From the NCBI RefSeq assembly GCF_047602625.1, contig NZ_JASGGV010000002.1, positions 441,734 through 505,733 on the forward strand: a stretch of DNA of 64,000 bases, written 5' to 3'. The translations under genes and the position numbers were made by a program. The notes beneath the pieces are model-generated. The model did not search any database. It saw only the letters and a program-made list of their open reading frames with translations, and was not told where the DNA came from. This document shows, piece by piece, positions 1 to 64,000 of this stretch (position 1 is the first letter of the stretch; the number at the start of each line of letters is the position of its first letter). This stretch comes from Aestuariivirga sp. GTDB taxonomy: Bacteria > Pseudomonadota > Alphaproteobacteria > Rhizobiales > Aestuariivirgaceae.

Positions 1-228
1 GCGCTGGCGCTGGCCTATGTGGCGGCCGGCCGTTTCGATGCCTTCGTGTGCCGCAACATCAACCCGTGGGACATGGCGCCCGGCATTCTCCTGGTGCGCG
101 AAGCGGGCGGCTTCGTGGCCGATCCCTCGACTGAGGCGAACCCCATGGAGTCCGGCCACATCCTCGCCGCCAATGCCGAACTGCTGCCGCAGATGAAGGC
201 GGCGCTGGCGGAGTCATCGAAGTTTTAA
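1..228 (+). CDS. inositol monophosphatase (SuhB/IMPase) family protein, C-terminal fragment; 5' end lies outside the window
   Basis: Frame is open from base 1. NPWDMAPGILLVREAGGFV matches the conserved WD-x-A-x-G...EAGG C-terminal motif of the family. Confidence 0.8.
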   Translation, partial: ALALAYVAAGRFDAFVCRNINPWDMAPGILLVREAGGFVADPSTEANPMESGHILAANAELLPQMKAALAESSKF

Positions 229-253
229 TCCAGTCGTTCAGAGTGGCCGCTCA

Positions 254-661
254 TCAGTCCTGAATGGAATTGGCGAGAAACTGTTCTGTTTCTTTGTTGA
301 GTTTCGTCGCCGAGCGAATGGCATCAAAGTCCTGGTGCGTGATTCTGACTTTGCCGTCTGGCGGCATCGTTTTTACAAACGGCCTGATGCGTGGATTCGC
401 CATAATCCATACGCGGGATTTTCCGCCGCTGGACAGCACGCCAACCAAATCATAACCCTCGTCATCGGCCGCCTTGACGAGAACAATCGGCTCAACGAGC
501 TGGCCTTGGTACCTTGAACCGGTTGACTGAAGAACAGACCATTCATGGTAGTTTGCGAGTTCATTGTCAGGGTCGTTGCAAATTGAATAAAGGCTCCAAG
601 AGACGAGCGCCATCGCGCTTGAGACTACAAAAAACAGAATGTTCCAGCCGGATATCCGCAT
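254..661 (-). CDS. hypothetical membrane-anchored protein
   Basis: 135-aa ORF with one N-terminal hydrophobic helix (NILFFVVSSAMALVSWSLY). Locally lower GC than neighbours. No family recognised. Confidence 0.5.
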   Translation of the reverse strand: MRISGWNILFFVVSSAMALVSWSLYSICNDPDNELANYHEWSVLQSTGSRYQGQLVEPIVLVKAADDEGYDLVGVLSSGGKSRVWIMANPRIRPFVKTMPPDGKVRITHQDFDAIRSATKLNKETEQFLANSIQD

Positions 662-842
662 TGATCACTTTCCAATGAAGGGCGCAGGCGGGCCCGTAAA
701 TCCAGCATAGCCCAATCGGATGAAGTAAACGCGGGCCTTGTGAGATACCGCGAGAATTGCCACGTTTTACACACCCGCCGCCTTGACATGGCGCACGCTT
801 CCCCCTTCTCTCCAAAGCTGGTGATGGAGAAATTGGAGCATC

Positions 843-2249
843 ATGTCTAAAGAGCTGAACTGGAAGAGCGCCACGTCGCTGGTGCGGGGCTACCGGAAAA
901 AGAAGTTTTCGCCCGTCGAGGTGGTCAAGGCGTCTCTCGCCCAGATCGAGCGGCATGAACCGGCACTCAACGCCATGTGCGGCATCCATGCCGATGAGGC
1001 GCTGGCGGCGGCGAAGGCCAGCGAGTCGCGCTGGCTGAAAGGAGAGCCCATCGGCCCCGTCGATGGCGTACCCACGCTGGTGAAGGACCTGCTGCTGGTG
1101 CGCGGCTGGAAGACGCTGCGCGGCTCGCGCACCGTCGATCCCAACCAGGCATGGGATGCCGATGCCCCTTGTGTGGCAAGGCTGCGCGAATCGGGCGCCA
1201 TCCTGATCGGCCAGACCACCACACCGGAATTCGGGTGGAAAGGTGTCACCGATTCCCCCTTGACCGGCATTACGCGCAATCCCTGGGATGTGAGCAAAAC
1301 CTCAGGGGGCTCCTCCGGCGGCGCCTCGACTGCGGCAGCGGCAGGCTATGCGCCGTTGACGCTCGGCACCGATGGCGGCGGCTCGATCCGCATTCCCGCC
1401 GGCTTTGCCGGAATCTTCGGGCACAAGCCCTCCTTTGGCCGCGTGCCGGCCTTCCCGCTCTCGCCATTCGGCACCGTCGCCCATGTGGGGCCGATGACCC
1501 GCACGGTGGAGGATTCGGCGCTGATGATGAATGTCATCGCCCAGCCCGATGCGCGCGACTGGACATCGCTTCCCTATGATGGCCGCGACTATCTCGCCAA
1601 GCTGGGCAAGGGCATCAAGGGCCTGCGCATCGCCTACAGCCCCGCGCTGGGCCATGCCGAGGTCGATCCCGAAATTGCCGCGCTGGTGAAAAAGGCCGTG
1701 ACGGTTCTGGAAGAGCTTGGCGCGGAGGTGGAGGAAACCGATCCGGGCTTCGCCGATCCGGCGGCCTGCTTCCGCACACTCTGGTGGTCGGGCGCCCGCG
1801 CCCTGCTTGGCAGGTTGCCGCCGGAGAAAAAGGCGCTGCTCGATCCTGATCTCGCCAGTGTGGTGGAGCAATCCATGGCGATCTCGCTCGACGATTACCA
1901 GGACGCTTTGAAGGCGCGCGGCGAATTGGGCAGCCAAATGCGCCAGTTCATGGAACGCTACGACCTTTTGGTGACTCCCACCCTGCCGATTCCAGCTTTC
2001 GAGGCCGGCTTGCTCGCGCCACAGAAGGACAATACGTCGAAGTGGGTGAACTGGACCCCCTTCTCCTATCCCTTCAACCTCACCCAGCAGCCAGCCTCAA
2101 GCGTGCCCTGCGGCTTCACAAAAGCCGGGCTCCCCGCAGGCCTGCACCTCGTCGGACGCATGTTCGACGATATGACGGTGCTGCGCGCGTCACACGCCTA
2201 TCAGGTGGCGACGGACTGGCTGAAGAAGAAACCGGCGCTTGTGTCTTAA
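843..2249 (+). CDS. amidase (amidase-signature family)
   Basis: 468 aa. Gly/Ser-rich AS signature TSGGSSGGASTAAAAG... and GTDGGGSIRIPA. GGAG lies 5 nt upstream of the ATG. Confidence 0.9.
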   Translation: MSKELNWKSATSLVRGYRKKKFSPVEVVKASLAQIERHEPALNAMCGIHADEALAAAKASESRWLKGEPIGPVDGVPTLVKDLLLVRGWKTLRGSRTVDPNQAWDADAPCVARLRESGAILIGQTTTPEFGWKGVTDSPLTGITRNPWDVSKTSGGSSGGASTAAAAGYAPLTLGTDGGGSIRIPAGFAGIFGHKPSFGRVPAFPLSPFGTVAHVGPMTRTVEDSALMMNVIAQPDARDWTSLPYDGRDYLAKLGKGIKGLRIAYSPALGHAEVDPEIAALVKKAVTVLEELGAEVEETDPGFADPAACFRTLWWSGARALLGRLPPEKKALLDPDLASVVEQSMAISLDDYQDALKARGELGSQMRQFMERYDLLVTPTLPIPAFEAGLLAPQKDNTSKWVNWTPFSYPFNLTQQPASSVPCGFTKAGLPAGLHLVGRMFDDMTVLRASHAYQVATDWLKKKPALVS

Positions 2250-2422
2250 GCGGCCTGATTCTGTTCGAGGCGGGTGATTTCGTCTTTGATCTTGAGCTTG
2301 CGCCGCTTGAGTTCGGCGATTTCTTCATCCGAAGAGGCCGGGTGGGTGATCGCGTCTGCAAGTTGGGCCTCAAGGGCCTTGTGCTTGGCGGCGAGTTCAC
2401 CGAGGTGGGATTGAAGGCTCAT
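2246..2422 (-). CDS. DUF465 (YdcH-like) small coiled-coil protein
   Basis: MSLQSHLGELAAKHKALEAQLADAITHPASSDEEIAELKRRKLKIKDEI is the typical DUF465 pattern. Internal ATG at 2422 is preceded by GGAGGAAG. TAA stop overlaps the amidase TAA (TTAA). Confidence 0.75.
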   Translation of the reverse strand: MSLQSHLGELAAKHKALEAQLADAITHPASSDEEIAELKRRKLKIKDEITRLEQNQAA

Positions 2423-2564
2423 AGATCTTCCTCCACTCATGCTTCGACAACAGGATGATGACACAGACGTGGGGGCTTGTCGAACCCTTGACAAGGGCAT
2501 AGTTCATGATCCCGAACAGGGCGGGGAAATCGTGGTAAAACTCGACACGTTGCAGGAAGTTGCG

Positions 2565-2747
2565 ATGCGGGCGAAGCTGCAGGTCCTGCTGCAGCAGCAC
2601 CGCGATCTCGACACCGCCATCTTCTCGCTGGAGCAGACCGGCACCGGCGACCAGCTGCAGCTCCGCCGCCTCAAGAAGATGAAGCTTGAGTTGAAGGACA
2701 AGATTCAAGTCATTGAAAACATGCTCATTCCCGATATCATCGCCTGA
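2565..2747 (+). CDS. DUF465 (YdcH-like) small protein, divergent paralogue
   Basis: [39 protein letters not shown] is a DUF465-like pattern. Start chosen at the ATG at 2565, with AGGAAG 6 nt upstream. Confidence 0.7.
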
Positions 2748-2758
2748 CAGGATTTCGC

Positions 2759-3256
2759 GTGGCAAAACCCGTTTCTGACGTCGCCATCATCATGGGCAGC
2801 CAGTCCGACTGGCCGACCATGAAGCACGCCGCCGACACACTGAGCGAGTTGGGCGTAGCCCATGACACGCGCATCGTCTCGGCCCACCGCACGCCCGACC
2901 GCATGGTGGAGTTCGCGAAATCCGCCAAGGCGGCGGGCTTCAAGGTGATCATTGCGGGTGCTGGCGGCGCGGCGCATCTGCCCGGCATGACCGCCTCCAT
3001 GACGCCGCTGCCGGTGTTCGGCGTGCCCATTGAATCGAAGGCGCTGTCGGGCAAGGATTCGCTTCTTTCAATCGTACAGATGCCGGCGGGGATTCCGGTT
3101 GGAACGCTGGCCATCGGCAAATCTGGCGCGGTGAATGCCGCCCTCCTCGCGGCAGCCGTGCTGGCGCTTTCGGATGACAGGCTGGCGGCGCGGCTCGAAG
3201 CCTGGCGCGCCAAGCAGACTGCCGCCGTGGCCCATGCGCCGGTGGACGCCTCCTGA
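2759..3256 (+). CDS. purE: N5-carboxyaminoimidazole ribonucleotide mutase
   Basis: [17 protein letters not shown]...SAHRTPDRM...[14 protein letters not shown] are canonical PurE motifs. GTG start with AGGA upstream. Confidence 0.95.
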
Positions 3257-4341
3257 TGCGGCTGGAGACGCCTCTTCCGCCCGGCTCCACCATCGGCATT
3301 CTGGGCGGCGGCCAGCTTGGGCGGATGATCGCCCTGGCCGCAGCCCCGCTTGGCCTCAAGACGCATATTTACGCCCCCGAAGCTGACAGCCCGGCGTTTC
3401 AGGTTTCGGATGCCCGCACCATCGCGCCTTATGAAGATCTGGATGCGCTGGATGCCTTTGCCCGCGCTGTCGATGTCATCACCTATGAATTCGAGAACGT
3501 GCCGGGCGAGACGGCGGCGTTTCTCGAAGACCGCAAGCCCTTGGCCCCCGGCTCTCTCGCGCTCAAGACGGCGCAGGACCGGGTGGATGAAAAGACCTTC
3601 ATCGCCTCCCTCGGCATTCCCGTGGCGCCCTTCGCCGCCGTCGATGATGAAACCTCGCTGGGTGCCGCCATTGCCCGCACCGGACGGCCGTCGATCCTGA
3701 AAACCCGCCGCTTCGGCTATGACGGCAAGGGGCAGGTGGTGATCCGCGAGGGCGACGGCATTCTCGAAGCTTTTGACGCCATCGGGCGGCAGCCGGCAAT
3801 TCTCGAGGGCTTCATTTCCTTTGACCGCGAAATCTCGGTGATCGCCGCCCGCGGCTGGGACGGCGGGATTGCGGTCTATGACGTGCCCGAGAACGTGCAC
3901 CGCAATGCCATTCTCCACACCTCGACTGTTCCCGCCGCGATTCCGCCTGCCCTTGCCGATGAGGCGCGGGAGATCGGTGGCCGCATCATCGCGGCGCTGG
4001 ATTATGTGGGTGTCATCGGCATCGAGCTGTTTGCGGGCGAAGGCGGCCTGACGGTGAATGAGATTGCGCCGCGCGTTCACAACTCAGGCCACTGGACCAT
4101 GGATGCCTGCATGGTCTCGCAATTTGAGCAGCATGTGCGCGCCATCTGCGGCTGGCCGCTGGGCAATCCCGCCCGCCATTCCAACGTGGTGATGACCAAT
4201 CTTCTGGGCGATGACGCGCACCAGTGGCAGGCCCTTGCCGCCGAGCCAAACTTGGCCCTTCACCTCTATGGAAAGGCCGAGGCGCGGCCCGGCCGGAAAA
4301 TGGGTCATGTCAACCGCCTGACCCCTCGACAGGGCAGATAG
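3256..4341 (+). CDS. purK: N5-carboxyaminoimidazole ribonucleotide synthase (ATP-grasp)
   Basis: IGILGGGQLGRM N-terminus, ATP-grasp core and ...APRVHNSGHWT motif. TGATG overlap with the purE stop. Confidence 0.95.
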   Translation: MRLETPLPPGSTIGILGGGQLGRMIALAAAPLGLKTHIYAPEADSPAFQVSDARTIAPYEDLDALDAFARAVDVITYEFENVPGETAAFLEDRKPLAPGSLALKTAQDRVDEKTFIASLGIPVAPFAAVDDETSLGAAIARTGRPSILKTRRFGYDGKGQVVIREGDGILEAFDAIGRQPAILEGFISFDREISVIAARGWDGGIAVYDVPENVHRNAILHTSTVPAAIPPALADEAREIGGRIIAALDYVGVIGIELFAGEGGLTVNEIAPRVHNSGHWTMDACMVSQFEQHVRAICGWPLGNPARHSNVVMTNLLGDDAHQWQALAAEPNLALHLYGKAEARPGRKMGHVNRLTPRQGR

Positions 4342-4367
4342 CCTATGCTATGCCGCCGCCACTTCCG

Positions 4368-4388
4368 GGGCCCCTAGAGGGCCCTTTT
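4368..4388 (+). terminator. putative intrinsic terminator after purK
   Basis: GGGCCC-ctaga-GGGCCC hairpin followed by TTTTG. Confidence 0.5.
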
Positions 4389-4419
4389 GCCCGTTCAACA
4401 CGAAATTCGAGGTTATCGC

Positions 4420-4677
4420 TTGCAAGTCGTCGTCCGTGACAACAATGTCGATCAGGCCCTCAAGGCGCTCAAGAAAAAGATGCAGCGCGAGGGCATTTTC
4501 CGCGAGATGAAGCTGCGCGGCCATTACGAGAAGCCCTCCGAGAAGAAGGCCCGCGAAAAGGCGGAAGCCGTGCGCCGCGCCCGCAAGCTGCAGCGCAAGA
4601 AGCTGCAGCGCGAAGGCCTGCTGCCCATGCCGAAGAAGGTAGAAATGCCCGCCCGTGGCCCCCGCGGCCCGCAATAA
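4420..4677 (+). CDS. rpsU: 30S ribosomal protein S21
   Basis: (L/M)[30 protein letters not shown] is a typical S21 N-terminus. TTG start at 4420 with GAGG 7 nt upstream. The ORF-track start at 4387 is probably too far upstream. Confidence 0.9.
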
Positions 4678-4762
4678 GCATTCGGCCATTCAGGTTTCCG
4701 GGGCCGCCCTTGATGAAAGGCGCGGCCCCAATTGTTTCATAAGGCAGGTACATGGTCGGGCC

Positions 4763-5950
4763 ATGCCGCGCGCCCTGCTCCTGTTGCTGCTGATTCTCTT
4801 CGCCCTTCCCGCGCGGGCTGATGACACGGCCGCGCTTCAGGCCACGCTCGACGCCGGAAAAACCGTCACGCTGGAGCCCGACCGCACCTATCACATCCGC
4901 CGCAGCCTGGCGATCCGCCACGCCGGAACGGGCATCATTGGTGATGGCACCGCAACGCTTGTGATGGATTCGGACGCCGGGGCCTTCGACAACGCCTCGG
5001 CTTCCGCGCGCGACCGCTATGGGCCGAACGCCGTGGGCATCATCGCGCGCGGAATCGACCGGCCCATCGTGCAGGGGGTGCGGATTACCTATGCGGGCGG
5101 CATCGATGACCGCTATGTGAAGGCCATCGCCTTCCGCGATTGCACCAATATCGTTCTCGACCACAACGAGGCGTGGAATTTCACCAAGTCCTGGGGAATT
5201 CTCTACATCGGCGGCAGCACCGGCGGCAGCGTGAGCTTCAATACCATCCGCGACAGCACCACCAATTCTTTTACCTTCGGCCAGATCACCGGCATCGAGT
5301 TCGACAATGACGACAAACCTTCTTCGCAAATTCGCGTCGAGGGCAATGACATTCACGATCTCACGGTGGGGCCGCAATTCCTCAAGATGTTTGGATACCA
5401 GACCGACGGCATAAACACCGTGCGGCAGGGCACATCGCATCTGGTGATCGTAAACAACCGCATCAACCATGTGGGCGAGGCCATCGATCATTTCGGCAAC
5501 AGCAGTAGCATCACTGGCAACCGCCTCTCGCGCTGTTATAATTTCTGCATCAAGCTGATCCACGGCGCGCGCTTCAATTTCGTGCGCGGCAACCAGATCA
5601 GTGGCGCCGGGCTGGGCGGCATCGTGCTCGCGGTTTCGGCAAAGAGCCCGCAGGATACGCTGGGCAATGTCATCACCGGCAATGTAATTTCAGGCATCGA
5701 TCCCGACCATGCCTGGGCAGGCCACCCGGCCTTCGGCATCGGGCTGATGTCGGCACCCGGCGCGGCTTTTGGCTCACGCAACAACCGGATCATCGGCAAT
5801 CTGATCGATCTCAGGAACACCGGAGCCATCGGCCTGCGCGCCGTGGGCCGGAGCGGCGCCGGCAATTGCTTCCGCGCCAATATCGTGCTGCACGCCCGCA
5901 TCCGCGCCACATGGCTCAACCCGTCCGTGGCGAATTGCCGGGCTGAATAG
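4763..5950 (+). CDS. secreted right-handed parallel beta-helix repeat protein (pectate-lyase fold)
   Basis: Signal peptide MPRALLLLLLILFALPARA. Repeated N-x-I-x-G-N / GNxI turns (NNRINH, GNRLS, GNQISG, GNVITGNVISG, NNRIIGNLI). Confidence 0.8.
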   Translation: MPRALLLLLLILFALPARADDTAALQATLDAGKTVTLEPDRTYHIRRSLAIRHAGTGIIGDGTATLVMDSDAGAFDNASASARDRYGPNAVGIIARGIDRPIVQGVRITYAGGIDDRYVKAIAFRDCTNIVLDHNEAWNFTKSWGILYIGGSTGGSVSFNTIRDSTTNSFTFGQITGIEFDNDDKPSSQIRVEGNDIHDLTVGPQFLKMFGYQTDGINTVRQGTSHLVIVNNRINHVGEAIDHFGNSSSITGNRLSRCYNFCIKLIHGARFNFVRGNQISGAGLGGIVLAVSAKSPQDTLGNVITGNVISGIDPDHAWAGHPAFGIGLMSAPGAAFGSRNNRIIGNLIDLRNTGAIGLRAVGRSGAGNCFRANIVLHARIRATWLNPSVANCRAE

Positions 5951-5952
5951 GC

Positions 5953-6651
5953 TTACTCCGCCGCCACCAGCTTGCCGGTGAACACAACAGGCCCCGTGGG
6001 CTGGCCGGTGGGAGATCCCCCTTCCGGCTCCAGGCTGACGGCAAACACGGTGGCGCCTAGCGCCGCGCTGTCGGCCTTTCCGAGTTGCGATGAGGGAATG
6101 CGGAAATCGGCGTTGAGAACGCCAAGCGATTGCGGCTTCTCGCGCCCTGCCCCCAGCGCCCAGAGCTCATAGGATTTGCCCTCCGGCAATTGCGCCGTGA
6201 CGGGCCTGACCGTGATGGTGCCACGCGCCGTATCGACGGACGCGAGAAACGCTGGTCCCGGCCCATCGGCCTGCAGCACCGCGACGAAGCGCTGCCCCTG
6301 TGGCTCCGGCTGGGGCTTCAGGATCATCAAACCGGTAAGCGCCGCCGCCAGCGCCATTGCGCCCACGGCAATGCTGCGCCAGCAGTTCACGCGGCGCGTG
6401 AGGTCGATGACGGTTGCCGATGTGTCACCACAGCCGATGGCCGCCATGACGCGGGCTTTCAGATGCGCGGGCACCGGAACGGAGAGCAATGCCTCGGAGA
6501 GCGGAAACAGCCGCCGCTCCCACTGTGCCACGGCAGAAGCAAGCGCAGGATTGCCGGTCATTTCCTGATCAACTGCAGACCGTTCGGCGGCGTCCAGCGT
6601 GCCCAGCGCATATTCGGCGGCGAGGCCTTCGATTTCGTCATCAACGGCCAT
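5953..6651 (-). CDS. anti-sigma factor, RskA (anti-sigma-K) family
   Basis: N-terminal anti-sigma helix (LAAEYALGTLDAAERSAVD), a central TM helix, and a C-terminal YELWALG...SLGVL...VSLEPEGGSPTGQPTGPV pattern typical of the RskA domain. Overlaps the sigma gene stop by 11 nt. Confidence 0.85.
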   Translation of the reverse strand: MAVDDEIEGLAAEYALGTLDAAERSAVDQEMTGNPALASAVAQWERRLFPLSEALLSVPVPAHLKARVMAAIGCGDTSATVIDLTRRVNCWRSIAVGAMALAAALTGLMILKPQPEPQGQRFVAVLQADGPGPAFLASVDTARGTITVRPVTAQLPEGKSYELWALGAGREKPQSLGVLNADFRIPSSQLGKADSAALGATVFAVSLEPEGGSPTGQPTGPVVFTGKLVAAE

Positions 6652-7192
6652 CGAGACACTCCCGGAGGGCAATCAGGCTGCGCCGGAGCAGCGTCTTGAT
6701 GGTGGTGACCGGCCGCCGGTATTGTGCCGCCAGTTCCTCGCGCGACCAGCCGCGATAATAGGCCAGCAGCACCATGTCCTGCCGGTCTTCCGGCAGGCCG
6801 GACAGACACTCGCGCAGGTGCTTCAACTCCAGCGCAAATTCGGCTTCCGGCATGACAGGAGCCTGTGCTTCGGCTGCATCGTCCAGATCGGCGGTGGGCC
6901 GCTCCGACGCCCTCCGGCGCAGATCGATTGCCTGGTTGCGGGCGATGGCCGCCAGCCATGCCATGGGCTGCGCCTGCGCCTGATCGTAAAGCCCCGCCTT
7001 CTGCCAGATCCGCACAAAGGCTTCCTGCAATGCTTCCTCGGCAAGGTCGCTACGCGGCAGCACACTCCGTACCACGGCAAACAGCCGGCTGGCCGTCAGG
7101 TCATAAAGCCTGCCAAAGGCTTCGCGGTCGCCCTTGGAAACCAGAACAAGAAGTGGCGCCAATGTGGCAGGCGCGGGTGAAACGGCTGTCAT
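6641..7192 (-). CDS. ECF-type RNA polymerase sigma-70 family factor
   Basis: Region 2 (DREAFGRLYDLTASRLFAVV...AEEALQEAFVRIW) and region 4 (LPEDRQDMVLLAYYRGWSREELA). Start taken at the internal ATG at 7192 (MTAVSPAP...). Confidence 0.9.
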   Translation of the reverse strand: MTAVSPAPATLAPLLVLVSKGDREAFGRLYDLTASRLFAVVRSVLPRSDLAEEALQEAFVRIWQKAGLYDQAQAQPMAWLAAIARNQAIDLRRRASERPTADLDDAAEAQAPVMPEAEFALELKHLRECLSGLPEDRQDMVLLAYYRGWSREELAAQYRRPVTTIKTLLRRSLIALRECLDGR

Positions 7193-7251
7193 GACACGAT
7201 TACGTAACAGACCTGCCCAAAGGTTGCACCAATCGGCACCTAAATAAACGC

Positions 7252-7281
7252 CAGATGAACGGCGCATTCAGGCCGGGTTCC
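7252..7281. promoter_or_regulatory. conserved 30-nt box, copy A (CAGATGAACGGnnCATTCAGGnnnGGTTCC)
   Basis: 26/30 identical to 8031-8060. Ends 56 nt before the ATG at 7338. On the minus strand it reads GGAAC-N15-CGTT upstream of the ECF sigma gene. Confidence 0.55.
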
Positions 7282-7337
7282 GCAAGCCCCCGCTAGGTTC
7301 CGTTCAACACTGAGATTGGCGAGAGGGACGAAACACC

Positions 7338-7529
7338 ATGATCCGCAACACCATCATCATCCTTGGCGTGCTGGCTACCGCCGCCACGGCGATTGCCGCC
7401 CACAGCGCCCCTCCGGCCGCCAAAACCGGCAATGTCACGGTGATTTACAAGAATGCATCCGCTTCATTTCCGGAAGTGAATGTCTGGCAACCCTGCGCCG
7501 TGGAGGACTGTTCCGACGTTCAATCCTGA
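7338..7529 (+). CDS. small secreted peptide A (63 aa precursor)
   Basis: GAGAGGGA SD. Signal peptide MIRNTIIILGVLATAATAIAA. Shares the N-[VI]-T-V-I-x-K-N core with peptide B. Confidence 0.65.
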   Translation: MIRNTIIILGVLATAATAIAAHSAPPAAKTGNVTVIYKNASASFPEVNVWQPCAVEDCSDVQS

Positions 7530-7629
7530 GTTTGCCGGGCGGCGACGCCTGACAATCCGGAACGTGGGGTGACGATTTTCATCAACGCCCCCTCTCGTGA
7601 AACTTGAAACTTCGCGTTCCGGTTCCGAT

Positions 7630-7718
7630 CTTTAAGTTTCCCCAGGCAGTACTTCCCCCCATCCCCTGCAAACGCTGCCTGCACCTGGAAGGCCCCGGCT
7701 CAGCCCGGGGCCTTTTTT
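7630..7718 (+). ncRNA. candidate sRNA 1 (C-rich-loop hairpin plus intrinsic terminator)
   Basis: Stem 7643-7650/7674-7681 with 23-nt loop ACUUCCCCCCAUCCCCUGCAAAC. Terminator GGCCCCGG-cucagc-CCGGGGCC-UUUUUU (7691-7718). The 5' end is not determined. Confidence 0.55.
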
Positions 7719-7914
7719 CCATGATCACGGGATTTTGTAAAAATCGTTACAAACCTGTCCCGCACTGTGATTTGCATTACAGCGGCGTCCGCACATATGG
7801 ATTAACAGGACATCAACAAACGTGCAGATCGCGGAAACCGGCTGAAAAGCACAACTCAAGGTCGTCAAATACAGTAAGGAACTTTTTAGCTGGCTTGCCT
7901 GTTTACTCGGCGAA

Positions 7915-8008
7915 ACCAATTCTCCCAAAGGCGGCACTTCCCCCATCCCCTGCAAAACGCCGCCTAAACTTGAGGCCCCGGAACAAATCCGGGGCCTTTT
8001 CCTTTTTA
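7915..8008 (+). ncRNA. candidate sRNA 2 (paralogue of sRNA 1)
   Basis: Stem 7929-7935/7959-7965 with 23-nt loop ACUUCCCCCAUCCCCUGCAAAAC. Terminator GGCCCCGG-aacaaau-CCGGGGCC-UUUUCCUUUUU (7974-8008). Stem differs from copy 1 by compensatory changes. Confidence 0.55.
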
Positions 8009-8030
8009 TAGGAAGACAATTTCTAAACCG

Positions 8031-8060
8031 CAGATGAACGGACCATTCAGGGCAGGTTCC
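8031..8060. promoter_or_regulatory. conserved 30-nt box, copy B
   Basis: 26/30 identical to 7252-7281. Ends 57 nt before the ATG at 8118. Confidence 0.55.
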
Positions 8061-8117
8061 AGCCCGGAAGCGCAGAACTGCGCTCACGATCAGGGACCCT
8101 CCTGGGAGGAGATGAAC

Positions 8118-8306
8118 ATGAAAGCCAGAACGACCATCGCCAGCCTCGCCCTCGCCGCCGTGCTTCTCTCGGCCGGCGCATTCGCGAACAACAACCGGTC
8201 GCATTCCGTGGCGGGCGTCAACGGCATCAACGCCAACATCACCGTAATCGAAAAGAACCAGACGCTTTCCGCCGCCGACATCGTGGCCGCCGACAAGGGC
8301 GTGTAA
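8118..8306 (+). CDS. small secreted peptide B (62 aa precursor)
   Basis: GGGAGGAG SD 6 nt upstream of the ATG at 8118. Signal peptide MKARTTIASLALAAVLLSAGAFA. Paralogous core NANITVIEKN. Confidence 0.65.
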   Translation: MKARTTIASLALAAVLLSAGAFANNNRSHSVAGVNGINANITVIEKNQTLSAADIVAADKGV

Positions 8307-8452
8307 AATTCTCCCGCCTGATTTTCAGGCGGCTTCGGGCGCTGCCATCCGCCGCCCTTGTCCATCCCCAGCCATCTCCCGACGATCAGCCGATTCGCCT
8401 TGGAATCGCAGGCGGCAGCGTGTAGGGAACCCCAAATTCGGGTTCCCCAGAA

Positions 8453-11818
<3,366 letters not shown>

Positions 11819-11852
11819 GAAGGCCTCCGGCACCAACGGTAGATCAATCCTC

Positions 11853-12377
11853 ATGGCCACATCCGCGGCCACCAAAGAACTCCGGAAGATGATGAAAGAG
11901 CGGCTCCGCGCGGCGGGCTTTGGGCCGGCACGGGGATTTCCGGGCGCACTTGCCATTCGCATCAATGCCGAGGCGGAGCTCTACCTGTTCCCCGAGATCA
12001 GAACGCGCGATGGGATTCTGACGGCCGATCCTTTCATCGCAATGATGAGCACGTCGCTTCGCGAGCTTCTTTCAAATATCCCCGGCACCAGGATAAGCGA
12101 GCGGTTTGCGCAGTTTTTTCTGTAACAATTTCCCGGAATCCTAGAAGACTGGCAATCGCCATACTTGTATGTGCGGCACCCCGCCGACGTGCCCGGTGTT
12201 GTCGACAAGATCATTTCCGACGTCGAAAAGCGCGTAATCCCCTATTTTCTTCAGTTCGACTCCAAAGCGTCCATTATTCCATTGATCGAGGGCTATGCCT
12301 ATCAGCGCGACTCCTGTCCCCATTTCATTGTGATCGGGGACGCCAAAGATAAATTGCTTCTGCTGAGGCCGAATTGA
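11853..12377 (+). pseudogene. hypothetical protein gene interrupted by a single in-frame TAA (12123-12125)
   Basis: ORFs 11853-12125 and 12165-12377 are in the same frame with only one stop between them. No SD precedes the second part. Region is lower in GC. Confidence 0.5.
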
Positions 12378-12412
12378 AATGACAGGCCGCCGAACCGTGT
12401 TTTGTCTAACAA

Positions 12413-12757
12413 TCACTCAGACGACAGTAAAGCGCCCTGCAAATCCGGCACAGGCAATAAATTCCGCTGTGACCATTCATCCATCGCCAGCAGAACCGGT
12501 TCCAGCGACCGTCCGCGCGGGGTGAGGCGGTATTCGACTCGGGGCGGGATTTCGCGGAAGTCGTGACGCTCGATCAGCCCGTCCTGCTCCAGCTCACGGA
12601 GCTGGCGGGTGAGCGAGCGGTGGGTGATGCCGCCCAGATCGCGCTGCAATTGATTGAAGCGGCGCTCGCCTTGCAGGAGCCAGTAAATCACCATCACCTT
12701 CCAGCGCCCGGCAATGAGGCCCAGCGTACGCTCTGTCGGGCAACTCACGATTTTCAT
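12413..12757 (-). CDS. HxlR family transcriptional regulator
   Basis: CPTERTLGLIAGRWKVMVIYWLLQGERRFNQLQRDLGGITHRSLTRQLRELEQDGLIER is a canonical HxlR winged helix. Confidence 0.9.
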   Translation of the reverse strand: MKIVSCPTERTLGLIAGRWKVMVIYWLLQGERRFNQLQRDLGGITHRSLTRQLRELEQDGLIERHDFREIPPRVEYRLTPRGRSLEPVLLAMDEWSQRNLLPVPDLQGALLSSE

Positions 12758-12865
12758 GGACGCAGCCTCCAGCGGTATCTTCAATGACCGTACTTGCAGA
12801 TAGGTACATACCCACCCAAATGCCAGCCCGAAGTTGAAAATTCCCTTCGGCAATCGGAGAAAATC

Positions 12866-13756
12866 ATGAAAAAGCAAGTTGTTGACGTGTCTCATGCGCA
12901 GGGCCAGCACTGGGTGGGCGATGGCTTTCCCGTCCGCTCGTTGTTCTCATACGGCGAGGGCGACGCGGTGAGCCCCTTCCTCCTCCTCGATTATGCGGGG
13001 CCCTTCATGTTCGGCCCCTCCATGCACCGGCGCGGCGTGGGCGCCCATCCCCATCGCGGCTTCGAGACGGTGACGATCGTCTATGACGGCGAGGTCTCGC
13101 ACAGCGATTCCACCGGCAAGGGTGGCACCATCGGCCCGGGCGACGTGCAGTGGATGACGGCGGCCAGCGGCATCTTCCATGAGGAATATCATTCCGACGG
13201 GTTCACCAAATCCGGCGGGCCGTTCCGCATGGTGCAATTGTGGGTGAACCTGCCTGCCAAACACAAGATGTCCAAACCCGGCTATCAGGCCATCGGTTCG
13301 GCGTCGATCCCGGTGGCTGAGTTGCCCGATGGGGCCGGCAGCCTGCGGGTGATCGCCGGTGACTTCGGCGGGACCAGGGGTGCCGCGCGAACCTTCTCGC
13401 CTCTCAATGTGTGGGATGCGCAGATGAAGGCGGGCCATGCCGCCACCTTCACGGTGCCCGAAGGGCACACGGCGATGGTTGTGGTGCTCGGCGGCCGCGT
13501 GACCATCGACGGCCAGGCCGCAACCGAGGCGGAGGTTCTGCGTCTCAGCCGGGAGGGTGACAGCTTCACGGTGATGGCTGACGGTGACGCCAAACTGCTG
13601 ATTCTCACAGGCAAGCCCCTGGGTGAGCCGGTGGTGGGCTATGGGCCTTTCGTCATGAACACCGATGCGGAAATCCGCCAGGCGATTGAAGACGTGAACG
13701 CCGGGCGTTTCCTCACACCGGCAAACACCGTGGATGAGCCGACAGGCGCCGCATGA
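12866..13756 (+). CDS. pirin family protein
   Basis: HPHRGFETVTIVYDGEVSHSDSTG cupin motif. Divergent from the HxlR gene, which is a common pairing. Confidence 0.9.
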   Translation: MKKQVVDVSHAQGQHWVGDGFPVRSLFSYGEGDAVSPFLLLDYAGPFMFGPSMHRRGVGAHPHRGFETVTIVYDGEVSHSDSTGKGGTIGPGDVQWMTAASGIFHEEYHSDGFTKSGGPFRMVQLWVNLPAKHKMSKPGYQAIGSASIPVAELPDGAGSLRVIAGDFGGTRGAARTFSPLNVWDAQMKAGHAATFTVPEGHTAMVVVLGGRVTIDGQAATEAEVLRLSREGDSFTVMADGDAKLLILTGKPLGEPVVGYGPFVMNTDAEIRQAIEDVNAGRFLTPANTVDEPTGAA

Positions 13757-13761
13757 CCAGC

Positions 13762-13800
13762 GCCCGGCCTCATGTCAAACCGTGAGGCCGGGCATTTTTT
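13762..13800 (+). terminator. intrinsic terminator after the pirin gene
   Basis: GCCCGGCCTCA-N10-TGAGGCCGGGC followed by ATTTTTT. Confidence 0.65.
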
Positions 13801-13904
13801 GCCAGCCCGTCTCTCTGCGCCAAAAATGCCGGGACAAAGCAGGGTTTACCCACGGGAAACCGATCCCCTTGAAATCCACGCCGATTTAGGCCATCTTCTG
13901 CCCT

Positions 13905-13947
13905 CGCCCGGCTGCTACGTTCACGCGTAGGCCGGGTGCCGTTTTTT
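13905..13947 (+). terminator. terminator-like hairpin in the greA leader (possible attenuator)
   Basis: CCCGGC-tg-CTACG-ttcacg-CGTAG-GCCGGG, then tgccg-TTTTTT. Lies 78 nt upstream of the greA ATG. A possible TTGAAA-N17-CATCTT promoter sits just upstream. Confidence 0.45.
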
Positions 13948-14024
13948 CTGATGATGGCTTCAAACCGCGCCGCGCGGGTGTTCCGGGCGGGCTGAGACGA
14001 ACTGACATATTCTGGACGAGACCG

Positions 14025-14498
14025 ATGGAAAAAGTGCCAATGACGGCCGAAGGCCACACCGCGATGATGGATGAGATCAAGCATCTGAAATCGGTGGAGC
14101 GCCCGCGCATCATCAAGGCCATCGAAGAGGCGCGCTCGCACGGCGACCTTTCAGAGAATGCCGAATACCATGCCGCGAAGGAGCAGCAGGGCTGGACGGA
14201 AGCGCGCGTGGCAGAGCTTGAGGACAAGATCAGCCGCGCCGACGTCATCGACATTTCCAAACTCTCGGGCGACACCGTGAAATTCGGCGCCAAGGTCACG
14301 CTCGTTGACGAAGAAACCGACGACGAGGCCTCTTACCAGATCGTCGGCGAGTTCGAGGCGGATGTGAAGAAGGGCAAGATCTCCGTCACCTCCCCCATCG
14401 CCCGCGCCATCATTGGCAAAAAGACCGGCGACAGTGTCGAGGTCAACACGCCGGGCGGCGGCAAGAGCTACGAAATCCTGAAAGTGAAGTGGAAGTAA
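14025..14498 (+). CDS. greA: transcription elongation factor GreA
   Basis: [17 protein letters not shown]...[21 protein letters not shown] coiled-coil followed by the FKBP-like C-terminal domain. Confidence 0.95.
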
Positions 14499-14506
14499 CC
14501 TGCGCC

Positions 14507-14989
14507 TCAGCGCAGGTTCACCACCGCCACCTTGTCCTTGTAGTCTTCCTTGGGATCACTCCCGAGCAGCATCTTGATGCCGGCGAGCAGGCTTGAGTCA
14601 TTCAGCCAGATTTCGGCATTAGCGGCATCGAAACGCACCAATGCGAGATTGGGATCGGTCTTGCCGCCGGGATACCAGGCGGCGATGAATTTGTTCCACA
14701 GCCTGTCGATGACGGCCTTGTCATTGTCGAGCGTCATGGTGCCGTCGATGCAGGCGAAGAGGTCATGCCCTTTCGACACAAAATGCGCAGCAGCGGGTGC
14801 GGAGCGGCCCATTTTCTTCACAAGCTCGGTATCCTTGGCGGTGAAGAACCAGATAGGGCCTCCCTCTTCCTCGATCTGCGCCGTGAGCGGGCGCGAACGG
14901 CCATGCTCGCTCACCAGCCCCACCATGATGGTCATCTCGCTCTTAAGCTCTTTCCAGAGCTTGTGCTTCAGATCGGCTTCCTTGCTCAT
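14507..14989 (-). CDS. pyridoxamine 5'-phosphate oxidase-like FMN-binding protein (general stress protein 26 type)
   Basis: 160 aa. LWKELKSEMTIMVGLV...RPLTAQ...IWFFTAKDT pattern. GGAGGA SD. Confidence 0.8.
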   Translation of the reverse strand: MSKEADLKHKLWKELKSEMTIMVGLVSEHGRSRPLTAQIEEEGGPIWFFTAKDTELVKKMGRSAPAAAHFVSKGHDLFACIDGTMTLDNDKAVIDRLWNKFIAAWYPGGKTDPNLALVRFDAANAEIWLNDSSLLAGIKMLLGSDPKEDYKDKVAVVNLR

Positions 14990-15030
14990 GCGCGTGTCCT
15001 CCAGTTTCAGGAGGGCAAACGCAGACGGGT

Positions 15031-15645
15031 TCAGCGGGTTCCGGCTGGTGGCGGGATATAGCCGGGAAGATGGGCGGCGGCGGGAAGATGCACCAGTGCC
15101 ATCGCTTTCTTTATTGCAGCGTCCATATTCCGGCTGATGTCTTTTTCCAGAATGAGCGGGCGGAAATAATCAGCCCACTGAAATTCCATATAGGGCTGCT
15201 GCGTCTTGAGAAACCCGCCCTTCAGCCGCACGAAACCGGCCAGGCTGCGATAAGGATCATCGGCAAGATCACCAAGCCTCTTTGGCAACGATGACACGGG
15301 ATGGCGCTGGCCCTCCGCATCGGTCAGCATCATGAAACCACGCTTGGCCATGATGCCCCAGAAGTCGGCCATAGAATGCGCAGAAAAATCATCCGACACA
15401 TCGACGGGAGCCGAGAGAAACTTCTCGCGTTCAAGAGCGAGTCCGAGATGGTGGTGGTCAATCACATAGACGCGCTTCTTTGGGCCCAGCACGGCACGGA
15501 TGGGATGCTCGAGAATGAAATTCACAAGTTCCGATGGCCGGCCGCGCAAACTTTCAAGACCGGCGCGCTTGAACTTCACAAGCGCATATCCCACGCTCAT
15601 TTGCGTAGGCCGGAGATCGGCAATCTCCACAACCTGAATCGCCAT
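15031..15645 (-). CDS. ParB-like nuclease domain protein (ParBc_2 type)
   Basis: IADLRPTQMSVG...VIDHHHLGLAL pattern resembles the stand-alone ParB-like nuclease family of about 200 aa. Confidence 0.7.
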   Translation of the reverse strand: MAIQVVEIADLRPTQMSVGYALVKFKRAGLESLRGRPSELVNFILEHPIRAVLGPKKRVYVIDHHHLGLALEREKFLSAPVDVSDDFSAHSMADFWGIMAKRGFMMLTDAEGQRHPVSSLPKRLGDLADDPYRSLAGFVRLKGGFLKTQQPYMEFQWADYFRPLILEKDISRNMDAAIKKAMALVHLPAAAHLPGYIPPPAGTR

Positions 15646-15649
15646 CTTG

Positions 15650-15716
15650 TTTTCCTGTAGTTCTGCCGGGAAATCCTATCACGGATCCTCCCGGCAGAAC
15701 GGACATTACAGGAAAA
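15650..15716 (-). promoter_or_regulatory. two-tier hairpin sequestering the SD of the ParB-like gene
   Basis: In the minus-strand RNA, UUUUCCUGUA (15716-15707) pairs with UACAGGAAAA (15659-15650), which contains the SD 4 nt before the AUG. Inner 11-bp stem is 15699-15689 / 15671-15661. Confidence 0.5.
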
Positions 15717-15722
15717 TAAGAC

Positions 15723-15965
15723 TTATTCCCGCATGATACGGTCCGGCAGTTTGTCAATTGCTTCATCAGCGCCCTGATCCTTGTGCAGCACGCCTTCGCG
15801 AAGGACCTTCGTCGCGGCATCGTGCTTCAATTTCGGATCGGTGGGAATGGGCTTAGTTTCGCTGTCGGCGGTAAGCCCCGGCTTGCGCTCCGATACTTTT
15901 TCTTCCCGAGCCGCTTCTGCAAACGAAGAAAGAGATTCAGGCTGCTGACGTTTCGCGGTTGCCAT
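15723..15965 (-). CDS. small hydrophilic hypothetical protein (80 aa)
   Basis: Strong AAGGAGGA SD 6 nt upstream of the ATG. Charged low-complexity sequence with no family recognised. Confidence 0.55.
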   Translation of the reverse strand: MATAKRQQPESLSSFAEAAREEKVSERKPGLTADSETKPIPTDPKLKHDAATKVLREGVLHKDQGADEAIDKLPDRIMRE

Positions 15966-16021
15966 GGGTTGTCCTCCTTGTGTGGCAGATTAAACGCCGG
16001 GAGGACCGCAATGTTCCGCGA

Positions 16022-16456
16022 TCAGTGTTCGCCGCCCTCCTCCACATCGGCAAGTTGCGGTATCCGGTGCTCGATGATGTGGAATACTGTATTGGCCGCG
16101 AGGATCAGAATGGTCGCGGCGAGCGGCAGCCAGATATAGCGCAAGCCCACGAAGCAACCCATTGCAGCAACGCACCAGATGGTGGCGGCGGTGTTGAGGC
16201 CGCGCACGCGGAAGCCATCCCGCATAATGACGCCCGCTGCCAGGAAGCCGATGCCCGTGGCCACTTGCGCGGCAATTCTCGCCGTGGCGTCGCCGCCCAG
16301 ATCATGCCCCATCAAAACGAAAAGTGCGGCGCCGAACGCCACCAGCGCATTGGTGTGCGGCCCCGCCGCATGGCCGTGCCAGCGCCGCTCAAACCCGATG
16401 GCACCGCCCAGAAGCAGCGCCAGCGCCAGCCGCCCGACATCGGAATAATCCATCAT
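16022..16456 (-). CDS. MgtC/SapB family membrane protein
   Basis: RLALALLLGGAIGFERRWHGHAAGPHTNALVAFGAALF is a typical MgtC N-terminus. ATGA overlap with the upstream gpx gene. Confidence 0.9.
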   Translation of the reverse strand: MMDYSDVGRLALALLLGGAIGFERRWHGHAAGPHTNALVAFGAALFVLMGHDLGGDATARIAAQVATGIGFLAAGVIMRDGFRVRGLNTAATIWCVAAMGCFVGLRYIWLPLAATILILAANTVFHIIEHRIPQLADVEEGGEH

Positions 16457-16938
16457 GATGTGGCGAGCGCCTGATCCAGCGCTTTCCCGATCTTGGGGCC
16501 TGTGGGCTTTGCGACGGAAGAAAACCAGGTGATGAATTCACCCTGCCGCCCAATCAGATATTTGTGGAAATTCCATTTCGGCCTGCCGATCAGCCCGGCC
16601 TGTTCGCCCGCCCATTTGTAGAAGGGATGAGCCTCCGCGCCTTTCACCACGCTGCGCGTGGTGAGCGGAAAGGTGACACCGTAATTCACCTTGCAGAACT
16701 GGGCGATTTCGCCGGATGTGCCGGGCTCCTGCGCGCCGAAATCATTGCAGGGCACGCCCAGCACCACGAGGCCCTGCCCCTTGCGCGCCTGCCAGAGCTG
16801 TTCAAGCCCTTCATATTGCGGCGTGAACCCGCATTCCGAAGCGGTGTTCACCACCAGAAGCACCTTGCCCCTGAAGCTGGACAGCGGCAGCGGCGCGCCA
16901 TCGATGGCGGTGAAGGAGAAATCATAGGCGGTTGTCAT
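16453..16938 (-). CDS. glutathione peroxidase
   Basis: FRGKVLLVVNTASECGFTPQYEGLEQL...LGVPCNDFGAQEPG are canonical GPx motifs. Confidence 0.92.
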   Translation of the reverse strand: MTTAYDFSFTAIDGAPLPLSSFRGKVLLVVNTASECGFTPQYEGLEQLWQARKGQGLVVLGVPCNDFGAQEPGTSGEIAQFCKVNYGVTFPLTTRSVVKGAEAHPFYKWAGEQAGLIGRPKWNFHKYLIGRQGEFITWFSSVAKPTGPKIGKALDQALATS

Positions 16939-17042
16939 GATGCATGTCCGGATCGCAAAGAAGTTGACAAGAGATAGCAGGAATTTGACCCGTTCAACAT
17001 GCCGTGTCATGAAAGTAAAAACTACAACCACAGGGAGGCGGC

Positions 17043-17279
17043 ATGACGCGGGGGATGATCTGGGGCTGGGTGATTACATTGATCGGCATAGCCCTTTGGG
17101 CCTATGGCTATTTTGTCGGCGGCCACCCCGCCTTCATCAATTGGGCGGCCTATACCCCTCACTGGATCGCCGAATACATGCCCACCGCCGAAGCAGAAAT
17201 CGGCATCCTGCTCATGTTTCTGGCCATGATCCCCATGTACTGGCCGCAGAAAGACGCTAAGCCCGCCGCACATCCCTGA
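17043..17279 (+). CDS. small membrane protein (78 aa, 2 TM)
   Basis: GGGAGG SD. Two hydrophobic helices. 3' end overlaps the convergent benE gene by 23 nt. Confidence 0.5.
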   Translation: MTRGMIWGWVITLIGIALWAYGYFVGGHPAFINWAAYTPHWIAEYMPTAEAEIGILLMFLAMIPMYWPQKDAKPAAHP

Positions 17280-18438
17280 CATGGCGGGCGGCGAACAATA
17301 CGATTCCCGCCATCAGCCCCCAGAAGGCCGCGCCAATCCCGGCAATCGAGATTCCGGATGCCGTGACGAGGAAGGTGACCAGCGCCGTCTCGATGTCGCG
17401 CGGTTCCTTCATCATCGCCGAAAGTCCGCCCATCAGCGGTGAAAACAGCGCCAGCCCGGCAATCGCGGTGATGAGCGGCGAAGGCAGCGCGCCCAGAATT
17501 TGCACGAAGCTCGCAGCGGCAAGGCCGATCAGTCCATAGAGGATCAGATAGGGCCAAGCCACCAGCCAGCGCTTCTTGGGATCGGGATGGCAGTCAGGCC
17601 CCGTCACGATGGATGCCGTGATCGCCGCCATGTTCACCGCGTGGCTGCCGAAAGGCGCCAGAAGCACGGAGCCAATCCCCGTCACCAGCAGGCAGGGTGC
17701 CACGGGCGGCTGATAGCCGGAAGCCCTGAGCACCGCGAAACCGGGAAGATTTTGCGAGGCCATGGTGACGAGAAACAGCGGCACGCCGATGCCGATGATG
17801 GTGCGCTCGTCAAATGTGGGCGTCGTCCATTCCATCGCTGTCAGGCCAAGGCTGCAGCAATTCCCGGCGAAGGAGCCGGAGAAGGCCGCCAGCGCCACGC
17901 CGAGGACAACAATCACCGGCACGGCGTAAAGCGGGATCAGCAGCCTGAGCGCGAAAAACACCACGATCAGCGGCAGCACGAACTGCGGCATGGCAAGCGC
18001 CGCGCCCGGCACGCCAAGGCAATAGTGAAACAGCACGCCCGCCAGCATGGCCGCCGCAATCGAGGCGGGGATTTTCTCGATCGCCTTTTCAAACGGCTTG
18101 ATGAGTTCGCAGATCGCCATCAGCACCCCCGCCACCACGAACGCGCCGAGCGCGTTGGCGTAGCTGGCGCCGCTGGTGCTGGTGGCGATGAGCGCCGCAC
18201 CCGGCGTGGACCAGGCCGTAATGATCGGCATGCGGTAACGCACCGAGAGAATGAACGACGTGATCGCCATGCCGAAGCACAGCGCCGCCGCCCATGACGC
18301 CTGCTGCGAGGGCGAGGCGCCCACGGCGCGCGCCGCCTCCATGATGACAAGGATGGTGGAGGCGAATCCGCACAACGACAGCCGTGGTGGTGGCGGAGAT
18401 GATGCTGAACCATCCCCCGTCCCGCTTGATGGCGGCAT
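17257..18438 (-). CDS. benE: benzoate/H+ symporter BenE family transporter (N-terminus uncertain, see findings)
   Basis: About 12 TM segments. ...ITAWSTPGAALI... and ...TMASQNLPGFAVL... are BenE-like motifs. Confidence 0.8.
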   Translation of the reverse strand: MPPSSGTGDGSASSPPPPRLSLCGFASTILVIMEAARAVGASPSQQASWAAALCFGMAITSFILSVRYRMPIITAWSTPGAALIATSTSGASYANALGAFVVAGVLMAICELIKPFEKAIEKIPASIAAAMLAGVLFHYCLGVPGAALAMPQFVLPLIVVFFALRLLIPLYAVPVIVVLGVALAAFSGSFAGNCCSLGLTAMEWTTPTFDERTIIGIGVPLFLVTMASQNLPGFAVLRASGYQPPVAPCLLVTGIGSVLLAPFGSHAVNMAAITASIVTGPDCHPDPKKRWLVAWPYLILYGLIGLAAASFVQILGALPSPLITAIAGLALFSPLMGGLSAMMKEPRDIETALVTFLVTASGISIAGIGAAFWGLMAGIVLFAARHVRDVRRA

Positions 18439-18441
18439 CAC

Positions 18442-18915
18442 TCATGGCAAAGGCACTCCGGGATCATATTTGGAAACGCGCAGGACGAGCGTGGTCTTGA
18501 CGCTGTCCACATTGGGAGCACCCGTCAGGTCGCGGATGATGAAATTCTGCAATTCCGGCAGATCGCGCGCCACCAGTTTCAGCAGGAAATCCGCCTCGCC
18601 CGACACCGCATAAGCCTCGCGCACCAGGGGCCATCCCACCACACGGGTCTCAAAGGCGCGGAGTTCATTCTCGGCCTGGCTCTTCAAGCCCACGAAGGCG
18701 ATGACGCTGACATTGAACCCCAGCGCCGCCGCATTGAGGCTGGCGCGATAGCCGGAAATGATGCCGCTCCGCTCCAGCGCCTGCACCCGCCTCAAGCAGG
18801 GCGGCGGCGAAAGCCCTACGCGTGAGGCCAGTTCCACATTGGTGAGCCTGCCGTTCTGCTGCAATTCCCGCAGGATTTTCCAGTCAGTCTGGTCCAAGTG
18901 GCTGCGCGAATCCAT
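18442..18915 (-). CDS. Lrp/AsnC family transcriptional regulator
   Basis: LDQTDWKILRELQQNGRLTNVELASRVGLSPPPCLRRVQALERSGII HTH plus a RAM/ACT-like C-terminal domain. Confidence 0.9.
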   Translation of the reverse strand: MDSRSHLDQTDWKILRELQQNGRLTNVELASRVGLSPPPCLRRVQALERSGIISGYRASLNAAALGFNVSVIAFVGLKSQAENELRAFETRVVGWPLVREAYAVSGEADFLLKLVARDLPELQNFIIRDLTGAPNVDSVKTTLVLRVSKYDPGVPLP

Positions 18916-19038
18916 GGAGTTGATCCTAGCAATATTATTGCGCAAACCCCAAGCGGACTGTTCACAATCAGGTGCTCTGGCCTTGTGATGCTTCGGAAAT
19001 GAGCTATGTTATTTTCTCATACCGCTCAGGAGTCTTCC

Positions 19039-20001
19039 ATGCCGCCCCGTCATAACCGCGTCCTGATCCTCGGGTCAGGCCCAGCGGGATACACTGCCGC
19101 CATCTACGCTGCCCGCGCCATGCTGAAGCCGGTGCTGATTCAAGGCGTTCAGCCGGGCGGCCAGCTGACCATCACGACGGATGTGGAAAACTACCCCGGT
19201 TTCGCCAAGGCTATCCAGGGGCCGTGGCTGATGGAGGAAATGAAGGCGCAGGCCGAACACATGGGCACCGAAATCGTGTCCGACACCATCACAGAAGTGA
19301 AGCTGCATAACAAGCCGATCTGGCTGAAGGGCGACTCCGGGCAGGAATACACCTGCGATGCGCTGATCATCTGCACCGGTGCGCAGGCCAAGTGGCTGGA
19401 CCTGCCCTCCGAGCATCAATTCAAGGGCTTTGGCGTCTCCGCCTGCGCCACCTGCGATGGCTTCTTCTATCGCGGCAAGAAGGTGCTGGTGATCGGCGGC
19501 GGCAATACCGCTGTGGAGGAAGCGCTGTTCCTCACCAATTTCGCCAGCGAGGTCGTGTTGGTTCACCGCCGCAACGAGCTTCGCGCCGAACGCATCCTGC
19601 AGCAACGGCTGTTCGATCATCCCAAGATCAAGATCATGTGGGACACGGCGGTTGACGATGTGCTGGGCACCCATGAGCCCAAGGGCGTAACCGGCGCGCG
19701 GCTGCGCAATGTGAAGACCGGCGCCGTGCAGGATGTCACCGCCGACGGCATCTTCGTCGCCATCGGCCACAAGCCGGCGACCGAACTGTTTGAAGGCCAG
19801 CTTCCGTTCAAGCAGGGCGGCTATCTCATCACCGAGCCACGCTCCACCGCCACCGCCATTGAAGGCGTGTTCGCGGCAGGCGATGTGACGGATGACGTCT
19901 ATCGCCAGGCCGTCACGGCGGCTGGCATGGGCTGCATGGCGGGGCTTGAAACCGAGAGATGGCTGCATTCCGCTGAGGAGGTGCGCCATGCCGCTCAGTA
20001 A
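19039..20001 (+). CDS. trxB: thioredoxin-disulfide reductase
   Basis: VLILGSGPAGYTAAIYAARA FAD motif, redox CATCDG, GGGNTAVEEALFL NADPH motif, FAAGDV. Confidence 0.95.
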   Translation: MPPRHNRVLILGSGPAGYTAAIYAARAMLKPVLIQGVQPGGQLTITTDVENYPGFAKAIQGPWLMEEMKAQAEHMGTEIVSDTITEVKLHNKPIWLKGDSGQEYTCDALIICTGAQAKWLDLPSEHQFKGFGVSACATCDGFFYRGKKVLVIGGGNTAVEEALFLTNFASEVVLVHRRNELRAERILQQRLFDHPKIKIMWDTAVDDVLGTHEPKGVTGARLRNVKTGAVQDVTADGIFVAIGHKPATELFEGQLPFKQGGYLITEPRSTATAIEGVFAAGDVTDDVYRQAVTAAGMGCMAGLETERWLHSAEEVRHAAQ

Positions 20002-20893
20002 CATCATGGACTGGGACAAGCTGCGCATCTTCCACGCCGTGGCGGATGCCGGAAGTTTCACCCATGCGGGCCACGAGCTCGGCCTCTCGCAATCCGCCGT
20101 GAGCCGCCAGATCAGCGCGCTGGAGGATGGGCTGAACGTCCCCCTCTTCCATCGCCATGCGCGCGGCCTGATCCTCACCGAACAGGGCGAGGTGCTCTAC
20201 CGCACCGCGCATGAAGTGTTCACCAAGCTCACCGCCGCGCAGACGCGGCTGATGGATTCCAAGGAAAAGCCATCGGGCGAACTCCGCATCACCACCACGG
20301 TGGGCCTGGGATCCGTGTGGCTTACGCCGCGCCTCAAGGAATTCACCGAACTCTACCCGCAGATCAACGTGACGCTGATGCTGGACGACCGCGAACTCGA
20401 CCTCGCCATGCGCGAGGCCGATGTGGCGATCCGGCTGCGGCGGCCGACCCAGCCTGACCTCATCCAGCGCAAGCTCTTCACCGTGCACCACCACATCTAC
20501 GCCTCGGTCGAATATGTGAAAACGCATGGCATTCCCAAATCGCTTGAGGATTTGGACCGTCACAAGATCGTGACCTTCGGCCAGTCGCCCACCTATCTCG
20601 AGCCGATCAACTGGCTTGAGAACGCCGGCAGGCCCGAAGGCGAACCCCGCCCGGTGGCGCTGCGCGTGAACAATGCCTATGGGCTCCGCCGCGCCGTGCA
20701 GGCTGGCGTCGGCATTGCCTCGCTGGCCGACTATCTGGTGGCGCCCGATATGGGGCTGGTGCAGATCGACCTGCCGCTCGAGACGCCGGAATGGGATACT
20801 TACTTTGTTTATCCCGAGGAGCTGAAGGAAACCAAGCGTGTGACCGTATTCCGCGACTTCATCGTCTCCAAGGCGAAGGAATGGAGTTTCTAG
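19988..20893 (+). CDS. LysR family transcriptional regulator
   Basis: DWDKLRIFHAVADAGSFTHAGHELGLSQSAVSRQISALE HTH. GAGGAGG SD. Start overlaps the trxB 3' end. Confidence 0.9.
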   Translation: MPLSNIMDWDKLRIFHAVADAGSFTHAGHELGLSQSAVSRQISALEDGLNVPLFHRHARGLILTEQGEVLYRTAHEVFTKLTAAQTRLMDSKEKPSGELRITTTVGLGSVWLTPRLKEFTELYPQINVTLMLDDRELDLAMREADVAIRLRRPTQPDLIQRKLFTVHHHIYASVEYVKTHGIPKSLEDLDRHKIVTFGQSPTYLEPINWLENAGRPEGEPRPVALRVNNAYGLRRAVQAGVGIASLADYLVAPDMGLVQIDLPLETPEWDTYFVYPEELKETKRVTVFRDFIVSKAKEWSF

Positions 20894-21147
20894 ACTGCGA
20901 TTGTTGCGGCGCACCTAAATAAAATCGAAGAATTGCCCGCACGCTTGGCAAATCATCGCGCGTCATGCCCGCCTCTCATGGCTCCCATGAGGCGGGGCCG
21001 GTTGCCGGACTCGGGCAGACCACGCATTGTCGCCAAGCGTTTTTTTCGAACGCGATGGTGCGGCAGCTACTCTCTCCCCTTGTACCTCCGCATCAGCCGA
21101 AGCGCTTGTCCGCGCCGAGGTGCCCCCGATGGGGCCACGTAACTCAA

Positions 21148-21175
21148 GGCCGGAAACTCTCCGGCCTTTTTCTTT
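21148..21175 (+). terminator. intrinsic terminator with no assigned upstream gene
   Basis: GGCCGGA-aactc-TCCGGCC followed by TTTTTCTTT. Lies 255 nt after the lysR-type stop and upstream of a TTGACG-N16-TATGCT promoter-like site for the next gene. Confidence 0.55.
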
Positions 21176-21242
21176 GCCCGCGCAGCTTTGACGCTGTTTC
21201 CCGCTTCGCTATGCTCGCGTCAAAAGCAGGCAGGAGACCACC

Positions 21243-22622
21243 ATGCGCCACGCCGCATTGACCGCGATCCATCTTCCCGATTTCGGCAACCCCAAAACAG
21301 AGCCGGCACTTTCGCGCGAGATTTACGCCGCGCGGCTCGAACGTCTTGAAAAGGCTATGGCAGCCGCAGGTTATGACGCGCTTGTGATCTATGGCGACCG
21401 CGAGCATGTGGCCAATATTGCATGGTCCACCGGCTATGATCCCCGCTTTGAAGAAGCGATCTGCGTTATCGTGCCGGGGCGGAAGCCCACGCTGTTCGCC
21501 GGCAACGAGGGTTACCCTTACGCCGAATGCGCCAATGGCGTCTTTGAGCGCGTGTTGTGGCAGCCTCTCAGCCTGATGAGCCAGCCGCGCGATAAATTCC
21601 GTGTACTGAGCGATCTTCTGGCGGAAGCAGGAGTGAAGAAGGGCCAGCGCATCGGCCTTGCCGGGTGGAAGGGTTTTGAGAGCGAGGATGGGGTGTTCGA
21701 TCCGCAGTGGTTTGAAACACCGGCTTATCTCGTGGAGGCGCTGCGTGCCTTTGGGCCTGTCTCCAATGCGGCGCTTCTATTCATGGATCCGTCCACGGGC
21801 CTGCGCGCCATCAATGAGGTGGATCAGCTCGCCTGCTTTGAACATGCGGCCACCCTCACCTCCTCTGCGATCTCCCGCGTGATCAACGGCACCAGGCCGG
21901 GGATGACAGAATACGAGAGCGTGAGTCTCATGAAGCTCAACGGCTTTCCGCACTCCACGCACATCAACATGTGCGCAGGGCCGCGCGCCAGATATGGCCT
22001 GCCCAGCCCCTCCATGCGGGTGATCGAACCGGGCGACCCGATCGTCGTCGGCTTCGGGCTGATGGGCGCGTTGAACTGCCGGGCAGGCTTCATGGTGCGT
22101 GACGAAAGTGAGTTGCCGCCAGCCATCCATGACTATGTGAAGAAACTGGTTGCGCCATACTTCGAGGCCGCCGTGGCGTGGTATGAAACGGTGGGCATCG
22201 GCGTCACAGGCGGCGCGATCCATGATGCCGTCATGTCGCGCCTAGGCGATCCGTTCTTTGGCATCGGCCTCAATCCCGGCCATCTCATCCATCTCGATGA
22301 ATGGATGCATTCCCCCATCCGCAAAGGCAGCACCCGCAAGCTTGCCTCCGGCATGGCGATCCAGTGCGACATCATTCCCGCCACCGGCACAGACTACTTC
22401 ACCAGCAACATCGAGGATGGCATTGCGCTTCTGGATGATGCAGGGCGGCGGGACTTTGCGGTGCGTTACCCGGAAGCCTGGCGCAGAATCGAAGGCCGCC
22501 GCGCCTTCATGATCGAGACGCTGGGCATCAGGCTGAAACCGGAAGTGCTTCCCTTCAGCAATATCGCGGGCTGGCTGCCACCCTTCTGGCTGAACCCCGG
22601 CATGACGATGGCGATGCGGTGA
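21243..22622 (+). CDS. M24 (creatinase/Xaa-Pro peptidase, pita-bread fold) family protein; canonical metal ligands not evident
   Basis: N-terminal creatinase-like domain (YDALVIYGDREH...) and C-terminal pita-bread pattern (EPGDPIVV...GIGLNPGH...SNIEDGIALL). The two Asp ligands of the GDxVxxDxG...D motif appear substituted. Confidence 0.7.
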   Translation: MRHAALTAIHLPDFGNPKTEPALSREIYAARLERLEKAMAAAGYDALVIYGDREHVANIAWSTGYDPRFEEAICVIVPGRKPTLFAGNEGYPYAECANGVFERVLWQPLSLMSQPRDKFRVLSDLLAEAGVKKGQRIGLAGWKGFESEDGVFDPQWFETPAYLVEALRAFGPVSNAALLFMDPSTGLRAINEVDQLACFEHAATLTSSAISRVINGTRPGMTEYESVSLMKLNGFPHSTHINMCAGPRARYGLPSPSMRVIEPGDPIVVGFGLMGALNCRAGFMVRDESELPPAIHDYVKKLVAPYFEAAVAWYETVGIGVTGGAIHDAVMSRLGDPFFGIGLNPGHLIHLDEWMHSPIRKGSTRKLASGMAIQCDIIPATGTDYFTSNIEDGIALLDDAGRRDFAVRYPEAWRRIEGRRAFMIETLGIRLKPEVLPFSNIAGWLPPFWLNPGMTMAMR

Positions 22623-23612
22623 TCAGAACGCGCGCTCGCGCACCTGCGTCACGAGCGCCCGCGCAGCCCTGGGCCATGGATCATATCGCGCGATTAACCC
22701 TTCTCGCCCGCCAAAAATTCCGATTCCCGCCGCCACGCGCTGGGATGAGAAATCCCATGTGTTGCCGCCGGCATTGATCTCGATGGCGTAATGCTTGCCG
22801 GTTCCGTGCTCTGTCAGGATATCGCAGGCCTGAAGCGGGATGGACGGAAAGGCGGTCGTCATGCGCCGCGCAAACGCAATCACATCATCCGGCACATCAT
22901 AAGAAATGCCGTCCGCCGCATCGAAGGCCCGCGCCACCGCCCCCATGCGGGGATCGACGGCGATGCGCTCAATATCCTCATCGGACGCTTCCAGACTCAC
23001 GCGCGGGATGGGGCTGAACACCTTCATCCACAGCAGCGGTTCGCCAAACAAAGCCAGCACGCGGTAATAGGCGGGGTTGGGGCCGGTATCGATAAACTGC
23101 TGCACCAGCGCGGGAGCCTGCCGCAGGAAGTGGGTTTCCGGAAAATCTGGCGGCCGCAACTCAGCCAGCTTCCGGGTGCGGAAAAGTTGCAGCGAGTTGG
23201 CAAAGGAGGATTTGCCAAGCGGCAGCGTCTTCAACACCGCCAGCGGGCCAAAACAATCCTCGCGATAGGCCGTTCCGAACGAAAATCGTTCCGTGAATGG
23301 GGTGGCGATGCCCAGCGCAGCAAAGCGGGCATGCTGATCCTGTTTTTTGATCGGGCGATTGGCCAGCAGTGGGCCGCGCGGAGGCACGAACCGTTTGGTA
23401 TCGGAAAAACTCACCGTCAGGCTGGGAAGACGCCACTTATAGGCCGGGACAATATCCGCCGTATCCTGCGGCGTCACGATGTGAACCAGGATGCCGGGGT
23501 CGAGTTTTACAATTTCCCGTGCAATTTCAAGGAAATCCTCGAAGGACTGCCGCCCGGCCGCCTGCACGAGAACGAGCAACCGCTTGCCTTCATGTCCGGA
23601 CGCTGGACTCAC
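22623..23612 (-). CDS. ATP-grasp-like protein of unknown specificity
   Basis: AVLKTLPLGKSS..., ALVQQFID...YYRVLALFGEP..., and LQACDILTEHGTGKHYAIEINAGGNTWDF resemble the K-loop, the QxFI and the D-x-x...E-x-N segments of ATP-grasp ligases. GTG start. Confidence 0.6.
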   Translation of the reverse strand: MSPASGHEGKRLLVLVQAAGRQSFEDFLEIAREIVKLDPGILVHIVTPQDTADIVPAYKWRLPSLTVSFSDTKRFVPPRGPLLANRPIKKQDQHARFAALGIATPFTERFSFGTAYREDCFGPLAVLKTLPLGKSSFANSLQLFRTRKLAELRPPDFPETHFLRQAPALVQQFIDTGPNPAYYRVLALFGEPLLWMKVFSPIPRVSLEASDEDIERIAVDPRMGAVARAFDAADGISYDVPDDVIAFARRMTTAFPSIPLQACDILTEHGTGKHYAIEINAGGNTWDFSSQRVAAGIGIFGGREGLIARYDPWPRAARALVTQVRERAF

Positions 23613-23778
23613 GCTGAAAATCTGCCGCTCACTTCATCAATCAGCTTCTGATTACCGCTGACCGTGGCAGCAATGCAACGGTAGCGCGAAACCGCACTGT
23701 TTCTACCCGCGACCCCCTTGATTGCGAAACCGGGAATGTTAGTCTTCCTCCATAATTATAAAATCAGGGAAATATGCG

Positions 23779-23925
23779 ATGAACATTGGACCTGTTGTGC
23801 CTGTGCCATTCGACTGGATTTTGCCGGAGTTCGACGGTCCGGTTGTGCCGCCGCCCGGAATTGGGCCGGTTGTTCCACCAACCATCGGTCCTGTAGTACC
23901 CGGCAATGGACCGCTGATCCCGTAG
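23779..23925 (+). CDS. 48-aa Pro/Val/Gly-rich peptide with four GPVVP repeats (MNIGPVVPVPFDWILPEFDGPVVPPPGIGPVVPPTIGPVVPGNGPLIP)
   Basis: ATG at 23779 with AGGGA 8 nt upstream and an in-frame stop upstream at 23740. The four GPVVP copies differ only at third codon positions. An intrinsic terminator follows. Below the 60-aa cutoff of the ORF track. Confidence 0.6.
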   Translation: MNIGPVVPVPFDWILPEFDGPVVPPPGIGPVVPPTIGPVVPGNGPLIP

Positions 23926-23953
23926 GAATCGCTTTTTCACTGTAAGATGAAAA

Positions 23954-23979
23954 GGGCCGCAAAGCGGCCCTTTGTTTTT
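23954..23979. terminator. bidirectional intrinsic terminator
   Basis: aaaa-GGGCCGC-aaa-GCGGCCC-tttgttttt. Serves the small ORF on the + strand and the EF-G-like gene on the - strand. Confidence 0.65.
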
Positions 23980-23982
23980 GCC

Positions 23983-26043
23983 TTATGCCGCTTCGGACTT
24001 CCGCGCTTGCACCACCTGATCGGCGGCGCGCCCCGTCAACTCAGCCATATGGTCGTGCACATAGGTAAAGGTGCCGACGCCGGATGTGGCGGAGCGCAAT
24101 TCCACGATCAGCGATTCCATCTCCGATTCCGGCATGTGGGCCTTCACCGTATCCCAGCCGGGCCAGCCATCGCGGCCGTCGAAGCCCAAAAGCTGCCCCC
24201 GGTGCCCGGTAACGATCTGGTTGACGCGCGATGTCGCCTCGCTCGGCACGTGAATGTCAGCGGCCACGATCGGCTCCAGCAGCACGGGCGAACAGGCGGG
24301 CATGCCTTCGCTCATGGCAATGCGTGCCGCCGTCTTGAAGGCCATCTCGGATGAATCGACGTCGTGATACGACCCGTCTGACAGGTTCACCGCGAAATCG
24401 ACCACGCTGAAACCCAGCGGCCCATGCGGTATCCATTCGCGGATGCCGGATTCGACTGCCGGAATGTATTGCTTCGGCACCACGCCACCGGTGATCGTGT
24501 CGCTGAACACAAATCCTTCGCCACGTGGCAACGGTTTGATTTCCACCACGATGTCGCCGAACTGGCCATGGCCGCCGGACTGCTTCTTGTGCCGCCCGCG
24601 CACCTGGGTGGATTTGCGGATCGTCTCCTTGTAGGCGATGCGCCGCGGCCTCGCCTGCGCCTTTACACCGAACTTTCCTTCCAGCCGTTCAAGCGCCACG
24701 CGCAGGTGCATTTCACCCTGCCCCCACAGCACCATCTCATGCGTATCGATATTGTTTTCCAGCCAGAGAGAAGGATCTTCCTCGATCAGCTTGGCGATGG
24801 CACTGGTGAGCTTCACCTCATCCTTGCGGTCAGCCACCGAAAGCGCCAGGCCATAAACAGCAGGCGCACGCGAAATATCCATGAGCTGCAGCGTGGAGCC
24901 TTTGACTGTCGAAATGGTCTCGCCGGTTGCGATACCTTCCAGGCGGCCAATCGCCACCGTGTCGCCAGCCTGCGCCCTGGCCGTTTTATTCGGAGTTTGC
25001 CCCATCAGCGTGAACAGTCCGGCGGCGCGCGCATCCTGCCCTTGCCCGCCGTAGAACACTGCTCCATCGGCAATCTCGCCCTGCAGCAGGCGGGCAAGCG
25101 ACAGCTTGCCGCCATGCGCGGTGTGAAATGTCTTCAGCACCTGCGCCACCGCACCGCTATTGGCCTTGAGGCCAAGGCGCTTCGCGGTATCGGCCACACC
25201 CGGCGCTTCATGGCGCAGCGCCTTCAAAAGGCGCCCCACTCCGTTTCCGTGTTCGGCTGAGCCGAAAAGCACCGGCGTGATCAGCCCGTCCGCCAATTCG
25301 CGCGATAGGTCGGCAAACACCCGGTCGCGCGGTGGCTCAAGATCAGACAGCAATTGCTCCATCAACTCATCGTCATGATCAGCCAGCCGTTCCAGCATGG
25401 CGAACCGCTCGCTCTTTTCGAGTGCCGCGACATCGACAGGCATGTCAACGACCGTGCTCTCGGCGTGTTCGCGGTAAACGAAGGCCCGCTCCAGCGCGAG
25501 ATCGACAAAGCCGGTGACAACGCCGTTCGTCCAGATCGGCAATTGCCGGAGGATCAGGGGCTTCGAACTTGCAGGTTGCAGCCATTCCAATACGTCACGC
25601 GGGCTGACGGTGGATTTGTCGATCTTGTTGATGAACAGCAGCCTCGGAACATCCAGTTCATCGAGTTGCTTGAGAATGAGCTGCAGCGCCGCGGCTTTCT
25701 TGTCATCCGCCTCACACACGACGATTGCCGCGTCGCATCCCGCCAGCGCCGCGCGCTGTTCCTGTGAAAATTCAATGGAGCCTGGGCAATCAAGAAACGT
25801 GTAGCTGTCGCCCATGAATTGCGTGGTGGCGGCATTGAGTTCGACGCTCATGCCATGGGCGCGCGCTTCCGGCGCGCCGTCGCCAACCGTTGATTTTTCG
25901 GAAACCTTGCCCTGCCGCGCGATGGCGCCGGTCCGGAACAATATTGCTTCAAGAAGCGTGGTCTTACCGCCGAGATAGGGGCCCACAAGCGCAATGCACC
26001 GCGAGCCCTGGGCTCGTCTACCGGTGTTCGAATCCATGGCCAA
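23983..26043 (-). CDS. elongation factor G-like GTPase (EF-G paralogue)
   Basis: 686 aa. G domain (VGPYLGGKTTLLEAILF, DCPG, NKIDK) followed by EF-G domains II-V. AAGGAGGA SD. Confidence 0.88.
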   Translation of the reverse strand: MAMDSNTGRRAQGSRCIALVGPYLGGKTTLLEAILFRTGAIARQGKVSEKSTVGDGAPEARAHGMSVELNAATTQFMGDSYTFLDCPGSIEFSQEQRAALAGCDAAIVVCEADDKKAAALQLILKQLDELDVPRLLFINKIDKSTVSPRDVLEWLQPASSKPLILRQLPIWTNGVVTGFVDLALERAFVYREHAESTVVDMPVDVAALEKSERFAMLERLADHDDELMEQLLSDLEPPRDRVFADLSRELADGLITPVLFGSAEHGNGVGRLLKALRHEAPGVADTAKRLGLKANSGAVAQVLKTFHTAHGGKLSLARLLQGEIADGAVFYGGQGQDARAAGLFTLMGQTPNKTARAQAGDTVAIGRLEGIATGETISTVKGSTLQLMDISRAPAVYGLALSVADRKDEVKLTSAIAKLIEEDPSLWLENNIDTHEMVLWGQGEMHLRVALERLEGKFGVKAQARPRRIAYKETIRKSTQVRGRHKKQSGGHGQFGDIVVEIKPLPRGEGFVFSDTITGGVVPKQYIPAVESGIREWIPHGPLGFSVVDFAVNLSDGSYHDVDSSEMAFKTAARIAMSEGMPACSPVLLEPIVAADIHVPSEATSRVNQIVTGHRGQLLGFDGRDGWPGWDTVKAHMPESEMESLIVELRSATSGVGTFTYVHDHMAELTGRAADQVVQARKSEAA

Positions 26044-26159
26044 TCCTCCTTTGACTGCATGTGCACATCGAAGGACCGCCCTTCTTCTGAAACCACCGGG
26101 GGCGGTTCCGACGGATCAAGCTTGACTCTCTTTCAGAGCCTCAGCAAGAAAAATTCGCA

Positions 26160-26191
26160 CAACAAAAACGGCCCGGCGCGAGGCCGGGCCG
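26160..26191 (-). terminator. intrinsic terminator after the DUF992 gene
   Basis: On the minus strand: CGGCCCGGC-ctcgc-GCCGGGCCG followed by TTTTTGTTG. Confidence 0.6.
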
Positions 26192-26212
26192 TAGCATCGA
26201 AAAGACGCGTGA

Positions 26213-26683
26213 TTACTTGACAGCCTTGAGATGCAGGCTGGCAACGCCAGCAGCCACATTCAGGCCCGTCTGGCCCTGAATGCTGATCGGCTGCAGGTTG
26301 ATCGTTTTCTTAAATCCGCCAACCAGAACATTGGCGCCGAGGCCTGCAATCACGGTGGCCTGCGCAGATGCACCGGTATAGGTGCCGGCCAAAGCGCCGG
26401 AATTGATCTTGCCCGGCGCAAACACAAGCCATGCCACCTTGGCCTTGCCCGTTACGCCGATATCCACGCCGAGTTTGCCGATCGAACCCTTATAAGCCTC
26501 AACACGGCCGCTGTTCGACTTGTAGGTGCACTTGACGCCCTTCGACGAACCAATGATGTAGCCAACGCCACCGTCGATGGTGCAGTTCAGAACACCGACC
26601 TTGACGCCGCCCTTGGCTTCCGCCTGCGTCACACCAAGGCCAAGTGCCAGAAGCGACAGAGAAACTGCGAGAATTTTCTTCAT
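26213..26683 (-). CDS. DUF992 family secreted protein
   Basis: Signal peptide MKKILAVSLSLLALGLGVTQAEA. GVLNC...GYIIGSSKGVKC...GVDIGVTG...WLVFAP pattern typical of DUF992. Confidence 0.8.
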   Translation of the reverse strand: MKKILAVSLSLLALGLGVTQAEAKGGVKVGVLNCTIDGGVGYIIGSSKGVKCTYKSNSGRVEAYKGSIGKLGVDIGVTGKAKVAWLVFAPGKINSGALAGTYTGASAQATVIAGLGANVLVGGFKKTINLQPISIQGQTGLNVAAGVASLHLKAVK

Positions 26684-26843
26684 TTGTGAATCCTTTGATA
26701 GCCGTCGGCGGGCTGTGTTGACCCCGATTAAGGCGAGATTGCGGCTTACCGCATGCCCATGTGGACATCCGTGCACTTTTATAATTACAAGGTGCCGCGA
26801 TTGTTCCAGAACGGATACACGCCACGGTTAACGGCTACGGATA

Positions 26844-27521
26844 TTGATGCCTTTTACAACTGACTATTTTCTGAGCATTCTCGAAATCGCCTGGATCAAT
26901 GTCCTGCTGTCGGGGGACAATGCGGTCGTCATTGCAATGGCCTGCCGCAGCCTCCCTGCGAACCGGCGCAGCCTCGGCATCCTGATAGGCTCTGGCGCGG
27001 CGATCGCACTGCGCATCGTGTTTGCCTTCCTCGTCACACGCCTGCTGGACATCCCGTACTTGCAGGCGGCTGGCGCCCTGCTGCTGATCTGGATCGCCGT
27101 CAGCCTGACGCGTAACGGCTCTGGTGATCACGACGTGAAGGCCTCAAACGGGCTTTGGGGCGCGGTCGCCACCATCGCCATCGCCGATGCCGCCATGAGC
27201 CTCGACAATGTCGTCGCCATCGCCGCCATCGCCGATGGCGACTACAAGCTGTTCATCATCGGGCTCATCCTGTCGATTCCGCTGATCGTCGTGGGAGCCA
27301 ACTTCATCGCCGCGCTGCTTGAAAGAGTGCCGCTGCTCGTGTGGGCGGGGGCGGGATTGCTGGGCTGGGTGGCGGGCCGGATGCTCTATGAAGACTCGGC
27401 GCTCATCAAGGCGCTCGGCATCACGCCGACAACGGCCATGGGTTACGCTGCAGCCATAGCCGGTGCGGCGCTGGTGCTGGCAATCTCATGGGCGATCCGC
27501 AAGCCGGATGCGCACGCCTGA
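26844..27521 (+). CDS. TerC/YjbE family integral membrane protein
   Basis: LEIAWINVLLSGDNAVVIAM and AMSLDNVVAIAAIA, the duplicated (S)xDN motifs of the TerC family. Confidence 0.9.
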   Translation: MMPFTTDYFLSILEIAWINVLLSGDNAVVIAMACRSLPANRRSLGILIGSGAAIALRIVFAFLVTRLLDIPYLQAAGALLLIWIAVSLTRNGSGDHDVKASNGLWGAVATIAIADAAMSLDNVVAIAAIADGDYKLFIIGLILSIPLIVVGANFIAALLERVPLLVWAGAGLLGWVAGRMLYEDSALIKALGITPTTAMGYAAAIAGAALVLAISWAIRKPDAHA

Positions 27522-27523
27522 AT

Positions 27524-28018
27524 TCAGGCGCGGCCCATGAAATCGCGTTTGCCCAGTTCCACGCCATTGTGGCGCAGAATGCCGTAGGCCGTGGCGGCAT
27601 GGAAATAGAAATTGGGCAGCGCAAAGTAGGAGAAATAGGACGCGCCGCTGAATGTCATCTCCCCGTCGCCCACCTTCAGCACGACCTGACGGGTTGCGGC
27701 ATCCGCGAGTTGATCCGGTTTCAGCGTACCGAGAAAATCAATGGTCTTCGCCAGCCGCGCCTTGAGGTCGGCGAAGCTCTTTTCCTCATCGGCATAGCTT
27801 GGTACCGCGATGCCGGCGAGACGCGCGCCTGCGCCCTTGGCAAAATCGCTCACCAGCGTCACCTGCCGGATGAGCGGGTACATATCCGGAAACAGGCGGA
27901 AATTGAGAAGCGCGGAAGGATCGATCTTCTTCGCCTCGCAATGCGCCTCGGCCTTTTCCAGAATGGCAGTCAGCGCCTTCATGTGATGAATGAGAACGGG
28001 AACGGAAGTCTCGAACAT
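27524..28018 (-). CDS. DUF1993 domain protein
   Basis: 164 aa. VPVLIHHMKALTAILEKAEAH...LFPDMYPLIRQV...LPNFYFHAATAYGILRHNGVELGKRDF is typical of DUF1993. Confidence 0.85.
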   Translation of the reverse strand: MFETSVPVLIHHMKALTAILEKAEAHCEAKKIDPSALLNFRLFPDMYPLIRQVTLVSDFAKGAGARLAGIAVPSYADEEKSFADLKARLAKTIDFLGTLKPDQLADAATRQVVLKVGDGEMTFSGASYFSYFALPNFYFHAATAYGILRHNGVELGKRDFMGRA

Positions 28019-28042
28019 GATTCAGCGTTTCCTTACCTGTCC

Positions 28043-29317
<1,275 letters not shown>

Positions 29318-29359
29318 TCATCTTGTCTTGGCAGCCCTGCGCGCCTCGCCTTTTCTCCC

Positions 29360-30532
29360 ATGACTGATGGACATTATCTGATCGCTGGCGGCGGCATCGC
29401 CGGTCTCGCTTCGGGGCTGGCACTGGCGCGCGCCGGTAAGCCTGCACGTATTTTTGAACAGCACGACAGTTTCAGCGAAGTTGGCGCCGGCCTGCAGATT
29501 TCCCCCAATGCCGTGGCAGCACTCCGCTGGCTTGGCGCATGGGAAGAGTTGGAGCGGACCTGCGTCATCCCCGTGGAAATCCACGTGAGGGACGGATTGA
29601 CCGGCAAAATCATGCAGCGCATCAAGCTTGGGAAACGCTTCGAGTCCCGATATCGCGCGCCCTATCGCGTGGCTCACCGCGCCGATCTGCTGGCGGCTCT
29701 GCTGGGCGCGGTGAAGCAGGCCCCCGGCATCACGCTGGAAACCCGCCATCGCGCCATCTCCACCGAAGGCAACGGACTTGTTTTCGCGGACGGGACATCG
29801 GCGTCAGGAACCGGCATCATCGCCGCGGATGGGGTTCATTCGGCACTCCGCCAACAGCACTATCCCGGCAGCGAGCCAAAGCCACGCGGCCACATGCTGT
29901 ACCGGACACTTATTCCCTTTTCCCGGGTCCCGTTCGGTGTCGAACCGGAATGCGTGACGCTGTGGCTCTATCCTGGTGCGCATGTCGTCCACTATGCGGT
30001 GAGCAACTGGAAGCGCTTCAATATCGTTGCCACCATTGAAACGCCCGGCTTTGCGCAAGGCTATCGCACGCGCGGCGAAAGCAATGATATCCGCAAGGCC
30101 TTTGCAAACGCTGCAGGCCCGTTGCAATCGATCCTCTCCGCCCCCTCGGCATGGCGTATCTGGACGGGCGCCGACATCGATCCATTGCCGGAATGGTCGC
30201 AAGGGAATTTCACCCTGATCGGCGATGCAGCCCACGCCACCCTGCCCTATCTGGCCCAAGGTGCCGCCATGTCTCTTGAAGATGCCTGCGTGCTGGGGTC
30301 GAGTCTGATGCGCTACGAAAACTCTGCCGAGGCCTTCATCGCCTATGCGGCTGAACGGCGGGCAAGGACATCAAAAATCATGCTTGAATCACGAAAGCTT
30401 GGCGGCATTTACCATGCAACAGGCTTCAGGGCCAAAGCACGCGCCATGGCCCTGAAGTTGATGGGCAAAAACTATGCGCTGCGGCGCAACGACTGGATTT
30501 ACAGCTGGCGCTCGCCGCAAACCGTCGCCTAG
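29360..30532 (+). CDS. FAD-dependent aromatic-ring monooxygenase (salicylate/3-hydroxybenzoate hydroxylase-like)
   Basis: LIAGGGIAGLASGLALA dinucleotide fold, DG-motif region, and LIGDAAHATLPYLAQGAAMSLEDA. Confidence 0.9.
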   Translation: MTDGHYLIAGGGIAGLASGLALARAGKPARIFEQHDSFSEVGAGLQISPNAVAALRWLGAWEELERTCVIPVEIHVRDGLTGKIMQRIKLGKRFESRYRAPYRVAHRADLLAALLGAVKQAPGITLETRHRAISTEGNGLVFADGTSASGTGIIAADGVHSALRQQHYPGSEPKPRGHMLYRTLIPFSRVPFGVEPECVTLWLYPGAHVVHYAVSNWKRFNIVATIETPGFAQGYRTRGESNDIRKAFANAAGPLQSILSAPSAWRIWTGADIDPLPEWSQGNFTLIGDAAHATLPYLAQGAAMSLEDACVLGSSLMRYENSAEAFIAYAAERRARTSKIMLESRKLGGIYHATGFRAKARAMALKLMGKNYALRRNDWIYSWRSPQTVA

Positions 30533-30831
30533 CGCTTGCGGCCACCGTTGTCGTGGGTCTTCTTGTCATTCACCGTGACGAGCTGGCGCACGTAGCAGCG
30601 GCGTTCTTTGCAAACAACAATGTCGCCGCAATTCGCATTGGCCTGAACCATCCAGACTGGGCGGCGGTCAGCGGTTACGGTCTCGCAACAGGAGACGACC
30701 GCGCCGGCGTTGTCGGCAACGCACTTGTTCAGTTTCGATGTGATGGATGCGCCAGCGCCCTGGCTCAGCGCCAGCATGCCGAGAGCGAAGACGGTTGAGC
30801 CGGTGAATGCGGCAAAGCGGATATTGGTCAT
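30529..30831 (-). CDS. small secreted Cys-rich protein (100 aa)
   Basis: GGAGGA SD. Signal peptide MTNIRFAAFTGSTVFALGMLALSQGAGA. Six Cys in the mature part. Confidence 0.55.
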   Translation of the reverse strand: MTNIRFAAFTGSTVFALGMLALSQGAGASITSKLNKCVADNAGAVVSCCETVTADRRPVWMVQANANCGDIVVCKERRCYVRQLVTVNDKKTHDNGGRKR

Positions 30832-31006
30832 TGTGTTATCCTCCAATTGTGTTGCGATCGGTGTTGATCGATGGCGCAACTATGGCGCACAGTGGATGAG
30901 CCCAGCTTGAATGCCGTGTTTAACTGCCGTTCATGTTGGCGGCATTGTGGAATAAAGACCATGCTGAATGCGTAACTCACGCATCACTTACTCAAGGAGC
31001 CTCGCC

Positions 31007-31558
31007 ATGCACAAGCTTGTGACATTCAGTCTTGCAGCTTTCTGTCTTGCATCAGCAACCGCTCTGGCCGCAGGCGGCGGAGGTTCAGGAGGCGGCAGCA
31101 GTTCTTCGGGCGGCGGCGGCTCCCCGCAGGATCATGATTGCAAGAAAGGCGAGGTCTGGAACAAGAAGACCAAGAAGTGCATGAAGCAGCAATCCGGCGT
31201 GTTGCCGGATGAGGATCTCTACCAGCAAGGCCGCGCGCTGGCCAAGGAAGGCCAGTATGACTGGGCCCTTGAGGTGCTGGCCCTGGTTCAGAACCAGAAT
31301 GATCCGCGTGTGCTGAACTACATGGGCTACAGCAATCGCAAGGCGGGCAGGCTCGAGGTTGGCATTTCCTATTACCGCAAGGCGCTCGCCATCAACCCAA
31401 ACTTCGTGCTCGCCCGCGAATACCTGGGCGAAGGCTACGTTGCCGCGGGCCGCAACGATCTCGCGAAAGCAGAGCTGGCGGAAATTGCCCAGCGCTGTGG
31501 CGTGACCTGTGAAGAATACCGCGACCTGTCACTGGCGATTGCCGGCAAAGCGGAATGA
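31007..31558 (+). CDS. secreted TPR-repeat protein with Gly/Ser linker
   Basis: AAGGAG SD, signal peptide, GGGGSGGGSSSSGGGGS linker, and TPR-like YQQGRALAKEGQYDWALEVL / YYRKALAINPNF repeats. Confidence 0.75.
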   Translation: MHKLVTFSLAAFCLASATALAAGGGGSGGGSSSSGGGGSPQDHDCKKGEVWNKKTKKCMKQQSGVLPDEDLYQQGRALAKEGQYDWALEVLALVQNQNDPRVLNYMGYSNRKAGRLEVGISYYRKALAINPNFVLAREYLGEGYVAAGRNDLAKAELAEIAQRCGVTCEEYRDLSLAIAGKAE

Positions 31559-32407
31559 TCAGCGGGGCGGCAGGAGCCAGCTTATGGTTCCCTGCCCCCA
31601 ATCGCCCTTGCCAAGGCGGCCCGCCAGAGCCGGGACAAGGACACCCAGCTCTTCATCAATCCGCCATGGCGGGTTGATGATGATGAGGCCTGATCCTGCC
31701 AGTCCGCCCCCCTTGAAACTTTCGCGAACCCTGAGTTCGATCCGCAGCGTGCCGGGAATTTCCATCGCCGCTGCGGCATCAGAGATTTGGCCTTCCAGGC
31801 CATCTGCCTTGACGGGATACCACAGCAGAAAACACCCTGTCGCAAAGCGCCTGACCCCATCAGCCAGCATCTGGATCGCACGCTCGGCTTCGTCCTTCAC
31901 CTCATAAGGCGGGTCGATCAGGATGAGGCCCCGGCGCTCTGGCGGCGGCAGGCTGGCTTTGACGCAGGCCGCGGCATCCAGCCCCTGGACCATCACCCGC
32001 CCGTCGGGACGGAAACAGTCTGCCAGCAAGGTCCTGTCCGCTGGATGAAGTTCATTGGCAATGAGCCGGTCTTGCAGGCGCATCAACGCGGCCGCCAGCC
32101 AGGGCGACCCCGGATAGCGGATCACCGGGCCATCTCCATTTAGCTCTGCGAGCACCCGGCGATAAGGCTTCAGCAATTCCTCAACATGCGGAGGAAAGAC
32201 TGCGCCCATGCGGCCAATGCCGCCTTCCCATTCCCCGGTTTTTCCTGCCTCAAGTCCCGCAAGATCATAAATGCCGATCCCGGCATGCGCATCAATCACC
32301 CGGAACGGCTTGTCCTTGATTTTGAGATGTTCGATGACCCGCGCCAGAACCACATGCTTCAGCACATCGGCATGGTTCCCCGCGTGATAGGCGTGGCGGT
32401 AGTTCAT
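31559..32407 (-). CDS. rlmJ: 23S rRNA (adenine2030-N6)-methyltransferase
   Basis: MNYRHAYHAGNHADVLKH N-terminus and ...LIDPPYE... motif are typical of RlmJ. Confidence 0.9.
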   Translation of the reverse strand: MNYRHAYHAGNHADVLKHVVLARVIEHLKIKDKPFRVIDAHAGIGIYDLAGLEAGKTGEWEGGIGRMGAVFPPHVEELLKPYRRVLAELNGDGPVIRYPGSPWLAAALMRLQDRLIANELHPADRTLLADCFRPDGRVMVQGLDAAACVKASLPPPERRGLILIDPPYEVKDEAERAIQMLADGVRRFATGCFLLWYPVKADGLEGQISDAAAAMEIPGTLRIELRVRESFKGGGLAGSGLIIINPPWRIDEELGVLVPALAGRLGKGDWGQGTISWLLPPR

Positions 32408-32425
32408 GACGGCCGCAGCAAGATG

Positions 32426-33310
32426 TCAGAACAGGGTGATTGTGAACGGATCGAACATCGTGCCATCTTGCCCCAGATCGACATGGATCACCCGGTCGGG
32501 ATGGGCGTCGGGAACCATGAAAAAGCCGACAGAATCGACAGCGTAACCAACCTCTCCGCAGGGCGGATCCGGCACTTCGTCCTGCGGCTCGGCATCAAAG
32601 GCCTTTTTGCGCTCGCCCGTCGGCACGACCTGCCACAGGGTCCACCCCGGCGGCGCCTTGATATCGGTGTCGGCGGCGAATTGGCATTCATTATCGTCCG
32701 GAATTAACCCTGATTTGCGCAGGGAAGGCAGCAGCGCATCCAGTTTTTCATCCGGCTTTTTGCGGAACTGGCGCACCACCGTGTAGGGATCGCCGCCATC
32801 CGTATTGAGGGTAAAAGTGTCTGTCCCCGCATCATAGGTAATGGCCCACTTGCCGGTGTCGAAGGCGCAATCCTCGGCCCAGAGCGCAATGCCCGTGCCC
32901 TTTTTCCATACCCACGAACAGGCCTTCTGATCTGTCGCATAAAAGGGTGACGGCGGCGCGTCGGGCTGCGCCACCGGCACATAACGCACCGACACATCGG
33001 CCAAGGGGATGCACACGTCTCCCATGTCGGGGCGGGCAATCGCTTTCAGCTTGGGATCGTCAGGGTCCAACCCCTTGTCCTTGCCGAAAAAACATGCCTT
33101 TTGCGCCTGTAACTCGCTGAGGATGACGCCATCGATATCCCCCGCGAGGCTATTGGCTTTCGCGAAATCCGCCGAAAGCCGAATGTTCAACTGCTTGCCG
33201 AGGGCGGCAGGAAAATAAACGCCAGCATCGTCAAACGGGATGAGTTTCACATCATCCGCAAAAGCAGGCGTGGCGGCGAAGAGAAGCATCACTGACAGGG
33301 CGGTTTTCAT
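32426..33310 (-). CDS. secreted hypothetical protein (294 aa)
   Basis: Signal peptide MKTALSVMLLFAATPAFA. Coding-like composition. No family recognised. Confidence 0.6.
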   Translation of the reverse strand: MKTALSVMLLFAATPAFADDVKLIPFDDAGVYFPAALGKQLNIRLSADFAKANSLAGDIDGVILSELQAQKACFFGKDKGLDPDDPKLKAIARPDMGDVCIPLADVSVRYVPVAQPDAPPSPFYATDQKACSWVWKKGTGIALWAEDCAFDTGKWAITYDAGTDTFTLNTDGGDPYTVVRQFRKKPDEKLDALLPSLRKSGLIPDDNECQFAADTDIKAPPGWTLWQVVPTGERKKAFDAEPQDEVPDPPCGEVGYAVDSVGFFMVPDAHPDRVIHVDLGQDGTMFDPFTITLF

Positions 33311-33631
33311 CCCGTCTTCTTGCCAGAGTCGCGGCGGCTTGGCTATCGCAGCTCCGATAAATTGTATTTGCATACAATCAAAAATTGAATTTCATGACAA
33401 ATTCCATACCATTCTCCATTTTGGTTGCGGCGCAGCATTGGCTCCCATAAGCGGTACCCGGGCACGCGCCCTGAGGAAACGAGGGGCGAGCATGGTTAAC
33501 GGAAAAGGCCTTCAAGCCAGACGGAACGGCCTCGCGGTACACCCCGTCTTCAGCGTCATTCCAGCCCGATGTTGCGGCGCACGGCTGTTATTGTTAACAG
33601 GCAAAAATCAAGTCGAAACTGGTTGCATAAA

Positions 33632-34300
33632 ATGAAGAAAATCAGACTGATCGCGCTTTCCGTCGCAGCATTTGTGCTGGCGCAGGCCCCCGCGCATGCA
33701 GTGCCGGTCTACTCCACGGACTTCAGCACCACGCCTTACACGGGGTGGACGGTGAGCGGGTCAAGCACCAACCAGACGGGCGTTCTCGGCGGCATCAACA
33801 ACACATCGGGCGGCACCAGCAGCGCGACACTGACATTCAATTCCGCCACCGCAACGGTGGCTGTTCTGAAGTTTGACCTCATTGGTTTTGGAACGCTTGA
33901 CGGCTATTTCACCGACTCCGCATCCCGGTCGGCCTATACTGATATTTTCTCTGTATCGAGCGCAGGAACGACGATTTTTCAGGGCGCGCTCGACACGGGC
34001 TGGGCAGGAACGGACAACATCACGCTCAACACATCAGGCGCCATTGTTAGCGCTCTGACCGGCACGCATGATTCATCAGGATCAGGCACCCGCACCATCA
34101 CAATGTTCATCAACCTCGTCGCCGGCACGAACACGCTCAAATTCGTGTATGCCAATCTTGAAAGCTTCAGCAATGAACAGTGGGGCCTGGACAACTTGTC
34201 CATAACCGCCGTTCCCCTGCCTGCATCGCTTCCCCTGCTGGGCGGCGCGCTGCTGGGAATTGGCGGGCTTTCAAGGATGCGGAACAGGCAACGGGCCTGA
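33632..34300 (+). CDS. VPLPA-CTERM (PEP-CTERM-like) sorting-domain protein 1
   Basis: Signal peptide. C-terminal VPLPASLPLLGGALLGIGGLSRMRNRQRA (motif, TM segment, basic tail). Confidence 0.8.
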   Translation: MKKIRLIALSVAAFVLAQAPAHAVPVYSTDFSTTPYTGWTVSGSSTNQTGVLGGINNTSGGTSSATLTFNSATATVAVLKFDLIGFGTLDGYFTDSASRSAYTDIFSVSSAGTTIFQGALDTGWAGTDNITLNTSGAIVSALTGTHDSSGSGTRTITMFINLVAGTNTLKFVYANLESFSNEQWGLDNLSITAVPLPASLPLLGGALLGIGGLSRMRNRQRA

Positions 34301-34422
34301 TTCGCAGCGCCAAAGACAAGACCGCTCTACGAAACATTCTCTTTTGTTGCGGTGTCGCAAATTTGTTGCGACGCAGCGTTAACCTTGATAGTGTGTTAAC
34401 AACTACAATGCAGGGTAGAAAT

Positions 34423-35073
34423 ATGACCAAGAAACTCTCCGCACTTGCCGCATTGGTTGCAGCTTTTGCCACAATCTCTCCCGCTCACGCGCTGACGCTC
34501 ACCTACTCGACCAATTTTGATACGATTGGCTCGGAATGGTCGACGACGGGCGGAAACACGGGCGACACCGGCATTTTGGGCCAGCTCTACGGCGACGGGA
34601 CCAGCGCCACGGTAGCCGGCGTTTCGCCCGGCGCCGGAACAGGCACGCTGAGCTTTGACCTTCTTGGCTTCCGTACCCTCGACGGTGCCGCCAACGGCTA
34701 TACCGACACATTCACGGTTTCCATCAACGGCGTGGACATCTTCACCGGCACCTTCAATCTCGGCGGCGGCGGCAGCGACAGCTATTCCGGCCCTGTGGGC
34801 ACGACGGTAACCGGCGGCACGGGCAGCACCGATATTGGCCGTGATGGCGGCACCCGCACCATTACGATCCCCTTCGCAATCCTGTTGGGTTCCAACACGA
34901 TAACCTTCAGCTATTCCAACCTTCAGTCCTATGACGACGAAGCCTGGGGGCTCGACAATGTCAGCGTGACGGGCGAGGTGTCTCCCGTTCCGCTTCCCGC
35001 GTCTTTGCCGCTGCTGGGCGCAGCCCTCGTGGGCGTCGGCGGCCTGTCGCGCCTGCGCAAGAAAACAGTGTGA
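34423..35073 (+). CDS. VPLPA-CTERM (PEP-CTERM-like) sorting-domain protein 2 (paralogue)
   Basis: Signal peptide MTKKLSALAALVAAFATISPAHA. C-terminal VPLPASLPLLGAALVGVGGLSRLRKKTV. Shares the ...WGLDN(L/V)S(I/V)T... domain with protein 1. Confidence 0.8.
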   Translation: MTKKLSALAALVAAFATISPAHALTLTYSTNFDTIGSEWSTTGGNTGDTGILGQLYGDGTSATVAGVSPGAGTGTLSFDLLGFRTLDGAANGYTDTFTVSINGVDIFTGTFNLGGGGSDSYSGPVGTTVTGGTGSTDIGRDGGTRTITIPFAILLGSNTITFSYSNLQSYDDEAWGLDNVSVTGEVSPVPLPASLPLLGAALVGVGGLSRLRKKTV

Positions 35074-35095
35074 TCGCCTGACGGACCGGCATCAA

Positions 35096-35124
35096 GGGCG
35101 GCTTCAGGGCCGCCCTTTTCGTTT
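35096..35124 (+). terminator. intrinsic terminator after VPLPA-CTERM gene 2
   Basis: GGGCGGC-ttcagg-GCCGCCC followed by TTTTCGTTT. Confidence 0.65.
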
Positions 35125-35219
35125 GCGCATAAACAAATTTTAATGAACTGGCCATGATCCTGCCAGTGGTAAGGGCCTAGCCTTCTCCTGTGCATCGAAC
35201 ATCGCAGGAGGTTTTCCGC

Positions 35220-35654
35220 ATGAGCATTCGCAGCATCCTTAAGGGCAAGGGCGGCAAGGTGGTGACGGTGACGCCATCCACCACCATCGGCATGGCCGCG
35301 CAGCGGCTGCGGCTGGAGCGCATCGGTGCCGTTGTCGTCTCAAGTGACGGCAAGCAGATCGAGGGCATTCTGTCCGAGCGCGACATTGTTCATGGCTTGA
35401 CCGAACACGGCAGCGCCGTGACCGAGATGCCGGTTTCGGCGCTCATGTCGCACAAGGTCTATACCTGCCGCCCCGACACCGAAATGCGTGAGGTGATGCG
35501 GCTGATGACATCGCACCGCATCCGCCATCTTCCGGTGGCCGAAAACAGCGTCATGCTGGGAATCGTGTCGATTGGCGACGTAGTGCAGAACCGGCTTCAG
35601 GATATGGAACTGGAAGCTAATGTGCTGCACGACGTGATCGTAGCCCGGGCTTGA
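35220..35654 (+). CDS. CBS domain pair protein
   Basis: 144 aa. Two CBS repeats (IGAVVVSSDGKQIEGILSERDIV; IRHLPVAENSVMLGIVSIGDVV). GCAGGAGG SD. Confidence 0.85.
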   Translation: MSIRSILKGKGGKVVTVTPSTTIGMAAQRLRLERIGAVVVSSDGKQIEGILSERDIVHGLTEHGSAVTEMPVSALMSHKVYTCRPDTEMREVMRLMTSHRIRHLPVAENSVMLGIVSIGDVVQNRLQDMELEANVLHDVIVARA

Positions 35655-35709
35655 AATAAAAGCGGCGGAAGGCACATGGTGCCTCCCGCCGCGCGAGACG
35701 ATGTGCGGC

Positions 35710-35892
35710 TTAACGCTGGCCGCCGTCCCGCCGTGTATCTTCGCGCGTATCGCGCTGGCCGCCCTGTTGCTCCTGGCCGCGCTTGCCAAGATCCTGGCCC
35801 TGCTGGCCCTGATTGCGATGATCGCCGCCGTGCTGCGGCTGGTTCGGCTTCTGCTGGTTGCCGCTCTTTTCGGTGTCACGAATATTCGACAT
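35710..35892 (-). CDS. small Gln/Gly/Arg-rich hydrophilic (stress-type) protein, 60 aa
   Basis: AAGGAGA SD. Low-complexity hydrophilic sequence (GNQQKPNQPQHGGDHRNQGQQGQDLGKRGQEQQGGQRD). A minus-strand hairpin plus U-run terminator lies at about 35662-35692. Confidence 0.55.
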   Translation of the reverse strand: MSNIRDTEKSGNQQKPNQPQHGGDHRNQGQQGQDLGKRGQEQQGGQRDTREDTRRDGGQR

Positions 35893-36026
35893 CACTGTCT
35901 CCTTCGTTGATGGCCGTCGGTGGGAAAACGGGAGAGCGGGAGTGAGGTTCCATGAATTTTGCCTGCTGACAGGAGATGGCAGCAGCCCCGCTTTGCCTCA
36001 GCAGCAGCGCGCCCTATATTGGGGAC

Positions 36027-38321
<2,295 letters not shown>

Positions 38322-38373
38322 AAGCACTTCCAGCGTACTTGAATGGAGTTACAAAATTGGTCATCCTTCCGCG

Positions 38374-39336
38374 ATGACGGGCGGACAACACTTCTGGGCG
38401 ATCATTGTTGTGGCGATTTGGGCGGCCTTCATTGCAATAGCAGTTTATGTTGCATACCGCTCGATACCCAATCCGGTTACTATAAAAAAGCCCGCACCCG
38501 CACCGCCGCGGCCCTATCGGGTTTTCACCACAAGACATGACGAAGAAGTTCACGCACGGGACCTTGTCGCACATTACGAAGCATCACCGATAAAAAGCCA
38601 AACTATCGTTTTCGAGCATGCGGAACAATGGCGTCGCTCCAATGCCGACCGTCTGGATGATCTTCAAATTCATGCAGCAAGCGATCCGTATTTGACGCTT
38701 CTTGTGGATCAGTCCGGATCGTTGCGTGACAATGGCGCCGCGAAGGAATTGGCTTCAGCGCTTCTGATTGTGGGCAGCAAACTGGAAGCTGCGCGCATAA
38801 GGTACGAGATGCTGGGCTTTACAACGGTAAGCTGGAAAGGAGGGCGATCCCGGCAAGACTGGATCAAGCAGGGACGCCCGAACGCTCCGGGAAGGCTGTG
38901 CGATCTCCGCCATATTGTCTACAAGTCCTTCGATGAGCCCACCTCGGAATTAAAGGTTACACTCCCCCTGATGACCGCAAATGCGATCCTCAAGGAAAAT
39001 GTCGATGGCGAGGCAGTTCTCTGGGCACAGGCACGGGCCCGCAAGTATGAGAACTGGGTGTGTGTGGTCGTAAGTGATGGAGCACCCGTTGATGATTCAA
39101 CATTGCAGGCGAATCCCACGGCAGGGGAAGACTCGATCTTGACGGCGCATCTCGTAGACGTTGTTGCGTCACTGGAGTCGGAAAGTGGCACAGTGATTGG
39201 GGGCGTAGGCCTTCTTCACGGCATTGACCGATTCTACAAAATTCACGGCCTTGCGGAACAATTCGCCGATTTTCCTGTAGAAATCGCCAAAGTAATAAAT
39301 AAATGTTTGTCACAAACCTCTGCGAAGCCTTCTTGA
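38374..39336 (+). CDS. membrane-anchored CobT-like von Willebrand factor A domain protein
   Basis: N-terminal TM helix (FWAIIVVAIWAAFIAIAVYVAY). MIDAS LLVDQSGSL. LGFTT..WKGG.SR..W...GRPN.PGRL.DL.H..YK and VVVSDGAPVDDSTL are characteristic of the CobT C-terminal VWA region. Lower GC than flanks. Confidence 0.8.
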   Translation: MTGGQHFWAIIVVAIWAAFIAIAVYVAYRSIPNPVTIKKPAPAPPRPYRVFTTRHDEEVHARDLVAHYEASPIKSQTIVFEHAEQWRRSNADRLDDLQIHAASDPYLTLLVDQSGSLRDNGAAKELASALLIVGSKLEAARIRYEMLGFTTVSWKGGRSRQDWIKQGRPNAPGRLCDLRHIVYKSFDEPTSELKVTLPLMTANAILKENVDGEAVLWAQARARKYENWVCVVVSDGAPVDDSTLQANPTAGEDSILTAHLVDVVASLESESGTVIGGVGLLHGIDRFYKIHGLAEQFADFPVEIAKVINKCLSQTSAKPS

Positions 39337-39350
39337 AAGGAAACGCACGT

Positions 39351-39710
39351 TTACGCCGCCAACCCCAGCCTTGCCGCCGCGCTGGCCAACTTTCGGTCAC
39401 GGGTCCAGAATTTTGCGCCGGAAGTGAGAACGACTGAAGCTAGAAGATGGGCATCGAGATAGCCGATGCCTGAGCCGCCGAGACTGGCGCTGGAGATAAA
39501 GTCCAGTACTTCCCGGTCCGTCGCCACGGTGGCGCTTTGCAGGTTTCCCAAGCTGGCAAGGATGGTGGTTCTCGCTTTGAGTTGTCCAAGTGCGATTTCG
39601 CCAATGATAAGGGGATGGACGAGAACCTCGGACGCCAATAGCAGGCTTGCGAGCCGTGCGTCGCCTTTCCGGAAATGATCGATCCAGACCGACGTGTCGG
39701 CGAGAATCAT
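39351..39710 (-). CDS. vapC: type II toxin VapC (PIN domain ribonuclease)
   Basis: MILADTSVWIDHF... N-terminal acidic PIN motif. ...GYLDAHLLA... 4-nt overlap with the upstream antitoxin gene. Confidence 0.9.
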   Translation of the reverse strand: MILADTSVWIDHFRKGDARLASLLLASEVLVHPLIIGEIALGQLKARTTILASLGNLQSATVATDREVLDFISSASLGGSGIGYLDAHLLASVVLTSGAKFWTRDRKLASAAARLGLAA

Positions 39711-39904
39711 GCCACGCGCGGCCGCCGCCGAGGGGGTGCCTTGGCGCCAGCTTCGCTACCGCCGAGGCGGGCGAGCCGCCTTGCGCTCTCCCGCGCGATC
39801 AGCGCCTTGAGCGCCTCGCGGATCAGCGGCGCGCGCTCCCGAACGCCGGTCAGTTTCTGGGCTTCGGCCAGAAGATCATCGTCAAGGGCAAGGGTTGTGC
39901 GCAT
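39707..39904 (-). CDS. vapB: type II antitoxin VapB
   Basis: MRTTLALDDDLLAEAQKLTGVRERAPLIREALKALIARE is a typical VapB-type antitoxin N-terminus. Confidence 0.85.
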   Translation of the reverse strand: MRTTLALDDDLLAEAQKLTGVRERAPLIREALKALIARESARRLARLGGSEAGAKAPPRRRPRVA

Positions 39905-40040
39905 GGCAATTCCTGTTCTCGGCATAAGCTTAGCATCGAATGATGCCAACTTCAATGCCTTCCCCGGCAGCATCGAGCATCGGAACCGCGCATCTTCTTC
40001 GGCGTTGATTGGCCTGAACAGGCATCAAAAGAGGCCCATC

Positions 40041-40217
40041 ATGCCGCGCGGAGATAAATCGGCCTATACGGACAAGCAGAAGCGGGAAGCGAAGCACATC
40101 GAGGACAGCTACGAGGAGCGTGGCGTGCCGCAGAAGGAAGCCGAGGCGCGGGCGTGGGCCACCGTGAACAAGCAGGACGGCGGCGGCAAGAAATCCGGCA
40201 GCGGCCGCAAGGCATAG
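40041..40217 (+). CDS. small conserved basic protein (58 aa)
   Basis: MPRGDKSAYTDKQKREAKHIEDSYEERGVPQKEAEARAWATVNKQDGGGKKSGSGRKA. AAGAGG SD. Only the last 58 codons of track ORF 39675-40217 look coding. Confidence 0.65.
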   Translation: MPRGDKSAYTDKQKREAKHIEDSYEERGVPQKEAEARAWATVNKQDGGGKKSGSGRKA

Positions 40218-40270
40218 CGCCCTTCATCAGCGCGTCACAGAACTCCCACACACCCGTCACGTGATGAAAC

Positions 40271-41200
40271 ATGACGGGTCTTTGTATGATTGATATCGCC
40301 GAACGCCTTCATGGCGAGGGCCAGCAGACTGAAACGGAGGATATCCGCTTCAGCTATTCAAGGCCCGAACAGAGGGCGCTGAACCGCGCGGTGATCCGCC
40401 TGATCGAGCGGCTGAGCGGCCAGAAGAAGCTGGAGCGCCTCTATCGTACGTGGTCCGCAGCGCCGCGTCCGCATGAAAACATCTTCACCGCCGGCCTTCG
40501 GCTGCTGGGCATCACAGTCGAGACGGATGAAATCGCATGGGCGCGCGTGCCGGCAGAAGGGCCGGTGCTGTTCATCGCCAATCATCCTTTCGGCGTTGTC
40601 GATGGCCTGATGATGGGCCACCTCACCACGCGCATCAGGCCGGACACCAAGATCATGACTCACAGCCTGCTGTGCCAGCCGCCAGAGGCACGCGACTATC
40701 TGCTGCCTGTTGATTTTGGCGGTACACCGGAAGCACAGGCCACGTCCCTCCTCACGCGCCGCCGCACCATCGACTGGCTGAAATCAGGCCATGCCGTGGC
40801 GGTGTTTCCGGCAGGCAGCGTCTCGACCGCACAAAGCCCGTTTACCGGCCCGGCCCTCGATTGCGCCTGGCATCCTTTCGTCGCCAAGCTGGCGCGCATA
40901 CCGGGTGTGACCATCGTGCCGGTTTATTTTCATGGGCAGAATTCGCGCCTGTTTCAGATCATGAGCCACACGCATTACGCGCTTCGGATCGCCCTGTTGT
41001 TCCGCGAAACGGCACGGCGCGCGCGAACGGTCATGAAGGTGTCGGTGGGCAGTCCGATCACGTCAGACGATCTGAACGATGCCGCGAACCGCGACGATCT
41101 CCTCCGCGAATTGCGGCGGCGCACATTGTCACTGGGCGGTTCGGCTGCGCCCAATCCCGATCAGGCCTTCACATGGCCGCGCCACATCAACTGGGACTGA
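40271..41200 (+). CDS. lysophospholipid (PlsC-type) acyltransferase family protein
   Basis: FIANHPFGVVDG is the HX4D acyltransferase motif. ...VAVFPAGSVS... Confidence 0.85.
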   Translation: MTGLCMIDIAERLHGEGQQTETEDIRFSYSRPEQRALNRAVIRLIERLSGQKKLERLYRTWSAAPRPHENIFTAGLRLLGITVETDEIAWARVPAEGPVLFIANHPFGVVDGLMMGHLTTRIRPDTKIMTHSLLCQPPEARDYLLPVDFGGTPEAQATSLLTRRRTIDWLKSGHAVAVFPAGSVSTAQSPFTGPALDCAWHPFVAKLARIPGVTIVPVYFHGQNSRLFQIMSHTHYALRIALLFRETARRARTVMKVSVGSPITSDDLNDAANRDDLLRELRRRTLSLGGSAAPNPDQAFTWPRHINWD

Positions 41201-43085
41201 TCACCAGCCGCCTCCGCCGCCCCCTCCGCCGCCGCCTCCCGAAGAGCCGCCGCCGCCGGAGCCTGAGAATGATCCCGGCGACCATGAGGAAGAAGACGTG
41301 GAATAATTTGACGGGCTGGGCGGGGCATAGCTGCTGCGGTTGAGGTTCGAGGTGAAATTTCCGAAGCCATCACTCATGCTGGCGGCATACCAGGCAGGCG
41401 CCACATAGCTTGCGGCCTTCAGCACATCGGCGAATTTTTCGCTCCACGCATTCTCGCAATCGAGTGCGATCGCATAGGGCAGCAGCTTCTCGAACAGGGC
41501 AGGCGTCTTTTCCGGCGGGTTCAGCGCGTCGAGGCGCTTCTCTCCCGCCGTGGTCATGTAGAGCCGCAAGCCTTCCACCTGATCCATCAGCTTCCGCCCC
41601 AGTGACGTTTCGGCGGGCAGTAGCCGGAAGAAGGTGATGTGCAGCAGCGCGAAGGCGGCAAGTCCGGCCGTGTAAAACCAGACGGCCTCGCCGGCGCCAT
41701 CGCCCACGAAACCCAGCGCGATGGCAAATCCAAACAGCGCCAATATCGCCAGCGCGGCAAACCCTGCCAGTGACGCCAGCTTGCCGATAAACCCCGTCTT
41801 GAGGAAAAACCGCGCATTGAGGCGGCCAAGCAGCAGCACCGCAATCCAGATGCCGCCGCACACCACCGTGAGTAGCAATGCCGTGGCGAAATCATCAGCA
41901 TCGACGAACATCAGCAGCGGCACGGCAAGGAAGGCCGAAAGCGCCAGCCCGCCCCAGAACCAGCCGCGATTGCGCCGGTAGGTGCGCTCTTCATAATCGC
42001 GCTCCAGCGAACTCTCCAGCTTCTGCCGCATGGAAGAGAGCGACGCGGCATTGCCGCGCTCCACATCAACCTCGGCCGGAAGCGCGCCATACATGGCCTG
42101 CTCGCTGACGGTGAGGGGCGGCGTGCTGGCCTTGAGGCGGGTGAGCGAATAGGTACCATCTTTCTGCGCAATGGTGAGACGGCCCTTGGCGGCAAGCCCG
42201 ATCACCCCGGCCGCGAAGGATTTGGCATCGAACACCCGCTTCCAGATGAAGCGCACGCCGGCGGGCCCCAGCCCCGCAGGCGCATCGTAAAGCGGAATGA
42301 TCGCGCCGCGCTTGGGATCGCGGCCCACGCGGAACCACGCCGTCAGATAGTATGCGAAGAGGGCAAGAAGCCCGCCGCCCAGCCATTCATAACTTTCGAG
42401 CCGCGTATCGGGCGGCGGAGGCGGCGGCGTGACGGCCCCTTTGGGAAAGGCCACCGCCACGGTGAAGCCTTCGCCCGGCATCAGCCGCCGCGTGGTTTCC
42501 GCCGCATAGGTAGACCCGCTGCCGGAGGTGACGCGGAAATCCCTGCCCCGGGCGCCTTGCGGCCCGGTATATTCCGCATGCTGAACAATTGTTGCGCCGG
42601 CTGGCAGCTTGATGGTCACCGACGCAGCGGCGATGGGCAGAGTTCCAGCTATTGCCGGTGACATTCCAGTAGAGTTCATCGAACTGGCCGAAGAAGCCCA
42701 GCTCCTGATCCACATGATAGGCGATGTCGTAGACGTGGACTCCGGGCCGCAACATCACATCACGGTTGCCGATGCGGATGCGCGTGCCGTTGGCGATGCT
42801 CTCCAGCGCATAGTTTTCCGGCTTCCCGTCGCGCTTCACCGAGGTCACATCGAAATTGATGCGCACGGGATTGCCCATGCGGTCTTTGTAGCGGGTTGGG
42901 AAATCGCGGAAGATGCCGCGCTGGATCATCATGCCTTCAACATTCACGGTGATATGCTCGATGACATCAAGGCTGGAATCGCGGTTGGTAGCGATCTCGC
43001 TGCCGAAGCGGGTGATCTCCTCCGCAGCCCATGCCGGCAGCGCCAGGACGATCATTGCGGCCAAAGCCGCCAGCCAACGCACCAT
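41201..43085 (-). pseudogene. DUF2207 family membrane protein gene with a 1-nt frame break near 42641-42645
   Basis: The N-terminal part (signal peptide, ...YWNVTGNSW) is in track ORF 42387-43142. The continuation (...LPIAAASVTIKLPAG..., TM helices, Gly-rich tail) is in ORF 41201-42715. The frames join if one nucleotide after the TGG is removed. Confidence 0.75.
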
Positions 43086-43219
43086 GCCCATCTCCCGCCG
43101 CCTTGAATTGGCCAAGTTGGCCAGCTTGTGTTCCCCGCGCAAGCCCCGGATGTTTCAGCCCTTTAGCCGCGAATCAGCCTGTGCTAAGCAAACCGGCGCA
43201 ACAGGGGAGTAGCCGATCC

Positions 43220-43627
43220 ATGCCGATTCGTCCGAAAACCAGCCACAAGGCCGCCGCACTCGCGTTCACCGCGCTCGCACTGGCTGCCTGTGCCTCGTCG
43301 GACAATGGCCCGGTGGACGTCAATACCGGCCCCAAGCCCATGGCCTCGGCTGAGATCAAAAGTATACTTTCAGGCCGCAGCTGGCGTTTCACGGGGCCGA
43401 ACAACACCGGCACCACGCTTTATGCAGCGGATGGCTCGTCACTCGTCGAGGTGGATGGCAAGGGCAAGACGCGCGGCCATTGGCAAACACAGGACGGACA
43501 GCTTTGCGAGAGCTTCGACCCTGCCCCCTTCCTGCCGCAGGGCGTGCCGATGAGCTGCTATCCCTTCGCGCCGGGAACAGCGCCCAATAGCTATCAGGTG
43601 GGCAAGGCCACGTTCACACCCGCCTGA
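43220..43627 (+). CDS. lipoprotein (DUF995-like)
   Basis: AGGGGAG SD. Lipobox LALAAC. GKTRGHWQTQDGQLCESF pattern shared with 45322-45723. Confidence 0.7.
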   Translation: MPIRPKTSHKAAALAFTALALAACASSDNGPVDVNTGPKPMASAEIKSILSGRSWRFTGPNNTGTTLYAADGSSLVEVDGKGKTRGHWQTQDGQLCESFDPAPFLPQGVPMSCYPFAPGTAPNSYQVGKATFTPA

Positions 43628-43777
43628 GCTTCGGAACTTCCCCGACAATCATGCGTTTTTGAGACTCCGCCATGCGCGGGGTGACGATGCGCTGACGCAA
43701 CCACAATCCCGCCACAGCGTTTCCAAAGTCTCGCCCCTGCACGGGCTGAGACTGCGGAAAACAAATTGGGGATTGGG

Positions 43778-44554
43778 ATGTCTGACCGCTTTTCACGCCG
43801 CATCTTTCTTTTGGGATCTGCCGCCGCAGCCCTGACCGCCACGCGTGCCTTTGCGCAGACCAATGACCTTTATGGCGGCGCAATGGATTCAGGCACCAAT
43901 GATGGCACGGGTGGCCTGTGGTATGATCCGGCGCAGTTGCCGCCTGCGGAGTCGCCCGAAGACTTTCCCATCCCGCAGGTAAACCTCAACAAGATACCCG
44001 CGCAGTTTCACCGCCAGCTCGTCAATTACAGCGGGCCGGAATGGCCGGGCACCATCGTCGTCGATCCGGCAAACCATTTTTTGTATCACGTGCAGGAAGG
44101 CCATCAGGCCATCCGCTATGGCGTGGGTGTTGGCCGCGCCGGTTTCGCATGGGCTGGCCTTGCCAAGGTGGGACTGAAACGCCGCTGGCCGCGCTGGCTG
44201 CCGCCCAAGGAAATGGTGGAGCGCGACCCCAATGCGCGGAAGTGGATCAACGGCCAGCCCGGCGGCCCGGATAATCCTCTGGGCGCCCGCGCGCTTTATC
44301 TTTATGCCAACGGTCAGGACACATTCTATCGCATCCACGGCACCAACGCGCCGGACTCGATCGGCAAATCCATGTCCTCAGGCTGTATCCGCATGCTGAA
44401 CCAGGACATCGCCGAGCTTTACCTGCAGGTGCCCAAGGGAACGCAGGTGGTGGTGCGTCCATCCGATGGCAGCGCGATCTCGCTGATCGATTCATCCTCA
44501 GCCAAGATTGATTCTTCCGCAGGTCAGGGGCAAGACATCGGCACGCCGCAATAA
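43778..44554 (+). CDS. L,D-transpeptidase (YkuD domain) with Tat-type signal
   Basis: SRRIFLLGSAAAALTATRAFA signal. Catalytic ...YRIHGTNAPDSIGKSMSSGCIRM. Confidence 0.9.
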   Translation: MSDRFSRRIFLLGSAAAALTATRAFAQTNDLYGGAMDSGTNDGTGGLWYDPAQLPPAESPEDFPIPQVNLNKIPAQFHRQLVNYSGPEWPGTIVVDPANHFLYHVQEGHQAIRYGVGVGRAGFAWAGLAKVGLKRRWPRWLPPKEMVERDPNARKWINGQPGGPDNPLGARALYLYANGQDTFYRIHGTNAPDSIGKSMSSGCIRMLNQDIAELYLQVPKGTQVVVRPSDGSAISLIDSSSAKIDSSAGQGQDIGTPQ

Positions 44555-44568
44555 TCCGGAGAGCCGCC

Positions 44569-45270
44569 ATGCCTGCCACCGTGAAAGTTATCGGCTTCGA
44601 TGCCGACGATACGCTGTGGCAGAACGAAACCCATTTCAAATTCACAGAACAGCGCTTCGCCGAATTGATGGCCGACCATGGGGAAGCCGCGCACGTGTCC
44701 GCCCGCCTGCTCGAAGCGGAGCGCCGAAATCTTTCCTTCTACGGCTTCGGCATCAAGGGTTTCATGCTGTCGATGATCGAGACGGCGGTGGAAGTGACGA
44801 ACGGCAAGCCCCCCGAAGGCGCGATCAGCCGCATTCTGGACTTCGGGCGCGAAATGCTGCGGCACCCCGTGGAAACCCTGCCCCACGCGCGGGACACTCT
44901 GGAGGAACTGGCGGGCCGTTACCGCCTCGTCCTCATCACCAAGGGCGATCTCTTCGATCAGGAGCGGAAACTTGCCGCTTCCGGTCTTGGAGAATTTTTC
45001 AACGGCATCGAGATCGTCAGCGACAAGACGCCCGCCACCTATACCCGCATCTTCAAGGCCCATGCCGGAAACGCGGCGGAGGCGCTGATGGTGGGCAATT
45101 CGCTCAAATCCGACATCCTCCCGGCGCTGAAGGCGGGAAGTTTCGCGGTGCATATCCCGCACGAACTCACATGGGCGCTGGAACATGCTGACGCACCAGA
45201 GGAAAATCCGCGCTTCCGCCGCATTCCCCATCTAGGAGAGCTCAGTCGGCTGCTGGGGCAAATCTCTTGA
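44569..45270 (+). CDS. HAD superfamily hydrolase
   Basis: VIGFDADDTLW (DxD motif I), ...LITKG... and ...MVGNSLKSDI... (motifs III/IV). Confidence 0.85.
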   Translation: MPATVKVIGFDADDTLWQNETHFKFTEQRFAELMADHGEAAHVSARLLEAERRNLSFYGFGIKGFMLSMIETAVEVTNGKPPEGAISRILDFGREMLRHPVETLPHARDTLEELAGRYRLVLITKGDLFDQERKLAASGLGEFFNGIEIVSDKTPATYTRIFKAHAGNAAEALMVGNSLKSDILPALKAGSFAVHIPHELTWALEHADAPEENPRFRRIPHLGELSRLLGQIS

Positions 45271-45321
45271 AGCGGCCCGGCACCTGTGGCACATGCGCGT
45301 TTGACAATAAGGACGAAGACG

Positions 45322-45723
45322 TTGATCCGGCACTCGAATTTGGCGGCGCTCATGGCGGCAGCCGCCCTCCTCACCCTCACTGCCTGCAGCCACGGGCCAC
45401 AGGGCATCCGCATCACCAGCGGCTCCAGCAAGCCGCAGCCGCAGGCCATCCATGATCTGGGTGATGCCGATATGAAGTCGGCCATTGTCGGCAAGACGTT
45501 CCAGTATACCCGTCCCGATGGCAACGGCTTCATCACCTACAATGCCGACGGCACCTTCAATTTCACGGACGATACCAAGGGTGCGGGCAAGGGCACGTGG
45601 TCCGCCTCCGGCAACCAGTTCTGCGAAAGCTACAACGGCGCGCCGATGACCTGCGGCGAGTTCAAGTCCACAGGCGATGCCTATTTCGCCGCCAAGTCCC
45701 GCCTCGTGGAAATGAAGACCTGA
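45322..45723 (+). CDS. lipoprotein (DUF995-like paralogue)
   Basis: TTG start after AAGGA. Lipobox LTLTAC. GAGKGTWSASGNQFCESY parallels 43220-43627. Confidence 0.65.
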   Translation: MIRHSNLAALMAAAALLTLTACSHGPQGIRITSGSSKPQPQAIHDLGDADMKSAIVGKTFQYTRPDGNGFITYNADGTFNFTDDTKGAGKGTWSASGNQFCESYNGAPMTCGEFKSTGDAYFAAKSRLVEMKT

Positions 45724-45726
45724 CGC

Positions 45727-46809
45727 TTACTGCCCCGGGCAAACCAGATCGACCGTCACCACTTGCTTTCCATCTACGGAAAAGCCTCCCTGGCGCAGTA
45801 GCTTTGCAAAAGACATATCCGCCACGTTCCGCGTGATGGTGCTGCTGAGTTGCAGCGGCTCGCCCTGAAACACCGGCCCGCTGCCGGAATCGGATTGCGG
45901 CCGCAGCGACATGCCGCTGCCATGCTTGCATTTGAGCCGCACATCGCCGGGCCGCGCATGGCTTGATTGTTTCATCCCCATGGTGAAGCCGTCGGTTTCC
46001 ATCGTCATGGAAATATCGTCGTTCAACTGGCCGCTTGGCGTGCAGCTCATCCCGGCAAGCTTCACCCGCTTGATGGTACCTGCCTGCTTGCCATCCCCCT
46101 TGAAGATGGAAAGGCCGCCGCCCCCGCTTCCAGCCGATGAGAGTTCAAACGGATACATCACATAGGAATAGGTTACGTCGAAGCGCGGCCCCGTCATGTG
46201 CGGCTCCATGATGGCGGAGACGCGCACCGTGCTGCCATCCACCACGCGCTTCAATTCCGCCCGCATGGCTTTTGCCTGTTCGGTGTAGCGTTCGGCTTCT
46301 TCTGCCGCGAGCGCGCTGGGCAGGCGGTCCCAATAGACGGCGGGCGTATCGGCCTTGCATTTGGCCGTATGCGCCGCCTCATGCGACAGGGTGATGTCGG
46401 CGATGGCCTTGCAGGCCGATCCGTTCCGCATGGCCTTCAACTGTTCCGGATCCTGTTCGCAAGCCGGCGCATCGAGGTCGACACTCTTGGGGCCGGTATA
46501 GCCATCCGGCGGATCATGCGGTAGGCGGAATTCCTTCGCCATGATCTCCTTCCGCGCATTGCCCGACACCGCGAGAACCGAACGCCCGCTGTCGGGATTT
46601 GTTGGATCCTTGTTGACCTCAACCTGCTTGGCCTCGATGGCCTTCAGCCGTTCGGAGAGAGTTGTGAAGAACTGCTTTTCATAATCGGCATTCTCCACTT
46701 CCTGCTGAAGGCTCGTGAGGTTCTTGCAGGAACACGCATCACCCGAATCTGCCCTCGCTTGCGCGCCCAGGATGATCAGCAAGGCAGCGGCGGAACAGGC
46801 AAGGCGCAT
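45727..46809 (-). CDS. secreted hypothetical protein containing an HEAAH (HExxH) motif
   Basis: Signal peptide MRLACSAAALLIILGAQARA. GGGAG SD overlapping the upstream gene stop. No family recognised. Confidence 0.6.
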   Translation of the reverse strand: MRLACSAAALLIILGAQARADSGDACSCKNLTSLQQEVENADYEKQFFTTLSERLKAIEAKQVEVNKDPTNPDSGRSVLAVSGNARKEIMAKEFRLPHDPPDGYTGPKSVDLDAPACEQDPEQLKAMRNGSACKAIADITLSHEAAHTAKCKADTPAVYWDRLPSALAAEEAERYTEQAKAMRAELKRVVDGSTVRVSAIMEPHMTGPRFDVTYSYVMYPFELSSAGSGGGGLSIFKGDGKQAGTIKRVKLAGMSCTPSGQLNDDISMTMETDGFTMGMKQSSHARPGDVRLKCKHGSGMSLRPQSDSGSGPVFQGEPLQLSSTITRNVADMSFAKLLRQGGFSVDGKQVVTVDLVCPGQ

Positions 46810-46820
46810 GGGTCAACTCC

Positions 46821-47463
46821 CTATTCGTTCAGGAACGGATTGGTCTCGCGTTCTTGGCCGATGGAACTGGGCTCGCCATGGCCGGGCAGGAACATCACGT
46901 CGTCGCCCAGCGGCAGCACCTTGTTTCGGATCGACGAAATCAGCGACTTCATGGCTGGCGCGCGGCAGGTCGGTGCGGCCAACCGAGCCCTTGAACAGGA
47001 CATCCCCCATCAGCGCGAAACGGTTTTCATCGTTGAACAGCACCACCGAACCCGGTGAATGGCCTGGCGCTTCCAGCACCTTGAAGGTGAGGCCGCCCAC
47101 CTGAACCTCATCGCCCTCTTTCAGCCAGCGCCCGGGCGTTACCACCCGCGCATCGGTGATGCCGAAGCGGAGGCCGCTGGCGGGGAGATTGTCGAGCAGG
47201 AACTGGTCTTCCGCGTTCGGGCCTTCGATGGGCACCTTCAGCGCCTCGGCAAGCTCTGCCGCACCCCCGGCATGATCGATATGGCCATGGGTGATGAGAA
47301 TCTTCTCGACCTTGACGCCACTCTGCTTGATTGCCGACAGGATGCGCGGCACGTCGCCGCCCGGATCGACCACCGCTCCCACCTTTGTCTCATCATCATA
47401 GACAATGGAGCAGTTCTGCTGGAACGGCGTGACGGGAACGATCATGACTTTGAGCTGCGGCAT
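46821..47463 (-). pseudogene. MBL-fold metallo-hydrolase (YcbL/GloB-like) with a 1-nt frame break near 46949
   Basis: HGHIDHAGG motif and ...[19 protein letters not shown] are in ORF 46813-47463. The expected C-terminus [40 protein letters not shown] is in ORF 46821-47003, a different frame. Confidence 0.75.
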
Positions 47464-47545
47464 GACCGGTGATTAGCCGCCCCTGCCCCCGCCCGCAACC
47501 CGGCGTCTCTTGCTGAAAATTTAGCCAGCAGCTACACGGACGCCC

Positions 47546-48718
47546 ATGCAAACCGTGATGGCGGACAGCGCGCAGGGCCCGCGCTATGGGAATCTTGTCG
47601 CCGCCATTGCGACCGTCGCCTGCTGCGACATTGCCATGGGGCTGACCTTGCAGCTCTTGCCCCTGTTGATGGAGCGCCAGCATATCCACGCGCGGATCAT
47701 GGGGGCAGTCGCCGCCATGGGCCCCATCGGCATACTTCTGGCGGGGCCGCTGCTGCCATGGGTGATTGGCCATCTGGGATCGCGCCGCGTGGTCATGATC
47801 GTGGTGGCGATCCTCATTGCCGGGCTGATCGGCTTCAAGCTGTCGCCGTCGATCTGGTGGTGGTTTCCCATCCGCTTCATCTTCGGCATCGCCACCGGCA
47901 CCCTCTTTGCCATCAGCGAAGCCTGGGTGATGACCTTCGGCGGCGAGAAGAACCGCGGGCGCATCATGGGCTTCTACACCAGCGTAATGGCTGTGACCTT
48001 TTCCATTGGCCCACTCATTATTCCCATTGTCGGCATCGACGGCTGGACGCCGTGGCTGATCTGCATGGCCTGCATCAGCGCCAGCATTCTGCCGCTCGCC
48101 TTCGTAAAAGTGAGCGATGACGCCTTCAGGCAGGAAGACAAGCGTGGTTTCTTCCGTTTCATGAAGCGCGCGCCGTTGCTGCTGTTCGCCGTCTGTGCCG
48201 CGACACTGTTCGACAATGTGTTCATCTCCTTCTTCACCATTTTCGGACTGCGCCACGGCCTTGAACTTGATGTGGCGAGCCGCATTCTGGGGCTAGGGAT
48301 CATCGGCAACGTCTTCCTGTTCGTGCCCATCGGCTGGCTGGCCGATCACTGGTCACGCAATGGCGTGGTGATCCTCACCGCCGCCGCCACCGTGGTTCTT
48401 AGCCTGCTGATGATTCCACTCATCACCCACTGGTCAATCTGGCCGATCACCCTGCTGCTTTCGGCCTGCGCCTTCGGTGTCTATGTCGTGTCACTCGCCA
48501 TTGTCGGCGACACGTTCAAGGGGCCTGATGTGATCGCGGCCTCTGCGGCCTTCGCCGCCATGTGGGGCATTGGCGGGCTGATCGGGCCGCCCATTGCCGG
48601 CACCGCCATCGACATGTTCGGCATCAACGCCATGCCGGTGACGCTTGCGGTGTTTTACGCGATCCTGCTTCTCGGCCTTGCGCTCAACGGCGGAAAACTG
48701 GTGCGCCGCGATGGATAG
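47546..48718 (+). CDS. MFS transporter
   Basis: 390 aa, about 12 TM segments. MFS-like loop motifs. Confidence 0.85.
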   Translation: MQTVMADSAQGPRYGNLVAAIATVACCDIAMGLTLQLLPLLMERQHIHARIMGAVAAMGPIGILLAGPLLPWVIGHLGSRRVVMIVVAILIAGLIGFKLSPSIWWWFPIRFIFGIATGTLFAISEAWVMTFGGEKNRGRIMGFYTSVMAVTFSIGPLIIPIVGIDGWTPWLICMACISASILPLAFVKVSDDAFRQEDKRGFFRFMKRAPLLLFAVCAATLFDNVFISFFTIFGLRHGLELDVASRILGLGIIGNVFLFVPIGWLADHWSRNGVVILTAAATVVLSLLMIPLITHWSIWPITLLLSACAFGVYVVSLAIVGDTFKGPDVIAASAAFAAMWGIGGLIGPPIAGTAIDMFGINAMPVTLAVFYAILLLGLALNGGKLVRRDG

Positions 48719-49874
48719 GCGCAACGCCGTAAACCTGTTCGCCGCGATTTCGGCCATCACAGTCTTCGGCTTCACGCTGGGGTTGATGTTCCCGTTGCTG
48801 TCGCTCATCATGGAAGCGCAGGGCATCAGCGCCGATGTGATCGGCTACAACGCGGCGATGCAGCCTTTGGGGATCGTGCTGTCGATCTTCGCCATCCCGC
48901 CCGTTGTGCGCCGCCTGGGCGCCAAGGCCACGGTGATCGGCGCGGCCTTTGCGACGGCCACCGTCATCGTCGCCTATCCGTTCTTTCCGGTGTTCTGGTG
49001 GTGGTTCGGCATCCGCATTCTGCACGGCTTCTTCGTTTCAACCATTTTTGCTATCAGCGAAGCTTGGGTCGTGCGCTTTGCAGAAGGCCAATACCGTTCG
49101 CGGCTTCTGGCGCTCTATGCCAGCATTCTCGCCGCGAGTTTCGGCGGAGGGCCCGTTCTGATTACCCTGACCGGAATTGAGGGCCATGCGCCCTTCGTGA
49201 TCGGCGCCATCATCCTGCTGATCGCCACCATTCCCATTTTCTTCGTGCATGACGAGGCGGTGGATAGCGAAGACGAAGACCCGCTCTCGGTGCTCGGTTT
49301 CATCCGCAAGGCTCCCATCCTTCTGCTGGCCGTGGGGCTGTTCGCCATCATGGATGCCGCCAATCTCGGCTTCCTGCCTGTCTACGCCGTGAAGAAAGGC
49401 ATGGACCAGGATGGCGCGGCGCTGGCGCTCACCGCCTTCGTGCTCGGCAACACGTTCCTGCAATTTCCCGTTGGCTGGCTGGCCGATCACATGCCGAAAC
49501 GGCTGGTGATGGCGGGCTGCGCCGTAACAACTATGGCCGCCTGCGCGCTGATACCGCTTACCTTCGGAACAGTCTGGCTCTGGCCCGTGCTCACCGTCGC
49601 CGGAGCGGCCTCGGCGGGCATCTACACCGTCGCGCTTTCGGAACTGGGGGACCGCTTTTCCGGCCACGAACTGGTGACCGGCACCGCTTCCTTCTCCACC
49701 ACATGGGGCGTTGGGGCCCTGATGGGGGCATTGACGGCGGGATGGTCGATCAGCGCCTTCGGGCCGGATGGCCTGCCCTATACGCTGGCGGCGATCTTCG
49801 CCGTGGTCCTGCTGATGGTGCTGGGCGTAGGCCTTCTGGCGCGCCCATCTGGACTTTCCGCGCCCAAGCGGTGA
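48711..49874 (+). CDS. MFS transporter (tandem paralogue)
   Basis: About 12 TM segments. Shares ...FAISEAWV... and ...PVGWLADH... blocks with the preceding gene. 8-nt overlap with it. Confidence 0.85.
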   Translation: MDRRNAVNLFAAISAITVFGFTLGLMFPLLSLIMEAQGISADVIGYNAAMQPLGIVLSIFAIPPVVRRLGAKATVIGAAFATATVIVAYPFFPVFWWWFGIRILHGFFVSTIFAISEAWVVRFAEGQYRSRLLALYASILAASFGGGPVLITLTGIEGHAPFVIGAIILLIATIPIFFVHDEAVDSEDEDPLSVLGFIRKAPILLLAVGLFAIMDAANLGFLPVYAVKKGMDQDGAALALTAFVLGNTFLQFPVGWLADHMPKRLVMAGCAVTTMAACALIPLTFGTVWLWPVLTVAGAASAGIYTVALSELGDRFSGHELVTGTASFSTTWGVGALMGALTAGWSISAFGPDGLPYTLAAIFAVVLLMVLGVGLLARPSGLSAPKR

Positions 49875-49884
49875 TGGTTGGGCC

Positions 49885-50796
49885 ATGTCCGATGATCCCG
49901 CTACCGAACTGCTGACCATCCGCGATTTTCTGCGCCATGCGGTAAGCGCCTTCTCCGCCGCCAAGCTCGCCCATGGCCATGGAGCCTCGACGCCGCTTGA
50001 TGAAGCGGCCTTCCTGATCCTCGAAACGCTGCATCTGCCGGTGGATGACATCAATCCCTGGCTCGACGCGCGCCTTCTCGACAGTGAACGCAAGGCGGTA
50101 TCGGACATCATCCGTACACGGATCGAGACGCGCAAGCCTGCCGCCTATCTGGTGAAGCGCAGCTACATTCATGGCGTGCCCTTCTATGTCGATGAGCGGG
50201 TGATTGTGCCGCGCTCCTTCATCGGCGAACTGATGTTCAGCGGCCTGTTCGGCGGAGAGGGTTTCAACCTCATCGAAAACACCGAAGGCGTTGGCACGGT
50301 GCTCGATCTCTGCACCGGCTCGGGCTGCCTCGCCATTCTGGCCGCTGGCATTTTTCCCAATGCCGACATCGACGCCGTGGACCTCTCCGAAGCCGCCCTC
50401 GAAGTTGCGAAGATCAATGTCTCGGAACATGATTTGGAGAACCGGATCAACCTCTTGCACGGTGATCTTTTCGATCCGGTTGAAGGCCAGACCTATGATC
50501 TGATCATCACCAACCCGCCCTATGTGGCGGGTGCGGAAGTCAACGCCTTTCCGCATGAATATGGCCATGAGCCCATCATGGCGCATCTGGGCGGCGAGGA
50601 CGGGCTGGACATCGTCCGGCGTATCATCGAGGAGGCCGCCGATTATCTCAATCCCGGCGGCGGGCTCATCTGCGAGATCGGCACGGGGCGGGATATTCTG
50701 GAGGAGCAATATCCGCAGCTCGATTTCTTCTGGCTTGATACGGAGGAAAGCGAGGGCGAAGTGTTCTGGCTCACCCGCGAGCAGCTTATCGCCTGA
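49885..50796 (+). CDS. prmB: 50S ribosomal protein L3 N5-glutamine methyltransferase
   Basis: VLDLCTGSGCLAI SAM motif and ITNPPYV catalytic motif. Length and N-terminal domain fit PrmB better than PrmC. Confidence 0.8.
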   Translation: MSDDPATELLTIRDFLRHAVSAFSAAKLAHGHGASTPLDEAAFLILETLHLPVDDINPWLDARLLDSERKAVSDIIRTRIETRKPAAYLVKRSYIHGVPFYVDERVIVPRSFIGELMFSGLFGGEGFNLIENTEGVGTVLDLCTGSGCLAILAAGIFPNADIDAVDLSEAALEVAKINVSEHDLENRINLLHGDLFDPVEGQTYDLIITNPPYVAGAEVNAFPHEYGHEPIMAHLGGEDGLDIVRRIIEEAADYLNPGGGLICEIGTGRDILEEQYPQLDFFWLDTEESEGEVFWLTREQLIA

Positions 50797-51511
50797 GGCC
50801 GTTGGCCCGCGCCAGATTCTCATAGATGATGCGCGTCTGCGCATGCATGTCCGGCATCAGCGGATAGGCCTCCGCGAGAAGGCGCGGATAAGCTCCCTCT
50901 CCCTTGCTTTTCTCAAGAACCGAAATGTAATCGGGCAACGATGACCACGCTGCCATGGATTGCGGGGTGAATTCGCAATGGAACTGCGTGCCAACGGCAT
51001 GATCGCCAATGGCGACCGCCTGCACGGCGGCACGGCCGGAAGAGGCCAGAACGGCAGATCCGTCCGGGGGCCGCTTCACCTCGGCGAAGTGCCACTGCAT
51101 CACCTTGCTGCTCTCTGGAAGGCCCTTGAACAGACGGTGGCGCTTCCCCTCCTCCGTAAGAGTCACGTCATGAACGCCCACTTCTCCGGCCTCTGCGGGC
51201 GCCACCTCGCCACCCAACGCGCTGCAAAGCAATTGATGCCCCAGGCACACGCCGAAATAGGGTTTGGCGCGATCACTCACCCACTCGCGGATCGCCTGCT
51301 TCTCTCCCACCAGCCACGGATATTCAGCCTCTTCCCATGTGTCCTGCTTGCCGCCCAGCACGAACATGAAGTCGTAATCCTTGAGCGCGGGAATTTCTGC
51401 GCCTTCCCAGATACGCACGAATTCGGGAATGATGCTGTCTTCAGCAAAAAAATCGAGAAAGCGGCCTGGAAAATCATGATCCATATGCTGCAGGACAAGG
51501 GCGCGCTTCAT
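50786..51511 (-). CDS. class I glutamine amidotransferase-like protein
   Basis: MKRALVLQHMDHDFPGR..., nucleophile elbow FGVCLGHQL, and a ...QFHCEF histidine motif. Confidence 0.85.
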   Translation of the reverse strand: MKRALVLQHMDHDFPGRFLDFFAEDSIIPEFVRIWEGAEIPALKDYDFMFVLGGKQDTWEEAEYPWLVGEKQAIREWVSDRAKPYFGVCLGHQLLCSALGGEVAPAEAGEVGVHDVTLTEEGKRHRLFKGLPESSKVMQWHFAEVKRPPDGSAVLASSGRAAVQAVAIGDHAVGTQFHCEFTPQSMAAWSSLPDYISVLEKSKGEGAYPRLLAEAYPLMPDMHAQTRIIYENLARANGLRR

Positions 51512-51545
51512 GGCGCTGTGCTTAGCACGGCTTTAGCGGATTGAG

Positions 51546-51818
51546 CTATGCCCGGCAGAAAGGAAGCCCTGCTTTCTCCGGCGGGAGGCTCGCCTCTGGG
51601 CATTGATCGTCAATGACCTTCCAGGAAGGATTGTTGAGGAACATGATGCAGCGGGACAGCTTGCCACGCACGCAGCGAAGAACGCCGACTTCAAATTTTG
51701 CTCCGTCAACCCGGCAGGAGCAATTGCTATCAGCCCGGCCCGTCGTGATGAAAACTGTGCAGCCCAAGAAGACCGCCGCACTCATTCTAAGCCACACTGG
51801 CCTCATGCGTGCCTCCAA
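51546..51818 (-). CDS. small secreted Cys-rich protein
   Basis: Signal-like N-terminus. Six Cys in the mature part. Start uncertain (51818 or 51806). Confidence 0.45.
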   Translation of the reverse strand: MEARMRPVWLRMSAAVFLGCTVFITTGRADSNCSCRVDGAKFEVGVLRCVRGKLSRCIMFLNNPSWKVIDDQCPEASLPPEKAGLPFCRA

Positions 51819-51845
51819 TGCACGGCCATTCCTGCCGTGACACGG

Positions 51846-52058
51846 CTAGAGCAATTGCAGTTCGACGGCTTGAGGGCCCCGGCCCCGCTTGTCTGGCTGC
51901 ACTTCAAAGCTGATGCGCATGCCCTCGTTGAGTTCGGGAATGCCGGACCGCTGCACGGCCGTGACATGCACGAACACATCCTTGCCCCCGTCTTCCGGCG
52001 AAACAAAGCCATAGCCCTTCGCCTGATTGAAAAACTTGACCGTGCCGTTCTGGCGCAT
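51846..52058 (-). CDS. cspA: cold-shock protein (CspA family)
   Basis: GTVKFFNQAKGYGFVSPEDGGKDVFVHVTAV with RNP1/RNP2 motifs. Long 5' UTR region (about 320 nt intergenic). Confidence 0.92.
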   Translation of the reverse strand: MRQNGTVKFFNQAKGYGFVSPEDGGKDVFVHVTAVQRSGIPELNEGMRISFEVQPDKRGRGPQAVELQLL

Positions 52059-52380
52059 GGAGAACGCCCCTCCTCCAGTGTGTTGTCCGCTTCCCGGCGG
52101 TTCCAGCACCGGAAATGCGGGGTCGGCACAGCGGATTTCAAAACGGCGGAAAAAGCACGGCGGGGACGGCTGGGCGCCATTCCCGGTCGTGACCGGGTTC
52201 GAATAGCTCTGCCTGCGCACAGGACATGGCTGCCCTGCACGAAGATGAACTATGATCCAGTCGGCGAACGGGATCAAGAGGCCCCGATTCGGCTTGTGCT
52301 TGGCCTCTTTCCCCCGCTTTAACTTGACCGTGCCATGCTCCTCGCGAATAGTTGACCAGCCAAACAAGGGGACCTGCTGA

Positions 52381-52992
52381 ATGATCCGCCGCCCGGTTTT
52401 CGGACTGCTCTGTTGTGCGCTGCTCGCGACCTCCGCCGCAGCGCGGCCGATCATCACCACGAAATACGTCTATTACCCGGTGCGCGGGAAAAGCGCAGCG
52501 GAGATTTACAGCGCCATGATCCGCTCGGGTCCGCATGTGAAGGGTGAGAAGGCTTACGCGGCCACCACCGCCACCACCGCACAGGACGGCAGGCTGATCC
52601 AGGGCAAATCGTGCCAAATCCAGAATTACCGCCTCAAGATCAATTTCACCATCAAGCTGCCGAAGCTGCAAAGCACGGCGGGCATTCCCCAAACCGATCT
52701 GGCGCGCTGGCGGCAGTTCGAAGGCTTCGTGCGCCGCCACGAGGAAACCCATCGATCGATCTGGATGGGCTGCGCCAGCCGGCTGGAAGCGCAGATCCGC
52801 GCCATTCACGCCAAGACCTGTGGCGAAGCCGACAGGCGGGCGGAGCAGCTCTGGAACCAGATGCGCGCCCAATGCTCCGCCAAACATGATGCCTTCGATG
52901 CAGCCGAAGCGCGCCGCCTGCTGAAAAATCCTTTCGTGCAATATGTCTTCAGCCGCAAATCCAGGGTGGTCAGCGCGGCGCGCGTGCCCTAA
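52381..52992 (+). CDS. DUF922 family predicted secreted Zn-dependent peptidase
   Basis: Signal peptide. HEETH (HExxH) motif in the ...FEGFVRRHEETHRSIW context typical of DUF922. Confidence 0.75.
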   Translation: MIRRPVFGLLCCALLATSAAARPIITTKYVYYPVRGKSAAEIYSAMIRSGPHVKGEKAYAATTATTAQDGRLIQGKSCQIQNYRLKINFTIKLPKLQSTAGIPQTDLARWRQFEGFVRRHEETHRSIWMGCASRLEAQIRAIHAKTCGEADRRAEQLWNQMRAQCSAKHDAFDAAEARRLLKNPFVQYVFSRKSRVVSAARVP

Positions 52993-53861
52993 CGGTTGAG
53001 CACGCGTCCCGCCACGGCATCGAGCTTGGCGATCAGGGCCGGATCGCGTTTCTCAGGCGCTGTCATCAGTGCATGTTCCAGCGCGCGGTCTGACCCTGCC
53101 GGGCACGGCTGATGCTCGCGCGGAAAATCCGCGGCAAGGCGGTGAACGAGACGCTTGGCATTGCCTGCGTTGGCCTTCATCACCGCGATCACCTTGGCAA
53201 CATCCACTTCGCCATGGTCTTCGTGCCATGAGTCATAGTCCGTCACCATCGCAACGGTGCAGTAACAAAGCTCCGCCTCGCGCGCCAGCTTGGCCTCGGG
53301 CATGTTCGTCATGCCGATGACCGATGCACCCCATGAACGGTAAAGCCGGGATTCCGCCAGCGTCGAAAACTGCGGGCCTTCCATCACCATATAGGTACCG
53401 CCCACCGCATGGGCGATATGTTCGTCCGAGAGCGCCTTGGCCGCAATCGCCTGCAGGCCGGGGGAAACGGGGTGTGCAAAGGGCACATGCCCCACGCAAC
53501 CGGCGCCAAAGAAACTTTTCTCGCGCGCGAAGGTGCGGTCGATGAACTGGTCCACCAGCACGAAGGTGCCGGGCGGCAATTCTTCTTTCAATGAGCCGAC
53601 AGCGGAAAGCGAGATGAGGTCCGTCACCCCGGCCCGCTTCATCACATCGATATTGGCGCGGTAATTGATGGAAGTGGGCGATTGCACATGCCCGCGCCCA
53701 TGGCGCGGCAGGAACACGACAGGAAGCCCGTTGATCTCGCCGCGCCTGACCTGATCGGAAGGCGCTCCCCAAGGAGACGCAACCGTCTCCCACCGGGGAT
53801 GGTCCATCTCAATGTCATAAACGCCCGAGCCGCCGATGATGCCGAGAACGGAGCGAGTCAC
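52989..53861 (-). CDS. mtnP: S-methyl-5'-thioadenosine phosphorylase
   Basis: VLGIIGGSGVY..., ...FLPRHGRGH..., ...NYRANI... are MTAP motifs. GTG start forms a GTGA overlap with the upstream gene stop. Confidence 0.9.
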   Translation of the reverse strand: MTRSVLGIIGGSGVYDIEMDHPRWETVASPWGAPSDQVRRGEINGLPVVFLPRHGRGHVQSPTSINYRANIDVMKRAGVTDLISLSAVGSLKEELPPGTFVLVDQFIDRTFAREKSFFGAGCVGHVPFAHPVSPGLQAIAAKALSDEHIAHAVGGTYMVMEGPQFSTLAESRLYRSWGASVIGMTNMPEAKLAREAELCYCTVAMVTDYDSWHEDHGEVDVAKVIAVMKANAGNAKRLVHRLAADFPREHQPCPAGSDRALEHALMTAPEKRDPALIAKLDAVAGRVLNR

Positions 53862-54256
53862 GGATGTGTCACGCAGGATAAGTCGCCTTCCTCGCATGTG
53901 AGGTAATATTTGAAGTCGGCAAGGCGCTTTGTGGTGAGCTCCGCGAGGCATTCGCCGTACACCATCGGATAAACCGATCCCCCTTGGACGCCCGAACTTC
54001 GGAACTCGCATTCGCTATCGCGAAATTTGATCCAGGCTTCTTGCGCTTTGCGAAAAGACGTCTGGCCCGGAGCATCCAACCGTCCAATAATCTTCTTGTA
54101 GTCGAGATTAAGCTGTCTGTCGGCGCTCTCGAAATCGGAATTTGCACATTCATTCATGGCAGCTTGTGTTTGGGCTGTAGCGAGACAGCTCGCGGTGGAG
54201 GATGAAGCAGGCAAGAGCAGCGTTATAAACAAGACGAACGGCAATGCACGCTGCAT
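53858..54256 (-). CDS. DUF1311 (LprI-like, lysozyme-inhibitor fold) secreted protein
   Basis: Signal peptide. ...MNECANSDFESADRQLNLDYKKII...AQEAWIKFRDSECEF... is the typical DUF1311 pattern. Confidence 0.8.
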   Translation of the reverse strand: MQRALPFVLFITLLLPASSSTASCLATAQTQAAMNECANSDFESADRQLNLDYKKIIGRLDAPGQTSFRKAQEAWIKFRDSECEFRSSGVQGGSVYPMVYGECLAELTTKRLADFKYYLTCEEGDLSCVTHP

Positions 54257-54319
54257 CGGGAATCCTCTCATTCCATGTCCAGAGATTGCAACATAGCAAA
54301 GCACCAACTACTTGCCGCA

Positions 54320-54353
54320 AACAAAAAGGCCCGGAAAAATTGCCGGGCCTTTT
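54320..54353 (-). terminator. intrinsic terminator after petC
   Basis: On the minus strand: AGGCCCGG-caattttt-CCGGGCCT followed by TTTTGTTTG. Confidence 0.65.
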
Positions 54354-54370
54354 CAATCAGATTGATTTCC

Positions 54371-55192
54371 TCAATGCGGAACGTCGGACCAGATCTTCTT
54401 CTTCACCAGATAGAGAAGCCCGGCGAGGATGGCGAGGTAGATCATCACCGCGAAGCCGGTGCTCTTGCGTTCTTCCATCTTGGGTTCGGCCGTCCAGGCG
54501 AGGAAGGCCGACACATCGCGCGCCATATCGTTAATGGTGTTGGGCGAGCCGTCGTCGAATTCCACCGCGCCATCCGCCAGCGTGCCATGCGGCGGCATGC
54601 CGATGGCGGGACCGGAAGCAAAATAGGGATTGTAATATTTGCCTTCGGGGATTGAGACGTCCGCCGGCTTGTCCTCATAGCCCGTCAGGACGGAATAGAC
54701 ATATTGCGGGCCGCCAATGCCGAACAGGAACTGGTTGATGGTGCCATACCAGCCGGCGCGCGCCTTGGTGATGAGCGAGAGGTCTGGCGGCAGCGCGCCG
54801 CCATTGGCGTTCTTGGCCGCCTCTTCATTGGGGAACGGTGACGGAAAATGGTCGGACGGCAGGCCCGGGCGCTCGAACATCTGGCCGTCCGAGCCCGGTC
54901 CATCCTGCACCTGGAAAGTGGCGGCCAGCGCCTTCACTTCCTCTTCCGTGAAGCCGGGCCCGCCGGGATCGGCGAGGTTACGGAAGGCGACGAAGCGCAT
55001 GGAATGGCAGTTGGAACAGACCTGCTTGTAAACCTTATAGCCCCGCTGCAGCTGCGCCTTGTCGAAATGGCCGAACGGCCCTTCGAAGGAGAAGGAGATA
55101 TTCTTGGCGTCACGCTGGCCTTCGGCGGCTGCGCCGCCAGCAAGCATGGCAAGACCGAGTACCGCCGTGCCGAGTGTTGTGAAGAGTTTCAT
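54371..55192 (-). CDS. petC: cytochrome c1 (bc1 complex)
   Basis: Signal peptide. Haem site CSNCHS in the ...RGYKVYKQVCSNCHSM context. C-terminal TM anchor. Confidence 0.9.
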   Translation of the reverse strand: MKLFTTLGTAVLGLAMLAGGAAAEGQRDAKNISFSFEGPFGHFDKAQLQRGYKVYKQVCSNCHSMRFVAFRNLADPGGPGFTEEEVKALAATFQVQDGPGSDGQMFERPGLPSDHFPSPFPNEEAAKNANGGALPPDLSLITKARAGWYGTINQFLFGIGGPQYVYSVLTGYEDKPADVSIPEGKYYNPYFASGPAIGMPPHGTLADGAVEFDDGSPNTINDMARDVSAFLAWTAEPKMEERKSTGFAVMIYLAILAGLLYLVKKKIWSDVPH

Positions 55193-55208
55193 TCTCATTT
55201 CCCCCAGA

Positions 55209-56525
55209 TCACTCGGCAGGCACGGCAGAGGCTTTGTTATTTTTGGCAAGCACGGCATCGGAGATTGATGGCGGCAGCGGCTTCGGGCTTTCCAGAAGGC
55301 CCACCACCGGCAGGATCACCAGGAAATACAGGAAGTAAAAGGCAGTGCAGATCTTGCCGACCACATTGTAGGTCAACGCCCATTTTGTAGGATCAGCCGC
55401 CTCATGGCTGAGGAAGTAATTGTCGGGCGCGCCCGATCCCGCAAAACCAAGGAGCACGCAGTTGATCACGAACAGCCAGAAAAACTGCTTGAAGATCGGA
55501 CGGTAGGTGCCGGACCGCACCTTCGACGTATCAAGCCAGGGCAGGAAGAACAGAATGATGATCGACCCGAACATGGCGATCACGCCCAGCAGCTTCGCAT
55601 CCAGCGGCCCGATGTTGAAGGTGATGGCGCGCAGGATGGCGTAGAATGGCAGGTAATACCATTCCGGCACGATATGCGCCGGCGTCGAAAGCGGGTTGGC
55701 TTCCGCATAGTTGATGGCGTGGCCCAGGAAGTTGGGCGCGAAGAACACCCAGCCCGCATAGAACAGCAGGAACACCACGATCGCGAAGCCATCCTTCATC
55801 GTGTAATAAGGATGGAACGGCACCGTATCCTGCGCGCCCTTTACCGAAACGCCGGTCGGGTTGTTGTTGCCGGGAATATGCAGCGCCCAGATGTGCAGGC
55901 CCACCACGCCCGCCAGCACGAAGGGCAGCAGGTAGTGCAGCGAGAAGAAGCGGTTGAGCGTCGGATTGTCCACCGCGAAGCCGCCCCACAGCCAGTGCGT
56001 GATGGCATCGCCGAAGAACGGAATGGCCGAGAACAGGTTGGTGATGACCTTGGCGCCCCAGAAACTCATCTGGCCCCATGGCAGCACATAGCCCATGAAG
56101 GCCGTGGCCATCATGATGAGATAGATGATGACGCCGATCATCCAGAGGATTTCACGCGGCGCCTTGTAGGAGCCGTAATACATGCCGCGGAAGATGTGGA
56201 TATAGACAGCAATGAAGAACATCGACGCGCCGTTGGCGTGCATGTAGCGCAGCAGCCAGCCGTAGTTCACGTCGCGCATGATGTGCTCGACGGAGGAGAA
56301 GGCGAGATCGGTGTTGGGGGTATAGTGCATGACCAGCACGACGCCGGTGACGATCTGCACCACCAGCATCACCGCGAGGATGCCGCCGAAGGTCCACCAG
56401 TAATTGAGGTTTTTCGGCGTGGGGAAATCAAGGGCCTGGCCCTTGACGAGGTCCATTACCGGCAGGCGCTCATGGAACCACTTTCCAAAGGCCGTTTTGG
56501 GTTCGTAGGAAGAATGTCCGCTCAT
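55209..56525 (-). CDS. petB: cytochrome b (bc1 complex)
   Basis: 438 aa. ...[12 protein letters not shown]..., haem-ligand His pairs, [13 protein letters not shown] motif. Confidence 0.95.
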
Positions 56526-56540
56526 GAAACTGTCCCTGAA

Positions 56541-57185
56541 TTAGCCGATGCGGATCTTGGTGTCGGAGAGATAGGCATACTTGGGAATATGCAGGTTCTC
56601 CGGCGCGGGACCTTTGCGGATGCGCCCAGCCGTATCATACATTGAGCCATGGCAGGGGCAGAACCAGCCGCCCACCTTGTTGTTGCCTTCGACCACCGCG
56701 AACTCGCCTTCATCCCCAATGGGAACGCAGCCGAGGTGCGTGCACACGCCCATCTGCACGAGATAGGCTTCCTTGCCGCCCACCACGCGGTTTTCATCCG
56801 TCGCGGGCGAGCCATCCTTGAGGTTGGCGTTGCGCGAAATCGGGTCTTTCAGGTCTTCGAGCTTGACGGATTTCGCAGCCTCGATCTCGGGCGCCGTGCG
56901 GTGGCGCACGAACACCGGGTTGCCCTGCCACTTCAGCGTCACCGCCTGGCCCTCGGCGATGGGCGACAGGTCAACTTCGATGGTGGCCAAAGCCAGCACC
57001 GAGGCATCAGGATTCATCTGGCTGATAAAGGGCCACGCCGCGAGGGCAGCGCCCACCGCGCCGACGGCGCCGGTCGCGATATAGAGAAAATCACGCCGGT
57101 TGACTTCCGCATGTTCCGCTGTGGACACGTCTTTTTCCCCTTGTACTGCAGCCCCGGCACCGGGTGAGGGCATGTATTTTCCCAT
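56541..57185 (-). CDS. petA: ubiquinol-cytochrome c reductase Rieske iron-sulfur subunit
   Basis: Tat-like RRDFL. Rieske boxes CTHLGC and CPCHGS. Confidence 0.92.
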   Translation of the reverse strand: MGKYMPSPGAGAAVQGEKDVSTAEHAEVNRRDFLYIATGAVGAVGAALAAWPFISQMNPDASVLALATIEVDLSPIAEGQAVTLKWQGNPVFVRHRTAPEIEAAKSVKLEDLKDPISRNANLKDGSPATDENRVVGGKEAYLVQMGVCTHLGCVPIGDEGEFAVVEGNNKVGGWFCPCHGSMYDTAGRIRKGPAPENLHIPKYAYLSDTKIRIG

Positions 57186-57299
57186 CCGGCGCTAAATGCT
57201 GGCGTTTTTGACATTGCGGCGAAAGGAAGTCTAGCTATGAAGTGTCGCAGCCATGTTGAAAACCGGCTGCTTCATCCCTTGGCCTAAGCCTCTGCAAAC

Positions 57300-57755
57300 A
57301 TGATTGAAATTGCCCTCTTCCAGCCGGACATCGCGCCCAATGCGGCAACCGTCATGCGCATGTGCGCCTGTTTCGGGCTGAAGGTCAGGGTGATCGAACC
57401 GGCGGGCTTCACCTGGAATGATTCTATGCTTCGGCGGGCCGGAATGGACTATCTGGCGCAGGCCGAGGTGATCCGCGATGCCTCGTGGGAGGCTTTCCGC
57501 ACCGCCACGGCAGGCCGCAGGCTGGTGCTGATGAGCACCAGGGCCGCCCTGCCCTTTACCGATTTCGCATTCGCCCCTGACGACATCATCCTCATGGGCC
57601 GGGAAAGTGCCGGGGTGCCGGATCATGTGCATGATGCTGCGGATGCCCGCCTGCTGATCCCCATGCGCAAAGGCCTGCGCTCGCTCAATGTCGCCATGGC
57701 TTGCGCGATGGTGACGGGTGAGGCATTGCGGCAGCTCAGGATGTTTCCACAATGA
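57300..57755 (+). CDS. trmL: tRNA (cytidine/uridine-2'-O-)-methyltransferase (SpoU/TrmL type)
   Basis: 151 aa. [19 protein letters not shown]... and ...GRESAGVP... ...[11 protein letters not shown] are SPOUT motifs. Confidence 0.85.
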
Positions 57756-58585
57756 CCGATCTCGACTCCCGCAAGGCCCGCGCCAGCCAATGGTTTGAAA
57801 CCCTGCGCGACCGGATTTGCGCCGAACTGGAAGCGATCGAAGGCGGCGCCCGCTTCGAGCGCAAGGCGTGGGAGCGCCCGCAAGGGGGCGGCGGCGTCAT
57901 GTCCATGCTGCACGGCAAGGTGTTCGAGAAGGCGGGCGTTCATTGTTCCACCGTGCATGGCGAATTCACGCCGGAGTTTCGCAAGCAGATTCCGGGGGCG
58001 GAGGATGATCCGCGCTTCTGGGCTTCAGGCATCTCGCTCATCATTCATCCGCTGAACCCGCATGTGCCGGCCGTGCACATGAACACCCGCTTCATTGTCA
58101 CGTCGAAATGGTGGTTCGGCGGCGGCGCGGATTTAACACCAGTGCTGGATCGCAGGCGCATCCAGCAGCATCCCGACACGCAAGACTTTCACGCTGCGAT
58201 GCAAGCGGCCTGTGATGCCCATGCCGTTGCCGACTACCGGAAATTCAAAGCCTGGTGCGACGAGTATTTTTTCCTGCCGCATCGAAACGAGCCGCGCGGC
58301 ATCGGCGGCATTTTCTATGACCACCACAATTCGGGCGACTGGGAGGCCGATTTCGCCTTCACTCAGGATGTGGGCCGAGCTTTCCTGAAGACTTATCCCG
58401 CCCTCGTCCGCCGCAACATGGATGAACCGTGGACGGAGGCAGACCGCGAAGAGCAACTGGTGCGTCGCGGGCGTTACGTAGAATACAATCTTCTCTATGA
58501 TCGCGGCACTTTGTTCGGCCTGAAAACCGGGGGCAACGTGGAGTCCATCCTCTCCTCCATGCCGCCACTGGTGAAATGGCCCTGA
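57752..58585 (+). CDS. hemF: oxygen-dependent coproporphyrinogen III oxidase
   Basis: ...[23 protein letters not shown]..., ...[16 protein letters not shown]..., ...[11 protein letters not shown]..., ...RGIGGIFYD... ATGA overlap with trmL. Confidence 0.95.
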
Positions 58586-58599
58586 CAGCAGGACAGGCA

Positions 58600-59145
58600 A
58601 TGGACCTTCGCAACGGCTTTGACATCAAGCGCTATATCCGCACCATTCCGGATTATCCCAAGCCCGGCATCCTGTTCCGCGATATCACCACGCTCTTGGC
58701 TGATCTGCATGGCTTCCGCGCCACCGTGGATGAACTGGCGTGGCCTTTCCTCAAAGGCCGCATTGATTACGTGGCGGGGATAGAAGCGCGGGGATTCATT
58801 CTGGGTGGAGCGGTGGCACACACACTGGGCCGCGGCTTCATTCCCATCCGCAAGAAAGGCAAGCTGCCCCACAAGGTGATCGGCCAGGACTATGCGCTGG
58901 AATATGGCGTGGACACCATCGAGATGCATGCCGATGCCATCAAGCCGCGCGATCGCATCCTGCTGATTGATGACCTGATCGCCACAGGCGGTACGGCAGG
59001 CGCTGCCATCGATCTCATCCGCAAGTCAGGCGGCGAGGTCGTCTCCGCCGCCTTCGTCATCGACCTCCCCGACCTGGGCGGCGCGCAAAAGCTCAAGGAC
59101 AAGGGTGTGAAGGTCCACACGCTGGTGAGCTTCGAGGGGCATTGA
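58600..59145 (+). CDS. apt: adenine phosphoribosyltransferase
   Basis: [18 protein letters not shown] and the PRPP motif [14 protein letters not shown]. The alternative ATG at 58576 overlaps the hemF end. Confidence 0.92.
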
Positions 59146-59188
59146 TTTTGCTTCCCTCGTTCGAACAGGTCAGGAAGAAGCTTGCTCT

Positions 59189-59893
59189 TCATGGTTTGTC
59201 CGCAATAAGCAGAAAACGGCCCTTGTGTGGCGAGGAGATTGTGCGGATGGTTCTGAAGAGCCCCTCCCGGTTCCCTAAAATGCGTTTCAGCGCACCGCGA
59301 GTGAAATAATACTTGAGCTTGGCGGGCACCTTCTTGCGCGCCGGTGTCCGCGCCACGAAAATCACCGGAAAAATCGAGAGAAGAAATGCATAGAGCGGCA
59401 CCACGTCGAGCCGCCGAAGGTAGTCGAGGAGACTCAACCCCGCAGCCTCGATCACCAGCCGCTCGCGCGCGGCCTTCCTCATCGTCTCAAGCTGCAACAG
59501 GGGATCGTCAAGATGATGAAGAAGATTGAGGCAGAGAACATAGTCGAACGCCTCATCGACATGCCGCGCGTTGAGATCACGCACCTCGAACTCGACGGAC
59601 ACTCCCATGGCGTCGGCGAGCAGACGAGCCCGTCGGATAATGTCGGGGCTGTTATCAAGCCCGACAACACGCACAGCCCCACGCTTCACCGCCTCGAAAC
59701 AGAGCGCTCCATGATTGCAGCCAAGATCGAGAACCGACTTTCCCGTGAGGTCGGCCGGAAAAATCAAGCCGGCCGAAGAAGCGCGCTCCTTGCCCGGCGT
59801 GATGAGCCCATGCGGCAATTCTATGCGCTGATAGGAATAGGTTTCGCGCGCCAGCAGTGCTTCAATTTCACTCTTGGACCAAGGTTGTTTCAT
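59189..59893 (-). CDS. class I SAM-dependent methyltransferase
   Basis: VLDLGCNHGALCF (motif I) and ...VVGLDNS... (motif II). ATGA overlap with the upstream MaoC gene. Confidence 0.8.
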   Translation of the reverse strand: MKQPWSKSEIEALLARETYSYQRIELPHGLITPGKERASSAGLIFPADLTGKSVLDLGCNHGALCFEAVKRGAVRVVGLDNSPDIIRRARLLADAMGVSVEFEVRDLNARHVDEAFDYVLCLNLLHHLDDPLLQLETMRKAARERLVIEAAGLSLLDYLRRLDVVPLYAFLLSIFPVIFVARTPARKKVPAKLKYYFTRGALKRILGNREGLFRTIRTISSPHKGRFLLIADKP

Positions 59894-60363
59894 TGCGCCG
59901 GACGCCGCGCCGTCAGCACTTTGCCGTCAAAGCTGAAAACCAGTTCGCCCTGCTGATTGAAGCCTTCGTTCCGCGAGAATACGAGGCCCCATTCTGGGCG
60001 TGACGCCAGTTCGCGCTTGCCCGTCACTGTTGAGCGATAGTGGATGGTGTCGCCGGGAAACACCGGCTTCAGCCATTTGAGATTGGTGAAGCCGGGCGAT
60101 GGGCCGGAAGGGGCTGGATTGTCACGCGCCGCCGCTTCGCGCTGGTTGGTGGCGACATAGCATTTCATCCATGCCGCCGCCGTGTGCCAACCGCTGGCCG
60201 CCAGCTTGCCAAATGGACCTTTTGCCGCCGCCTCATCATCGACATGAAACGGCTGCGGATCGAACTTGCGCGCATAGTCGAGCACAGTCTCGCGCGTGAA
60301 GGTGAAACTGCCGAGTTCCACCACATGGCCGTCTTCAATCTCGTCCAGCCACAGCCCGATCAC
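59890..60363 (-). CDS. MaoC-like (hotdog fold) dehydratase, subunit 2
   Basis: ...ARKFDPQPFHVDDEAAAKGPFGKLAASGWHTAA... hydratase motif. GTG start forms a GTGA overlap with the preceding stop. Confidence 0.85.
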   Translation of the reverse strand: MIGLWLDEIEDGHVVELGSFTFTRETVLDYARKFDPQPFHVDDEAAAKGPFGKLAASGWHTAAAWMKCYVATNQREAAARDNPAPSGPSPGFTNLKWLKPVFPGDTIHYRSTVTGKRELASRPEWGLVFSRNEGFNQQGELVFSFDGKVLTARRPAQ

Positions 60364-60812
60364 GGCGCCCGCACCCGCATGAAGAGAACGCCGGTTTCCT
60401 CGACTTTCAATTCGCCCGCCTCGTTCCGCAAATCCCAGCGGCATTCGAGAATGCCCATTTCCGGGCGCTTCGATGATATGCGCGCGCCGAGAACCGTCAT
60501 CGCGCCGCGCAGGGTTTCACCCACATAGACAGGCTTGAGCCATTTGACCTCGGACAGCCCGTTCGAGCCCATGCCGGCGGACCGGTTGAGGAAGCCGTCG
60601 CACATCATCCGCATCAGCATGGCGCAATTGTGCCAGCCTGAGGCGCTCAAACCGCCAAGCACGGACGAATTCGCAGCATCCTCATCGAGATGAAACGGCT
60701 GCGGATCGAATTCCCGCGCGAAGGCAATCACCTCTTCGCGGGTGACGGGATAAGGCCCCAGTTCAAAAATGCGGCCAACCGGAAAATCCTCAAAATGGAG
60801 GAGACCGGACAT
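60360..60812 (-). CDS. MaoC-like (hotdog fold) dehydratase, subunit 1
   Basis: ...AREFDPQPFHLDEDAANSSVLGGLSASGWH... TGATG overlap with the ychF stop. Confidence 0.85.
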   Translation of the reverse strand: MSGLLHFEDFPVGRIFELGPYPVTREEVIAFAREFDPQPFHLDEDAANSSVLGGLSASGWHNCAMLMRMMCDGFLNRSAGMGSNGLSEVKWLKPVYVGETLRGAMTVLGARISSKRPEMGILECRWDLRNEAGELKVEETGVLFMRVRAP

Positions 60813-61909
60813 CAATTGGCAAAGCGGAAGTGCATGACGTCGCCATCCTGCACCACATACTCCTTGCCTTCCAGACGGAACTTGCCCGCCTCACGGGCGC
60901 CTGCTTCGCCCTTGCCCGCAACATAATCGTCATAGGCAATGGTTTCGGCGCGGATGAAGCCCTTTTCAAAATCCGTATGGATCACGCCTGCAGCCGCAGG
61001 CCCCCGGGTGCCTTTGGTGATGGTCCAGGCGCGGGCTTCCTTAGGCCCAACGGTGAAATAGGTGACGAGATGCAGAAGATCATATCCCGCGCGGATCACC
61101 CGGTTGAGGCCCGGCTCCGAAAGCCCCACGGCTTCCAGATAATCCTTCTGGTCGGCCTCGGGCAGAACGGCGATCTCGCTCTCGATCTTGGCCGAGACGA
61201 CGCAGGCCACCGCATCCTCTTCCCTGGCGCGCGCGAAAACCCGCGCCGAAAAATCATTGCCCTTGTCAGCGGCGCTTTCTTCCACATTACACACGTAAAG
61301 CACGGGCTTGGACGAGAGAAGGCCAAGGCCGCGGAAGGCCTTTTCCTCTTCCGCCGTGCGTTCGACGAGGCGGGCAGGCTTTCCTTCGCGCAGCAGGACA
61401 AGCGCGCGGCCCATCAGGTCAACGAGTTCCTTGGCTTCCTTGTCGCCAGTCTTGGCTTTTTTCTCGAGTCCGACGATGCGCTTTTCCAGTGAGTCGAGAT
61501 CGGCCAGCATCAATTCCGTCTCGATGGTTTCGATGTCGGCGATGGGATCGATCTTGCCTTCGACATGGGTAATGTCGCCATCCTCGAAGCAGCGCACCAC
61601 ATGGGCAATGGCATCCACCTCGCGGATATTGGCGAGGAACTGGTTGCCCAGCCCTTCGCCCTTCGATGCGCCGCGCACCAGCCCAGCGATGTCCACGAAG
61701 GTCAAGCGCGTGGGGATAATCTGCTGCGAGCCAGCAATGCCGGCCAGCACCGCAAGGCGCGGATCAGGCACGCCTACGTCGCCCACATTGGGCTCAATGG
61801 TGCAGAAGGGATAATTCGCCGCCTGCGCCGCCGCCGTCTGCGTGAGCGCGTTGAAGAGCGTGGACTTGCCGACATTCGGAAGCCCGACGATGCCACATTT
61901 GAAACCCAT
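60812..61909 (-). CDS. ychF: redox-regulated ATPase YchF
   Basis: [24 protein letters not shown]-loop, TGS-like C-terminus (...[13 protein letters not shown]). 1-nt overlap with the pth stop. Confidence 0.95.
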
Positions 61910-62511
61910 CAGTTTTCTGCCTTCTTCGCCGGTTTTTCCGGCGGGGGATTGAGTGCGAGGTGCACCTTGTTCTGGAATGATCCGTCTTCGCCCCGGATCA
62001 TCAGCGGGATATGCTCGGCCACGGCGTCGATCAGCGGGTCGAGCCACGCCTTCTCGGCGTTGGCGAAATCGCTCAGCACATGAGGATGCACCAGCGCCCT
62101 GTCACCGGGATGGCCGATCCCCAGACGCACACGCTGGAAATGCGGCCCGGCATGGGCGATGATCGAGCGGATGCCATTATGGCCCGCTGCTCCGCCCCCG
62201 AGCCTGACCCGCACCTTGGCAGGCTCCAGATCGAGTTCGTCATAGAGCACGATTACGTCAGCCGGATCGATGCCGAAGAAACGCATTGCCTCGCCGACGG
62301 AGCGCCCACTTTCGTTCATGTAGATCATGGGCTTCAGCGCCAACACCTTTTCGCCGCCAAGCGTGACTTCGGCGGTTTCGCCCTGAAAGCGCTTGCGCCA
62401 CGGCGAAAAGCCATGGCGGCGGACAATCTCGTCCACCGCCATGAAACCGATGTTGTGCCGGTTGCCCGCATATTTGGGGCCCGGATTGCCAAGCCCCACG
62501 AGAAGTTTCAT
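61909..62511 (-). CDS. pth: peptidyl-tRNA hydrolase
   Basis: [23 protein letters not shown]... and ...[12 protein letters not shown] are canonical. Confidence 0.95.
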
Positions 62512-62544
62512 GCCGCCCTCCAAAGGCCGGGAGGGGAAGCCCGG

Positions 62545-63288
62545 TTACTTCTTCTTGGGTGCAGGAGCCGCGGCAGCGGGCGCGGCACCCTTGGCCGGGG
62601 CAGCGCCCTTGGCAGCGGGAGCAGCCTTGCCGCCCGCAGCGGGAGCGGCAGCACCAGCCGCCGGAGCCTTCTGCGCCGTAGCCGGAACTTCAGCCGAGAC
62701 AGCAGCTTCCGCCGGAGCCTCTTCCTTGGCCTGCGCGGTGATGGCGCACAATGTCACGTCATCACGGCTGACCGGCACCACGCCCTTCGGCAGCTCGATA
62801 CTGGACAGGTGGACGGACTGGCCGATCTGCATGCCCGCGAGGTCAACCACGATCTCGTCGGGGATGAAATCGGCGGAGCAGTAGAGCGCCACGTCGTGCG
62901 AGACAATATTGAGCGCGCCACCGGCTTTGATGCCGGGCGAGGCTTCCTGGTTCTTGAAATGAACCGGCACGTCCACCGCCACGCGGGCATCCTTGCCGAG
63001 GCGCAGGAAATCGACATGCACGATGAAATCGCGCACCGGCTCGAACTGCACGTCACGCGGAATGGCGCGGATGGTCTGGCCCTCGACCTCAAGGTCGATC
63101 AGGGTCGACATGAAGCGGCCGGTCTGCAAATGGGGAAGCACGTCGCCATATTTGAGCGACACGAGCTGCGGGTCTTTCTTGTCGCCATAAACGACGCCGG
63201 GAATGAGGCCTTCACGGCGGACTGCGCGAGAGGCCCCCTTGCCTGCCCGGGCGCGCGACGCGGCCTTGAGCTGAACGATCTTGGACAT
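62545..63288 (-). CDS. rplY: 50S ribosomal protein L25/general stress protein Ctc
   Basis: ...RREGLIPGVVYG... N-terminal L25 domain, a Ctc-type second domain, and an Ala/Pro/Lys-rich tail. Confidence 0.92.
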   Translation of the reverse strand: MSKIVQLKAASRARAGKGASRAVRREGLIPGVVYGDKKDPQLVSLKYGDVLPHLQTGRFMSTLIDLEVEGQTIRAIPRDVQFEPVRDFIVHVDFLRLGKDARVAVDVPVHFKNQEASPGIKAGGALNIVSHDVALYCSADFIPDEIVVDLAGMQIGQSVHLSSIELPKGVVPVSRDDVTLCAITAQAKEEAPAEAAVSAEVPATAQKAPAAGAAAPAAGGKAAPAAKGAAPAKGAAPAAAAPAPKKK

Positions 63289-63480
63289 GATAGTCTCCTG
63301 TTAGTGTGAGCCTGCCCGGCCTTCCTCCAGGGGTGAACGATGCCGGAACGGGCGGGCGGCTCTTAGGAGATTTGGGGTGAAAAGGCAAGCAAAGCCGAAG
63401 CCGCGCCAGAATAATCTTCTGACTTCAATATTTTAGAGTTTGTTCCGGATTCAAATTGCCAAGTCCGGATTGGAAAAGCG

Positions 63481-63506
63481 GAGCGCCGGACGGATCCGGC
63501 GCTCCG
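63481..63506 (-). terminator. intrinsic terminator after the yidB-like gene
   Basis: On the minus strand: GGAGCGCCGG-atccgt-CCGGCGCTCC followed by GCTTTTCC. Confidence 0.55.
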
Positions 63507-63511
63507 GTATT

Positions 63512-63961
63512 CTAGCTGGCGAATTTTCCGCCCGGCGTCATGGTGTCGACGGCCTGCGGCAGGATCTGCGACAGGCGCTTCAGCAGCTCATCGCGGGTCA
63601 GGCCCGTCTGCTTGACGAGCGCGTCGATGATGTCGGGGCCGAGTGCCGAAGCGGTCTGGTCGGGGGTGACATCCGCATTGGCGCCGGTGCCGACCCAGCT
63701 GTCGGCGGCGCTGCCGTGGCCGGCGTTGCGGAACTTGTCCACCACATCCGAAATGCCGCCTTTAACGTCCGGGGCCTGGCCGCCGAACATGTCGGTGACG
63801 CTTTTCACAGCACTTCCCAGAAGGCCGCCTTCAGAACCGCCCGGCTGGGCGCCGCCTGTCGCGCCCTTGAGGAGTTCTCCGATCTTGTCGCGATTCTGAT
63901 AGCCCGCAATGGCCAGAAGGCCGAGAAGAGCTGCGAGAGACGGCATGGTGTTCTTGCTCAT
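63512..63961 (-). CDS. YidB (DUF937) family protein
   Basis: ...LLGLLAIAGYQNRDKIGELL... and C-terminal ...SWVGTGANADVTPDQTASALGPDIIDALVKQTGLTRDELLKRLSQILPQAVDTMTP are typical. Confidence 0.8.
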   Translation of the reverse strand: MSKNTMPSLAALLGLLAIAGYQNRDKIGELLKGATGGAQPGGSEGGLLGSAVKSVTDMFGGQAPDVKGGISDVVDKFRNAGHGSAADSWVGTGANADVTPDQTASALGPDIIDALVKQTGLTRDELLKRLSQILPQAVDTMTPGGKFAS

Positions 63962-64000
63962 GAGGATACCTCCGGTTTCGGGGCACCTAACATAGTGCGC

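Follow-up and report, generated by a model that had tools for sequence, protein, structure and literature searches.

Two short hairpins, each followed by an intrinsic terminator, lie on the + strand of a 64,000-nucleotide stretch of an Aestuariivirga genome, which is referred to here as the window. An earlier note, made from the sequence alone, had taken them for candidate paralogous small RNAs (sRNAs). Are these elements structured RNAs under selection, how might they be transcribed, and which RNA would their loops pair with?

Two hairpin-terminator elements beside an ECF sigma factor gene

The seed hairpin of copy 1 (7643-7681) has an 8-bp stem with the 5' arm CAGGCAGU at 7643-7650 and the 3' arm GCUGCCUG at 7674-7681, and it encloses the 23-nt loop ACUUCCCCCCAUCCCCUGCAAAC (7651-7673). 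Its intrinsic terminator (7687-7718) consists of the stem GGAAGGCCCCGG/CCGGGGCC at 7687-7712 and U6 at 7713-7718. Copy 2 lies at a distance of 286 nt on the same strand. Its seed hairpin (7929-7965) has a 7-bp stem (AGGCGGC at 7929-7935 and GCCGCCU at 7959-7965) and the 23-nt loop ACUUCCCCCAUCCCCUGCAAAAC (7936-7958), and its terminator (7972-8007) is a hairpin at 7972-7996 followed by UUUUCCUUUUU at 7997-8007. RNAfold returned exactly the proposed two-hairpin structures for copy 1 (-33.6 kcal/mol, z -3.1 vs shuffles) and copy 2 (-35.2 kcal/mol, z -4.9), and a terminator scan called both terminators on the + strand. Sequence and folding agreed with the earlier note on both elements and their positions, and its details also held. 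The two 1-nt indels in the loops offset each other and leave both at 23 nt, the stems differ by an A-U to G-C and a U.G to C-G change, the terminator loops of the two copies are unrelated, and the hairpin stretch is AT-richer than its surroundings (GC 0.48-0.55 vs 0.60-0.68 in the flanks).

On the - strand next to the elements is a gene for a SigK-like ECF sigma factor (6641-7192; Pfam Sigma70_r2, Sigma70_r4_2, and Sigma70_ECF), whose best NCBIfam matches, PRK12514 and SigK, are both below cut-off. It is accompanied by an RskA-type anti-sigma factor gene (5953-6672, - strand; Pfam RskA_C, 2.1e-22; NCBIfam NF052375, 113 bits with a cut-off of 100). Copy 1 is located in the 3' region of small ORF 1 (7338-7529, + strand), taken from the ORF list, which encodes 63 aa with a signal peptide and matched no Pfam or NCBIfam family. 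Copy 2 is followed by small ORF 3 (8118-8306, + strand; 62 aa, signal peptide), a member of a paralogous family, and its counterpart is called as a 62-aa gene in the relative L001. Homologues of small ORF 1 are syntenic in relatives, where the order of sigma factor, anti-sigma factor, small ORFs with hairpins, and carB is kept.

The locus also contains a promoter/operator-like motif, TAAAC-N4-GATGAAC-N4-CATTCAGG-N4-GTTCC, to which no strand is assigned. One occurrence (7245-7281) separates small ORF 1 from the ECF sigma gene. The other (8024-8060) follows the copy-2 terminator at about 16 nt and precedes small ORF 3 by 57 nt. Two matches to the core are present in the window, where 0.07 are expected. 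The motif is present upstream of every small ORF in relatives, and a copy-2-type element followed by the motif was also found in L004, L005, L028, L038, L045, L087, and L095. From its letters, it might be read as an ECF-type -35/-10 pair on both strands. Upstream of copy 1 is a GCCCCCUCUCG box (7587-7597, + strand) that is conserved in relatives and complementary to the small-ORF ribosome-binding region CGAGAGGG; the count of this box in the window is not above chance. Palindromic CTGTG..TTACAG motifs occur in the spacer between the two copies and near porin promoters.

We gathered 54 members of the family from Aestuariivirga-like Hyphomicrobiales. A covariance model built from relatives scored copy 1 at 90.1 bits and copy 2 at 77.2 bits, and apart from the two copies nothing in the 64-kb window scored above 24 bits. 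When 45 members were aligned with MAFFT, the loop-bearing stem was 88.7% paired with double changes in six of its nine pairs, and none of 500 shuffles equalled the observed value. In the alignment of all 54 members to the covariance model, 96.6% of the stem cells paired, compared with only 31-52% in slid controls, and 13 of 17 pairs had double changes, including all eight in the loop-bearing stem. The terminator stem also covaries among relatives. The loop core CCCCCCAUCCCCUGCAAA is nearly invariant across the 54 members and is kept between fully different stems (CAGCCAGA/UCUGGCUG, AGCGGCUC/GAGCCGCU, GGGCGGCC/GGCCGCCC, and CUGCUGCUCC/GGGACAGCAG). Conservation is not confined to the C-runs but takes in all 17-20 nt, AU and CUGCAAA among them. 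This loop between covarying stems was present in dozens of related genomes, and this conservation of loop and stem is far beyond chance. The elements are structured RNAs under selection, and they are paralogous and multicopy, with two in the window and more in related genomes, as had been suspected.

The elements belong to no Rfam family. The whole window at gathering score and four related loci gave no match, and at E<=10 the matches to the locus were all below threshold and driven by the terminator. The best of these, MmgR/suhB (RF00519), scored 22.1 bits vs a gathering score of 41, mostly from the terminator. Membership in this family was rejected, as it was for BjrC68 (RF02353; 19.2 bits vs 39) and for AbcR (ar15, RF02345; 15.3 bits vs 40). 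The cuckoo/ar14 models gave no Rfam match even at E<=10. Membership in cuckoo/CcsR (alpha-r14) was also rejected on the loop, which is ACUUCCCCCCAUCCCCUGCAAAC and not the anti-SD motif CCUCCUCCC, and on the arrangement, since the tandem cuckoo/CcsR copies follow a DUF1127 ORF and the ORFs here have no Pfam or NCBIfam family.

A complementary box in porin leaders

The earlier note had proposed that the C-rich loops act against G-rich Shine-Dalgarno (SD) sequences, with the GGGGGAA before the cytochrome c1 gene as one target. This proposal fared poorly in the window. The cytochrome c1 site is only a 7-mer complement, and the longest complements to either element in the 64 kb are 11-13 nt, which is the chance level. 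Among complements that take in the loop, none exceeds an 11-mer at 22310, which falls within a coding sequence. The convincing match lies outside the window, in a G-rich box of 15-20 nt that precedes the SD in porin leaders; in the window itself, tblastn found no porin.

In a genome-wide pattern scan, the motif was found beyond chance at the hairpins and, in reversed orientation, in the leaders of porin genes, and nowhere else. The loop is a perfect reverse complement of a UGCAGGGGA-NN-GGGGG box located 35-53 nt upstream of the start codon in the leaders of Porin_2-type porins. The leaders compared are those of relatives' genes, and the source genome's own porin lies outside the window. In five MAGs that carry both hairpin and porin, the perfect complement is 12-20 nt over all pairs, and the best-matching loop/box pairs have 15-20 nt in every one of the five. 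For copy 1, the porin leaders of L100 and L110 are perfectly complementary to all 20 nt of CCCCCCAUCCCCUGCAAACG (7655-7674), a segment made up of the last 19 loop nucleotides plus the base that opens the 3' arm; the copy 2 loop has a 17-nt perfect complement to porin leaders of relatives. Full-length RNAduplex energies (-60 to -83 kcal/mol) are inflated, as they ignore intramolecular structure, and therefore the length of contiguous complement was used instead. The target gene encodes an outer-membrane protein of 390-520 aa with a signal peptide, and one target paralogue matches Porin_2 at 2.8e-9.

The porin leaders collected first came from the loop pattern itself and thus carried an ascertainment bias, which was corrected by a later sampling of porins by protein similarity alone (80 loci, 42 distinct leaders). 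In these 42 leaders, UGCAGGGGA-NN-GGGGG is 90-100% conserved, equal to the SD and the AUG, and this conservation holds down to 30% porin protein identity. In nineteen of the porin contigs, the first base is 64-81 nt ahead of the AUG. These starts are transcript-like, and thus the box is likely to be inside the porin mRNA. The GAUC form of the box is matched by the CCCCCGAUCCCC loop variant of L092, and L205 also has a loop of the GAUC type. The loop variants CAU and GAU may co-vary with the porin box variants AUG and AUC. A pairing site in a porin mRNA, the functional mark of the MicA/RybB class, is therefore predicted here (12-20 nt; 42 leaders).

Judged from the sequences, the elements probably control outer-membrane porin production. 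At this distance from the AUG, the box could not occlude the ribosome-binding site (RBS) directly. A conserved hairpin that sequesters the SD sits about 20 nt downstream of the box in porin leaders, and in fold modelling with the box blocked, SD accessibility went from 0.35 to 0.19 and from 0.32 to 0.26, a small and inconsistent change that was not taken as support. The box is conserved far beyond the lineages in which the sRNA was found, and therefore it may have another primary function. We consider it fairly likely that Aestuariivirga and related free-living Hyphomicrobiales possess a multicopy family of base-pairing sRNAs, not described before, that regulates porins and is partly borne in 3'UTRs, and that the two elements belong to it.

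Transcription and alternative readings

Upstream of copy 1 is a candidate sigma70-type promoter (7604-7632, + strand) with TTGAAA at 7604-7609, a 17-nt spacer, and GATCTT at 7627-7632, which would place the start at about 7638-7641. A consensus promoter scan did not call it, and CTTGAA-N17/18-(G/C)A(T/C)AT(N)T is found at a constant distance from the hairpin in all copy-1-type relatives. By its consensus, the candidate looks housekeeping-type, not ECF-type. Reading the sequence for GGAAC...CGTT-type promoters gave none upstream of copy 1 and GGAAC-N17-TGTT upstream of copy 2. By consensus, the latter is a candidate ECF/EcfG-type promoter (7878-7903, + strand) with a predicted start at about 7910. 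An exact GGAAC-N17-CGTT is at the equivalent place in L001, the closest relative, and this candidate was found in two related genomes only. The ECF-like motifs that precede copy 2 and the small ORFs are ambiguous in strand and spacing.

The position of the elements relative to the small ORFs suggests a second source of the RNA. The terminator scan found no terminator between small ORF 1 and 7687-7718, and the copy 1 terminator is thus the sole terminator for this ORF. Copy-2-type elements start 10-30 nt past small-ORF stops in L004, L005, L009, L017, L028, L033, and L095; L033 is from Aestuariivirga litoralis KCTC 52945 and has elements of both types, with hairpins at L033 positions 4102-4143 and 4504-4545. 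Copy 2 of the window lacks the small ORF found before copy-2-type elements in relatives, and L115, L119, and L071 likewise have copies without a preceding ORF, in other loci. More than 20 freshwater metatranscriptome runs share words with the locus of the relative L058, and in unstranded, low-depth Logan contigs the RNA of this locus runs from the 3' end of the small ORF via the spacer into the copy-1-type hairpin. As in 3'UTR-derived sRNAs, the element shares a terminator with the upstream gene and is co-transcribed with it, as far as these unstranded, low-depth data indicate. The sRNAs proposed in the earlier note thus stood as structures and not as simple free-standing genes, since the copy-2 type follows stop codons and the L058 contigs join ORF and hairpin.

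Within the window, the match of the L058 contigs is confined to about 7638-7679, the sequence further upstream being different; nothing in the metatranscriptome contigs maps past the terminator. Contig ends at about 7678 (L058 position 676) were considered as RNA 3' ends and rejected as probable assembly artefacts, since they fall 31-38 nt into strain-shared sequence, where a k=31 assembly graph merges. No RNA run was found to contain the window itself, and the runs sharing words with it are metagenomes of relatives, in which only conserved blocks are shared. Small-ORF homologues on short contigs were also considered as transcripts and proved to be metagenome contigs.

The contiguity of these RNA contigs with the upstream ORF, and the start of copy-2-type elements right past small-ORF stops, would also fit cis-acting 3'UTR modules of the small secreted-protein mRNAs, such as a stabilising or processing hairpin or a protein site, with no role in trans. 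This reading is unlikely, for it leaves unexplained why 15-20 nt of the loop are exactly complementary to a box whose conservation in unlinked porin leaders is independent. Furthermore, some copies lack a preceding ORF (copy 2 of the window and those of L115, L119, and L071), and copy 1 has its own conserved promoter-like element. Broad anti-SD regulation, in which the C-runs pair with many RBSs and porins are not the main target, draws on the ability of the CCCCC and UCCCC tracts to pair with GGGGG or GGGAG and on the short C-rich seeds used by GsrN and cuckoo RNAs. We find it quite unlikely as the main function, because the whole 17-20 nt stretch with its AU and CUGCAAA is conserved rather than the C-runs alone, and because the in-window complements stay at the chance level, with the loop-containing 11-mer away from start sites. 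Such activity would be compatible with porin regulation as an additional one.

The remaining two readings place the function elsewhere than in a + strand RNA loop. The shared 17-20 bp might be a double-stranded DNA site for a transcription factor at both loci, with RNA complementarity being incidental, as the motif occurs as DNA at porin genes and at the sRNA locus and CTGTG..TTACAG palindromes are near porin promoters and in the inter-copy spacer. A DNA site needs no inverted repeats, however, and the motif is always exactly in the loop of a compensating stem with a terminator next to it. Its orientation relative to transcription is strictly opposite in hairpins and porin leaders, and in porin genes the box is part of the transcribed leader, about 30-50 nt past the points where the transcript-like contigs begin; we therefore regard a DNA site as very improbable. 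No more credit is due to the idea that the functional RNA is the minus strand, whose G-rich loop would mimic the porin box as a decoy or sponge. The minus strand folds well too (z -3.5 for copy 2), a GGAAC-N15-CGTTCA ECF-type promoter can be read from 8060 to 8036 within the motif at 8024-8060, and the RNA data are unstranded. Against this, T-runs follow the GC-rich hairpins on the + strand only, and the loop-adjacent pair that is U.G on the + strand in 11 members would be A.C on the minus strand; a strand test of G.U vs A.C pairs gave 17 vs 13, a weak difference. In addition, the elements point the same way as the + strand ORFs before them and are contiguous with these in RNA, and the motif is at a constant distance before + strand ORFs, including ORF 1, which has no preceding sRNA. 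The preferred reading thus remains a + strand sRNA that would act on porin mRNAs.

Proposed role and comparison with known systems

In the model that we propose, the unit is a 7-10 bp stem carrying a single-stranded C-rich loop of about 23 nt with the core CCCCC(C)AUCCCCUGCAAA, followed by a short spacer and an intrinsic terminator, and it would be transcribed from the + strand. The RNA may arise by two routes. One is the 3' end of a small secreted-protein mRNA, the usual route for the copy-2 type in relatives and, by read-through, for copy 1. The other is an own promoter just upstream, sigma70-like for copy 1 and ECF/EcfG-like for copy 2; we infer the latter in the window genome because the preceding ORF is absent there. 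The 5' leaders of major Porin_2-type porin mRNAs would then offer the loop its pairing partner, the G-rich box UUUGCAGGGGAUGGGGGG. Pairing in trans would most likely lower porin synthesis, possibly by masking a purine-rich standby or enhancer site for a structured RBS, as in IstR-1/tisB, or by promoting decay.

The SigK/RskA-type sigma/anti-sigma neighbourhood suggests that the module may serve an envelope-stress response; if so, it would be a functional analogue of sigmaE-MicA/RybB/MicL and CpxP-CpxQ. More specifically, we put forward, as a tentative and rather doubtful proposal, that a SigK/RskA-type envelope-stress module uses 3'UTR-derived multicopy sRNAs to shut down major porins by masking an ancient G-rich standby/enhancer box, as an independently evolved counterpart of sigmaE-MicA/RybB and CpxP-CpxQ. 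The S. meliloti ECF paper contained nothing on RskA-type promoters.

Control of porins by small RNAs is textbook envelope homeostasis in enterobacteria, and we found no described porin-specific sRNA of Alphaproteobacteria in Rfam or in the literature searched. The family offers a clean and testable sRNA-target pair with an unusually long and perfectly conserved interaction site, in a lineage that is abundant in freshwater and soil yet barely studied. A. litoralis KCTC 52945 is a cultured host with both element types. The ECF sigma factor and the small exported proteins suggest when the system is used, and the strongly conserved G-rich box of a large porin family needs explaining whether or not an sRNA is its ligand.

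Similar to MicF/MicC and MicA, the elements would be trans-encoded sRNAs with a Rho-independent terminator and about 16-22 nt of complement to a porin mRNA leader. Different paralogous sRNAs for paralogous porins, a feature of enterobacteria, are a further likeness to MicF/MicC. There is no sequence or structure homology to MicF/MicC and no Rfam match. The site here is 35-53 nt upstream of the AUG, whereas theirs overlaps the RBS; the seed is in a hairpin loop and not at a single-stranded 5' end, and the pairing is perfect where theirs is interrupted. With a site at a long distance before an RBS that a conserved hairpin locks, the predicted pairing resembles IstR-1/tisB, an analogy of mechanism only, for which fold modelling gave a small and inconsistent effect.

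MicA/RybB/MicL, VrrA, and FoxI form the ECF-sigma-controlled non-coding arm of envelope stress responses. Like these sigmaE-dependent sRNAs, the elements have outer-membrane protein mRNAs as predicted targets, adjoin an ECF sigma/anti-sigma pair, and are in a locus with ECF-type promoter-like motifs. The sigma factor here is SigK/RskA-like rather than RpoE/RseA, and the candidate promoter of copy 1 is sigma70-like. As in CpxQ, from the cpxP 3'UTR, a hairpin and terminator end the mRNA of a small exported protein of a stress locus, and as in CcsR1-4 of Rhodobacter, which follow a DUF1127 small ORF, tandem copies are downstream of small ORFs. Unlike CpxQ and CcsR, some copies here have their own candidate promoter or no ORF, and the small ORFs are neither DUF1127 nor CpxP; they encode signal peptides and have no Pfam or NCBIfam family.

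The likeness to alphaproteobacterial sRNAs with C-rich loops that the earlier note had drawn is apt, GsrN being an example. GsrN of Caulobacter, with putative homologues in Rhizobiaceae, is an sRNA of about 100 nt whose exposed cytosine-rich 5'-hairpin loop pairs with a G-rich tract in an mRNA leader (PMC5869019). Its genes are usually near an ECF sigma locus and have a GGAAC...CGTT promoter, and the C-rich loop is their best conserved part (PMC5869019). GsrN adjoins ecfG-nepR-phyR and activates katG through about 7 nt of pairing (PMC5869019). Compared with GsrN by description only, the elements have a complement of 15-20 nt and a porin as predicted target, and their neighbour is a SigK/PRK12514-like sigma factor with an RskA-type anti-sigma factor, not ecfG-nepR-phyR. 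In form they are alike, since both expose a cytosine-rich loop in a 5' hairpin.

Elements and locus

The two tandem hairpin-plus-terminator elements that the earlier note had described were present as stated when the sequence of 7000-8700 was read. In copy 1, the stem CAGGCAGU/GCUGCCUG (7643-7650 and 7674-7681, plus strand) encloses the 23-nt loop ACUUCCCCCCAUCCCCUGCAAAC, and the terminator GGCCCCGG/CCGGGGCC follows on the same strand with a U6 ending at 7718. In copy 2, the stem AGGCGGC/GCCGCCU (7929-7935 and 7959-7965, plus strand) surrounds the loop ACUUCCCCCAUCCCCUGCAAAAC, and the plus-strand terminator ends at 8007. The proposed structures are the minimum-energy folds of both copies (RNAfold; z -3.1 for copy 1 and -4.9 for copy 2), a terminator scan called both terminators on the plus strand, and GC content falls to 0.48-0.55 in this stretch. 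The note had also pointed to Rfam, and no known family matched anywhere in the window at the gathering score. At E<=10, suhB/mmgR (22 bits vs 41), BjrC68 (19 vs 39) and ar15 (15 vs 40) appeared, all sub-threshold and mostly driven by the terminator.

The elements lie between an ECF sigma/RskA-type anti-sigma pair (6641-7192 and 5953-6672, both minus strand) and carB (8453-11818). Its sigma factor resembles SigK/PRK12514, not EcfG. Two small signal-peptide ORFs without known family flank the copies (7338-7529 and 8118-8306, plus strand). The order sigma/anti-sigma, two to four small ORFs, carB is kept in relatives whose sigma factors are 93%, 77% and 68% identical, and these three carry both hairpin types with the loop unchanged. 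In two related loci (L004 and L005), the copy-2 type starts 10-20 nt past a small ORF's stop codon. Since this ORF is absent from the window genome, copy 2 of the window is an orphaned 3'UTR module behind non-coding DNA. In L004 (2557-2988), L005 (2203-2625) and A. litoralis KCTC 52945 (L033, about 4862-5185), the small-ORF array is closed by a gene for a Cys-rich secreted protein (about 110-140 aa, motif C..DCGKPAADAFC..GF...C.G..C..F.Q.KC) without family assignment, which the window genome lacks. Directly before the carB start codon is a hairpin, GGGAACCCCAAATTCGGGTTCCCC (8424-8448), kept in L001, L004 and relatives' contigs, which may be a carB leader element.

Transcription and candidate promoters

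No RNA run searched for this genome contains it. Words from the locus of a relative were found in more than 20 freshwater metatranscriptomes, and their Logan contigs, which are unstranded and shallow, span the final 60-140 nt of the first small ORF's homologue in that relative, the spacer and the hairpin. Thus, the region is transcribed, and at least part of the RNA is a co-transcript of small ORF and hairpin. On the window, the same contigs match the shared hairpin alone (about 7638-7679), their upstream parts being from other strains, and none map past the terminator. They share an end about 35 nt inside the hairpin, for which strain merging in the assembly graph is the best explanation. The T-runs, the orientation shared with the ORFs and 11 U.G at the loop-adjacent pair argue for the plus strand; the overall count of G.U vs A.C, 17 vs 13, is weak.

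Conserved CTTGAA-N17/18-GATAT-like hexamers form a candidate promoter of copy-1-type elements, about 13 nt ahead of the stem (7604-7632 in the window, plus strand). The putative promoter of copy 2 is GGAAC-N17-TGTT (7878-7903, plus strand), and the nearest relative has an exact GGAAC-N17-CGTT there. The motif TAAAC-N4-GATGAAC-N4-C(A/G)TTCAGG-N4-GTTCC precedes every small ORF in the window and in relatives (7245-7281 and 8024-8060; two window matches vs 0.07 expected). It reads as an ECF-type -35/-10 both ways (plus TAAAC-N15-CATTCA; minus GGAAC-N15-CGTTCA) and may be a bidirectional promoter for the sigma operon and the small ORFs, in which case the copy at 8024-8060 would fire antisense into copy 2. 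The alphaproteobacterial EcfG consensus GGAAC-N16/17-CGTT has five exact matches in the window vs 0.68 expected by chance, at 15018-15042(-), 15993-16017(-), 35927-35951(-), 39982-40006(+) and 43633-43657(+), marking candidate members of the general-stress-response regulon.

Some 45 nt ahead of the copy-1 hairpin, GCCCCCUCUCG (7587-7597; see also 7320-7328) is kept in most relatives and is complementary to the small-ORF ribosome-binding region CGAGAGGG. It may act as a second seed or in 5'-3' UTR pairing; its count within the window shows no excess over chance. Between the copies are the palindromes TTGTAAAAATCGTTACAA (7737-7754) and CTGTGATTTGCATTACAG (7766-7783), kept in L001 and L005. A comparable CTGTGGCAA-N4-GTTACAG stands about 150 nt before the G-rich box of relatives' porin genes. 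This may be a transcription-factor site common to porins and the sRNA locus.

A covarying family and its predicted porin target

A pattern scan with the loop core CCCCCATCCCC(N)TGCAAA over 185,579 species genomes gave at least 119 stretches. Among the matches listed, the majority were chance occurrences in unrelated phyla (e.g., a Clostridia coding motif), and the real ones were all from Aestuariivirga and other Hyphomicrobiales. The conserved loop and covarying stem proposed from the two copies were borne out. When 45 members are aligned with MAFFT, pairing in the loop-bearing stem is 88.7% and 6/9 of its pairs have double substitutions, values that 0/500 shuffles attained. Among 54 members aligned by a covariance model, an alignment fitted to the structure with which the MAFFT result agrees, 96.6% of cells pair and 13/17 pairs covary, including 8/8 of the loop-bearing stem, while slid controls reach 31-52% pairing. 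The model recovers the two copies and nothing else in the window, together with additional, more divergent members in relatives. Wholly different stems (CAGCCAGA/UCUGGCUG, AGCGGCUC/GAGCCGCU, GGGCGGCC/GGCCGCCC) keep the loop core, and such stem turnover around a constant loop core is the signature of a loop-displayed seed. Unlinked loci (L115, L119, L071) carry additional copies, which makes the family multicopy.

The loop-core scan also found the motif in another setting, this time in reverse orientation: GUUUGCAGGGGAUGGGGGG(G) precedes the AUG by 35-53 nt in genes that encode signal-peptide outer-membrane proteins (390-520 aa, often tandem paralogues), one of which matches Pfam Porin_2 (2.8e-9). 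In five MAGs with both classes, sRNA and leader share 12-20 nt of perfect complement over all pairs and 15-20 nt in the best-matching pairs of each MAG; against these leaders, copy 1 of the window has 20 nt and copy 2 has 17 nt. Because the first leaders came from the loop pattern itself, porins were resampled by protein similarity alone (80 metagenome loci, 42 distinct leaders). In the 42 leaders, UGCAGGGGA, two variable bases (UG, UC, CC or UU) and GGGGG are 90-100% conserved, on a par with the SD and the start codon, in porins down to 30% identity. Nineteen porin contigs run from 64-81 nt before the AUG to just past the gene, transcript-like bounds that place the box inside the mRNA. The AUC box variant finds its match in a GAU loop variant of L092, across genomes and not within one, and the distant L205 has a loop of the GAUC type. 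Downstream of the box, the conserved hairpin CUCCAAG...CUUGGGAG holds the SD.

Many contigs of 1.3-1.6 kb from the metagenome porin loci (L125-L204) wrap exactly one porin gene and start 64-81 nt before the AUG near CGTGCAT, with a promoter-like TTGACC-N17-GA(C/T)AAC lying about 12-20 nt further upstream. They look like assembled porin mRNAs, implying very high porin expression in nature. The likeness of copy 1 (7674-7696) to the reverse-complemented porin leader (L081, L083) runs past the loop, through CAAACG(C/G)UGC and, beyond an insertion of 6 nt, through CUGGAAGGC, whose complement in the leader is GCCUUCCAG; not all family members share it. The extension points to a longer pairing or to an sRNA gene that arose when a porin leader was duplicated in inverted orientation.

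On the reading with the best support, the elements are base-pairing sRNAs, carried in part by 3'UTRs, and their loop would bind the porin-leader box. Given the distance of the box, direct occlusion of the ribosome-binding site is unlikely. With the SD locked in the conserved hairpin and a purine-rich box ahead of it, pairing would rather mask a standby or enhancer site, as IstR-1 masks the standby site of tisB, or induce decay. In folds modelled with the box blocked, the predicted accessibility of the SD shifted by a small and inconsistent amount. To our knowledge, every known sRNA targeting outer-membrane proteins is a repressor, and by this analogy repression is the likely outcome. Activation is conceivable instead, as GsrN activates katG (PMC5869019).

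Comparison with known regulators

Membership in cuckoo/CcsR, AbcR, MmgR and BjrC68 failed on the criteria tested, and literature searches turned up no account of this RNA, nor any sRNA work in Aestuariivirga. We regard it as a new family within a known kind of regulator, and its predicted target is well defined. Its functional likenesses are to MicF and MicC, with their long antisense complementarity to porin leaders, to the ECF-linked MicA/RybB class, and to CpxQ, an sRNA carried in the 3'UTR of a small periplasmic protein's mRNA. As to form, set side by side by description, it resembles GsrN, whose C-rich loop pairs with a G-rich leader and whose gene adjoins an ECF sigma gene (PMC5869019).

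Follow-up and report, generated by a model that had tools for sequence, protein, structure and literature searches.

Organization of the locus

The window (the whole stretch of DNA that was analysed, 64 kb from Aestuariivirga sp.) carries a small ORF for a Pro-rich repeat microprotein on the forward strand (23779-23925: ATG at 23779, 48 codons, TAG stop at 23923-23925). The conserved partner gene, encoding a 329-aa ATP-grasp-fold enzyme, lies divergently on the reverse strand (22623-23612), and the 166 bp between the two genes (23613-23778) constitute a divergent control region common to both. A Shine-Dalgarno-like AGGGA (23766-23770) is located 8 nt 5' of the ATG and an in-frame TAG is found further 5', at 23740. 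On the 3' side, an intrinsic-terminator-like hairpin with a T tract (23951-23980) begins 25 nt after the stop codon and is conserved in the orthologous locus L001: the hairpin proper (23951-23973) has 10 pairs, 7 of them G-C, and is followed by GTTTTTG. This element separates the small ORF from the convergently oriented gene for an EF-G paralogue, and may serve both strands.

The 48-aa product, MNIGPVVPVPFDWILPEFDGPVVPPPGIGPVVPPTIGPVVPGNGPLIP, contains 15 Pro and four GPVVP repeats: repeat 1 (23788-23802, GGA CCT GTT GTG CCT), repeat 2 (23836-23850, GGT CCG GTT GTG CCG), repeat 3 (23863-23877, GGG CCG GTT GTT CCA) and repeat 4 (23887-23901, GGT CCT GTA GTA CCC). Across the four copies, all 10 first and second codon positions are invariant and all five third positions are variable. 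The GGNCCNGTNGTNCC pattern occurs four times in the 64-kb window, always within the small ORF (0.19 expected), and a count of four was matched in none of 100 shuffles. A PPPG polyproline motif (23848-23859) occupies codons 24-27. Start and upstream signals, peptide length and Pro content, repeat codons and terminator had all been given in a preliminary description of this DNA and agreed with our sequence check.

The microprotein is acidic and intrinsically disordered, is made of G-P-hydrophobic-x-P units and is without a folded domain. It contains one Thr, no Ser, no Arg/Lys, no Cys/His and three Asp/Glu (the acidic residues being outside the repeats), has a net charge of about -3 and ends in GPLIP. 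No signal-like N-terminus was detected, in line with the preliminary description. The AT-richer pocket in which the ORF had been placed was found in the upstream control region (37% GC at 23730-23780; 49% over 23613-23778), not in the ORF itself (59%, against 61% for the window).

Coding evidence and choice of strand

The codon-level comparison was made with one orthologue, that of L001 (identical to L008; neighbour gene 86% identical), and substitutions within the small ORF were distributed 4:2:16 by codon position (binomial P=1.8e-4). The corresponding counts were 14:11:12 for the neighbouring intergenic DNA; for the two flanking genes they were 32:24:133 and 32:14:242. Both indels within the ORF (+3 and -21 nt) are multiples of 3. 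The L001 orthologue (P0001, 39 aa) ends 9 codons earlier (GGA to TGA) and has one repeat fewer, repeat 4 being missing in the 21-nt in-frame gap; the C-terminal third of the microprotein is therefore dispensable or variable. The preliminary description had proposed to look for frameshifts or stops in orthologous loci: the L001 indels preserve the frame, and the exceptions are the earlier stop in L001 and a possible frameshift at a poly-C run in the L007 copy.

A non-genic origin was weighed against these data, in which the repeats would be a DNA-level array (for protein binding or for slippage) or what is left of a larger Pro-rich gene, and the ORF would be open by chance. This would fit the very narrow host range, the atypical GC3 (57%, against 70-74% in the neighbouring genes; counted against the gene) and the lack of annotation in the source genome, where the 48-aa query did not match itself in the protein database; the PGAP annotation of a related MAG also lacks the small gene. 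DNA repeats would not, however, vary solely at every third base (5/5 variable columns), and 3-periodic divergence between species is not expected of them. Moreover, other lineages encode the same peptide motif in different DNA with their own ATG and Shine-Dalgarno sequence, and no larger protein with the repeat was found among 1.84 billion representatives. A DNA-level element without frame conservation, which the preliminary description had kept in view, is disfavoured by the 3-periodic divergence and by the recurrence of the motif in different DNA, and a non-genic origin is considered very improbable.

The same description had read the wobble-only differences between repeats as purifying selection on the forward frame, rather than on the overlapping 75-aa and 68-aa ORFs (both confirmed to be present). 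Selection on this frame was upheld by the 4:2:16 pattern and the in-frame indels, but the wobble argument was incomplete: a 55-aa antisense ORF (23739-23906, reverse strand), which had been overlooked, has the same third codon positions and reads GTTGP four times, so that wobble-only variation cannot choose the strand. The lesson is that such variation alone leaves a frame and its shared-third-position antisense undecided. For the same reason dN/dS was dropped as a strand test, the two frames having approximately equal synonymous and non-synonymous counts (hand count).

Were the antisense peptide the selected product, the within-repeat wobble and the 4:2:16 pattern would fit equally well, and its ORF would be co-directional with the genes for the EF-G paralogue and the ATP-grasp enzyme. 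However, this ORF starts with TTG, without a good Shine-Dalgarno sequence and at a position that is not homologous in L001. Just 5' of the small ORF's ATG, the window and L001 differ by a net 2-nt indel that puts the antisense ORF out of register: in L001 an unrelated tail of 46 residues stands where the window has the last 15 residues of the antisense peptide. In L095 and L006 the shared-wobble antisense frame is also interrupted by internal stops, and in L002 and L095 it reads an unrelated GSGP or GRGP, where the sense frame keeps GP[LV]xP. On the forward strand, an ATG with GGAG, GGGA or GGGG 6-13 nt 5' of it is kept in all six lineages described below, a terminator follows the ORF of the window, and the JGI/Logan gene calls for P0001, the L003 ORF and the L095 ORF all picked the forward frame. 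On the basis of the conserved start signals, the antisense stops and the 2-nt indel, the forward strand was therefore chosen, and selection on the antisense peptide is hardly credible. The forward ORF 23779-23925 is very probably a real gene and a member of a small family, and provides a concrete example of a missed small gene supported by comparative evidence.

A family of GPxxP microproteins

As judged by their sequences, the ORFs found in six lineages (window, L001/L008, L002/L003, L095/L096, L006 and L007) form a small, previously undescribed family in Aestuariivirga-like Hyphomicrobiales. The members, P0001 included, are encoded at the same relative position, are 30-77 aa long with 2-4 GPxxP units, and have the common core GP[VL]xPPPGI[GS], which in the window opens with repeat 2 (GPVVPPPGIG). 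The L002/L003 and L006 products are MNVNSTFLSGGPLPPPGISDGPLPITPPALGPLPPEPPALGPLQPPVGN and MNNDHMSAVRSGPMVPTPPPPPPPTGIRAP, respectively; the L007 product starts with MNGPITTPPVIEMNGPIKPPP, and the L095/L096 product (77 aa) has four GPLPP units and the segment GPLPPPGIG. The PPPG motif singled out in the preliminary description belongs to a family feature, since at least one PPP run is present in each of the six members (PPPG, PPPPG, PPPG, PPPG, eight consecutive Pro, and KPPP). The C-termini vary (P, N, N, I, P and A; the relatives' ends include PPVN, PPVGN and VPPDI). An 'MN' start is common to five of the six sequences, this being a set of six only. Repeat 1 of the window begins at residue 4, before which, as far as so few sequences can show, a typical ligase-recognised leader of the graspetide kind would not fit.

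Similarity among family members is weak and of low complexity: in pairwise, composition-adjusted BLASTP the E-values were 0.003, 0.001 and 0.049. A motif filter (at least two GPxxP, a PPP run, at least 22% Pro, 25-120 aa; six frames of DNA with at least 55% GC) matched only the family ORFs in 522 kb of fetched DNA. Distant relatives of the ATP-grasp gene (51-53% identity to the 329-aa protein) are accompanied by ATG-initiated, Shine-Dalgarno-preceded GPLPP/GPxxP-repeat ORFs in the same divergent position, and these analogous ORFs corroborate the earlier claim that a novel Pro-rich microprotein is encoded here, in a frame under selection.

Linkage to the ATP-grasp gene

In all six lineages the microprotein gene is head-to-head with the ATP-grasp operon, at a distance of 110-170 bp. 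The ORFs of L002/L003, L095/L096, L006 and L007 are divergent and upstream of a DUF6065 gene and the ATP-grasp homologue, DUF6065 being the first gene of the operon, between the ORF and the ATP-grasp gene, in these four lineages; the window itself is without DUF6065. The ORF is present at all loci with both DUF6065 and ATP-grasp genes (4/4). In the L089 lineage, a single deletion of about 1 kb eliminated the ORF and DUF6065 along with 22 codons at the start of the ATP-grasp gene. On its 3' side the small ORF faces a convergent gene in every lineage, and the other neighbours of the pair differ among lineages. The ORF was never seen without the ATP-grasp gene in the protein searches, on the DUF6065 replicons or in the 522-kb scan. 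As to the co-occurrence that the preliminary description had suggested examining, the ORF is missing in seven of the 13 ATP-grasp lineages examined, so the ATP-grasp enzyme has no strict need of it.

Adjacency to the EF-G paralogue and to an M24 prolidase-like gene was observed in the window and L001 only, and a functional tie to either was unsupported. When genome contigs were scanned with the EF-G paralogue, the nearest Aestuariivirga MAG contigs (L009 and L013) stopped at or inside the EF-G gene, and relatives with 58-63% EF-G identity had unrelated genes downstream, with no Pro-rich ORF.

The ATP-grasp enzyme and DUF6065

The 329-aa protein itself had no Pfam hit; within its family, 11 of the 53 sequences weakly matched R2K_3 (PF14243), and others matched RimK, ATP-grasp_3 or ATPgrasp_ST. 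AF2 modelling from the 53-sequence alignment gave pLDDT 91.7 and pTM 0.90, and this model was used in place of the single-sequence prediction (pLDDT only 37). In Foldseek searches the model matched Ddl, LysX/ArgX, DcsG and RimK with probability 1.0; 166 PDB matches had E<=0.001, and the top 50 were all ATP-grasp enzymes, as the preliminary description had supposed for this neighbour. The best structural matches included LysX/ArgX-LysW and RimK-RpsF complexes (5k2m, E=4.4e-10; 3vpb; 5zk6; 5zct), the LysX/ArgX and RimK matches having TM-scores of only 0.44-0.56 and identities of 13-17%. K127, D263, E277 and N279 are invariant in the alignment, leaving the K / D / E-x-N catalytic residues intact. 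By its predicted fold, ATP-binding Lys and Mg-binding D/E-x-N, the neighbour is an uncharacterised ATP-grasp enzyme.

The weak R2K_3 hits are a likeness to the R2K clade (CDC123/R2K.1, R2K.2 and R2K.3), for whose members a ligase activity on proteins or peptides has been predicted, the targets being unknown (Burroughs et al., 2015, PMC4431377). R2K.3 is defined by an ExGD motif that stands in place of ExN on the final strand of its kinase-like domain (PMC4431377), whereas the family of the 329-aa protein keeps the standard E277-I-N279 in all 53 sequences. No linked small Pro-rich ORF was found in the text of that study.

DUF6065 had no detectable relation to solved structures, and its comparison with a 2OG-oxygenase-like protein of L100 gave an hhalign probability of 0.2%; a role as prolyl-hydroxylase would be pure speculation. 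DUF6065 is also encoded on Sinorhizobium and Niveispirillum replicons, where its surroundings contained no ATP-grasp gene and no Pro-rich ORF.

Database searches

A word-indexed search of 5.8 billion proteins with the 48-aa peptide matched only P0001, as did an exhaustive phmmer search of the 1.84 billion representatives; a profile of three family peptides also recovered only P0001 from the 5.8 billion proteins. The peptide had no Pfam or NCBIfam homologue, and searches of plasmids and of viral contigs returned nothing. These results agree with the earlier remark that no family with this repeat was known. A metagenome scan with the peptide alignment yielded a single locus, L008, whose sequence here does not differ from that of L001, and a scan of genome contigs for the 329-aa protein turned up no close relative. 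None of the ATP-grasp enzyme, DUF6065, the peptide and the M24 gene matched a defence system in PADLOC. A literature search on DUF6065 and on Pro-rich precursors of ATP-grasp RiPPs found nothing relevant.

The control region and translation of the polyproline run

Within the control region, a block at approximately 23649-23730 is conserved above the level of the flanking coding DNA. No sigma-70 consensus match was detected in the region. With a relaxed threshold, no Rfam family came near its gathering score and all hits fell on the terminator hairpin. Folding of the intergenic block on both strands revealed neither unusual stability nor alternative RNA structures (z -0.4 to -0.5).

These data bear on the proposal that the act of translation matters and not the peptide: the ORF would be a PPPG sensor, and EF-P- or Pro-tRNA-dependent stalling would control the locus. 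The model is mgtP, the Pro-codon-rich leader ORF of Salmonella mgtCBR, which resembles the microprotein ORF in being very short and in having consecutive Pro codons. The PPP run in every family member, the shortness of the ORF and the variability of its length and C-terminus would all be accommodated, and among stall motifs that depend on EF-P, PPP and PPG are the strongest (e.g. PMC4176338). However, the ORF is on the strand opposite to the ATP-grasp operon and, in contrast to mgtP-type leaders, in no gene's 5' leader. Since a convergent gene follows the small ORF in every lineage, and in the window a terminator as well, there is nothing downstream to attenuate, and the gene arrangement therefore argues against a classical leader-peptide role. 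The folding results also oppose the proposal, as does the conservation of Gly and the hydrophobic residues of GPxxP in 3-4 copies, which a stall sensor does not require. Stalling-based control of the locus is thus regarded as improbable.

Comparison with known systems

Graspetide systems (RiPPs with omega-esters, such as microviridin and plesiocin) are similar in that a short ribosomal peptide gene adjoins an ATP-grasp gene, a linkage seen here in six lineages, and in that the peptide has several tandem copies of a short conserved motif; plesiocin and thuringinin precursors are multi-core. In graspetide cores, Thr/Ser or Lys form side-chain ester or amide macrocycles with Asp/Glu. The GPVVP/GPLPP repeat, in contrast, has neither a Thr/Ser/Lys donor nor an Asp/Glu acceptor, and the microprotein gene is divergent from the enzyme gene instead of co-directional. 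No leader recognition motif is visible in the small set of six sequences. The weak Pfam affinities of the enzyme are to R2K_3, RimK and ATP-grasp_3, with no graspetide ligase among the close matches.

In the LysW/LysX (ArgX) amino-group carrier system and in the pair of RimK and ribosomal protein S6, an ATP-grasp ligase acts on a small protein or its tail, and the structures are near the model of the 329-aa protein. LysW is a zinc-ribbon protein whose acidic C-terminal tail (EDWGE) is the site of ligation by LysX. Because the microprotein is without Cys/His and ends in GPLIP, its likeness to LysW-type systems is confined to the structural similarity of the enzyme to LysX/ArgX. S6 ends in Glu-Glu, and RimK adds poly-Glu to the C-terminal Glu; no member of the microprotein family has a C-terminal Glu. 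Proline-rich antimicrobial peptides (PrAMPs) are cationic, Arg/Pro-rich (PRP motifs) and secreted as pro-peptides, from which the microprotein differs in its lack of Arg/Lys, negative charge and lack of a signal-like N-terminus.

Proposed role

We propose that one bidirectional control region drives both transcription units, and that the microprotein would serve the ATP-grasp enzyme, and DUF6065 where present, as a dedicated peptide substrate or as a binding partner. Each GPxxP repeat would be a recognition or modification unit, and ATP would activate a carboxylate, of which the peptide has few: Asp/Glu lying between repeat 1 and repeat 2, or the C-terminus. The parallels would be LysW with LysX, S6 with RimK, and graspetide precursors with their ligases. 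That the ORF is translated in vivo, that the two units are co-regulated and that enzyme and peptide are related as enzyme and substrate is inferred here. The complete reading, a genuine translated monocistronic microprotein gene whose product has a substrate or partner role with the ATP-grasp enzyme, is held as a nearly balanced possibility, and the substrate or partner role in the ATP-grasp (±DUF6065) module is put forward tentatively, as a somewhat doubtful inference. Against a substrate stand the lack of a conserved nucleophile (Lys, Ser, Thr or Cys) and of a conserved C-terminus across the peptides; to our knowledge, every known ATP-grasp peptide substrate differs from them in these respects.

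The same coding and family evidence would fit equally well a stand-alone polyproline-II-type microprotein that is not a substrate but, for instance, regulates or inhibits the ATP-grasp enzyme or binds another protein, its gene being merely co-regulated or hitch-hiking. Peptides without conserved reactive side chains or C-terminus would be explained in this way, as would the ATP-grasp lineages that have no ORF. What makes it rather unlikely is the linkage: the head-to-head position is kept at only 51-53% ATP-grasp identity with all other neighbours changed, the ORF and DUF6065 were lost together in L089, and the ORF was nowhere seen apart from the ATP-grasp gene.

As an extension of the substrate or partner proposal, the GPxxP microproteins might be precursors or scaffolds of a new class of modified ribosomal Pro-rich peptide, with the repeats as modification sites and, as an enzyme pair without precedent, a divergent ATP-grasp ligase and DUF6065, the latter perhaps acting on the prolines. 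This is unlikely as it stands; if true, it would give the first substrate for DUF6065 and for this ATP-grasp family. Were the linkage functional, it would supply a substrate or partner for a divergent ATP-grasp clade of predicted peptide ligases and for DUF6065, and a peptide with Gly-Pro-hydrophobic repeats, a polyproline core and none of the classical nucleophiles would represent a chemistry new for ATP-grasp systems. With its conserved PPPG core, the gene could also serve as a natural reporter of EF-P-dependent translation in these alphaproteobacteria.

The proline-rich small ORF and its signals

The small ORF runs on the + strand from the ATG at 23779 to the TAG at 23923-23925, and its 48 codons encode MNIGPVVPVPFDWILPEFDGPVVPPPGIGPVVPPTIGPVVPGNGPLIP (15 Pro). 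An AGGGA Shine-Dalgarno sequence (SD) is located 8 nt 5' of the ATG and an in-frame upstream TAG at 23740; re-reading of the sequence bore out these features of the preliminary description. The four GPVVP units (starts at 23788, 23836, 23863 and 23887) had exactly the codons listed there, and differed at third positions only: across the four copies, first and second positions were identical (10/10) and third positions variable (5/5). The degenerate pattern GGNCCNGTNGTNCC occurred four times in the 64-kb window (chance expectation 0.19), always within the small ORF. The intrinsic terminator described after the ORF was found as a + strand hairpin at 23951-23973 (10 pairs, 7 of them G-C) followed by GTTTTTG; it is the sole terminator-like site of the region and lies 25 nt past the stop codon. 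The claim of an AT-richer pocket held for the upstream intergenic DNA (37% GC at 23730-23780) but not for the ORF itself (59% GC). GC3 was low in the small ORF (57% versus 70-74% for the neighbouring genes), and no promoter consensus was found in the small-ORF region.

Comparison with the close orthologue and choice of strand

The closest homologue of the divergent 329-aa gene (22623-23612, - strand) was P0003 (86% identity), the single close one, encoded on the 50-kb JGI metagenome contig L001; a second contig, L008, is identical to L001 in the small-ORF region. The EF-G paralogue, small ORF, 329-aa gene, M24-like gene, LysR and TrxB are syntenic between the window and L001, where a gene call in the same frame gives a 39-aa ORF, MAMNIGPVVPVPLNSILPELDGPVVPPPPGIGPVVPPVN. 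DNA divergence between the two is about 15-20%. In the alignable first 106 nt of the small ORF, differences at codon positions 1:2:3 were 4:2:16, compared with 14:11:12 in the 166-bp intergenic region, 3:5:6 in the DNA past the stop codon, 32:24:133 in the 329-aa gene and 32:14:242 in the EF-G paralogue; the chance of at least 16 of 22 differences at one codon position is 1.8e-4. Internal indels were in frame (+3 nt, an extra Pro; -21 nt, one entire repeat unit) versus a net 2-nt indel immediately 5' of the ATG. From these substitutions and indels we infer, in agreement with the preliminary description, that this reading phase is under purifying selection since the window/L001 split. A non-coding repeat is very improbable.

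Wobble-only variation of the repeats had also been taken to mark this particular frame. The pattern is real, but it fits equally well an antisense ORF overlooked at that stage (23739-23906, - strand; 55 aa, four GTTGP units), because the third codon positions of the two frames coincide and the Gly, Thr and Pro codons of GTTGP are likewise four-fold degenerate. Any argument from third-position-only variation is blind to such a sense/antisense frame pair. Synonymous versus non-synonymous counts, tried as a strand test, gave no separation (about 5 amino-acid changes in both frames; hand count, window versus L001). The + strand was assigned on other grounds. Between the window and L001, the small-ORF frame conserves its ATG and its N-terminus (MNIGPVVPVP) and has an SD, the antisense TTG start is non-homologous, and the net 2-nt indel shifts the antisense frame, so that its C-terminal part has 15 residues in the window and 46 unrelated ones in L001. 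Most decisive are the distant relatives described below: there the Pro-rich frame remains open and starts with an ATG and SD of its own, whereas its shared-wobble antisense counterpart is interrupted by stops in L095 and L006 and encodes unrelated peptides in L002 and L095. It is thus scarcely credible that the antisense ORF is the selected gene, although the repeat pattern would suit it as well.

A microprotein family in distant lineages

Distant members were sought on contigs encoding remoter homologues of the 329-aa protein. In L002 (Aestuariivirga sp. MAG, GCA_046294715.1) and L003 (a Logan contig), the enzyme homologue is 53% identical to the 329-aa protein, a DUF6065 gene precedes the enzyme gene, and a 49-aa ORF, MNVNSTFLSGGPLPPPGISDGPLPITPPALGPLPPEPPALGPLQPPVGN, with four GPLxP units in an exact 10-residue period, lies divergently upstream of the pair. 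In contigs L095/L096 (enzyme 51% identical) the ORF is 77 aa long; it has four GPLPP units and includes the segment GPLPPPGIG. The small ORF of contig L006 is MNNDHMSAVRSGPMVPTPPPPPPPTGIRAP; that of L007 (L007:2264-2381, - strand) reads MNGPITTPPVIEMNGPIKPPP... up to a poly-C run, at which an apparent frameshift occurs and the shifted frame continues ...LGIELNGPLRPLPPTM, so this copy may be decaying. The L095/L096, L006 and L007 ORFs are likewise divergent, with 110-170 bp between them and the start of the operon. All family ORFs are ATG-initiated and preceded by GGAG, GGGA or GGGG; a PPP run is present in every member (six lineages), an 'MN' start in 5/6, and the core GP[VL]xPPPGI[GS] in four. 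Repeat copies within the L002 and L095 ORFs also differ mostly at third positions.

Codon 44 is GGA in the window; in L001 it is TGA, which makes the orthologue shorter than the window peptide. The following 12 nt, CCGCTGATCCCG, are the same in both (window 23904-23925). Since L001 and L002 share a ...PPV(G)N end, the GPLIP tail of the window peptide may be a read-through extension, perhaps a recent one.

Once the L002 example was known, a motif filter was set up that required two or more GPxxP units, a PPP run, a Pro content of 22% or higher and a length of 25-120 aa; run over all six reading frames of 522 kb of retrieved DNA (GC at least 55%), it recovered the family ORFs and nothing else. 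Composition-adjusted BLASTP of single pairs gave E=0.003 (window/L002), E=0.001 (L002/L095) and E=0.049 (window/L095), similarities that are weak alone and persuasive together with the conserved position. Multi-billion-protein searches with the small-ORF peptide matched only the L001 orthologue (P0001), and Pfam, NCBIfam and PADLOC contained no family matching it, consistent with the earlier remark that no family with this repeat was known. In this sample (few lineages, all MAGs or metagenomes), the small ORF is very probably a real + strand gene and a member of a linked microprotein family.

The ATP-grasp enzyme and DUF6065

The 329-aa protein itself had no Pfam or NCBIfam match; 11/53 family members matched R2K_3 weakly, and others RimK, ATP-grasp_3 or ATPgrasp_ST. 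AF2 modelling from the 53-sequence alignment gave a confident structure (pLDDT 91.7, pTM 0.90), whose best PDB matches (probability 1.0) were all ATP-grasp enzymes: D-Ala-D-Ala ligases, LysX/ArgX, DcsG, RimK and inositol-phosphate kinases, among them LysX/ArgX bound to LysW, a small carrier protein, and RimK bound to S6. K127, D263, E277 and N279 are invariant in the family, which makes an active enzyme probable. The protein was filed under the ATP-grasp superfamily only, because it keeps ExN and lacks ExGD, the defining motif of R2K.3 (PMC4431377).

Co-occurrence with the enzyme gene, which had been suggested as a check, was found in 6/13 independent lineages, in the same divergent position. 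The Pro-rich ORF was present at all four loci with both DUF6065 and ATP-grasp genes (L002, L006, L007, L095). Among loci with ATP-grasp and no DUF6065, it was present in the window and L001 (2/2, mutually close relatives) and absent from L004, L089, L093, L094, L097, L100 and L104 (0/7); the 64-kb window contains no DUF6065. L089-L092 and L006 share a SulP...Top1B context, and in L089-L092 a single event (~1-kb deletion plus 58-nt inversion; L089:3716-4200 versus L006:2250-3650) took out DUF6065 and the Pro-rich ORF along with codons 1-22 of the ATP-grasp gene, whose product is thereby truncated to 304 aa.

On Sinorhizobium and Niveispirillum replicons with DUF6065 and no enzyme gene, no Pro-rich ORF was found nearby. 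The DUF6065 copies of L102 (Sinorhizobium medicae pSMED01) and L103 (a Niveispirillum plasmid), without an ATP-grasp partner, are ~48% identical to that of L002. DUF6065 occurs on rhizobial megaplasmids/chromids in 68 PLSDB records, mostly unannotated in the PLSDB gene tables. In L007, an IS630-type transposase (L007:3178-4115) separates DUF6065 from the ATP-grasp gene, which is followed by three tandem 85-94-aa ORFs with Peptidase_S74 matches (L007:5484-6373). L094 carries tandem paralogous ATP-grasp genes (L094:2749-3711 and L094:4001-4969), the upstream one with a weak R2K_3 match (E=0.003). In L100 (L100:887-1732; also L101), the gene before an ATP-grasp homologue (41% identical) is not DUF6065 but encodes a protein of 281 aa, which weakly matches 2OG-FeII_Oxy_3 (E=0.0066), a prolyl-hydroxylase-type family; hhalign found no relation between the L100 protein and DUF6065. 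A literature search for DUF6065 or Pro-rich ATP-grasp precursors returned nothing.

Proposed function

Of the readings considered, the one with most support, put forward tentatively, is that the ATP-grasp enzyme (together with DUF6065) could have the microprotein as its substrate or partner, and that one bidirectional control region would drive both the small ORF and the ATP-grasp operon. The proposal is drawn from the persistent head-to-head pairing and from the closest structural analogues of the enzyme, which ligate onto small proteins. Against it, the family peptides lack the nucleophiles and acidic tails of known ATP-grasp peptide substrates, and the enzyme gene often occurs without the small ORF (7/13 lineages). 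Both points would suit an independent or regulatory small protein, which the persistence of the pairing makes unlikely. The conservation of Gly and of hydrophobic positions speaks for a function of the peptide itself; these positions, and the convergent gene downstream, render an EF-P or Pro-tRNA stalling sensor quite improbable, PPP being the only likeness to polyproline leader ORFs. A classical leader-peptide/attenuation role was excluded by geometry (monocistronic ORF, convergent next gene and, in the window, a terminator 25 nt past the stop).

Graspetides, LysW/LysX and S6/RimK resemble the present locus in pairing a peptide with an ATP-grasp enzyme, but the small-ORF peptide lacks the defining substrate features of each.

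Control region and neighbouring genes

Across the intergenic block at ~23649-23730, which lies between the small ORF and the ATP-grasp gene, identity to L001 is ~88-90%, higher than in the flanking coding DNA; the block contains the inverted repeat CGGTAGCGCGAAACCG. It matched no Rfam family and showed no unusual RNA fold, and is on that ground a probable shared operator or promoter. The gene downstream of the small ORF is convergent in every lineage, leaving the small ORF monocistronic; the L095 ORF also has a hairpin and T run.

The end of a convergent Creatinase_N + Peptidase_M24 gene (21243-22622, + strand) abuts that of the ATP-grasp gene (22622/22623). Peptidase_M24 is the prolidase/aminopeptidase-P superfamily, and a link between an Xaa-Pro-type peptidase and a Pro-rich peptide is tempting; it was rejected, the adjacency being confined to the window and L001.

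The host is an Aestuariivirga-like bacterium of the Hyphomicrobiales; its EF-G paralogue (23983-26043, - strand; NCBIfam NF009379, 1008 bits) shares 84% identity with the copies in Aestuariivirga MAGs. Because relatives with 58-63% EF-G identity have other genes downstream of the paralogue, the small-ORF/ATP-grasp/M24 block resembles an insertion specific to this lineage, with the EF-G paralogue on one side and LysR-TrxB on the other. The closest EF-G paralogues (84%) are on two Aestuariivirga MAG contigs, of which L009 stops 27 nt past the EF-G gene (L009:5556-5582) and L013 within it; in Aestuariivirga the DNA beyond this gene may assemble poorly or vary.
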